NCBI RefSeq assembly: GCF_000018105.1 | Contig: NC_009925.1 | Location: 1,020,001-1,052,000 of the forward strand | Direction: 5' to 3' | Length of the DNA stretch: 32,000 bases | DNA from: Acaryochloris marina MBIC11017 | GTDB lineage: Bacteria > Cyanobacteriota > Cyanobacteriia > Thermosynechococcales > Thermosynechococcaceae | In this document: positions 1 through 32,000 of the stretch, piece by piece | Layout of the letters: each line of letters starts with the position of its first letter | How positions within the stretch are numbered: the first letter of the stretch is position 1 | Made by a program: the position numbers and the translations under genes | The notes under the pieces: model-generated | What the model was told of the DNA's origin: nothing | The model's database searches: none | Seen by the model: only the letters and a program-made list of their open reading frames with translations

Positions 1-1
1 T

Positions 2-238
2 GGCCAGCTCACCCAGAGTCAGGAGTATGGATTTGAAGGACTCTTACCCGAACAAGTCACGTTCGACACCAGCGGCAATGCCTTAGCCGTAGTGATATAC
101 AACTACCGAGAACCCAGTCCTCAAACAGGGGCCATTGAATTTTGGGCTGTGAAAGCGGGCAAATCTCCAAAATTAGAGCGCACGGGTTACAAACTGGAGG
201 TTGTCCGCGGTGCCCACGATATCGTCTTAGTCTCCTGA
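2..238 (+). CDS. Partial CDS (last 78 codons plus stop) of a hypothetical protein entering from upstream of the window
   Basis: Frame 2 is open from the window edge to TGA at 236-238 (...AIEFWAVKAGKSPKLERTGYKLEVVRGAHDIVLVS*). Amino-acid composition is ordinary. The antisense ORF 57..296 is Cys/Arg-rich and looks like a shadow ORF. Confidence 0.45.
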   Translation, partial: GQLTQSQEYGFEGLLPEQVTFDTSGNALAVVIYNYREPSPQTGAIEFWAVKAGKSPKLERTGYKLEVVRGAHDIVLVS

Positions 239-375
239 ACAACTTGTAGATGACTTCAGTGGCAATGCAGCTCAGCAGATAATTCGCAAGATACAAACGT
301 AGCCCTATTTCAAACTGTTCTACCCAGGTTCGTAGTGGGCCATCATAAAGGGGTTAAAGGGTTTTGGGCTAACCT

Positions 376-636
376 GTGAAACATCTACTGATTCCCCTAT
401 TTATTTTGGGGTGCATTAGCCTACTGACAGGCTACTTCCGGTTTATTGTCGATGACAAAGGCAATATTCCTATCAATCGTTTTCGACTGACGGGCTGTAT
501 CGGTGATGTCCTAGTGGGAATGGTTCTGGGCACCAGCGATTTATGCGCTCGCCAACTATCGGACAAAGCGAAATCTGCTTTGTTGGTCTATGGAGGGATT
601 GCTCTTTTTTTTCTAGGATTTCAACTGGGAACTTAA
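376..636 (+). CDS. Small hypothetical membrane protein (86 aa, GTG start)
   Basis: ORF with hydrophobic stretches (LLIPLFILGCISLLTGYF, VLVGMVLG, ALLVYGGIALFFLGFQLG). No family recognised. It converges on the WD40 gene with a 3-nt gap. Confidence 0.4.
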   Translation: MKHLLIPLFILGCISLLTGYFRFIVDDKGNIPINRFRLTGCIGDVLVGMVLGTSDLCARQLSDKAKSALLVYGGIALFFLGFQLGT

Positions 637-639
637 GCT

Positions 640-3600
640 CTAAAGCGGTGGGCAGAGGTGGCGATGCTGATGTCCCTGAGCATTATTTTTTAGAAAATTT
701 GAGATCCAACGACAAGCATATTCCTCTTCTTTTGTCTGTAGAAGTTTCGCCAAATTCCAGCGCATTAGGGTTTGATCATCGCTCGCAGACACTAAGGATT
801 TCCCATCTGGACTAAATGTAATGCTACGGATCGCACGATCATGTCCAATTAAGGTTCGAAACAGCTTGGCTGGTGTCGAGCTTGAAAGATCAACCTGCCA
901 GAGTTTGACCGTGTTATCCATCGCCGCAGATGCTAACCATTTGCCATCTGGGCTAATGGCGACCTCCCGGACCGCAGATTGATGTTCAGGCAGGGTTTGA
1001 ATTATTTGACCTGAAGCGGTCCACAGCTTGATATCGCTATCTTCTGAGGCCGATACAAACCACTGGCTGTTAGGACTTATGGCCACACTTTGAACAGCTG
1101 CACGATGCTTAGATAGCGTTGTTTTTAGGGTGCCATCCCTTGCCCACAGTTTTAGGGTCTTGTCGAGAGAAGCGGAAACGAACCATTGACCGTCGGGGCT
1201 AAAACTAACATCACGAACGGTGGCTTGATGTCCCTCTAAAATTTGAAAGGGAGCCTGTTCCAATTGCCCTTGATCATCAAATTGCCAGCGTTGAATCGTA
1301 TTATCGGCGGACCCTATCGCTAACTGGTGGCCATCGGGACTGTACTCTACTGACCATAGGCGGCTTGGCGTTGATCTTCGGGTGCGAAGTGAGCCATCGG
1401 CATTCCAGATATGAATATAGCCACCGCGATCCGTTGTCACGAGTTCTGGTTTGTTAGGGTGATAGGCCAACCCATGTAAGGGGCCACCCAATTCAGGCGA
1501 TGTGACTTGAGGCACGGCTTCAAAGGTTGTTGATGTCTGACGATGCCAGCGATAAATTTTGTGGCTAGGGGAAATCGCTGCTAGCTGCTGTCCATCCGAG
1601 CGATAGGCCACTTGACTGAGAAAATCTGTGGGGCCACCTAACCGTTGCCAGAAGGGATTGTTAAGCTGCCAATAGCGCACTGTTCCGTCTTCTGAAGAAG
1701 ACAATAAAAACTGACCATCCGGGCTAAATGTAACGGACCAAACGGTCGCTTGATGTCCCTTGAAGGTTCTCAATAACTGGCCATTTCGGTGCCAAAGTTT
1801 CACAGTTTTGTCGGACGACACTGAGGCGATTAGTTCACCATTGGGGCTAAACGCCATGTCTCGGATTAAGGCACCATGACCTGGTAACTCACTGACTAAC
1901 TTGCCATTTTTAGTCCTAATTCGAATTTTTTGATCCAGCCCCGTTGCTGCAATATAGTCCCCGTTTGGGCTTAATCGTATGATTCGCAATAATTCGGGAG
2001 CTGGTGGCAGTTCCCGAATCAGGGTGCTATCGGCAGCGCGAATTTGAATGACATGGCCTTTGTAGTTATTAGCAAGATAGCGACCATCCGCACTTTGGGT
2101 AAAAAACTTCGTCTTGGTAATGGAGTTGATCAGTTCGCCTGTTCGGGTCCAAAACTGTACTTTGTGGCTATTCGTAGAGGTCACAATCCGATCCCCCTTA
2201 GCATTGAAGACTAAGGCACGGACCTCAGCATCAAACGATGAGAGGGTATGGGTGACCTTGCCTTGCAAATTCCACAGCTTAACGGTTCTATCGGCTGAAG
2301 CTGAAGCAAGGGTTTGCCCATCTGGACTAAAGACGACTTGGTTGACCTCGGCTTGGTGATTAAACTTTTGCCATCGCCTTTGTCCGTCCCAACCCCAAAG
2401 ACTGACAGAGCCATCGGCGGCGGCAGTGGCAATTTGGGTGCCATCTGGGCTAATCGCAACATGCTCCACTTTAACGCCTAAAGTTAGACGATTCCGCTCC
2501 ACCATCCGGTGGACGTTACTACGGAGTGTGGCTTGGATCTCGTTCGCTAGACCATCAGCCCCCTTTTGCAGGTGATCAAGTTGTTGATGAGCTTGAATAA
2601 TGTCGGCGAGGGCTTCCAGTTGCCGATGGGAATCCATGTTTCCCTGAGATGAGGAGAGGAGCGCTCTAATGTTACTTTCTAGGGTCTTTTGCTCACTGGC
2701 CTGGGCCAGTTCAGTCTGTTTTTGGGTCGTTTGTGCTTGCTGATAGGCAGCTCCTCCTAAGCCCACGGCAATTAAGAAGGCAATAGAGACGGTAATGGAA
2801 AAGCGCTTTTGTAGTTTGGTGGTTTGCTGTTCCTGTTGAAGCTGAGATTCAATGGCCCGTGCCCGTTCGGCTTCGAGGGTCATTTGAATCTGTTGGCGAT
2901 CGCATTCCACAGACGCCGTTAAAAACTGATGATCCTCATCGCTGAGTCGTTTCCCTTGGGACCAGTCCAGCGCCTCTTGCAGGGTTTGACCCCGCAATAA
3001 CCGGGATTCATCTTGCTGCTCTGAGGCCAACCAAAATTCCAAAGAGGCTTTGTAGGGACGGAGTCGGCCGAGCTGCTTCTCCACCCAAGCTTGATTGAAA
3101 ACCTGGCGATAGATGGGGTTCTTAACCCGAAGTTGTCCATCCTGCTTAACGACTAACCCCGATAGAATCAGGTCGGTTTGATCTGGGCTCTCTTCTGCCG
3201 GGATAGTGGTAGCCTGCAACACCTGCTGATAAAGTCCTAAGCGCCGACCAGCAGAAGCTGAATGATTGAGCAATCGATTCTGCACCGTTCTTAAATGTTC
3301 CGGTTCATCCTGGGATTCCCAATGCTGCAGGATATGGTCTTTCACAACTTGCTCGACCCAGTTCGCTTCCTTCCCCGGTGCAATGCTGACGGCTTCATCG
3401 CTAGCTTGAGCCACGAGTTGACAGAGCTTTTGGGTCAGGAACGGCTGACCTTGGGTCCAGTACAAAATCGCAGCTAAGATTGCATCGGCATCCCCACCCT
3501 TCAAATCCAGCCCCTGAGCCAATATCTTACTTTCCGCCACCGTAAAACCTTGGAGAGGAATAGCAGTCCCTAAATTAAAGGGCGTACGCTGACGGTTTTG

Positions 3601-4164
3601 GATTAGGTCCGACGGTGTGGCTACGCCAAAAAGGGCAAAGTTGAGTCGACAGTAGTCTGGATCCACTGCCCGTTGGTTATAGCAAAAGCGAATCAAGGCG
3701 AAGAAATCATCAACAGAAAAGGGCAACCCCAAAATACTGTCGATTTCATCGATAAAAATCACCAGTTGCTGATCGGGGAACTGCTCTAGCAGCCCAACCT
3801 TGATAAATTGACTTAATCGCTGCAGTAAAGAAATATCGGCTTCGTCTTGCCACCAAGATTTGAAGTCAAACTGACGGATCAGTTTGAAGTTGCGCCACAA
3901 ATCTTTGATCATCCCTTTGTACCACTGCAAAGGAGTGATATTCTCGCTACCGATATTGGTCATATCGACAACCGCACATCGATAGCCCTCTGCCTGCAAA
4001 CGGTGACGCGTCTGCACGAGTAGAGACGACTTGCCCATTTGCCGGGAGTTCAGGACATAGCAGAACTCGCCCCGTTTTAGGGCAGCGTAGATCTGCTGAT
4101 CGGCTTGCCGGGCAATATAGGTCGACGCACTGGCTGAAAGACTACCACCAATCTGATATTGCAT
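640..4164 (-). CDS. AAA-like (AAA_35/STAND-like) P-loop NTPase, winged-helix-like region, coiled coil, one hydrophobic helix, then 14 WD40 repeats (1174 aa)
   Basis: Walker A NSRQMGKSS (aa 39-47, nt 4024..4050). Walker B LVIFIDE (aa 134-140, nt 3745..3765). LSGLVV..LRVKNPIYRQVFNQAWV motif. Hydrophobic FSITVSIAFLIAVGLGGAAY (aa 455-474). Fourteen units of the SPDG....S.D.T(V/I)KLW type fill aa 560-1138. Confidence 0.9.
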   Translation of the reverse strand: MQYQIGGSLSASASTYIARQADQQIYAALKRGEFCYVLNSRQMGKSSLLVQTRHRLQAEGYRCAVVDMTNIGSENITPLQWYKGMIKDLWRNFKLIRQFDFKSWWQDEADISLLQRLSQFIKVGLLEQFPDQQLVIFIDEIDSILGLPFSVDDFFALIRFCYNQRAVDPDYCRLNFALFGVATPSDLIQNRQRTPFNLGTAIPLQGFTVAESKILAQGLDLKGGDADAILAAILYWTQGQPFLTQKLCQLVAQASDEAVSIAPGKEANWVEQVVKDHILQHWESQDEPEHLRTVQNRLLNHSASAGRRLGLYQQVLQATTIPAEESPDQTDLILSGLVVKQDGQLRVKNPIYRQVFNQAWVEKQLGRLRPYKASLEFWLASEQQDESRLLRGQTLQEALDWSQGKRLSDEDHQFLTASVECDRQQIQMTLEAERARAIESQLQQEQQTTKLQKRFSITVSIAFLIAVGLGGAAYQQAQTTQKQTELAQASEQKTLESNIRALLSSSQGNMDSHRQLEALADIIQAHQQLDHLQKGADGLANEIQATLRSNVHRMVERNRLTLGVKVEHVAISPDGTQIATAAADGSVSLWGWDGQRRWQKFNHQAEVNQVVFSPDGQTLASASADRTVKLWNLQGKVTHTLSSFDAEVRALVFNAKGDRIVTSTNSHKVQFWTRTGELINSITKTKFFTQSADGRYLANNYKGHVIQIRAADSTLIRELPPAPELLRIIRLSPNGDYIAATGLDQKIRIRTKNGKLVSELPGHGALIRDMAFSPNGELIASVSSDKTVKLWHRNGQLLRTFKGHQATVWSVTFSPDGQFLLSSSEDGTVRYWQLNNPFWQRLGGPTDFLSQVAYRSDGQQLAAISPSHKIYRWHRQTSTTFEAVPQVTSPELGGPLHGLAYHPNKPELVTTDRGGYIHIWNADGSLRTRRSTPSRLWSVEYSPDGHQLAIGSADNTIQRWQFDDQGQLEQAPFQILEGHQATVRDVSFSPDGQWFVSASLDKTLKLWARDGTLKTTLSKHRAAVQSVAISPNSQWFVSASEDSDIKLWTASGQIIQTLPEHQSAVREVAISPDGKWLASAAMDNTVKLWQVDLSSSTPAKLFRTLIGHDRAIRSITFSPDGKSLVSASDDQTLMRWNLAKLLQTKEEEYACRWISNFLKNNAQGHQHRHLCPPL
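751..2487 (-). repeat. Coding tandem array of 14 WD40 repeat units (two predicted 7-bladed propellers) inside CDS 640..4164
   Basis: Counted in the translation, for example ISPDGTQIATAAADGSVSLWGW, FSPDGQTLASASADRTVKLWNL and FSPDGKSLVSASDDQTLMRWNL. The recurring plus-strand DNA motif ccatctgggctaa (and variants) is the reverse complement of the SPDG codons. Confidence 0.85.
2896..2903. repeat. HIP1 palindrome GCGATCGC
   Basis: Exact octamer read from the sequence. Confidence 0.95.
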
Positions 4165-4179
4165 AAGCTTCAGGCCAGG

Positions 4180-5850
4180 TTAGTCAGCCGCAATAGCAAT
4201 CTGCACCCGATCTCGCCCTAATGCTTTGGCCTGGTAAAGTGCCTGATCCGCGGCTTTGATTAAACTCGTCGGATCCTGATCGAGGGTGGGAATGACACTG
4301 GCGACCCCCATACTGGCCGTGACAATTTTGGTAGCGACTGTAGAACGATCGTGACTTATCTTTTTCTCCTTGATGCAGTTCAGCATAGTCTCAGCCATTT
4401 GAGCCGCACTTTCTGCAGTGGTGAGGGGCAGCACCACCACAAATTCTTCGCCGCCATATCGTGCCACCAAGTCCGAGGCTCGTTGAGCGCACTTTTGCAT
4501 AGCCTGGGCAACCTGCTGAAGGCATTGGTCTCCAGCCTGATGACCGTAGGTATCGTTGTAGAGCTTAAAGCAGTCTACATCTGCTAAGATCACGGCCAAA
4601 GGAGCCTGCATCTCGCCCAACTGTTGCCACTTTGCCTGAATAAACTCATCAAAGGACCGACGATTGGCAACTTGGGTAAGGGCATCTAAATTAACAAGCT
4701 GTTTTAATTGCGTATTCTCTTCTTCCAGTTGGGCTAACCGTTCTCGCCAAGCATCCAGTTGACTGAAGGTTTTGTGAACAAAAAATTGCCTATAGAGTTC
4801 ACAGGAGATCAGGCACTCATTTCCCCTTAGCTCCACTAACCCTAAGCTATTGAGCTTATAAGCAATGACGGGTTCTAATTCAAACCCGCTCTTTGCTGAT
4901 ACCACATCCTTGAGGGCCGCCGCTAGCTCAGGCTGGTGATTGAGGGTGGTTAAGAGCTTCTGGAGGTGGTGGCGATAGATGCTTGCTTGGGTGGGAGCCT
5001 CCTGCAAAAACTGGTCTAGGGTCTTTTGGCCATAGCTAATGTCATACAGGGCCATATTGACTAAAGCAGGACGCCCACCCACTAAGTCCATTAACTGCTG
5101 GGCCTCACGGTTGGATTCCCAGTCCAAACCATAGGCATAGGCCAATGCTTTGACTTGGGCCAAATTAAACGGCGGCAACCGAATCGGCAAGCCCACATTA
5201 AACGGCGAGTGATTAATATTCAGGGGAACATACACTTCTGTGGAGTGACTAACCATGAGTCGCAGATGGCGAAAAACATCACCTTGTTTGGCTTGCTCAT
5301 GCCAAAAGCGCAACAAGGGTAAGAAATCGACGGCAATGGCGACATGTTCAAAGATCTCTTCAACATGCTGAAGAGCAATGACCAGGGGGGTATCTAGCTC
5401 AGCCAGCAAATAATCTTCAAAATACATGGTGCAGCTTAGCTTTGCCCCAATGTCGTCATCCCAATAGTCATCTAAACAAGAGGGCTTTCTCAGATGATAA
5501 GTAACGCTAGCGCAGAACCACCGCAAGAACTTGCCAATACTGGTAAAAATATCTTGATCGGCGGTTTGAAAGTTGATTGTCACCGTCTGATAGCCCTGGG
5601 CACGAGCATGAGCAGTGAGCCGCAATAATAGAGAGCTTTTTCCCATGCCTTGGGGCGCTTGAATACGCACTAAACCGCCCGGTTTTTCAATGCCCTGATA
5701 GGCATGATTCTCCAGGGGTAATCGCTCAATATAGAGGGATGAATCTAACGAAATCGCACCGCTAGGGAAGTGAAGATCAGCAGGATTAATTGAGGGTCTT
5801 GTTGGAACAGAAGAAGGAGGGTCGAGTGGTGACTCAGAAACCGTATTCAT
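4180..5850 (-). CDS. AAA-like (AAA_35-type) P-loop module with degenerate Walker B, coiled coil, and C-terminal GGDEF diguanylate cyclase (556 aa)
   Basis: P-loop APQGMGKSS (aa 65-73, nt 5632..5658). Walker B position reads LVIALQH (aa 156-162). Coiled coil LDAWRERLAQLEEENTQLKQL. GGDEF domain has DVDCFKLYNDTYGHQAGD, GGEEF (aa 466-470, nt 4441..4455) and the RxxD I-site RASD (aa 457-460). Its stop lies 15 nt upstream of the ATG of the WD40 gene. Confidence 0.9.
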   Translation of the reverse strand: MNTVSESPLDPPSSVPTRPSINPADLHFPSGAISLDSSLYIERLPLENHAYQGIEKPGGLVRIQAPQGMGKSSLLLRLTAHARAQGYQTVTINFQTADQDIFTSIGKFLRWFCASVTYHLRKPSCLDDYWDDDIGAKLSCTMYFEDYLLAELDTPLVIALQHVEEIFEHVAIAVDFLPLLRFWHEQAKQGDVFRHLRLMVSHSTEVYVPLNINHSPFNVGLPIRLPPFNLAQVKALAYAYGLDWESNREAQQLMDLVGGRPALVNMALYDISYGQKTLDQFLQEAPTQASIYRHHLQKLLTTLNHQPELAAALKDVVSAKSGFELEPVIAYKLNSLGLVELRGNECLISCELYRQFFVHKTFSQLDAWRERLAQLEEENTQLKQLVNLDALTQVANRRSFDEFIQAKWQQLGEMQAPLAVILADVDCFKLYNDTYGHQAGDQCLQQVAQAMQKCAQRASDLVARYGGEEFVVVLPLTTAESAAQMAETMLNCIKEKKISHDRSTVATKIVTASMGVASVIPTLDQDPTSLIKAADQALYQAKALGRDRVQIAIAAD

Positions 5851-6015
5851 TCTAAATAGAGGCTTAGCTTAAAGTTGAGCAAAACCAGGAGGTCAGTTGG
5901 TTTGAGCCTATTGTGCCCAGAACGGGTTGGCATTCTCAATTCCAACTCAACTCTTCTCCTAGAGGGTTCTTCTCGTCTCCGATGAGCCTCGCGATATCGA
6001 CTAGAGCTGAGGAGT

Positions 6016-7032
6016 TTAATTAGAGAGGTGATGCCAAGGGGGCCGATGTCCAGGGTGGGGCGGACGTCGATGTCGAGGGGGTCGATGTCGAGGCGGATGG
6101 TGTCCGGGTGGATGCTGCTTAGGAGGAGAGGGAGGTTGGTGGTGTGGCCTCCGCGAGGGCGGCAGATGATTGCGGGCAAAACTTGAATCAGGGGTGCCTC
6201 GAAAACATCTAGGAATAAACGGATAGGTCTCAGTAATGTAGTAGTGATAGATCCCTTGAGGGTGCTCCGGGGTGACACCGACTCTGCCATTACACTGGTC
6301 CAGATCGCCTGCACCCTGAACAAACTGATAATCCTGCTCAAAGGTGCCGTCATATTGCCCGAGGGGGCCATCGGGTCTTCGGCCTGACTTTAACCGATAA
6401 CTCGGTTTCATTTTTTTTAGGTCTGAATTGGGATCTTGGGCATCGGTATAGCCCTTAAGAGCGTAGATGGGAAATCCATCAGCTGCATATCCCACCAAAA
6501 TCATCGGTTTGGCCGAGAAGAGAGAGGCAATTAAACCTGTGGGTAACCCATGATAGTGATAGGCTCCCGTCGGCTGAACATGGGCATGATGGTCATCCAG
6601 TCCCAAATTGATAGCCCCAGACAAGGCATTGTACCGCCATCCCGATTGGCGATCGTTATTCCAAAATTCTGCCGTTCCTGGATCAAACGGCACTCCATTC
6701 AATGCCACGCCAAACGGCTGTCTCTTCATGGGGGTAATGGTTGCAGCTTGTTGGGGATGAACAGGCACACGATACTGATGCGTTTGGGGTGAGATTCGAT
6801 TGGGGTTGCCCTGATTTGGAAAGGTGCCTGGCGGATGATCAGGGATACCATTACTGGTGATGTAGCGATAATTCCCCTTTACTTCAATGGTGACTTGGTG
6901 CTGGAATGCCAGTTTTTGGGCAATGGTGGACGACCCTTGAGGATGGGTTTGAGCAGCGGACCCCAGCCAAAGGGGTAAACAGATGATGCTCCAATGTCCG
7001 ACCTTTATTCCCCATGTTCGCAGCTTACCCAT
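6016..7032 (-). CDS. Secreted YHYH-domain protein with a His/Pro/Arg-rich C-terminal tail (338 aa)
   Basis: N-terminal signal-like WSIICLPLWLGSAAQ. HAHVQPTGAYHYHGLP motif (YHYH family as I recall it). The tail is PPSRRPHHQPPSPPKQHPPGHHPPRHRPPRHRRPPHPGHRPPWHH. Confidence 0.75.
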   Translation of the reverse strand: MGKLRTWGIKVGHWSIICLPLWLGSAAQTHPQGSSTIAQKLAFQHQVTIEVKGNYRYITSNGIPDHPPGTFPNQGNPNRISPQTHQYRVPVHPQQAATITPMKRQPFGVALNGVPFDPGTAEFWNNDRQSGWRYNALSGAINLGLDDHHAHVQPTGAYHYHGLPTGLIASLFSAKPMILVGYAADGFPIYALKGYTDAQDPNSDLKKMKPSYRLKSGRRPDGPLGQYDGTFEQDYQFVQGAGDLDQCNGRVGVTPEHPQGIYHYYITETYPFIPRCFRGTPDSSFARNHLPPSRRPHHQPPSPPKQHPPGHHPPRHRPPRHRRPPHPGHRPPWHHLSN

Positions 7033-7164
7033 AGAATGATCGTCAACCCCGTATCCCTAGAGACGCACTCAGTTTACCCAATCCCATGGGCATGAATGAC
7101 ACTTCACCTAGGGCTAAAGGAACACCAGCTCCTCAAGACATATAGCCGTTTGGTATCCATCCCT

Positions 7165-7770
7165 ATGACGATTCCTTTTATTTTGGCCTCTGCCTCCCCC
7201 GCTCGTCGCCAACTACTGAAGACGGTCGGTATTGATCCGGTGGTTCTTCCCAGCCATTTTGACGAATCTCAAGTCACCACGACGGATCCAGAAGCATTGG
7301 TGACCACCCTGGCCACAGGCAAAGCTGAAGTGGTTGCTCACCAGCAACAGCCTCCTGCATTGGTGCTGGGATGCGATTCTGTATTGGAGTTAGGGGGCGA
7401 AATTTATGGCAAGCCCCAGGGGATTGAAGATGCGATCTCAAGATGGAAAACCATGCGCGGTCAGACAGGCCGCCTACTCACAGGACATACCCTGATTGAC
7501 TTAAAACAAAACCATCAGCTCATCCGCTGCCAAATCACCGAAGTAGATTTTGCGCCCCTCACAGACAATCAAATTCGAGCCTACGCAGAAACAGGTGAGC
7601 CACTACACTGTGCAGGCTGCTTTGCCCTAGATGGTCGAGGGGGACTGTTTGTCGAGCAGATCAGAGGTTGCCATAGCAATGTGATTGGTCTAAGTCTGCC
7701 GTTACTGCGGCAAATGATAACAGAGCTAGGTTATGACGTTACAGACCTATGGTCTAACGAGTCACCTTAA
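7165..7770 (+). CDS. maf: Maf-like nucleoside triphosphate pyrophosphatase / septum formation protein
   Basis: [23 protein letters not shown]... is a typical Maf N-terminus. The ORF is open from 7096, but the ATG at 7165 gives the canonical start. Confidence 0.85.
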
Positions 7771-8302
7771 CGGGAGTCCCCACCGCTACCAATTCAAACA
7801 GCTCCTGAATATGTTCGTCATACATGCGCACACAACCGTGAGACGCGGCGGAGCCGACGGAAGCCCGATTAGGGGTGCCATGAAACCCGATCCAGTTTTT
7901 GCCATTGGTCCAAAATCCTAACCAACGGGTACTGAGGGGATTATCGGGAGCACCCCCTGGAATGACGTAGCCTTTACCCTGAAAAGGGTTTTGCCAGGAG
8001 GGATTACGAACTTTTGTTTGAACTTCGAAATCTCCGACAGGGGTGGGCCATCCGGCTTTTCCTACCGCTACCGGATAGGATTTTAGGACCTGATCCCCCT
8101 GAAATAGGGTCACCTGGCGACGACTAATGCTGAGTTCTAATCGGCGAGTCCCATGGGCACTTGGCAAATAATTTCGAGGTTGATCCAAACCTGGCAAAGG
8201 TGTTTCAGGAATATTTTGTTCTGCTGCTTGAGCGACATCAAATGAAGCTATTGTGCCGACAGAAATTACTACACAGGCAATTTTAATAAATTCAGTTTTC
8301 AT
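7754..8302 (-). CDS. L,D-transpeptidase (YkuD domain), secreted
   Basis: Catalytic motif [22 protein letters not shown]. Signal peptide [26 protein letters not shown] starts at the internal ATG (8300..8302). The ORF track extends to 8359. Confidence 0.85.
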
Positions 8303-8638
8303 GGGAGAAATTAAAACAGCAGAAGATGCATTAGAGACGTTAAAACAATAGTTCCCCAAATATCTGCCTCAAATCTAGCTCATGAAAATTTGAAGAGCAA
8401 TATTTATTTTGTTTGTGAATATAATTCAATCAAAGAGGTTCTACTTTATTCCTTTTTTTCGTTAAGTGCATTTTTAACTCAACCCACCCATTGGCATCAG
8501 TGGTTGGTGCTGGGGATAGCAATAGCCAGATAAAATGTCAGGGGAGTGTCAGCACAGATCAGCACAGAGTGGTCTTTCTTTAGAACGCTACAAAGGCCTC
8601 AACAGAACCATTCTCTGCATTGAGCCTATGAGCCTAGA

Positions 8639-9832
8639 TCAATACCCAGGCATATTCTGAGTCGGTTGCCCCTCCACTAAACGGGTATATAGCCCCACTA
8701 GGTTCACGCCCTGGTATAGGGCTAAGGAAGAATAGCGGGCCACATCTTGTTGAGTTTCAGGAAAATATAAACCTAAACCACACAACACTTCAGACTCAGA
8801 ATGGGGCAGAGGGGGACCGAAAAGTTGTCCTCCAGTCTTATGGGACACTATCACCGAGGTTTTGAGAAAATCAGTAAATTCAATGAGTTCATCCTCACTT
8901 TGTTCACTGAATTCCGAGAGACGCTGGAATAGCATGAGTGCATCACAATGCAACTCACCGAAGTATGGATAAGTGGAAATATTTAATTGACTGAGTGAAG
9001 GTAAACGACCCTGAAGAATGGGCTGGAGCAATTTTGAAAGTTGTTCAGGAATTCCCTCAACAGCTTGATTATCCACCAAAGTCAGGGTGTGATACATATT
9101 AGCCCTTTCAGTATCCATGATGGTAAGGGCAGCTTCACGTCCATCTGCTAACGCGTCAAGTTTTTTCAGCCAATCCTCATAGTAGTAATTTGGGGCACCC
9201 AAGGTAAGTTGCGAGGCAAGGGTGTATCGTGCACAGTCCTTGGCTTCGTAAATCACTTCGAGGGTCGCTTTATTGCAATTTTGAAAATACAGTAACTCAA
9301 CCTGGCCCTGCGTCGATTGGTTGAATTGACGGATAGCTTTGGTAAATTGGTCAACGCTCATCCAGGTGCGCGTCTGACGATTATGGGTGTGATCATCTGG
9401 ACTCAGTTCATTGATCTTGCCGCCATGACCCACAACAATGACAGCCCAATGCTCAGCTTCAAAGGTTTGCTTGGCCCAATTCAAATACGCGACTAAAGCA
9501 GTGTGATCGCTACTGTCTTCTTCTAAAACCTTGATCTCAGTAACAGTACCCTTAATAATCTGACGACGACGCATTCGGGACTTTCCCCAATAGTCAGATT
9601 GCACGGCTATTACAACGTCAGTGTTTTGGGTCCCACAGACCAACATCTCAATAATGGGTTCACCAAAATGTGACAAGTCGTTGTCGTAGGGCATCCAATA
9701 CAAAACAGCCCATTTATAGCGTGCATGGGCTGAAGCCAATTGGGCCGTTTGAGCAAAGTTTAATTCACGGCTCACTATCCCAGGCAAGCAAGCTGCGCCT
9801 ATCGCAGACTGAATAAACTTCCTTCGTTTCAT
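8639..9832 (-). CDS. Clostripain-like (peptidase C11 family, caspase-fold) cysteine protease with a twin-arginine signal peptide
   Basis: MKRRKFIQSAIGAACLPGIV...ASAHA is Tat-like (RRxFI). WAVLYWMPYDNDL resembles the C11 N-terminal motif W.(I/V).VYM.GDNNL. Putative catalytic His136 is in VVGHGG (nt 9425..9427) and Cys186 in LYFQNCN (nt 9275..9277). Confidence 0.65.
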   Translation of the reverse strand: MKRRKFIQSAIGAACLPGIVSRELNFAQTAQLASAHARYKWAVLYWMPYDNDLSHFGEPIIEMLVCGTQNTDVVIAVQSDYWGKSRMRRRQIIKGTVTEIKVLEEDSSDHTALVAYLNWAKQTFEAEHWAVIVVGHGGKINELSPDDHTHNRQTRTWMSVDQFTKAIRQFNQSTQGQVELLYFQNCNKATLEVIYEAKDCARYTLASQLTLGAPNYYYEDWLKKLDALADGREAALTIMDTERANMYHTLTLVDNQAVEGIPEQLSKLLQPILQGRLPSLSQLNISTYPYFGELHCDALMLFQRLSEFSEQSEDELIEFTDFLKTSVIVSHKTGGQLFGPPLPHSESEVLCGLGLYFPETQQDVARYSSLALYQGVNLVGLYTRLVEGQPTQNMPGY

Positions 9833-9926
9833 AAGGAACTTAAAGCAGTTCAGAAATGCGAGTGGGACCGCACAATCAATTCCTAGGCTAGGAGATTCTT
9901 TGAGCCAGGCCTTTGAGGCCGTTGTT

Positions 9927-10754
9927 CTACACCAGATTGCGATCTGTCAGGATTTCATATCCAGTTTTAGTGACCAGAATGGTGTGCTCAAACTGAGCTG
10001 ACAGCGCATTATCAACCGTCACTGCCGTCCAGCGATCTTTGAGAATCTTGGTCACCTTGGAACCCGCATTGAGAATCGGCTCAATGGCTAACGTCATCCC
10101 AGAGCGAAGTTTGACATTGCGCATCTGGCGGGTGCGATAGTTAAACACCGAGGGTTCTTCGTGGAGATTACGACCGACCCCATGTCCAGTAAAGTCTTCT
10201 ACCACTACAAAACCATTTCCTTCCACATGGTCTTGGATAGCTCCGGCAATATCCATGAGGTAATTGCCTTCTTTAACCTGCTCAATACCCTTAAAGAGGG
10301 ATTCTTCAGCTATTTTGATGAGTTTGGCCGCATCAGGAGTAACTTCTTCAACCGCAATGGTAATACAGGAATCGCCATGAAAGCCTTCAAAATACGCGCC
10401 CGTATCAACCTTTAAGACATCACCTGACTGAATCACTTTTTTGGGATTGGGAATACCATGGACCACTTCATGGTTAATGCTGGCGCAAATAGAAGCGGGA
10501 AAACCGTGATATCCCTTGAAACTAGGGGTGGCTCCCATCTCGCGAATTCGCTTTTCGGCATGGGCATCCAAATCAGCCGTGGTCATGCCCGGTTCCACCA
10601 ATTCAGAAATTTCTTTCAGAACCGTGGCGACAATTCGGGACGCCTGTCGCATGATTTCAATCTCACGCTTGGACTTGATTTCAATCCCTCGACCTCGTTG
10701 CTTCGGTACAGAGGGCTGGGCAGGCTGTGCCAATAGATTAGAGAGAATGTTCAT
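9927..10754 (-). CDS. map: Type I methionine aminopeptidase
   Basis: Full-length match to the MetAP-I pattern: [60 protein letters not shown]. Confidence 0.95.
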
Positions 10755-10976
10755 GCGTTTTTGAAGACAGGTTTGCTGTGGATATAGACCAATCGACTGA
10801 ACAATGCAGCAGCAAGCTACATGAATTGATCACCCTATCCATAAGGATAGCGCCAAATTCTCCTTCATAGGCAGATAGGCACTGCCATAAGGGGGAATTA
10901 TCATACTGACCAACGCCTCTTACCTTTGTTGAGAATTGTGCTTGCCCCTCGCCATAGCCCCATGAAGCTCAAGGCT

Positions 10977-12521
10977 CTAATTCACACAGCCAATATGCCG
11001 AAGCATTTTCAGCTGTTTTTGCACAGGCACTAAGGCATGGGCCGCTAAGAATCCACTCGCCGCAACCGCAGGCATACCAATCCCCGGAAAAGTGGAATCG
11101 CCACAGCAAAGCAGACCCGGAATTTTCGTTTTGGGGCCAGGGAAAAGCCCAGTACCTGCTCGAATCCCCGGTCCATAGGTACCCCGATGGCGACGTAGAA
11201 ATCGCTCATGGGTTAAGGGTGTGCCCACCAAGGACACCTCACAACGGGATCGAATATCGGGGATAATCCGTTCCAAAGCCTGCCACATCACCTCTGCCCG
11301 CTGTTGCTTAAGCTGAGCATAGTCAGAACTGTTCCGATCCAACCCCTGCCAGATGTCATAGGGTTCATTGCCAGGGGTATAAACATGAATCACATGCTTA
11401 TTCTCAGGGGCAAGTGAGGGATCTAGCAGGGACGGAATAGACACCAAAACTACATTCTGGGGGGCCGTTACTCCTTGCTGCCAATCATTCACCACAATGT
11501 AGTGACAGGCTAAATCTGAGGGCAGGTTCTGCCCATCAATTCCCAAGTGAAAATGCATAAAGCTAGGGCAGTCCGGCAACGTTTGTTGTTGTCGGTAACG
11601 GCTATGGGAAGCGGGCAATATAGCAGCCGTATCCCAGAAAGACGCATTTGAAATCACCGCCTGTCGGCATCGCAATTCCTCCCCGGTTCGTAACCGCACA
11701 CCAACTGCTCGATGGTTCTCAATCAGGATCTCTTCGACATGGGAACTGAATCGGATCTGGCCGTCCTGTTTTGTCAACCCTCGGAGCAGCGCTTCTGCGA
11801 TCGCACCACTGCCACCCATGGGATAATCCAGCACCACATCCGGGCGATACCATTCCCCAAACATAAAGGCCATTTCCGCCGCAATAATCCCATCCGCTGG
11901 TAACCCCGCCAGTAGGAAACACATTAAATCCAGCCAGTTAAGCAGAAATTCATCCGTGACCTGCCCCTGAATTACTTGGCTAAACGGGCCGGTTAGTTGG
12001 GCGAGATGGGGAAATTGCTTGAGGAGTTTAGGGATAAACCGACCGACGGTTTGCAATACACCTAAGTCAAATCGTATTGCTGCAGCAGGAAGTGCGATCG
12101 CAGCTTCTTTCAACGGCTCCATTCGCTGCTGCAAAGTTCGCCATTGGGCAACCGCTGATTCTCCTCGCAGCTCCCGCACGACTTCACAAAACTGATCGGC
12201 CCCGACCGAGGTAAAGAAATTCCCCTCTGGTAAACAGCATCCCCAAGTACCGTAGGTTGCCCATTCTAAATCTTCACCAATGGCATCTAGCACCTGGCGT
12301 AAGGGGTTCGGGGAGGGACTGAAGGATAATCCTGAGAACAGAGAAGGACCTGAGTCAAAGGTATAGCCCTGGCGTTGGAAGCCATGGGCGGCCCCACCCG
12401 GTAAAGTATGACTTTCACAGACCAAAACCTTAAGGCCATACTGGGCCAACAGCGCCCCACAACTCAATCCACCAGTGCCACTGCCGATGATGATTACATC
12501 TAAATGGTCGTCCTTAACCAT
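10977..12521 (-). CDS. FAD-dependent oxidoreductase of the phytoene desaturase / carotenoid isomerase (CrtISO/CrtH-like) family
   Basis: Rossmann dinucleotide motif DVIIIGSGTGGLSCGALLAQYGLKVLVCESHTLPGGAAHGF. Length 514 aa. C-terminal GDSTFPGIGMPAVAASG is typical of the family. The exact substrate cannot be told from sequence alone. Confidence 0.8.
   Translation of the reverse strand: MVKDDHLDVIIIGSGTGGLSCGALLAQYGLKVLVCESHTLPGGAAHGFQRQGYTFDSGPSLFSGLSFSPSPNPLRQVLDAIGEDLEWATYGTWGCCLPEGNFFTSVGADQFCEVVRELRGESAVAQWRTLQQRMEPLKEAAIALPAAAIRFDLGVLQTVGRFIPKLLKQFPHLAQLTGPFSQVIQGQVTDEFLLNWLDLMCFLLAGLPADGIIAAEMAFMFGEWYRPDVVLDYPMGGSGAIAEALLRGLTKQDGQIRFSSHVEEILIENHRAVGVRLRTGEELRCRQAVISNASFWDTAAILPASHSRYRQQQTLPDCPSFMHFHLGIDGQNLPSDLACHYIVVNDWQQGVTAPQNVVLVSIPSLLDPSLAPENKHVIHVYTPGNEPYDIWQGLDRNSSDYAQLKQQRAEVMWQALERIIPDIRSRCEVSLVGTPLTHERFLRRHRGTYGPGIRAGTGLFPGPKTKIPGLLCCGDSTFPGIGMPAVAASGFLAAHALVPVQKQLKMLRHIGCVN
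11797..11804. repeat. HIP1 palindrome GCGATCGC
   Basis: Exact octamer read from the sequence. Confidence 0.95.
12094..12101. repeat. HIP1 palindrome GCGATCGC
   Basis: Exact octamer read from the sequence. Confidence 0.95.
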
Positions 12522-12607
12522 CCTTGGTTACTCCATACCTCGGTTATTAATGGTAAATTCGCCAAGGATATTAAAACAACGCGATTTCTCTTCTCCTCTA
12601 AACGCCT

Positions 12608-13408
12608 ATGACCTTACTGCAAGCAATTATTTTGGGGATTGTGCAGGGGCTCACAGAGTTTCTGCCCGTCTCCAGCTCTGGGCATTTAGTGCTCGCCAGC
12701 TATTACTTAGGTTGGTGGGAAAAGCTACCCCTTTATGTAGATATCGCCACCAATACAGGCACATTCTTCGCCGTTCTAGTTGTCCTCCGTAAAGATGTCT
12801 GGCAAGCTTTATCTGGCTTTTTTGCGGGCCTGACTTCGTCTACGGCTCGGCAACAAGAGGGATGGCGAATGGCGTTACTGGTGGTTTTAGGATCCATCCC
12901 CACAGCCATGATTGGGTTGGGCTTGAAACCCATTTTTGAGGAACTCAATCAGCCTCTCTATGTGTCCTTTGCCTTGATCGTGACTGGGCTGGTGTTATGG
13001 TTCACCCCCAAGTCCGGTCTCAAGCGCAATGCCATGTCCCTTAGCTGGCTGGATGCCACCATTGGCGGCATTGCTCAAGGATGTGCTGTTATTCCAGGCA
13101 TCTCCCGGTCTGGCAGCACCATTTCCACTATGTTGTGGCGCGGTGCGACCTCCGATTTAGCCCCCCGATTTTCTTTTCTCATGTATTTGGTGGTGTCCTT
13201 TGGTGTAGCTATTTTGGGCATTGATGAAGTGCGAGAAGAAGGACTACAACTCGCTCCCCTTCTAGGCATGATTATTGCCTCTTTTGTTACGGGCTACATC
13301 GCGTTGCTTTGGCTGTTTTCCGTTTTAAAAAAGGGACAGTTCAAATGGTTTGCCCCCTACCTCTGGGTCGTTGCGGCGATCACATTAATTAAAGTTGCCA
13401 TGGGCTAG
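12608..13408 (+). CDS. uppP: Undecaprenyl-diphosphate phosphatase (BacA/UppP)
   Basis: ILGIVQGLTEFLPVSSSGHL and PGISRSGSTI motifs. Polytopic membrane protein of 266 aa. Confidence 0.95.
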   Translation: MTLLQAIILGIVQGLTEFLPVSSSGHLVLASYYLGWWEKLPLYVDIATNTGTFFAVLVVLRKDVWQALSGFFAGLTSSTARQQEGWRMALLVVLGSIPTAMIGLGLKPIFEELNQPLYVSFALIVTGLVLWFTPKSGLKRNAMSLSWLDATIGGIAQGCAVIPGISRSGSTISTMLWRGATSDLAPRFSFLMYLVVSFGVAILGIDEVREEGLQLAPLLGMIIASFVTGYIALLWLFSVLKKGQFKWFAPYLWVVAAITLIKVAMG

Positions 13409-13415
13409 CCCGCCT

Positions 13416-14606
13416 CTAAAAATGATCGCTCAGCCATGGTTGAGGGCCACTAAAGAGCGTGGTTGCCAAAGCTAGCACCTCCCTCGATCCATCTACAGCC
13501 CCCAGCAGCTTTAGCTCCTGGGCCGTCAGCAAACTGGAATAGAGCGGCGCCAGACCGCGAATATTCAATTTCAAATCTCCTCGCCCCCCGGTTCTCACCT
13601 GCCCCTGTCCTTGGGATACTTGCAATACAAACTGGCCTGAATTAGCAGGCACGAGTGGATCGTCTACTTGTAAATGCAGCTCTGCTTCCAGGGCAGATGG
13701 GTAGCCCCGCAGGGTTAACGCCTTGGGTAAATCGACAATCCGCATCAACCAGCGTTCTGTTTTCTTTACCTGATAGGTTTGTTCCGCCAGAAAAAGCTGC
13801 AATGGATCAACGGGAGCCCCATACCACTGGATATCCTTAGCCAAGGACCGATGATCAGCAAAGAAGGTCCACAGTCGTTGTCCTGCAGCGGGTGTGAGCC
13901 ACACCCAGTCGTAAATATTGATGTTGTAACACCCAGCATCCACCTGATGGGCAAAGATCACGTATCCCTCCGGGTGGTCCGCTTCTCCAATTAAATAGGT
14001 ATAGATAGGCGTATCATCCTCCAGCATCTGCTCCCAAATTGCCAGATGGCGATCCAGGTTGCCGTTGGTTTGTTGGGCTCGCTGCTGATACAGCTCAGCC
14101 AGGACACCTAAATCACTGGAGTCAATCGCTGTGACCGGTAAACTCCGATCTTTAAGCATCAAGGACTGGGTGGGCAGATGATAGCAACAGTAGGTGCCCG
14201 CTTGTTCAAACCCGACGCTTCGATACAGTTGTGAGGTGGACGCATACAAGGTCGCTAATGGAACGCCCTGCTGATGAAAGGTTTTCACGGTTTCAGCCAT
14301 CAGAGACCGGGCGACCCCTGCCCCTCGATATTCTGGGGCAATGCCCACGCCAGCAATACCATGCATGGGAATGCGCTGCCCGCCAAACCACTGGCCCATG
14401 GGATAAATCCCTAGGCCCCCCAAGACGGTATCACCCTGGCAAATGACTCTTAAATTATCTTTTCCCAGCTGCCGGGCAAAGGTCTGCCAATGATCGGCAG
14501 ACACATTAAAACATTGAGTTAACACTTGCCCCAAAGCCTGGACTTGGCGGGAGGTGGTAGGGATGCCAACCTCGTAGTGCTGATTGGAAATCTGGGACAT
14601 TCTCAA
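13416..14606 (-). CDS. GNAT N-acetyltransferase of the Eis-like type (GNAT plus sterol-carrier-like C-terminal region)
   Basis: Acetyl-CoA motif GVGIAPEYRGAGVARSLM. Its ~400 aa length and overall layout resemble Eis-family enzymes. TTG start in the ORF track; ATG two codons downstream at 14598..14600. Confidence 0.75.
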   Translation of the reverse strand: MRMSQISNQHYEVGIPTTSRQVQALGQVLTQCFNVSADHWQTFARQLGKDNLRVICQGDTVLGGLGIYPMGQWFGGQRIPMHGIAGVGIAPEYRGAGVARSLMAETVKTFHQQGVPLATLYASTSQLYRSVGFEQAGTYCCYHLPTQSLMLKDRSLPVTAIDSSDLGVLAELYQQRAQQTNGNLDRHLAIWEQMLEDDTPIYTYLIGEADHPEGYVIFAHQVDAGCYNINIYDWVWLTPAAGQRLWTFFADHRSLAKDIQWYGAPVDPLQLFLAEQTYQVKKTERWLMRIVDLPKALTLRGYPSALEAELHLQVDDPLVPANSGQFVLQVSQGQGQVRTGGRGDLKLNIRGLAPLYSSLLTAQELKLLGAVDGSREVLALATTLFSGPQPWLSDHF

Positions 14607-14782
14607 GCACCTCTTCTAAAATTGCCCCTGTTCAGTCTCCAGACGAGACCTCTCAAATCGTTGTCGGTCAACAGATAGGCAAAAATTTTCAGCCCCCAGA
14701 TGACATCCAGGGATATGTTGGTATACTAGATGAGCTTTTGTGCATTAGTCACCCTGACTGATGTCGGAGCGCTTCCCAATTT

Positions 14783-14864
14783 GCGGATGTGGTGGAATTG
14801 GTAGACACGCACGCTTGAGGGGCGTGTGGCTTATGCCTTGCGAGTTCGATTCTCGCCATCCGCA
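14783..14864 (+). tRNA. tRNA-Leu, anticodon GAG (class II, long variable arm), no encoded CCA
   Basis: Folded by hand. Acceptor GCGGATG/CATCCGC plus discriminator A. D arm GTG-GAATTGGTAGA-CAC. Anticodon stem CACGC/GCGTG with loop TTGAGGG. Variable arm GGC-TTAT-GCC. T arm GCGAG-TTCGATT-CTCGC. Confidence 0.9.
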
Positions 14865-14897
14865 TAGCTATTCCTTAAAAATATTGAAATATCAGCC

Positions 14898-15329
14898 CTA
14901 GGGTTCGCTTGCTTCCGCTTGCGGGGCAAACAGAACATTATCTGCATGACTTTGCGGAAAAAAGTTAACGCCGACAGCTGATGCGGCCAAATAAGCGGTA
15001 CTCAACACCACAACAGACAGCAGGCTTCCCGCCAACCCCATAGAAAGATAGCGACGCAGGCCTTGATCATGAGCCTCTAGCTGGGCAATCCTCACTCGTT
15101 TATGAGTTCTCCGATCTTTCCCTAGCAAAACGACAAAGTAATATTTGCGTCCCAACAGCGAGAAGGACTTACGGACATCCAACTTCCGACTGGGTGGAGA
15201 AGAGCTAGTTAAAGCCGTCATCAGAGCCTGACGCTGTGTGGCATCAAAGGACTCAGCCACCTCTAAGGGGAGCTTATTCAGGAATCGCGCGAGAGTTTCC
15301 TCTTCCTTACTGTTATTTGCCGGAATCAT
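14898..15329 (-). CDS. Hypothetical protein with a C-terminal membrane helix (143 aa)
   Basis: ORF with an ATG start, plausible composition and a hydrophobic segment LSMGLAGSLLSVVVLSTAYLAASAV. No family recognised. Confidence 0.5.
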   Translation of the reverse strand: MIPANNSKEEETLARFLNKLPLEVAESFDATQRQALMTALTSSSPPSRKLDVRKSFSLLGRKYYFVVLLGKDRRTHKRVRIAQLEAHDQGLRRYLSMGLAGSLLSVVVLSTAYLAASAVGVNFFPQSHADNVLFAPQAEASEP

Positions 15330-15415
15330 CAGGATGTTCTCCCAAACTGTACTAGCAGAATACCGTGGTTATTCTGCCCAAAACAGCGTGATTTCACTTA
15401 TATTTGTGGCGGGCA

Positions 15416-16381
15416 TCAAACACTCATCTCTAGCATGCGCTGAATGGGATGGAGGGCAGCTTGGCGAATGTCTGCCGGCATCGTGATTTCCGGTTTGCGA
15501 TCGCGCATCGATACATACAGTTTTTCCAAAGTATTCAAGCGCATGTAGGGGCATTCATTACAGGCACAGTTCCCTGTAGGCGGCGCCGGAATAAATTGCT
15601 TGCCAGGGGCCTGCTTTTCCATCTGGTGCAAGATGCCGGATTCCGTCGCCACGATAAAGGTGTCTAGGGGACTGGTTTGCGTATATTTCAGGAGAGCTGT
15701 TGTGGAACCAATAAAGCTGGCATGTCTCAAAATGGTAGCTTCGCATTCCGGGTGAGCAATCACCTCCGCTTGGGGATTCTTGGTTTTGAGTTCAATCAAC
15801 CGCCGTTCAGAAAAGGTTTCATGAACGATACAGCTTCCTTGCCAGAGCACCAAGTCCCGCCCCGTTTCGGCCATCACGTAGCGACCCAGATTTTGATCAG
15901 GAGCAAAAATAATCGGTCGATCAGCAGGGATTTGATTGACAATATGAACCGCGTTGGAGCTAGTGCAGATAATGTCGCTCATAGCCTTAATTTCAGCCGT
16001 ACAGTTGATGTAGGAAATCACCAAGTGATCGGGGTGAGCAGCTTTGAAAGCGGCAAATTGGTCAGGGGGACAACTATCTGCCAAAGAACAACCGGCGTCC
16101 ACATCAGGCAGCAATACCAATTTATCTGGATTCAAAATTTTAGCCGTCTCCGCCATGAAATGAACGCCAGCGAAAACAATGACTTCAGCATTGGTGTCGG
16201 CAGCTTGGCGAGAGAGGCCTAAAGAGTCCCCTAAGTAATCTGCGACATCTTGGATCTCGGGTTCTTGGTAGTAGTGGGCCAAGACAATGGCATTGAGATC
16301 TTTCTTTAGATCATTAATCGCTCCCACTAAATCATGGGGCGTTGACAAAACATCATTTGGGCGGAGGGCAGTTGTAAACAC
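15416..16381 (-). CDS. nadA: Quinolinate synthase
   Basis: Full-length NadA pattern: [44 protein letters not shown]. Confidence 0.95.
15497..15504. repeat. HIP1 palindrome GCGATCGC
   Basis: Exact octamer read from the sequence. Confidence 0.95.
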
Positions 16382-17014
16382 TGGTCAGCGTCTATTTTTT
16401 GACGAAGGTTAATAGTTGATAACTAGAATTATAGTTGAATTTACCAAAAATGCCTAATCCAACCCTGCGAACCCTCTCTGCGAGGGATCTATTTCGGAGC
16501 TGAGAGGTCTGCCGTCTCCCAGTAAATAACTCCGAAGATGAAGTGACATTCTAGAAAGACTAAGAACGATGAAGCAAAATATTCAAATATTAAATTAAGG
16601 TAAGGCTTATCCCTGGCAAGGGTTAAGGAAATTGGATCAGTGTTAGCCTATGTGCAGACAAATGATTACACAATTAAATATTTCTGGTATCGAGGCATCA
16701 GCTTTCACCAACATTTAGTTTGGTCTCGTTTATTCTTCCACCTGGAGATTCTTACATTTAGTCACTTAGTTCTACTAAGGTGTGGTTTGAGGAAGATAAA
16801 GCTGATAGGGGGGAGAGGAGCTTATTGCTTCAATGTCAGTGTTATGGGCGTTTACTAGCTGAATTTTCTCACTAATTCGCTAGGAGCCTAGCGCTTATCT
16901 CTCATGCATTATCTCAGATAGATGATGTCCAGTATTCCTTTTGGGTACTGGGTCAGATGTGTGTTGACTTGAGCACGATTCCATTTGAGCTGTTTCAGCA
17001 TCAAGACTTGAACC

Positions 17015-17302
17015 ATGGACAATATCATTCCTCTATTTGGTACTTCGCAACCAGAGATTAAGGTTGTGAAGCCCAGCTCCTTTGAAGAAGCCCAACAAGC
17101 AGTCGATCACCTTAAAAGTGGTTGTCTGGTGATGTGTAATGTTTCTGAACTACCCTTTAAGCTAGCTCAGCGCATTATCGATTTTTTATCCGGTAGTATC
17201 GATATTCTCTCTGGAGATGTCGTGAAAGTGGGTAGTGGCGTTTTTCTCTACAGCTTGACAGAAATTGAAGTGGCAGGCTTCCAGGATCAGCGATCTGCTT
17301 AA
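17015..17302 (+). CDS. Short SepF-family (cell-division, FtsZ-binding) protein, core domain only (95 aa)
   Basis: VVKPSSFEEAQQAVDHLKSGCLVMCNVSELPFKLAQRIIDFLSGSIDILSGDVVKVGSGVFLYS aligns closely with the B. subtilis SepF core as I remember it ([53 protein letters not shown]). An in-frame TGA at 17009..17011 rules out a longer N-terminus. Confidence 0.8.
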   Translation: MDNIIPLFGTSQPEIKVVKPSSFEEAQQAVDHLKSGCLVMCNVSELPFKLAQRIIDFLSGSIDILSGDVVKVGSGVFLYSLTEIEVAGFQDQRSA

Positions 17303-17471
17303 ACTTCTAATTCTCTAACCATCCGAAATTATGGTGATTTGTGCTGCAGAAGCACGAACAAAAGGGGCGTTGCCTCCTAGATTGAGCTTCCTCAGCCTGA
17401 GTGGGGCATGATTCTGGTCTAAGCTAGGCATAGGTCATTGCGGCCTGCCCCTTACTGCAGACTATATCCTC

Positions 17472-18941
17472 ATGATTGCCACAGATACTCAACGCAATTG
17501 GCAACCTATCATCCGACAAATGCAGACTATTGTCGGCCAAGACGGAGTAATGGTGACCCCAGAGGAGCTATCCGTCTATGAATGCGATGGTTTAGCCAGT
17601 TATCGGCAACGTCCTAGCTTAGTTGTGCTGCCCCAAACAACGGCAGAAGTGGCAGCAGCGGTAGAGATTTGCGATCGCAACCAGATACCCTTTGTAGCTC
17701 GAGGCTCTGGAACGGGTTTGTCTGGCGGAGCAATGCCCACGGAAGGTTGTGTGTTAATTGTCACCTCACGCATGAATAAAATTCTTGAAATTGATATTGA
17801 GAACCAATGCGTGGTGGTCCAACCCGGGGTGATTAATGCTTGGGTGACCCAGGCGGTCGCACCTAATGGCTTTTACTATGCCCCCGATCCGTCTAGCCAG
17901 ATTATTTGCTCCATCGGTGGCAATATTGCCGAAAACTCTGGTGGTGTTCATTGTCTCAAGTATGGGGTAACCACCAACCATGTCTTGGGAATGAAAATGG
18001 TCCTCACCAATGGTGAGGTGGTGGATCTAGGGGGCAAGGTTGCAGATATGCCAGGTTATGACCTGACAGGGGTGTTTGTGGGGTCGGAAGGAACCTTAGG
18101 CATTGCCACGGAAATTACCCTGAGAATTTTACGCAGCGCTGATGCTATTTCCGTACTACTTGCCGATTTCACCACCATTGATGCCGCCGGGAAAACCGTT
18201 GCCGACATTATCGGGGCAGGTGTGATTCCCGCTGGTATGGAAATTATGGATAACTTCAGCATTAACGCGGTGGAGGATGTGGTGGCAACAGACTGCTATC
18301 CGCGCGATGCGGGTTCTATCCTCTTGATTGAGCTGGATGGTCTGCAAGTTGAAGTGAATGCCAGTAGTGAACGGGTTAAAGAAATTTGCCGCCAAAATGG
18401 TGCTCGAAATATCACCGTAGCCACAGAGCCAGAAGAACGGCTGAGGCTGTGGCAGGGACGGAAAGCAGCGTTTGCGGCTGCTGGTAAGCTTAGTCCCAAC
18501 TATTTTGTTCAAGATGGGGTAATTCCTAGAACAGAACTGGCCTATGTCTTAGGCGAAATTAATACTCTCGGTGAAAAGTTTGGCTACCGCATTGCCAATG
18601 TTTTCCATGCCGGAGATGGCAATTTACATCCCTTGATTCTTTATGATGAGTCGGTTCCGGGGTCTTTGGAAAAGGTGGAAGAGTTAGGCGGCGAAATTCT
18701 GAAGCTCTGTGTGCGCGTTGGCGGCAGTATTTCCGGTGAACATGGCATTGGAGCGGATAAGCGCTGCTATATGCCGGATATGTTTTCGGAGGCGGATTTA
18801 GAAACGATGCAATGGGTTCGCCATGTATTTAACCCCAAGGAGCTAGCCAATCCTGGCAAGGTGTTTCCTACACCTCGCACCTGTGGGGAAGGGGCCCATA
18901 CCCATTTACCTGTGGAGATTGATGGGGCAATGCTGTTTTAA
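17472..18941 (+). CDS. glcD: Glycolate oxidase/dehydrogenase subunit GlcD (FAD-linked oxidase)
   Basis: FAD-binding PCMH-type domain (VVLPQTTAEVAAAVEICDRNQIPFVARGSGTGLSGG). C-terminal GGSISGEHGIGADK. Length 489 aa. Confidence 0.9.
   Translation: MIATDTQRNWQPIIRQMQTIVGQDGVMVTPEELSVYECDGLASYRQRPSLVVLPQTTAEVAAAVEICDRNQIPFVARGSGTGLSGGAMPTEGCVLIVTSRMNKILEIDIENQCVVVQPGVINAWVTQAVAPNGFYYAPDPSSQIICSIGGNIAENSGGVHCLKYGVTTNHVLGMKMVLTNGEVVDLGGKVADMPGYDLTGVFVGSEGTLGIATEITLRILRSADAISVLLADFTTIDAAGKTVADIIGAGVIPAGMEIMDNFSINAVEDVVATDCYPRDAGSILLIELDGLQVEVNASSERVKEICRQNGARNITVATEPEERLRLWQGRKAAFAAAGKLSPNYFVQDGVIPRTELAYVLGEINTLGEKFGYRIANVFHAGDGNLHPLILYDESVPGSLEKVEELGGEILKLCVRVGGSISGEHGIGADKRCYMPDMFSEADLETMQWVRHVFNPKELANPGKVFPTPRTCGEGAHTHLPVEIDGAMLF
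17671..17678. repeat. HIP1 palindrome GCGATCGC
   Basis: Exact octamer read from the sequence. Confidence 0.95.
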
Positions 18942-19190
18942 GCAAGGTGTTGCATAAAATCACTCAGATTCGGTTTCTTTTCGCTAATGTTCAATTTCAT
19001 CGGAAGCTTGTGCTGCCGTGCTCTGCTGCAGTACCAATTCTTCTTTCATAAATTTGAACGTTTCATTGCAGACTTGAATCTGTAGCCTGCAATCTGGGAA
19101 AGCTATATCACATCGTTCCTTGCTCCCACGGCTTGTGTGGACTTTGAGCAATGATATTTGTAGTTTGGTGAGCGGCAATTAGAGAGCATC

Positions 19191-20204
19191 ATGACAACTT
19201 GGTATTTCAACTACGGCAGCGATCGCTTAGGTCCCTTTGACGAGAAGCAGGCGATTGACCAAGCTAGACAAAATCCTAATGGCTATTGCTGGCGACAGGG
19301 ATTTACCGATTGGCTGCCCATTGCTCAAGTGGCCGAACTTCAGGGAGATGCTGTTGCCGCTGTGGCCCCCCCTCCCCCACCTCCCGTAGGACCGGGTGCA
19401 GCCCATGAGATTGACTATCAAATCTACGGCGAAGACATGCAGTTTGTCGAAGTCGAACTTGATCCAGGTGAAAGTGCCGTGGCTGAGGCGGGAGCCATGA
19501 TGTACAAAGATGCCGTAGTCCAAATGGAAACGATTTTTGGTGATGGGTCGGCCCAAGCGTCTCAGGGGGGCTTTATGGATAAGTTAGTCGGCGCAGGCAA
19601 ACGTCTGGTTACGGGCGAAAGCTTGTTCACAACTGTATTTACCCACGGCGGTCCCCAAGGGAAAGCCCATGTCGCTTTTGCGGCTCCGTATCCTGGCACG
19701 ATTATTGCCGCCAAACTCAGTGATTATGGCGGACGGTTAATTTGTCAAAAAGACAGTTTCCTCTGCGCTGCAAAAGGGGTTCAAATTGGCATTCATTTCC
19801 AAAAGAAAATTCTGACGGGGCTTTTTGGAGGTGAAGGCTTCATTATGCAGAAGCTAGATGGGACAGGATTGGCCTTTCTCCATGCCGGTGGGACGGTGGT
19901 TCAACGGGACCTGAAAGCGGGCGAAACCTTACATGTAGATACGGGTTGTCTCGTTGCCCTGACTGATTCTGTCCACTACGACATTCAGCAAGCAGGCAAT
20001 GTTAAGTCCATTATCTTTGGTGGAGAAGGATTATTTTTCGCGACCCTAACTGGACCGGGGCATGTGTGGCTACAATCTCTTCCCTTCTCTAGAATGGCAG
20101 GACGGATGTTAGCAGCAGCGCCTCAAAGAAGTGGAGGGAGTAGTCGTGGTGAAGGATCTTTGCTAGGAAGCCTTGGTGACTTGCTAGATGGTGATAACTT
20201 TTAG
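19191..20204 (+). CDS. GYF_2 domain, poly-proline linker, then TIGR00266/AIM24 (DUF124) family domain
   Basis: N-terminus [19 protein letters not shown]....[20 protein letters not shown] (GYF_2/DUF4339 pattern). Linker [11 protein letters not shown]. The remainder ([30 protein letters not shown]...[13 protein letters not shown]...[19 protein letters not shown]) matches the AIM24/TIGR00266 pattern. Confidence 0.8.
19219..19226. repeat. HIP1 palindrome GCGATCGC
   Basis: Exact octamer read from the sequence. Confidence 0.95.
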
Positions 20205-20216
20205 GAGTTGCTAACA

Positions 20217-20255
20217 CCTGCTGTAACCAGGCACGTACGGCAGGCTTTGATTTTT
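20217..20255 (+). terminator. Candidate intrinsic terminator after the AIM24-family gene
   Basis: Stem CCTGCTG (20217..20223) pairs with CGGCAGG (20238..20244), 7 bp including one G-U. The 14-nt loop is followed by CTTTGATTTTT. The loop is long, so this call is weak. Confidence 0.3.
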
Positions 20256-20295
20256 CCTCCGACTGAGTGCTCCGGTTCAAGGCTTTGTGCGGATT

Positions 20296-20893
20296 TCAAC
20301 GCCAGTTTGGATTGTCGCTGGAAACAAAACTGTTGAACAGCGATTCATACCGCCAGCCGTCGTCAGCAATCAGCGTGCAATCGGTTGCATGGATTGAATC
20401 GTGCAAAGTCTTTATTGGATCATCGATATCCGGAATAGGCAAGACACTCATGATTCGGTTTCGCGCGTCTGGTAGGTCCGGATAATCATCGGTGTATTTA
20501 CGCTCCATGAAGACGGCGGTCTTGTGCATCTCGGCGAGGGAACCATTGCCTGAGAACTTGAGCAAGTCACACCAATAGGGAACGGCCATAAGAATGCCGA
20601 GAAATTCAGTCAAGTTTTTTTACCACACAGCCTGCTTGCCCTTCGGAAGTCGCGTGAAGAATTGGAAGCGTATCCTGATCACCCGTTCCGTATGCGAGAA
20701 AGACACCGCCGGTGCTTTCACCAGCGATCACGTCAAACGGCACTTCTGGATCGAGTTTGATCCAAGAGGGGTCTTCGTCGGCACGAGACAAGTCAAAATT
20801 GAAGGGCCATGCGAGATCTTCGATAAGCTGTGAAGACGAGTTTAGGTCAGCGATGATGATCATCATTCTTAGAGCGTCAGATTTGCCGCACAA
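20296..20893 (-). pseudogene. SUKH/SMI1-KNR4-like (immunity-protein-like) gene split into two ORFs by a frameshift at an A7 homopolymer
   Basis: The upstream ORF (20606..20893) ends ...VIAGESTGGVFLAYGTGDQDTLPILHATSEGQAGCVVKKLD*. The downstream ORF (20296..20613, TTG start) begins TEFLGILMAVPYW. Removing one A from the A7 run (plus-strand T7 at 20615..20621) fuses them as ...GCVVKNLTEFLGIL.... The (I/V)AG(D/E)..GG...., HE-like and (S/T)EFL motifs resemble SUKH domains. Confidence 0.55.
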
Positions 20894-21000
20894 CGGATGT
20901 TGTCATTCTTTTCAAGCTTTCTAGTGCCAATCTTACTCTTCAGCACCAAAATTAGGCATTGACATTCACATTTATCTGAAGGTTAATCGCCATTAGATAA

Positions 21001-22170
21001 ATGTTTGGAGTACCTCCATTGAATTGGCCTAATCTTAGTCTTTCCCGTAGACAAGTTGCGATCGCAGTCTGTACCTGCCTAGTTTTAATTGGCTTTCACT
21101 TCCATTCTCCCCACGGAGCCTCAGCCAAGTCCTCCACCAACCAGCTAGAAATTGTGGCTGAACTCACCCAGGGGGCAGAAGTCGGAAATATTGCCGTTAC
21201 GGCAGATAAGCGGATTTTTTGTAGCGTCCATAGCTTCTTTGGCAACCAAAACCGGGCCATCGAAGTACTTGATCAAAGAAATTGGCAAATCTATCCCAAT
21301 TCAGATTGGGGGAAAGCCCCGGATGCCAGCCCTCCCAATTGGTCAGGTCTCAACAATACGTTGGGAATTCAGGCAGATGGTAGGGGGAATATTTGGTTCT
21401 TGGATAATCCTAATCCCGCCTTTCCCACAGGACGCTTAATTGCCTGGGATACGCGACGAAACGAACTTCATCAGGTGATTTATTTACCCCCACCCGTGAT
21501 CACAGAGAATGCCTTTCTCAATGATTTTGCGGTGGATGCCAAGCATGAAGCCATTTACATTGCCGATACTGCAGGTGGACCTGATGCTGCGCTGATTGTG
21601 GTTGATCTAAAGACTGGTTTAGCCCGTAGAGTTCTGCAAGGTAGCCCAAATACTGTTCCAGAAGACATCGATATCGAGATTGACGGTCGCGTCATTTCCT
21701 TAGGAGAGACTCCAGCCCGAATCGGCGTTAATCCCATTACCATCGATCCGGCCTATCAATGGGTTTACTTTGGGGCAATGAATGGCAGATCGCTCTTTCG
21801 AATTCGCACCTCGGATTTATTGAATCAATCCTTAGATGAGCAGCAATTAAAGCAAAAAGTCCAACGCTATGGCGATAAACCAATCAGTGACGGGATTACG
21901 GCGGATAGTGCTGGCAATATTTACATTACAGACATTACGGCAAATGCGATTGGTGTAACCAACGCCGCTGGCAAATATCAAATTCTCTATCAAGACGATC
22001 AGAAACTGAGTTGGCCAGATGGCTTAGCAATTGGCCCCGATGGCTATGTTTATGGAACGGTCAATCAACTCCACAAATCACCTTCTTTAAATGGGGGTAA
22101 CAATGATGCGATCGCACCTTTTTTGATTGTTCGGTTCCCTGCTTTAGCACCTAGCAGCGTCGGTCGATAA
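21001..22170 (+). CDS. Secreted or membrane-anchored beta-propeller protein of the major royal jelly protein / yellow-like family
   Basis: N-terminal hydrophobic anchor VAIAVCTCLVLIGF. LGIQADGRGNIWFLDNPNP, FLNDFAVDAKHEAIYIADTAGGPDAALIVVDLKTGLARRVL and SLFRIRTSDL resemble the MRJP/yellow motifs (RLWVLD, YISD...GLIVYD...WR). The assignment is from memory. Confidence 0.6.
   Translation: MFGVPPLNWPNLSLSRRQVAIAVCTCLVLIGFHFHSPHGASAKSSTNQLEIVAELTQGAEVGNIAVTADKRIFCSVHSFFGNQNRAIEVLDQRNWQIYPNSDWGKAPDASPPNWSGLNNTLGIQADGRGNIWFLDNPNPAFPTGRLIAWDTRRNELHQVIYLPPPVITENAFLNDFAVDAKHEAIYIADTAGGPDAALIVVDLKTGLARRVLQGSPNTVPEDIDIEIDGRVISLGETPARIGVNPITIDPAYQWVYFGAMNGRSLFRIRTSDLLNQSLDEQQLKQKVQRYGDKPISDGITADSAGNIYITDITANAIGVTNAAGKYQILYQDDQKLSWPDGLAIGPDGYVYGTVNQLHKSPSLNGGNNDAIAPFLIVRFPALAPSSVGR
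21058..21065. repeat. HIP1 palindrome GCGATCGC
   Basis: Exact octamer read from the sequence. Confidence 0.95.
22108..22115. repeat. HIP1 palindrome GCGATCGC
   Basis: Exact octamer read from the sequence. Confidence 0.95.
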
Positions 22171-22473
22171 AAACAAGATCTCAGCCCCAGCGTTTATCCC
22201 AGGAAGATGGCTGATTATCCTTGAGCTTGAAAGTTCAACTGCCCATCAATCCCTTGAACTCATTAGGACGATATTTCCCTGCCAACCATTACAAGTCAGC
22301 AGGAAAATGGGTATCGTTGACGCAGTCGCTTAAGCCAATTAACTTACGTTGAGCCTCATGAACTGGAAGGATTGGGAAGTCGACTCTTTCTATATCAGCT
22401 TTTATATGCTGGCTAGCTTAAGCCATCTGAATCCTTAATCTCTCAGCTACCTTGAAGGGCATCGATAACGGAA

Positions 22474-23583
22474 TCAGGACGTTGTTGCTTGGGAGTAACT
22501 CACCTCTTCTTCGCCAATTGCCATCAACCTTAGCCATCTGTAGTTAGAAGCGATAGCCTTTGCAAAGGTTGGGTACACCATATAATTGACGCCAAATTCT
22601 TGGCAAACTTCAGCCACGATTGGAGCAATTTGGGGATAGTGAATATGACAGATTTGAGGGAATAAGTGGTGTACAGCTTGATAGTTGAGTCCACCCACAT
22701 ACCAGTTTAAGAAAGGATTACGAGGCGCAAAGTCCGCAGTTGTTCTCAACTGAAAAATTGCCCATTCATCTTCAATCTGGTTCGATTCGGGATCAGGCTT
22801 AGGGAAGTCAATGCCCTCCATGACATGGGCCAACATAAAAATCTCACAGACAATGGCTCCATAGGTCCAATAGGCGATACAGAAACCCAACACTATCTGT
22901 AAGGGAGAGTATCCCACCAAATAAGGGGTGACCATAAAGAACGACACACCGATGATTCGCCCCACCCAAAAGGTGACGTAATCAATGGGTTGCCTGGTTG
23001 GAAGGGTGTTGGTTTGATAGGGGGTATTGCGGATAAACCGTTGAATATCTCTGAAATACCAATAAATAGGAATAAAGGGATAAATAAACCAAATCCAATA
23101 ATGTTGCCATCGGTGGTGAGGCTTATGGTCCGTATGGGGCGACATACGAACGACGCCATCTCCCTCGATTTCGTTGTCATACCCTTCAATATTGGTGTAG
23201 ATATGATGGAGCTGATTATGGCGAAATTTCCATAAAAAGCTAGAGACACCAATAACGTCGTAACAACTGCCAACAATCCGATTGACCAGGGGACTCGACG
23301 AGTAACCACCATGATTGGCATCATGGCCTACGCTCATACCGAAGCCAGCCACTCCCATTCCTAAGGCCACACATCCCAGTATCTTGATGGCAAGATTGGG
23401 TGGCCCAAAGAGGATGATGCTCCAAGCGGTCAGCGTCCAAGCGGTAATCACTAGCGTCTTGAAATACATCGCTGGATTATCCCGAGGCCTGATATTGTTT
23501 GTGGCGAAATATTCGTTAACCCGTCGGCTCAATTCTTTCCTAAACCCGACGTTCCTGGCAAAGGTAACTTGTGGATTTGTCAA
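22474..23583 (-). CDS. Membrane fatty-acid desaturase of the front-end type (DesD / delta-6-like), no cytochrome b5 fusion
   Basis: Three His boxes: HDANH, HNQLHH and QAVHH (Gln in the third box is the front-end hallmark). Hydrophobic spans are present. Its 369 aa length is similar to Synechocystis DesD. Confidence 0.8.
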   Translation of the reverse strand: MTNPQVTFARNVGFRKELSRRVNEYFATNNIRPRDNPAMYFKTLVITAWTLTAWSIILFGPPNLAIKILGCVALGMGVAGFGMSVGHDANHGGYSSSPLVNRIVGSCYDVIGVSSFLWKFRHNQLHHIYTNIEGYDNEIEGDGVVRMSPHTDHKPHHRWQHYWIWFIYPFIPIYWYFRDIQRFIRNTPYQTNTLPTRQPIDYVTFWVGRIIGVSFFMVTPYLVGYSPLQIVLGFCIAYWTYGAIVCEIFMLAHVMEGIDFPKPDPESNQIEDEWAIFQLRTTADFAPRNPFLNWYVGGLNYQAVHHLFPQICHIHYPQIAPIVAEVCQEFGVNYMVYPTFAKAIASNYRWLRLMAIGEEEVSYSQATTS

Positions 23584-23824
23584 TTTCGATACCTGTTTAG
23601 TTGATCGAATTTTATATCTAAACCTTGCCCTTAAATGAGAAATATTGGATTTCAGATAGTTATCTTAATCAAATAATGATGGAACGTTGGCCAGCACTAC
23701 AGTAAATCAGGAAATACTGAGAACTGTGAAAAGTTGTATATCGACCTCCAAAAAGTCGCCATTCAAGGATATACAGGCTTTTTTGTTATCTCATCAAGAC
23801 TCAATATTGAGCGAGATGACGAGA

Positions 23825-24478
23825 TTAGGGACCTGGGAACAAAGGACCCACTTCACCGGATTTCCACTGGGGATACTTGCCCATAATTTGCTGAAAGAGG
23901 TCGGATTCTAAAAATTCTCCTAACCAAGTCTGTAGATGGGGCCAAGGTTGAGCATCAAACCAAGGTCGATCGGTATTGGCGAATTGGCGAACAAATGGAG
24001 CTATCGCCATATCTGCCCAGGATCTGTGCTGATCACAAAGATAAGTTGTTTCGCCTAGTTGATGATTCAACGTTTCCAAAAATTTAGAGCCCTCAGCCCG
24101 GTGCTCTTGGGCATTGGTGTTTTCGTAGCGTTGGGCGTACTTGTAGCGGTCTAGGTGATGCTTAAAATGACCATCACATGCCGCCACTAAAGCGTGCAGG
24201 TGTGCCATTTGCCCTGAATCTGCCCGAAGCCATACTTCAGAATCCTGTTGCTTAAGCGCCCACATCATAATTTCTAGGCTTTCTTCCAGGATAGAACCGT
24301 CCACCTGAACTAGGACAGGAACCGTTCCTTTAGGGGAAATATCCAGCATCTCCTGGGGCTTGTCTCGCAACACTACTTCCCGAAGTTCACAGATCTGTTG
24401 GCTAACGGTTAAAGCCAATCGCGCCCGCATGGCATAGGGACAGCGGCGAAAGGAATACAAGATAGGATAGGTTGCCAT
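23825..24478 (-). CDS. Cys-type glutathione S-transferase / glutaredoxin-2-like protein
   Basis: Thioredoxin-fold N-terminus ILYSFRRCPYAMRARLAL...GTVPVL followed by an alpha-helical GST_C-like half. Lies 5 nt downstream of the trhO-like gene. Confidence 0.65.
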   Translation of the reverse strand: MATYPILYSFRRCPYAMRARLALTVSQQICELREVVLRDKPQEMLDISPKGTVPVLVQVDGSILEESLEIMMWALKQQDSEVWLRADSGQMAHLHALVAACDGHFKHHLDRYKYAQRYENTNAQEHRAEGSKFLETLNHQLGETTYLCDQHRSWADMAIAPFVRQFANTDRPWFDAQPWPHLQTWLGEFLESDLFQQIMGKYPQWKSGEVGPLFPGP

Positions 24479-24483
24479 GGAAA

Positions 24484-25416
24484 TTAGCCGGGTTGATGAC
24501 GGGAATATTTCGCCCCGATGTGGACTTGATTTCGTTGCTTAGCCAGCTCGATCTGCCGCTGACGTTCAGCAAATCGTTGTTGTTGCTCTTCGGTTTTGGT
24601 GCCATAGCAGTGGGGACAACTTTGGCCAGGCACATAGTGCTCCGACTTCATATCCTCGGGACTAATGGGCGTGCGACAGGCTCGACATAGCTGATATCGT
24701 CCCGGCTTAAGGCCATGGCCGACGGCAACCCGTTCATCAAAGACAAAACAATCCCCTTGCCACAGACTTTCATCTTCTGGCACTTTCTCTAGGTAGCTGA
24801 GAATGCCCCCCTGCAGGTGAAAAACGTCTTCAAATCCTTCATGCCGCAATAAAGCAGTTGATTTCTCACAGCGAATGCCGCCCGTACAGAACATGGCAAC
24901 TTTCGGCTTCTTCTGCAATTCAGCCTGTTCCTGTAGCCATTCAGGCAACTCTGAAAAACTTTTAGTGTTGGGATTGATAGCGCCTTTAAACGTGCCAATG
25001 GCTACTTCATAGTCGTTGCGTACATCAATAACCACCACATCTGGATCGGCGAGTAGCTGATTCCAGTCTTCTGGCTTCACGTATTCCCCAACGGTTTGGG
25101 TGGGATCAATGTCTGGCACCCCCATTTTGATGATTTCTTTTTTCAGTCGGACCTTCATGCGATAAAAGGGCCGTTTCTCCGACCAGGATTCCTTCGGTGC
25201 TAAATCTGCAAATCGTGGATCTCCACACAGAAAATCTAGGACCGTGTGAATGTTGTGGGGGAGACCTGCGATCGCACCATTGATTCCTTCTGTCGCTAAG
25301 AGAATCGTGCCTTGAACGTCATTATCTTGGCAGCATGCTAAAAGAGGGGCCTTCAACTCCGCATAATCTTGCAGCTCAACGAATTTATAGAAGGCAACCG
25401 TTAAAAATTCAGACAT
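24484..25416 (-). CDS. trhO: Rhodanese-domain protein of the UPF0176/YceA family (tRNA U34 hydroxylase TrhO)
   Basis: VAFYKFVELQDY...GTILLATEGINGAIAG. Rhodanese active-site loop FCTGGIRCEKS. C-terminal Cys cluster CRACRTPIS...CPHC. I chose the ATG at 25414..25416 (MSEFLTVAFYKF); the ORF is open to 25464. Confidence 0.85.
   Translation of the reverse strand: MSEFLTVAFYKFVELQDYAELKAPLLACCQDNDVQGTILLATEGINGAIAGLPHNIHTVLDFLCGDPRFADLAPKESWSEKRPFYRMKVRLKKEIIKMGVPDIDPTQTVGEYVKPEDWNQLLADPDVVVIDVRNDYEVAIGTFKGAINPNTKSFSELPEWLQEQAELQKKPKVAMFCTGGIRCEKSTALLRHEGFEDVFHLQGGILSYLEKVPEDESLWQGDCFVFDERVAVGHGLKPGRYQLCRACRTPISPEDMKSEHYVPGQSCPHCYGTKTEEQQQRFAERQRQIELAKQRNQVHIGAKYSRHQPG
25268..25275. repeat. HIP1 palindrome GCGATCGC
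   Basis: Exact octamer read from the sequence. Confidence 0.95.
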
Positions 25417-25602
25417 TAATGTTAATTGAAAATATCGAGGAATAAGCGAGGCAAAACCCTTCACCCTGAAGGTTTAATGCGTCAAGCTGTTTCCTATGTT
25501 AGGACATCCCCATACATCCTAGATATTGCAATAGCCCAAACATTGCCCCAACCGATCTTCCGAAAATATGGCTAGAGTCAAATAGGAGGCTCAATCAGAT
25601 GT

Positions 25603-26652
25603 CTAAAAAGATTGACCAGCTGTAACAGATCTCAATTGGTTGCCCTGTTTTAGCACACTCTGTTCGCCATCAAATTCAACAAAAGTTGCCCCTGTTTCAT
25701 CAATTGATTCCCCTAACTTAATATGGCGGGTAGACCCATTGATCGAAACCATAAACACAGGCTGATCACCCAAGTTAGTCCCTCCTAAAAACTTCCGCTC
25801 ACCATTGCTCGGTGGGGTTAAAGGTAAGGGTTTAACAACTGGCAACTCATCCTCTTGGGTTGTGGCCTTAGCAGCAGCAATCACCGGTGTACTGGCAGGT
25901 TTAGGTGCAGCTACAGGAGCGGGGGCTTCTGTAACAGGAACGTACACTCGCTCAACATTATTGGGAATGGAAGCTGTAGTCGAGCTTGCAACACTCACCT
26001 TAGGCACATTTGGCAAACTCGGGAGTCCCGCGCTTGGGAGTGTTGCCACCGGTTTAGGTTGTGTTCTAGCCTTGGCAGCAGCCAATTTTGCCGCTTTCGT
26101 TTCTTGATGAATTCGTTCCAAAGACTGGCTAACATAATCAGCAAAAGCCACAGTTTCTGAGGGAACCTGAGGGAGCGCGATAGCCGATCGAGGGGCGGCT
26201 GCTACAGGGGCATGCTGTAACCGCAATTGTCGTCCGACCCAAAACATACTGATGCCTACAAGGGAGACACATGCTGATGTCATCAGTAGACGTTTGCCCG
26301 TTAGTTGATTTTTGTCAGAGTTTTGTGAGGATACTAAATCAAGGCTAAGGGAAGCCTCTAGATCCTCTCTCAGAGCCAAAGTTGAATCTAATGGTGTGTA
26401 GGGTACTAATAAATCGTCCCCAGGACGATCAGACGAGTTTTGTTCCCCAGTCTCTAGCAAAGCATATCCTACATGCTCATCTCCCCTCGTTGCTAAGGCA
26501 AAGCTTGAATCATCCAGCCCCACTTCCAGATCATGGAACAACTCATCCATGAGTTCGTCAGCCCCCATACTGGCGTGAGATGTAGGCAATACGGATGATT
26601 GTTGAGATTCATCGGTGCCTAATGTAGGGTTTGAACTGACTTCCTCAAACAT
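25603..26652 (-). CDS. Hypothetical single-pass membrane protein: acidic N-terminus, Pro/Ala-rich linker, small C-terminal domain
   Basis: 349-aa ORF. TM LLMTSACVSLVGISMFWVG. Linker PAPVAAPKPASTPVIAAAKA. No family recognised. Confidence 0.55.
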   Translation of the reverse strand: MFEEVSSNPTLGTDESQQSSVLPTSHASMGADELMDELFHDLEVGLDDSSFALATRGDEHVGYALLETGEQNSSDRPGDDLLVPYTPLDSTLALREDLEASLSLDLVSSQNSDKNQLTGKRLLMTSACVSLVGISMFWVGRQLRLQHAPVAAAPRSAIALPQVPSETVAFADYVSQSLERIHQETKAAKLAAAKARTQPKPVATLPSAGLPSLPNVPKVSVASSTTASIPNNVERVYVPVTEAPAPVAAPKPASTPVIAAAKATTQEDELPVVKPLPLTPPSNGERKFLGGTNLGDQPVFMVSINGSTRHIKLGESIDETGATFVEFDGEQSVLKQGNQLRSVTAGQSF

Positions 26653-26868
26653 ATCTTTTTAGAAACGATCAAAATTTACTGCAAAGAGTACAAGAAGCTT
26701 AGCAAGTTTTAGTTTGGGCAGAAAGAACTACCCACTTCTCATAACCCCATTAAATAGCTTGCATCCAGTGTGCCCAATTCATTGCCAAAGAGATCCATCA
26801 TTCTCAATCCCCACTCATTACGGAAAGAGTTGCCGCACAAAACGCAATGTATCCTTCCACACTTATGC

Positions 26869-28032
26869 TCATGAAGATAAGGCTAAGACCGTGTTTTGTC
26901 CACCGAAACCAGAGCTTAGGCATAAGGCAGACTGCACATTATGCCTATGGGGTTCACGAACAAAATTCAGGTCAAACGCTGGCTCTTGCAAGCCGACACA
27001 AGGCGGAAGTACTTTATGAGAAAGAGCCATCAAACTGAAGATGCATCCAAAGGCTGCTGATGCTCCTAATGTATGTCCTGTAGCTCCTTTTGTAGAGCTA
27101 ACGGCGACTGCAGGTGGAAATAGTGCTTTAATTACCACAGCTTCTGCTTGATCATTTAGATGAGTGGCCGTGCCATGGGCATGAATGTAACCAACATCCG
27201 ATGCCTTTAAACCACTGCGCTGCAGGCAATCTTGAATAGCGGTTATGGCAACCCGCCTACTGGTTTCAGGTGCAGTCATATGATAGGCATCCACCGTTAA
27301 TCCTACCCCCAAGACTTGACCATATATTTTGGCCTGTCGTTTCTGAGCGACCGACTCTTCTTCTAGAACTAAAATAGCGGCCCCTTCCCCTAAAACAAAC
27401 CCTTCCCGGTTTTGATCAAAAGGGTAGGCACCTGATTGAGCCATCGCACCCATTTTATTAAACCCAGCGAGGGTCAATGGTGTGATGGGGGCTTCAACAG
27501 CACCGACAATCACTCGCGAACAATAGCCTGCCCTTATCAGATCAGCTCCTTGAGCAATTGCCCAAATCCCTGTAGCACAAGCAGCACGGGGCGCAAGAAT
27601 AGGGCCTTGAGCTGCAATAGACTGGGCAACGATTGAGGCAGGAGACACGCCATAAATGTGGACAAGTTGCTCTGGGTCAGCTAAAAGCAACCTCTCTTCA
27701 CCATAAGAGGGAATGGAGGTGTGATAAGCAGATGCTCCCTTCTCCCATTGAAATTGAAAACCGCGACTAGACCCGATAGCAACACCACAATCAGTAATCG
27801 GTGGTGCTAGGCCTGCATCGTCCAACGCTTCAGACAAAGCAGGTTTTAATAAGTCTTCAAGATGACTAGGCTGAGAACCAACCAAGGCTAAAGGTTGGGC
27901 AGGGATCTCTGGAAAAGGATGGTAATGTTGAATCCCTGACTCACCACACAGTAGTCGCTGCCAAGTCTTATCCAGACTAGGTGCTAGGGCTGAGACTATC
28001 CCCATTCCAGTAACAACAACTTTGGCTATCAT
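26869..28032 (-). CDS. Beta-ketoacyl-ACP synthase family protein (KAS I/II-like)
   Basis: VVVTGMGIVS. Active-site Cys in PRAACATG, His in HAHGTATHLND, and His in TKGATGHTLGASA. At 387 aa it is somewhat shorter than typical FabF. Confidence 0.85.
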   Translation of the reverse strand: MIAKVVVTGMGIVSALAPSLDKTWQRLLCGESGIQHYHPFPEIPAQPLALVGSQPSHLEDLLKPALSEALDDAGLAPPITDCGVAIGSSRGFQFQWEKGASAYHTSIPSYGEERLLLADPEQLVHIYGVSPASIVAQSIAAQGPILAPRAACATGIWAIAQGADLIRAGYCSRVIVGAVEAPITPLTLAGFNKMGAMAQSGAYPFDQNREGFVLGEGAAILVLEEESVAQKRQAKIYGQVLGVGLTVDAYHMTAPETSRRVAITAIQDCLQRSGLKASDVGYIHAHGTATHLNDQAEAVVIKALFPPAVAVSSTKGATGHTLGASAAFGCIFSLMALSHKVLPPCVGLQEPAFDLNFVREPHRHNVQSALCLSSGFGGQNTVLALSS

Positions 28033-28080
28033 GCAGGATTACAAAATTTTCTCAAACCACAGTTGTTGTCCACCTTGCCA

Positions 28081-28519
28081 TCATAAGGGTTGGCAGCTAA
28101 ATCCGTTTTGAGCGTAGAGATTTTTGGCAGCTATATTTCTCTCATTGGTATTCAACGCAATTAGCCGACATTGTCGTTGTCGAGCCCGATCAATTGCGAA
28201 AGCCAGTAACCGGGAACCCACCCCTTGTCCCTGAGCTTCAGAAATAACGTATACATCCTTAAGCTTGGCTTCTAAACCCAGAGACCATAAGGAGTAAAAA
28301 TAGTGAATTTGTGTGTATGCTACGCCTGATTCATTTGCCGCCACTGCAAGGGTGAAATCACACATCGGATCTTTCATCAACATCATTAAATGCAGGGTAC
28401 AGTTTTTCTCGACTGGCTATCGGCATTTGCAAGTGTTCATGAAAAGCAATCAGCAAACTTAGCAATATATGACTATCACCTAAGTTTGCTAATCGTACTT
28501 GGCAGTCCACCATGGCCAT
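28081..28519 (-). pseudogene. GNAT acetyltransferase split by a frameshift (N-terminal 53 codons in one frame, C-terminal 101 codons in another)
   Basis: The N-terminal fragment is 28358..28519 (MAMVDCQVRLANLGDSHILLSLLIAFHEHLQMPIASREKLYPAFNDVDERSDV*), too short for the ORF track. The C-terminal ORF 28081..28386 carries the acetyl-CoA motif VISEAQGQGVGSRLLAFAI and NIAAKNLYAQNGF. Deleting one A from the A5 run (plus-strand T5 at 28403..28407) joins them as ...ASRENCTLHLMMLMKDP.... Confidence 0.6.
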
Positions 28520-28537
28520 AGAGCCACAAATACCCGC

Positions 28538-29344
28538 CTATCGCTTTAGATTCTCAATCCCTGCAGTAACTGTTGCAGATTCAATGCGATCACCCTGTTG
28601 GATCTGATCCACAACGTCCATACCTTCTGTCACATAACCAAAGACGGCATAGCTCCCATCTAGGAAATCTACATCGGCAAGGGCAAAATAGAACTGGGCA
28701 GACGCTGAATCAGGTAATTGAGAGCGAGCCATGGCGACCGCCCCCCGAGTATGTCGTAATTTTGGAGGCTTGTTTTCTCCTGCCGATTTCAACGTTTTAC
28801 TGTAAACGGCTTGCTCAGCCCCTTCTGGCAGAATTTCCAAAGGCAGGTATCTGGCTTGTTTCGTCTCGGGATCAATATAGCTACCAGTCCCCAGCCGTTG
28901 TACAGGGAAATTAGGATCCTTACTTTGTGGATCTCCCCCTTGAACAACAAAGGGAGAGGGAGTCCGAACTACCCGATGAAAAGCAGTACCGTCATACACT
29001 TTTTTATCAACTAAATCGATAAAGTTCCCTGCTGTAATAGGAGCATCCTTACCATTAATGGCCAGGGTGATTGTTTTCCCATTGACTTGCAGTACTACCG
29101 TAGCTTCCCCTTGTAGTTGTGGTAGTTGGGCTAAGGGAGATGTTGATTCTGAACCCGGTACCCCAGTCGTTTCTGAATTGTCTTCTTGAGTGCTTTCAGA
29201 TGGAGGAGAACCAGATGGTGACGCGCCACCCGTATCTGATGTACCTGAGGAATTGGAAGGAGCACTACATGCCATTAATAAGAACACGAGTACCATCACC
29301 CAAAATGATCTGAAGAAGCTGATAGCTTTAGTTGAGTGAAGCAT
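28538..29344 (-). CDS. Cyclophilin-type peptidyl-prolyl cis-trans isomerase, probable lipoprotein with a low-complexity linker
   Basis: Signal plus lipobox-like LLMAC. Ser/Gly/Pro/Glu-rich linker. Cyclophilin core: NFIDLVDKKVYDGTAFHRVV..FVVQGGDP, GAVAMAR......SQFYF, YAVFGYV.EGMDVVD. Confidence 0.9.
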   Translation of the reverse strand: MLHSTKAISFFRSFWVMVLVFLLMACSAPSNSSGTSDTGGASPSGSPPSESTQEDNSETTGVPGSESTSPLAQLPQLQGEATVVLQVNGKTITLAINGKDAPITAGNFIDLVDKKVYDGTAFHRVVRTPSPFVVQGGDPQSKDPNFPVQRLGTGSYIDPETKQARYLPLEILPEGAEQAVYSKTLKSAGENKPPKLRHTRGAVAMARSQLPDSASAQFYFALADVDFLDGSYAVFGYVTEGMDVVDQIQQGDRIESATVTAGIENLKR

Positions 29345-29373
29345 AAGGAGTCAATACACTACATTTTTGGGTT

Positions 29374-29937
29374 TTACAAACCTTCCATGGGAACGCCCAA
29401 GAAACGAGCGATCTCAGCTGCTTGATTCTCAATTTTGTCCAGAGCCATAGGTTGCCCCGCTCGGGTGAGAGGAATATCATTACGCCCTTTGATTCTCAGA
29501 TAGATGGTCCGTTGGGGATTGAGTCCCTCACGGATCTTGATCTGGACGGATTGAATATTCTCTAAAGGGTATGTTTGCTCAACTTTTCGGTTCTTGCCTG
29601 GGCGGCCCCAACGAAAGAGTCGAAATTTACCAGAATCTTGACTGAATTCATTAAAACCGGCTCCGACGTTCCAGCTTATGGTTAGCCATAAGTAGGTTGC
29701 GAGCAGTAAACCACAAGTACCGTAGAAGGAAAGAGCGATGCCTTGAGGGATAAAAATTAGATCAACAGCATTACCAGTTGGCAGGAGATCGACTTTGAAA
29801 TAGCTAGAAAGACCAGCTAAGAAAAAACCAACCCCTCCAATGGAGACCATCGTCGCGATCATGTAATTGCTAAACCGGCGAGTCCCAAGAACTTCGTAAC
29901 GCAAAGTTTGCTTATCTAATAGTTTCTGTGTGGTCAT
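29374..29937 (-). CDS. ycf4: Photosystem I assembly protein Ycf4
   Basis: RYEVLGTRRFSNYMIATMVSIGGVGFFLAGLSSY, IFIPQGIALSFYG and PLTRAGQP are typical Ycf4. The ATG at 29935..29937 gives the usual 188 aa; the ORF is open to 30012. Confidence 0.9.
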   Translation of the reverse strand: MTTQKLLDKQTLRYEVLGTRRFSNYMIATMVSIGGVGFFLAGLSSYFKVDLLPTGNAVDLIFIPQGIALSFYGTCGLLLATYLWLTISWNVGAGFNEFSQDSGKFRLFRWGRPGKNRKVEQTYPLENIQSVQIKIREGLNPQRTIYLRIKGRNDIPLTRAGQPMALDKIENQAAEIARFLGVPMEGL

Positions 29938-30316
29938 GGTCGGATAAGTTCTTGTGATTCCTAAACTAATGATGAGCACTGATATATGAGTATAAGCTGT
30001 CCAGCTCAACAATTGATGAGGCTATAGCTGACTCCTAAGAATCTATTCCTAGGTTCCCAATTGCAAGCACGCTTGCTGTCACATCCAGATACTACTAGCG
30101 TTATATATAAATTTGATGAGATCGATAAAGTGGTCAATTCAATATATGAAGTTTTATTTCAGTAGCCCTACATAACTTTACTTCTCTTAAGGCCTAGTTG
30201 ATGGACAGTCATTTGGGGAGCCAACCCCCAAAAAACCGATGGTTGAGGTAGGTAAAGTTTTGTACTCAACATTGCACGTGAGGTGGCTAAACCTCTGTGG
30301 AAGTGCCTTTGTAGCC

Positions 30317-30385
30317 GCTACATTTTCTGACGAATCTCTGTTACATTTAGTGAATGATCTCTATAACATTTGGTTATGAAGAGGT
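30317..30385 (+). promoter_or_regulatory. Three tandem ~23-bp direct repeats upstream of psbD, each starting with an HLR1-half-site-like (G/A)(C/T)(T/A)ACATTT
   Basis: Unit A 30317..30339 is gctacattttctgacgaatctct. Unit B 30340..30362 is gttacatttagtgaatgatctct (17/23 identical to A). Unit C 30363..30385 is ataacatttggttatgaagaggt (12/23 identical to B). They lie 151-219 nt upstream of the psbD ATG. Confidence 0.3.
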
Positions 30386-30390
30386 GTAGG

Positions 30391-30420
30391 TTGAGGTTCT
30401 AGGGCGATTTACACTATTAA
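30391..30420 (+). promoter_or_regulatory. Candidate sigma-70-type promoter for psbDC (TTGAGG, 18 nt, TATTAA)
   Basis: TTGAGG at 30391..30396 and TATTAA at 30415..30420, directly downstream of the 23-bp repeats. Hexamer match only, with no transcript evidence. Confidence 0.2.
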
Positions 30421-30535
30421 TTCCCAGAACCCAAACTCTCGATTCCTTAGTCCGGTTTCTGAGAAACCTCACAAGGTTCGAAAGAAAATTTTGCGGCCTT
30501 GCAATTTTTAAGTTAGATCAAGAGGGTTTATTTCC

Positions 30536-31591
30536 ATGACCATAGCAGTCGGACGCGCCCAGGAGCGAGGATGGTTTGACGTCCTCGACGACTGGCTTAA
30601 GCGTGATCGGTTCGTCTTTATTGGTTGGTCAGGTATCCTACTTTTCCCCTGTGCGTTTCTATCCATCGGGGGATGGTTTACCGGCACAACTTTCGTAACT
30701 TCCTGGTACACCCACGGTCTTGCTAGCTCCTACCTAGAAGGGGCTAACTTCTTGACCGTTGCTGTATCCACTCCCGCCGACAGCCTCGGCCACTCCCTAC
30801 TTCTACTTTGGGGACCCGAAGCTCAAGGTGACTTCACCCGCTGGTGTCAGCTGGGTGGATTGTGGAACTTCACCACATTACATGGTGTCTTCGGCTTGAT
30901 CGGCTTCATGCTGCGTCAATTCGAGATTGCCCGTCTAGTCGGCGTGCGTCCTTACAACGCAGTTGCCTTCAGCGGTCCTATCGCCGTGTATGTTTCCGTC
31001 TTTTTGATGTATCCTTTGGGCCAATCCAGCTGGTTCTTTGCACCTAGCTGGGGTGTAACAAGCATCTTCCGATTCTTGTTATTTGCTCAAGGTTTCCACA
31101 ACCTAACCCTCAACCCCTTCCACATGATGGGTGTTGCAGGTATTTTGGGTGGTGCGCTGTTGTGCGCCATTCACGGAGCCACTGTTGAGAACACCTTGTT
31201 TGAAGACGGTCAAGACGCCAATACATTTGCTGCGTTCACTCCGACCCAAGCAGAAGAGACCTACTCCATGGTCACTGCTAACCGATTCTGGTCTCAGATT
31301 TTCGGGATTGCCTTTTCCAACAAGCGTTGGTTGCACTTTTTCATGTTGTTCGTTCCTGTGACTGGTCTATGGGCTTCTGCCATTGGCCTCGTGGGTATCG
31401 CTCTCAACATGCGTGCTTATGACTTCGTTAGCCAGGAAATCCGGGCTGCTGAAGACCCTGAGTTCGAAACCTTCTACACCAAGAACATTCTCTTGAATGA
31501 AGGTCTGCGCGCTTGGATGGCACCCCAAGACCAAATCCATGAAAACTTCATCTTCCCTGAGGAGGTTCTACCACGTGGAAACGCCCTTTAA
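30536..31591 (+). CDS. psbD: Photosystem II reaction-centre protein D2
   Basis: Near-complete identity to the D2 pattern ([33 protein letters not shown]...PFHMMGVAG...[10 protein letters not shown]), 351 aa. Confidence 0.97.
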
Positions 31592-32000
31592 TCCGTCTGC
31601 GGCTGGTTATGACCGCGCAACCACTGGCTATGGCTGGTGGGCTGGAAATGCACGATTAACTGATCTATCTGGTCAGCTAACTGGTGCCCACATTGCCCAT
31701 GCTGGAATGATTACCTTCTGGGCTGGTGCAATGACTTTGTTTGAAGTCTCTCACTTCATTCCTGAAAAGCCTATGTACGAGCAAGGCAGCATCCTGCTTG
31801 CTCACCTAGCCGCTGAAGGTTTTGGTGTTGGACCTGGTGGTGAAGTTATTAGCACTTATCCTTATTTTGTGATTGGTGCAATTCACCTAATTGCTTCTGC
31901 TGTCCTCGGTTTTGGTGGCCTTTACCACACATTCAGAGGCCCTGCTAAGTTTGAGGATTACTCTGATTGGTGGGGGTATGACTGGGAAGACAAAGAAAAG
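31575..32000 (+). CDS. psbC: Photosystem II CP43 (5' part, runs out of the window), overlapping the psbD 3' end
   Basis: From GTG 31575 the translation is (M)[70 protein letters not shown]...GYDWEDKEK. An in-frame ATG at 31539 would add [12 protein letters not shown]. It is in a different frame from psbD, which stops at 31589..31591. Confidence 0.95.

What the first reader, a model, noticed from the sequence alone, without database searches (positions are those of the whole stretch)
640..5850. Tandem paralogous AAA_35/STAND-like NTPases with split outputs: a GGDEF cyclase followed by a membrane-anchored double WD40 propeller
Seen: two same-strand genes lie 15 nt apart (stop at 4180..4182, next ATG at 4162..4164). 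Both open with the same ~350-aa module. Matching segments, WD40 gene first: YQIGGSLSASASTYIARQ vs FPSGAISLDSSLYIERL; RQMGKSSLL vs QGMGKSSLL; DQQLVIFIDEIDSI vs DTPLVIALQHVEEI; TPFNLGTAIPLQGF vs SPFNVGLPIRLPPF; WTQGQPFLTQKL vs LVGGRPALVNMAL; LSGLVV...VKNPIYRQVF vs SLGLVEL...ISCELYRQFF. The C-termini then differ. One has a coiled coil and a GGDEF domain. The other has a coiled coil, one hydrophobic helix, a second coiled coil and 14 WD40 repeats.

Established: GGDEF domains make c-di-GMP only as dimers. STAND-type NTPases oligomerise when their repeat sensor domain binds a ligand.

Inference: the pair could form a hetero-oligomeric switch. In that model the WD40 paralog senses a signal, and co-assembly through the shared NTPase module brings the GGDEF domains of the partner together. 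That would be a sensor/second-messenger module resembling nucleotide-signalling conflict or developmental systems. I know of no characterised function for this pairing.
Basis: partly seen in the sequence, partly recalled or inferred. Interest (0 to 1): 0.7.

Follow-up and report, generated by a model that had tools for sequence, protein, structure and literature searches.

The report
Paired NTPase receptor and c-di-GMP cyclase
Two adjacent cyanobacterial genes encode a membrane receptor and a c-di-GMP-making enzyme that share an uncharacterised NTPase module; other cyanobacteria keep the two module types as neighbouring genes or fuse them into one protein, so they probably form one signalling device of a kind nobody has studied.

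Summary
On the minus strand, G (4180..5850, 556 aa) is AAA_35 + coiled coil + intact GGDEF. W (640..4164, 1174 aa) is AAA_35 + one hydrophobic helix + a 14-blade WD40 region. The spacer is 15 nt.

The two AAA_35 modules are old paralogs (25% identity) from two subfamilies, here called A35g and A35w. They are not a recent tandem duplication.

The link between them is conserved:
- An A35w gene follows 20 of 60 A35g-GGDEF genes across cyanobacterial orders.
- It fills 21 of 39 same-strand downstream slots but only 7 of 648 other slots.
- Many cyanobacteria fuse an A35w and an A35g module into one protein, sometimes with a class III cyclase-like domain between them.

Three points are new:
- W's helix follows the positive-inside rule. 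In relatives WD40 is replaced by the extracytoplasmic CHASE2 domain. The propellers are therefore probably outside the cytoplasm.
- GGDEF-fused A35g modules have a degenerate Walker B (window: QH). A35w keeps DE and a conserved Arg.
- The neighbourhood is housekeeping, with no defence-system or viral signal.

Best reading: a split transmembrane receptor/cyclase system coupled through heterotypic AAA_35 contact. Physical interaction, topology and enzyme activity are inferred only. I found no published study of AAA_35.

The parts
4180..5850 (-). Gene G: soluble AAA_35 (A35g subtype) + coiled-coil stalk + GGDEF diguanylate cyclase, 556 aa
   Evidence: ORF. Pfam AAA_35 E 1.2e-140 and GGDEF E 3.6e-51. 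TIGR00254 GGDEF E 1.3e-48. AlphaFold model mean pLDDT 85.8. No hydrophobic 19-mer reaches the membrane-helix threshold used (maximum 1.44).
4777..5769 (-). G AAA_35 module (residues 28-358)
   Evidence: It aligns to W's module with hhalign probability 98.8%.
5632..5658 (-). G Walker A, APQGMGKSS (intact GK[ST])
   Evidence: G and K are conserved in 81 of 82 A35g sequences.
5365..5382 (-). G Walker B position, VIALQH: both acidic residues are missing (family consensus hhhhNE)
   Evidence: GGDEF-fused A35g modules read NE in 52 of 69 and DE in 2 of 69. The window gene is the only QH.
4690..4755 (-). G helical stalk (residues 366-387) joining AAA_35 to GGDEF
   Evidence: Helix in the model. The top PDB matches include stalk or zipper-GGDEF structures 3i5c and 6ttr.
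4207..4692 (-). G GGDEF domain (residues 387-548). GGEEF is at 4441..4455 and the RxxD I-site (RASD) at 4471..4482.
   Evidence: 44% identity and rmsd 1.5 A to the WspR GGDEF domain.
4165..4179 (-). 15-nt spacer between the G stop codon and the W start codon
   Evidence: The simple scan finds no promoter-like or terminator-like site there. In 20 other pairs the gaps run from -143 to 351 nt, most under 100.
640..4164 (-). Gene W: AAA_35 (A35w subtype) + single membrane helix + double WD40 propeller, 1174 aa
3094..4146 (-). W AAA_35 module (residues 7-357). Walker A NSRQMGKSS is at 4024..4050, canonical Walker B VIFIDEID at 3739..3762 and conserved Arg193 at 3586..3588.
   Evidence: The fold resembles ORC2/Cdc6, RuvB, MalT and Avs4.
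2746..2802 (-). W hydrophobic helix FSITVSIAFLIAVGLGGAA (residues 455-473), inside a long helix at 409-511. Predicted topology: N-terminus in, C-terminus out.
   Evidence: The equivalent helix is present in 123 of 138 A35w proteins. K+R counts are 4.8 on the N side and 1.9 on the C side, with N>C in 116 of 123.
715..2484 (-). W WD40 region (residues 561-1150), about 14 blades, so two 7-bladed propellers. Predicted to lie outside the cytoplasm.
   Evidence: Pfam WD40 E 3.3e-104. PDB 2ymu E 1.7e-210. Blade count. The location is inferred.
5910..5939 (-). Weak sigma-70-like promoter match upstream of G (9 of 12 positions)
   Evidence: The number of such matches in the region is no higher than in shuffled sequence, so this is a lead only.

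Best explanation
G and W form a split transmembrane signalling unit.

W is the receptor. A double beta-propeller lies outside the cytoplasm, a single membrane helix sits inside one long continuous helix, and the cytoplasmic AAA_35 NTPase keeps Walker A, a canonical Walker B (DE) and a conserved Arg.

G is the soluble output. Its AAA_35 paralog keeps the P-loop but has lost the Walker B acidic pair and lacks the Arg. A helical stalk follows, then a catalytically complete GGDEF domain with an I-site.

Proposed sequence of events. A signal at the propeller changes the nucleotide-dependent state or oligomerisation of W's module. That module contacts G's module heterotypically. The contact brings two G stalks and GGDEF domains into, or out of, the productive dimer, so c-di-GMP synthesis is switched at the membrane.

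Shown: the domain content, the motif states, the conserved gene pairing and the natural fusions of the two module types.

Inferred: co-transcription, membrane topology, physical contact, the sign of regulation and enzyme activity.
For: Conserved pairing.
- An A35w gene follows on the same strand in 20 of 60 A35g-GGDEF genes that have enough downstream sequence. Gaps are mostly under 100 nt. The hosts are diverse cyanobacteria.
- A35w fills 21 of 39 same-strand +1 slots but only 7 of 648 other neighbouring ORF slots (odds ratio 107, Fisher P 1e-23).
- The pairing also appears in independently called genes: the complete genome of Crinalium epipsammum PCC 9333 (11-nt gap), a relative whose G protein is 95% identical, where the YHYH-G-W order is kept, and Roseofilum.
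- Paired genes are scattered across the A35g tree, which argues for an old linkage.
- Distances among the A35g modules correlate with distances among their partner A35w modules (Mantel r 0.46; 15 of 5000 permutations reach it).

Fusions.
- 69 of the 114 best relatives of L077:9965-12148 carry an A35w module followed by an A35g module in one chain. Five have the order g-w and one has g-w-g.
- Some carry a class III cyclase-like domain between the two modules (P0256, P0268, P0287).
- Tandem A35w-A35w proteins with a membrane helix also exist.

Asymmetry of the two modules. GGDEF-fused A35g reads NE, or QH in the window. A35g modules without GGDEF read DE in 11 of 13. A35w always reads DE, except one EE among the 20 partner modules, and has 'RTPFN' where A35g has 'QSPFN'.

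Topology.
- The membrane helix is conserved and follows the positive-inside rule.
- WD40 is replaced by CHASE2 in relatives (P0224).
- 32 of 123 relatives end within 40 residues of the helix, including partners of A35g-GGDEF genes in L017, L043 and L045.

Output domain. The GGDEF motifs are complete and conserved across the family. The domain is close to WspR, a diguanylate cyclase with solved structures.
Against: - Two thirds of A35g-GGDEF genes have no adjacent A35w gene. Three of six sampled A35w-WD40 genes have no A35g neighbour. Pairing is therefore not obligatory, or the partners can be unlinked.
- No experiment or complex model shows contact between the modules.
- The Mantel correlation is confounded by shared species history.
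- The g modules in the fusion proteins keep DE, so they are not exact equivalents of G.
- Membrane topology rests on hydrophobicity, charge bias and analogy only.
- The effect of an Asn or Gln at the Walker B position on this fold is unknown.
Confidence: 0.5

Rival explanations
1. W mainly anchors or sequesters G. The constant AAA_35-plus-helix part of W holds G at the membrane and keeps it inactive or merely localised. The propeller is an accessory scaffold rather than a ligand sensor. Regulation comes from G's own nucleotide state or from product inhibition at the I-site.
For: Partners of A35g-GGDEF genes in L017, L043 and L045 end just after the helix and have no WD40. 32 of 123 A35w proteins end within 40 residues of the helix. 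G carries an RxxD I-site.
Against: Most partners do carry one or two propellers. Relatives swap WD40 for CHASE2, a recognised extracytoplasmic sensor domain. W keeps an intact NTPase motif set, which a passive anchor would not need.
Confidence: 0.2
2. The genes are independent signalling proteins. They are neighbours because AAA_35 genes are numerous and tend to cluster in these genomes. The two proteins do not interact.
For: AAA_35 genes do form arrays, for example three A35w-WD40 genes in a row in L086 and several AAA_35 genes in L087. Most A35g-GGDEF genes lack an adjacent A35w gene.
Against: The enrichment is specific to the +1 same-strand position (21 of 39 against 7 of 648). The order is always g then w, with short or overlapping spacers. 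The two module types are repeatedly fused into one protein.
Confidence: 0.12
3. The pair is an anti-invader (abortive infection-like) system. A STAND-like sensor detects a phage or foreign protein and triggers a nucleotide signal from the GGDEF partner.
For: The fold is related to STAND proteins such as Avs4 and MalT. AAA_35 modules also occur with TIR (P0316) and with apparent CHAT-type caspase-like regions (L076 and L055, judged from their sequences and not checked by HMM). A two-gene operon pairing an active STAND module with an eroded, effector-bearing one has been described in conflict systems (PMC8195603).
Against: - PADLOC gives no relevant match.
- The neighbours are housekeeping genes.
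- 2.9 million viral contigs hold no relatives.
- The sensor is predicted to face away from the cytoplasm.
- The WD40 blades show no DNA-level homogenisation.
- No effector gene is linked, and c-di-GMP is the general lifestyle messenger.
Confidence: 0.1
4. The hydrophobic segment of W is not membrane-spanning. W is a soluble cytosolic STAND-like sensor with intracellular WD40 repeats.
For: Classical STAND proteins such as Apaf-1 use cytosolic WD40 sensors, and W's blades resemble Apaf-1's. The model shows a single uninterrupted helix with low confidence just after the hydrophobic segment, around residues 476-485.
Against: The segment scores 2.04 on a 19-residue Kyte-Doolittle window. It is conserved in position in 123 of 138 relatives and shows a strong K/R bias on its N side. 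In relatives it is followed by CHASE2 and further hydrophobic helices.
Confidence: 0.08

Closest known systems
Two-gene operon of paired STAND NTPases, one active and one with eroded NTP-binding motifs that carries the effector (GT4 or HEPN), described by Kaur et al., eLife 2021 (PMC8195603, read)
   Same: Two adjacent paralogous NTPase genes. One module is canonical and the other degenerate. The degenerate one carries the variable effector. A hetero-multimer is the proposed mode of action.
   Different: The NTPase family differs (AAA_35 here). Here only the canonical module keeps the candidate Arg, whereas both do in that system. The effector is a diguanylate cyclase. The partner is membrane-anchored with a predicted external sensor. 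The genomic context is not defence-like.
Classical STAND/NLR sensors with WD40 repeats (Apaf-1; bacterial Avs and MalT)
   Same: A P-loop NTPase followed by helical and winged-helix-like parts, with fold matches to MalT 8bob and Avs4 8dgf. WD40 blades resemble those of Apaf-1. Nucleotide-dependent assembly is the expected logic.
   Different: The best fold matches are ORC/Cdc6 and RuvB. W has no N-terminal effector. A membrane helix separates the NTPase from the repeats. The effector sits on a second protein.
Stalk-regulated diguanylate cyclases such as WspR, DgcB and phytochrome- or LOV-linked cyclases
   Same: A GGDEF domain preceded by a helical stalk. 44% identity to the WspR GGDEF domain. 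GGEEF and the RxxD I-site are present. Activation by stalk-mediated dimerisation is the established principle.
   Different: The input module is an AAA_35 NTPase rather than REC, PAS, GAF or LOV. I found no characterised example of that input.
Single-pass receptor enzymes with a cytoplasmic N-terminal catalytic module and an external C-terminal sensor (PknB-type Ser/Thr kinases; CHASE2 receptors). This comparison is from general knowledge.
   Same: The predicted N-in, C-out topology with a large external domain. CHASE2 replaces WD40 in A35w relatives.
   Different: The cytoplasmic module is an NTPase with no known catalytic output of its own. The output is delegated to a paralog-bearing partner.

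Membership tests
Pfam AAA_35 (PF14516) | Match to the family HMM above the gathering score (27 bits), covering the full model | tested here: met
   G scores 468.5 bits over model positions 1-330 of 331. W scores 102.3 bits over positions 4-330.
GGDEF diguanylate cyclase | GGDEF-domain HMM match, intact GG[DE]EF and the conserved substrate- and metal-binding positions | tested here: met
   PF00990 at 173.6 bits and TIGR00254 at 164.9 bits. GGEEF is at residues 466-470. D424, D426, K429, N432, D441, R464 and K542 are invariant in 21 homologs.
GGDEF diguanylate cyclase | Measured synthesis of c-di-GMP from GTP | not testable with these tools
   Needs an enzyme assay.
WD40 beta-propeller | Repeated WD40 blades in a number that can close propellers | tested here: met
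   PF00400 E 3.3e-104. Thirteen blades were detected, plus one blade-sized gap. PDB 2ymu, a 14-blade double propeller, matches at E 1.7e-210.
STAND NTPase | P-loop NTPase core with functional Walker A and Walker B | tested here: inconclusive
   W has GKS and DE. G has GKS but QH at the Walker B position, where its family has NE. The feature is met for W and not met for G.
STAND NTPase | Helical and winged-helix domains after the NTPase core; fold closest to STAND members | tested here: inconclusive
   The model of W residues 1-560 matches ORC2/Cdc6 best (E 2e-6, TM 0.41-0.47), then RuvB. STAND proteins MalT and Avs4 follow at E 2e-5 to 7e-5. This is compatible with the ORC/Cdc6-STAND assemblage but does not point specifically to STAND.
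STAND NTPase | Tripartite single-chain layout: N-terminal effector, central NTPase, C-terminal repeats in the same compartment | tested here: not met
   W starts directly with AAA_35 and has a membrane helix between the NTPase and the repeats. G has a C-terminal effector and no repeats.
Known anti-phage defence systems (PADLOC-DB) | Match to a defence-protein model and location among defence genes | tested here: not met
   The only hits are mad8 at E 0.009 on G's P-loop and a repeat-driven hit on W's WD40 region. The neighbours are YHYH, Maf, YkuD, Peptidase_C11, methionine aminopeptidase and BacA. Viral contigs hold no relatives.
Conserved A35g / A35w two-module unit (defined here) | An A35g-type gene immediately followed on the same strand by an A35w-type gene, or both modules in one polypeptide | tested here: met
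   The window pair fits the pattern. The pattern recurs in 20 of 60 loci and in L081, L082 and L083. Fusions are shown.

The most novel reading that the evidence does not exclude
Cyanobacteria have an undescribed route for transmembrane signalling. It uses neither phosphorelay nor a fused sensor-enzyme. An external beta-propeller (or CHASE2) receptor controls a cytoplasmic AAA_35 NTPase. That NTPase pairs with a hydrolysis-deficient AAA_35 paralog carrying the output: GGDEF here, and a class III cyclase-like domain, an HTH, a kinase or TIR elsewhere. The A35w/A35g heterotypic pair would then be a general, modular signalling core, comparable in role to the histidine kinase/receiver pair.
Probability: 0.35. 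Interest if true: 0.8.

Novelty: new variant of a known kind. Interest (0 to 1): 0.62.

Why it matters
- Thousands of proteins in public databases match G, and all 120 best hits (45-95% identical) share its AAA_35-GGDEF layout, mostly from filamentous cyanobacteria. I found no paper on the AAA_35 module.
- If the pairing works as proposed, it adds a new input mechanism for c-di-GMP synthesis. The control would be nucleotide-dependent heterotypic assembly of ORC/STAND-like modules.
- It would also place WD40 propellers outside the bacterial cytoplasm as receptor domains.
- The natural fusions and split pairs give ready constructs for testing the interaction.
- The active/degenerate asymmetry parallels paired NLRs and ORC, which would tie bacterial lifestyle signalling to the same logic.

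Tried and rejected
Literature.
- The term 'AAA_35' matched unrelated strings such as 'AAA35'.
- 'PF14516' gave no paper.
- 'AAA-like domain' with 'cyanobacteria' gave only a genome note.
- The two eLife papers on conflict systems and the 2026 STAND survey do not mention this family or this pairing.
- The prokaryotic WD40 survey does not discuss a membrane helix or AAA_35.

Searches that gave nothing useful.
- A sequence search of G's AAA_35 region against PDB found only P-loop-level RecA matches.
- The fold search with the full-length G model was dominated by the GGDEF domain and did not classify AAA_35. The W N-terminal model was used for that instead.
- PADLOC gave nothing relevant.
- Tandem Repeats Finder found no DNA-level repeats in the WD40 region, so there is no recent blade amplification.
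- The promoter and terminator scan found no more sites than in shuffled sequence.
- The look-up of P0002 (Acaryochloris thomasi) was not on record.
- The viral contig scan found no relatives.

Ideas dropped.
- A recent tandem duplication is excluded by the 25% identity and the separate subfamilies.
- A dedicated clade of W partners is not seen: paired and unpaired A35w genes are interspersed in the tree.
- A single origin of pairing visible as one A35g clade is not seen either: pairs are scattered across the tree.

Full report
**1. What is in the sequence**

The window is cyanobacterial. It carries psbD at 30536..31591, and its best protein matches come from cyanobacteria.

Two minus-strand ORFs fill 640..5850:
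- G, 4180..5850, 556 aa.
- W, 640..4164, 1174 aa.

The G stop codon (4180..4182) and the W ATG (4162..4164) are separated by 15 nt. The W start is credible because homologs begin with the same conserved N-terminus (Y3, G6 and G7 are invariant).

Pfam places AAA_35 (PF14516) at G 28-358 (E 1.2e-140) and at W 7-357 (E 3e-29). GGDEF is at G 387-548 and WD40 covers W from about 560 to 1150. G and W align at 25% identity over 269 residues (E 2e-13). Profiles of the two families align over the whole module (hhalign 98.8%). Thirteen were detected, and there is one blade-sized gap. The region closely matches the 14-blade structure 2ymu.

**2. Two subfamilies, not a fresh duplication**

Searches with each protein return large, internally conserved families, almost all from cyanobacteria. 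I call them A35g and A35w.
- The G family is 45-58% identical to G apart from one 95% relative. All 120 best hits carry AAA_35 followed by GGDEF, a minority with an extra N-terminal domain.
- Relatives of W's N-terminal 560 residues are 50-60% identical in the alignment. Their C-termini vary: one or two WD40 propellers, CHASE2, nothing, or a second AAA_35 module.

HMMs built from each family separate the two cleanly. Each module scores about 550 against 50 bits for its own family versus the other.

**3. Is the pairing conserved?**

A scan of one genome per species returned 80 loci with an A35g gene.
- 60 A35g-GGDEF genes have at least 1.5 kb of downstream sequence. In 20 of them the next gene on the same strand is an A35w gene. 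The gaps run from -143 to 351 nt, mostly under 100.
- Counted by gene slot, A35w fills 21 of 39 same-strand +1 positions but only 7 of 648 other neighbouring ORFs (odds ratio 107, Fisher P 1e-23).
- A35w/WD40 is also the largest neighbour cluster found by blind clustering.
- Independent gene calls show the same pair in three more places: the complete genome of Crinalium epipsammum PCC 9333 (11-nt gap), a relative whose G protein is 95% identical, with the order YHYH-G-W, and Roseofilum.
- Starting from the W side, 2 of 6 sampled A35w-WD40 genes have an A35g-GGDEF gene just upstream. One has an HTH-A35g gene nearby and three have none.
- Paired genes lie on many deep branches of the A35g tree and are interspersed with unpaired ones in the A35w tree. 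This suggests an old linkage that is often lost or rearranged.
- Distances among the A35g modules correlate with distances among their partner A35w modules (Mantel r 0.46; 15 of 5000 permutations reach it). Shared species history contributes to that value.

**4. Fusion evidence**

One locus held a 728-aa ORF with an A35w module (8-384) directly followed by an A35g module (387-716). Searching with it showed a large family:
- 69 of the 114 best hits have the order w-g, 5 have g-w and one has g-w-g.
- They occur in many sequenced strains, including Anabaena, Nodularia, Cylindrospermum, Gloeothece and Nostoc.
- Several carry a class III nucleotide cyclase-like domain (PF00211) between the two modules. 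One carries TIR at the N-terminus and TPR at the C-terminus.
- Tandem A35w-A35w proteins ending in a membrane helix also exist.

Two module types that recur both as adjacent genes and as one chain are a classic sign of functional, and usually physical, association. The recurrence of a cyclase-type output (GGDEF or class III) with the w+g pair is notable.

**5. Asymmetry of the two NTPase modules**

Both keep the P-loop GK[ST]. They differ elsewhere.
- W and all 20 partner A35w modules keep hhhhDE at Walker B, with one EE.
- A35g modules fused to GGDEF read NE in 52 of 69, and Q, S, K or T in place of N in most of the rest. Only 2 read DE.
- A35g modules without GGDEF read DE in 11 of 13.
- The window's G is the extreme case: QH, with both acidic residues gone.
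- After the predicted sensor-1 strand, A35w has a conserved Arg ('RTPFN', R193 in W). A35g has Gln in 74 of 82, and His in G.

By analogy with AAA+ and ORC-type proteins, this Arg could act in trans on a neighbour's nucleotide. That is my inference and was not tested. The pattern fits an active receptor module paired with a binding-competent but hydrolysis-poor output module. A similar arrangement has been described for a different pair of STAND paralogs, where the eroded one carries the effector (PMC8195603).

**6. Fold**

The model of W residues 1-560 has mean pLDDT 82.8.
- It matches archaeal ORC2/Cdc6 best (E 2e-6), then RuvB.
- The STAND proteins MalT and Avs4 follow at E 2e-5 to 7e-5, with moderate TM-scores.

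AAA_35 is therefore an AAA+-type core with a lid and a winged-helix-like end, in the ORC/Cdc6-STAND neighbourhood. No AAA_35 structure turned up in PDB sequence searches with G's module or the W-family profile.

The G model has mean pLDDT 85.8. Its GGDEF domain superposes on WspR at 1.5 A with 44% identity. Helix 366-387 resembles the stalks of the solved stalk-GGDEF structures 3i5c and 6ttr.

**7. Topology of W**

- W residues 455-473 score 2.04 on a 19-residue hydropathy window and lie inside a modelled helix at 409-511.
- 123 of 138 A35w proteins have an equivalent segment 45-60 residues after the module.
- K+R counts are 4.8 on the N side and 1.9 on the C side, with N>C in 116 of 123.
- In relatives the segment is followed by CHASE2 (Pfam E 8e-70). 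CHASE2 is known as an extracytoplasmic sensor domain (Zhulin et al. 2003; cited from memory, and also listed in the references of PMC5587647). In these relatives further hydrophobic helices follow it.
- 32 relatives end within 40 residues of the helix.
- G and most of its relatives have no such segment.

The simplest reading is N-terminus in and C-terminus out. The double propeller would then sit in the periplasm, or possibly the thylakoid lumen. This differs from the cytosolic STAND picture and makes W a receptor.

**8. Context**

- The neighbours are YHYH, Maf, an L,D-transpeptidase, a C11 peptidase, methionine aminopeptidase, an amine-oxidase-type flavoprotein, BacA and a GNAT acetyltransferase.
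- PADLOC gives nothing relevant.
- 2.9 million viral contigs hold no relative of G.
- The blades are diverged at the DNA level.

These points argue against a defence island or a mobile element. Other AAA_35 architectures with TIR domains, and with regions that look like CHAT domains but were not checked by HMM, show that the module family is also used in conflict-type proteins.

**9. Mechanism and confidence**

- I put about 0.85 on the two genes being functionally linked.
- I put about 0.5 on the specific model: receptor W controls cyclase G through heterotypic AAA_35 contact at the membrane.

The sign of regulation is open. A sequestration or anchor variant is the main rival. Independent function, a defence role and a non-membrane W are less likely, for the reasons given under the rivals.

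**10. Novelty**

The parts are annotated families, and the logic has precedents in paired active/degenerate STAND modules and in stalk-regulated cyclases. Three things appear undescribed in the literature I could search:
- AAA_35 as the input module of a diguanylate cyclase.
- Its pairing with a membrane-anchored AAA_35 receptor.
- An external WD40 propeller.

I rate it a new variant of a known kind, with moderate to high interest.

Noticed in passing
L077:9965-12151; proteins P0241-P0285: There is a large family of single-chain A35w-A35g fusion proteins of about 710-785 aa. They have no membrane helix and no recognised output domain. Their g module keeps a canonical DE Walker B, unlike the GGDEF-fused form.
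   Followed up: partly
P0256, P0268, P0287 (about 900-950 aa): A class III adenylate/guanylate cyclase-like domain (PF00211, E 2e-12 to 3e-5) sits between an A35w and an A35g module in one protein. This parallels the split W/G-GGDEF arrangement.
   Followed up: partly
L088:5761-9277 and L089:5623-9715: In Cylindrospermum NIES-4074 and in a Nostoc MAG, the w-g fusion gene lies divergently next to an ECF sigma factor gene and an overlapping TPR protein gene. This may be a conserved regulatory neighbourhood.
   Followed up: no
L075:14347-20571 and L077:12188-18046: Proteins of about 2000 aa begin with a Ser/Thr kinase-like region, continue through long helical and sensor-like regions (judged by eye from the sequence, not scanned) and end in an A35w module preceded by a signalling-type helix, where a histidine kinase core would be expected.
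   Followed up: no
P0316 (1244 aa): This protein has TIR, then two AAA_35 modules (typed as g then w by my HMMs), then TPR repeats in one chain. The architecture is typical of conflict systems.
   Followed up: no
window 6016-7032 (-): A YHYH-domain protein has a C-terminal tail rich in His, Pro and Arg (HHQPPSPPKQHPPGHHPPRHRPPRHRRPPHPGHRPPWHH). A YHYH gene is also the upstream neighbour of G in the 95%-identical relative (L082).
   Followed up: partly
window 5847-6371 (-): A 174-aa ORF overlaps the 3' part of the YHYH gene (6016..7032) in another frame and overlaps the G start by 4 nt. It is probably not a gene.
   Followed up: no
window 8639-9832 (-): A Peptidase_C11 (clostripain family) protein has an N-terminus that resembles a twin-arginine signal (MKRRKFIQSAIGAACLPG).
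   Followed up: no
window 14782-14865 (+), 17015-17302 (+), 30536-31591 (+): These are tRNA-Leu(GAG), a 95-aa ORF that looks SepF-like by eye in an otherwise ORF-poor, low-GC stretch, and psbD at the window end. Ycf4 lies upstream of psbD at 29374-30012 (-).
   Followed up: no
L028, L031, L039, L041, L044, L048, L054 (upstream of the A35g-GGDEF gene): A35g-GGDEF genes encoding longer proteins (about 620-665 aa) often have a divergently transcribed histidine kinase gene immediately upstream; this was seen in 11 loci, mostly heterocyst-forming genera. Similar extensions in P0059 and P0089 carry Pfam PF26355 (HTH_VMAP-M9).
   Followed up: partly
L001, L027, L050: In three genomes the A35w-WD40 partner is split into two ORFs, with the AAA_35 part and the WD40 part separate. 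This could reflect frameshifts, assembly errors or decay of the partner gene.
   Followed up: no
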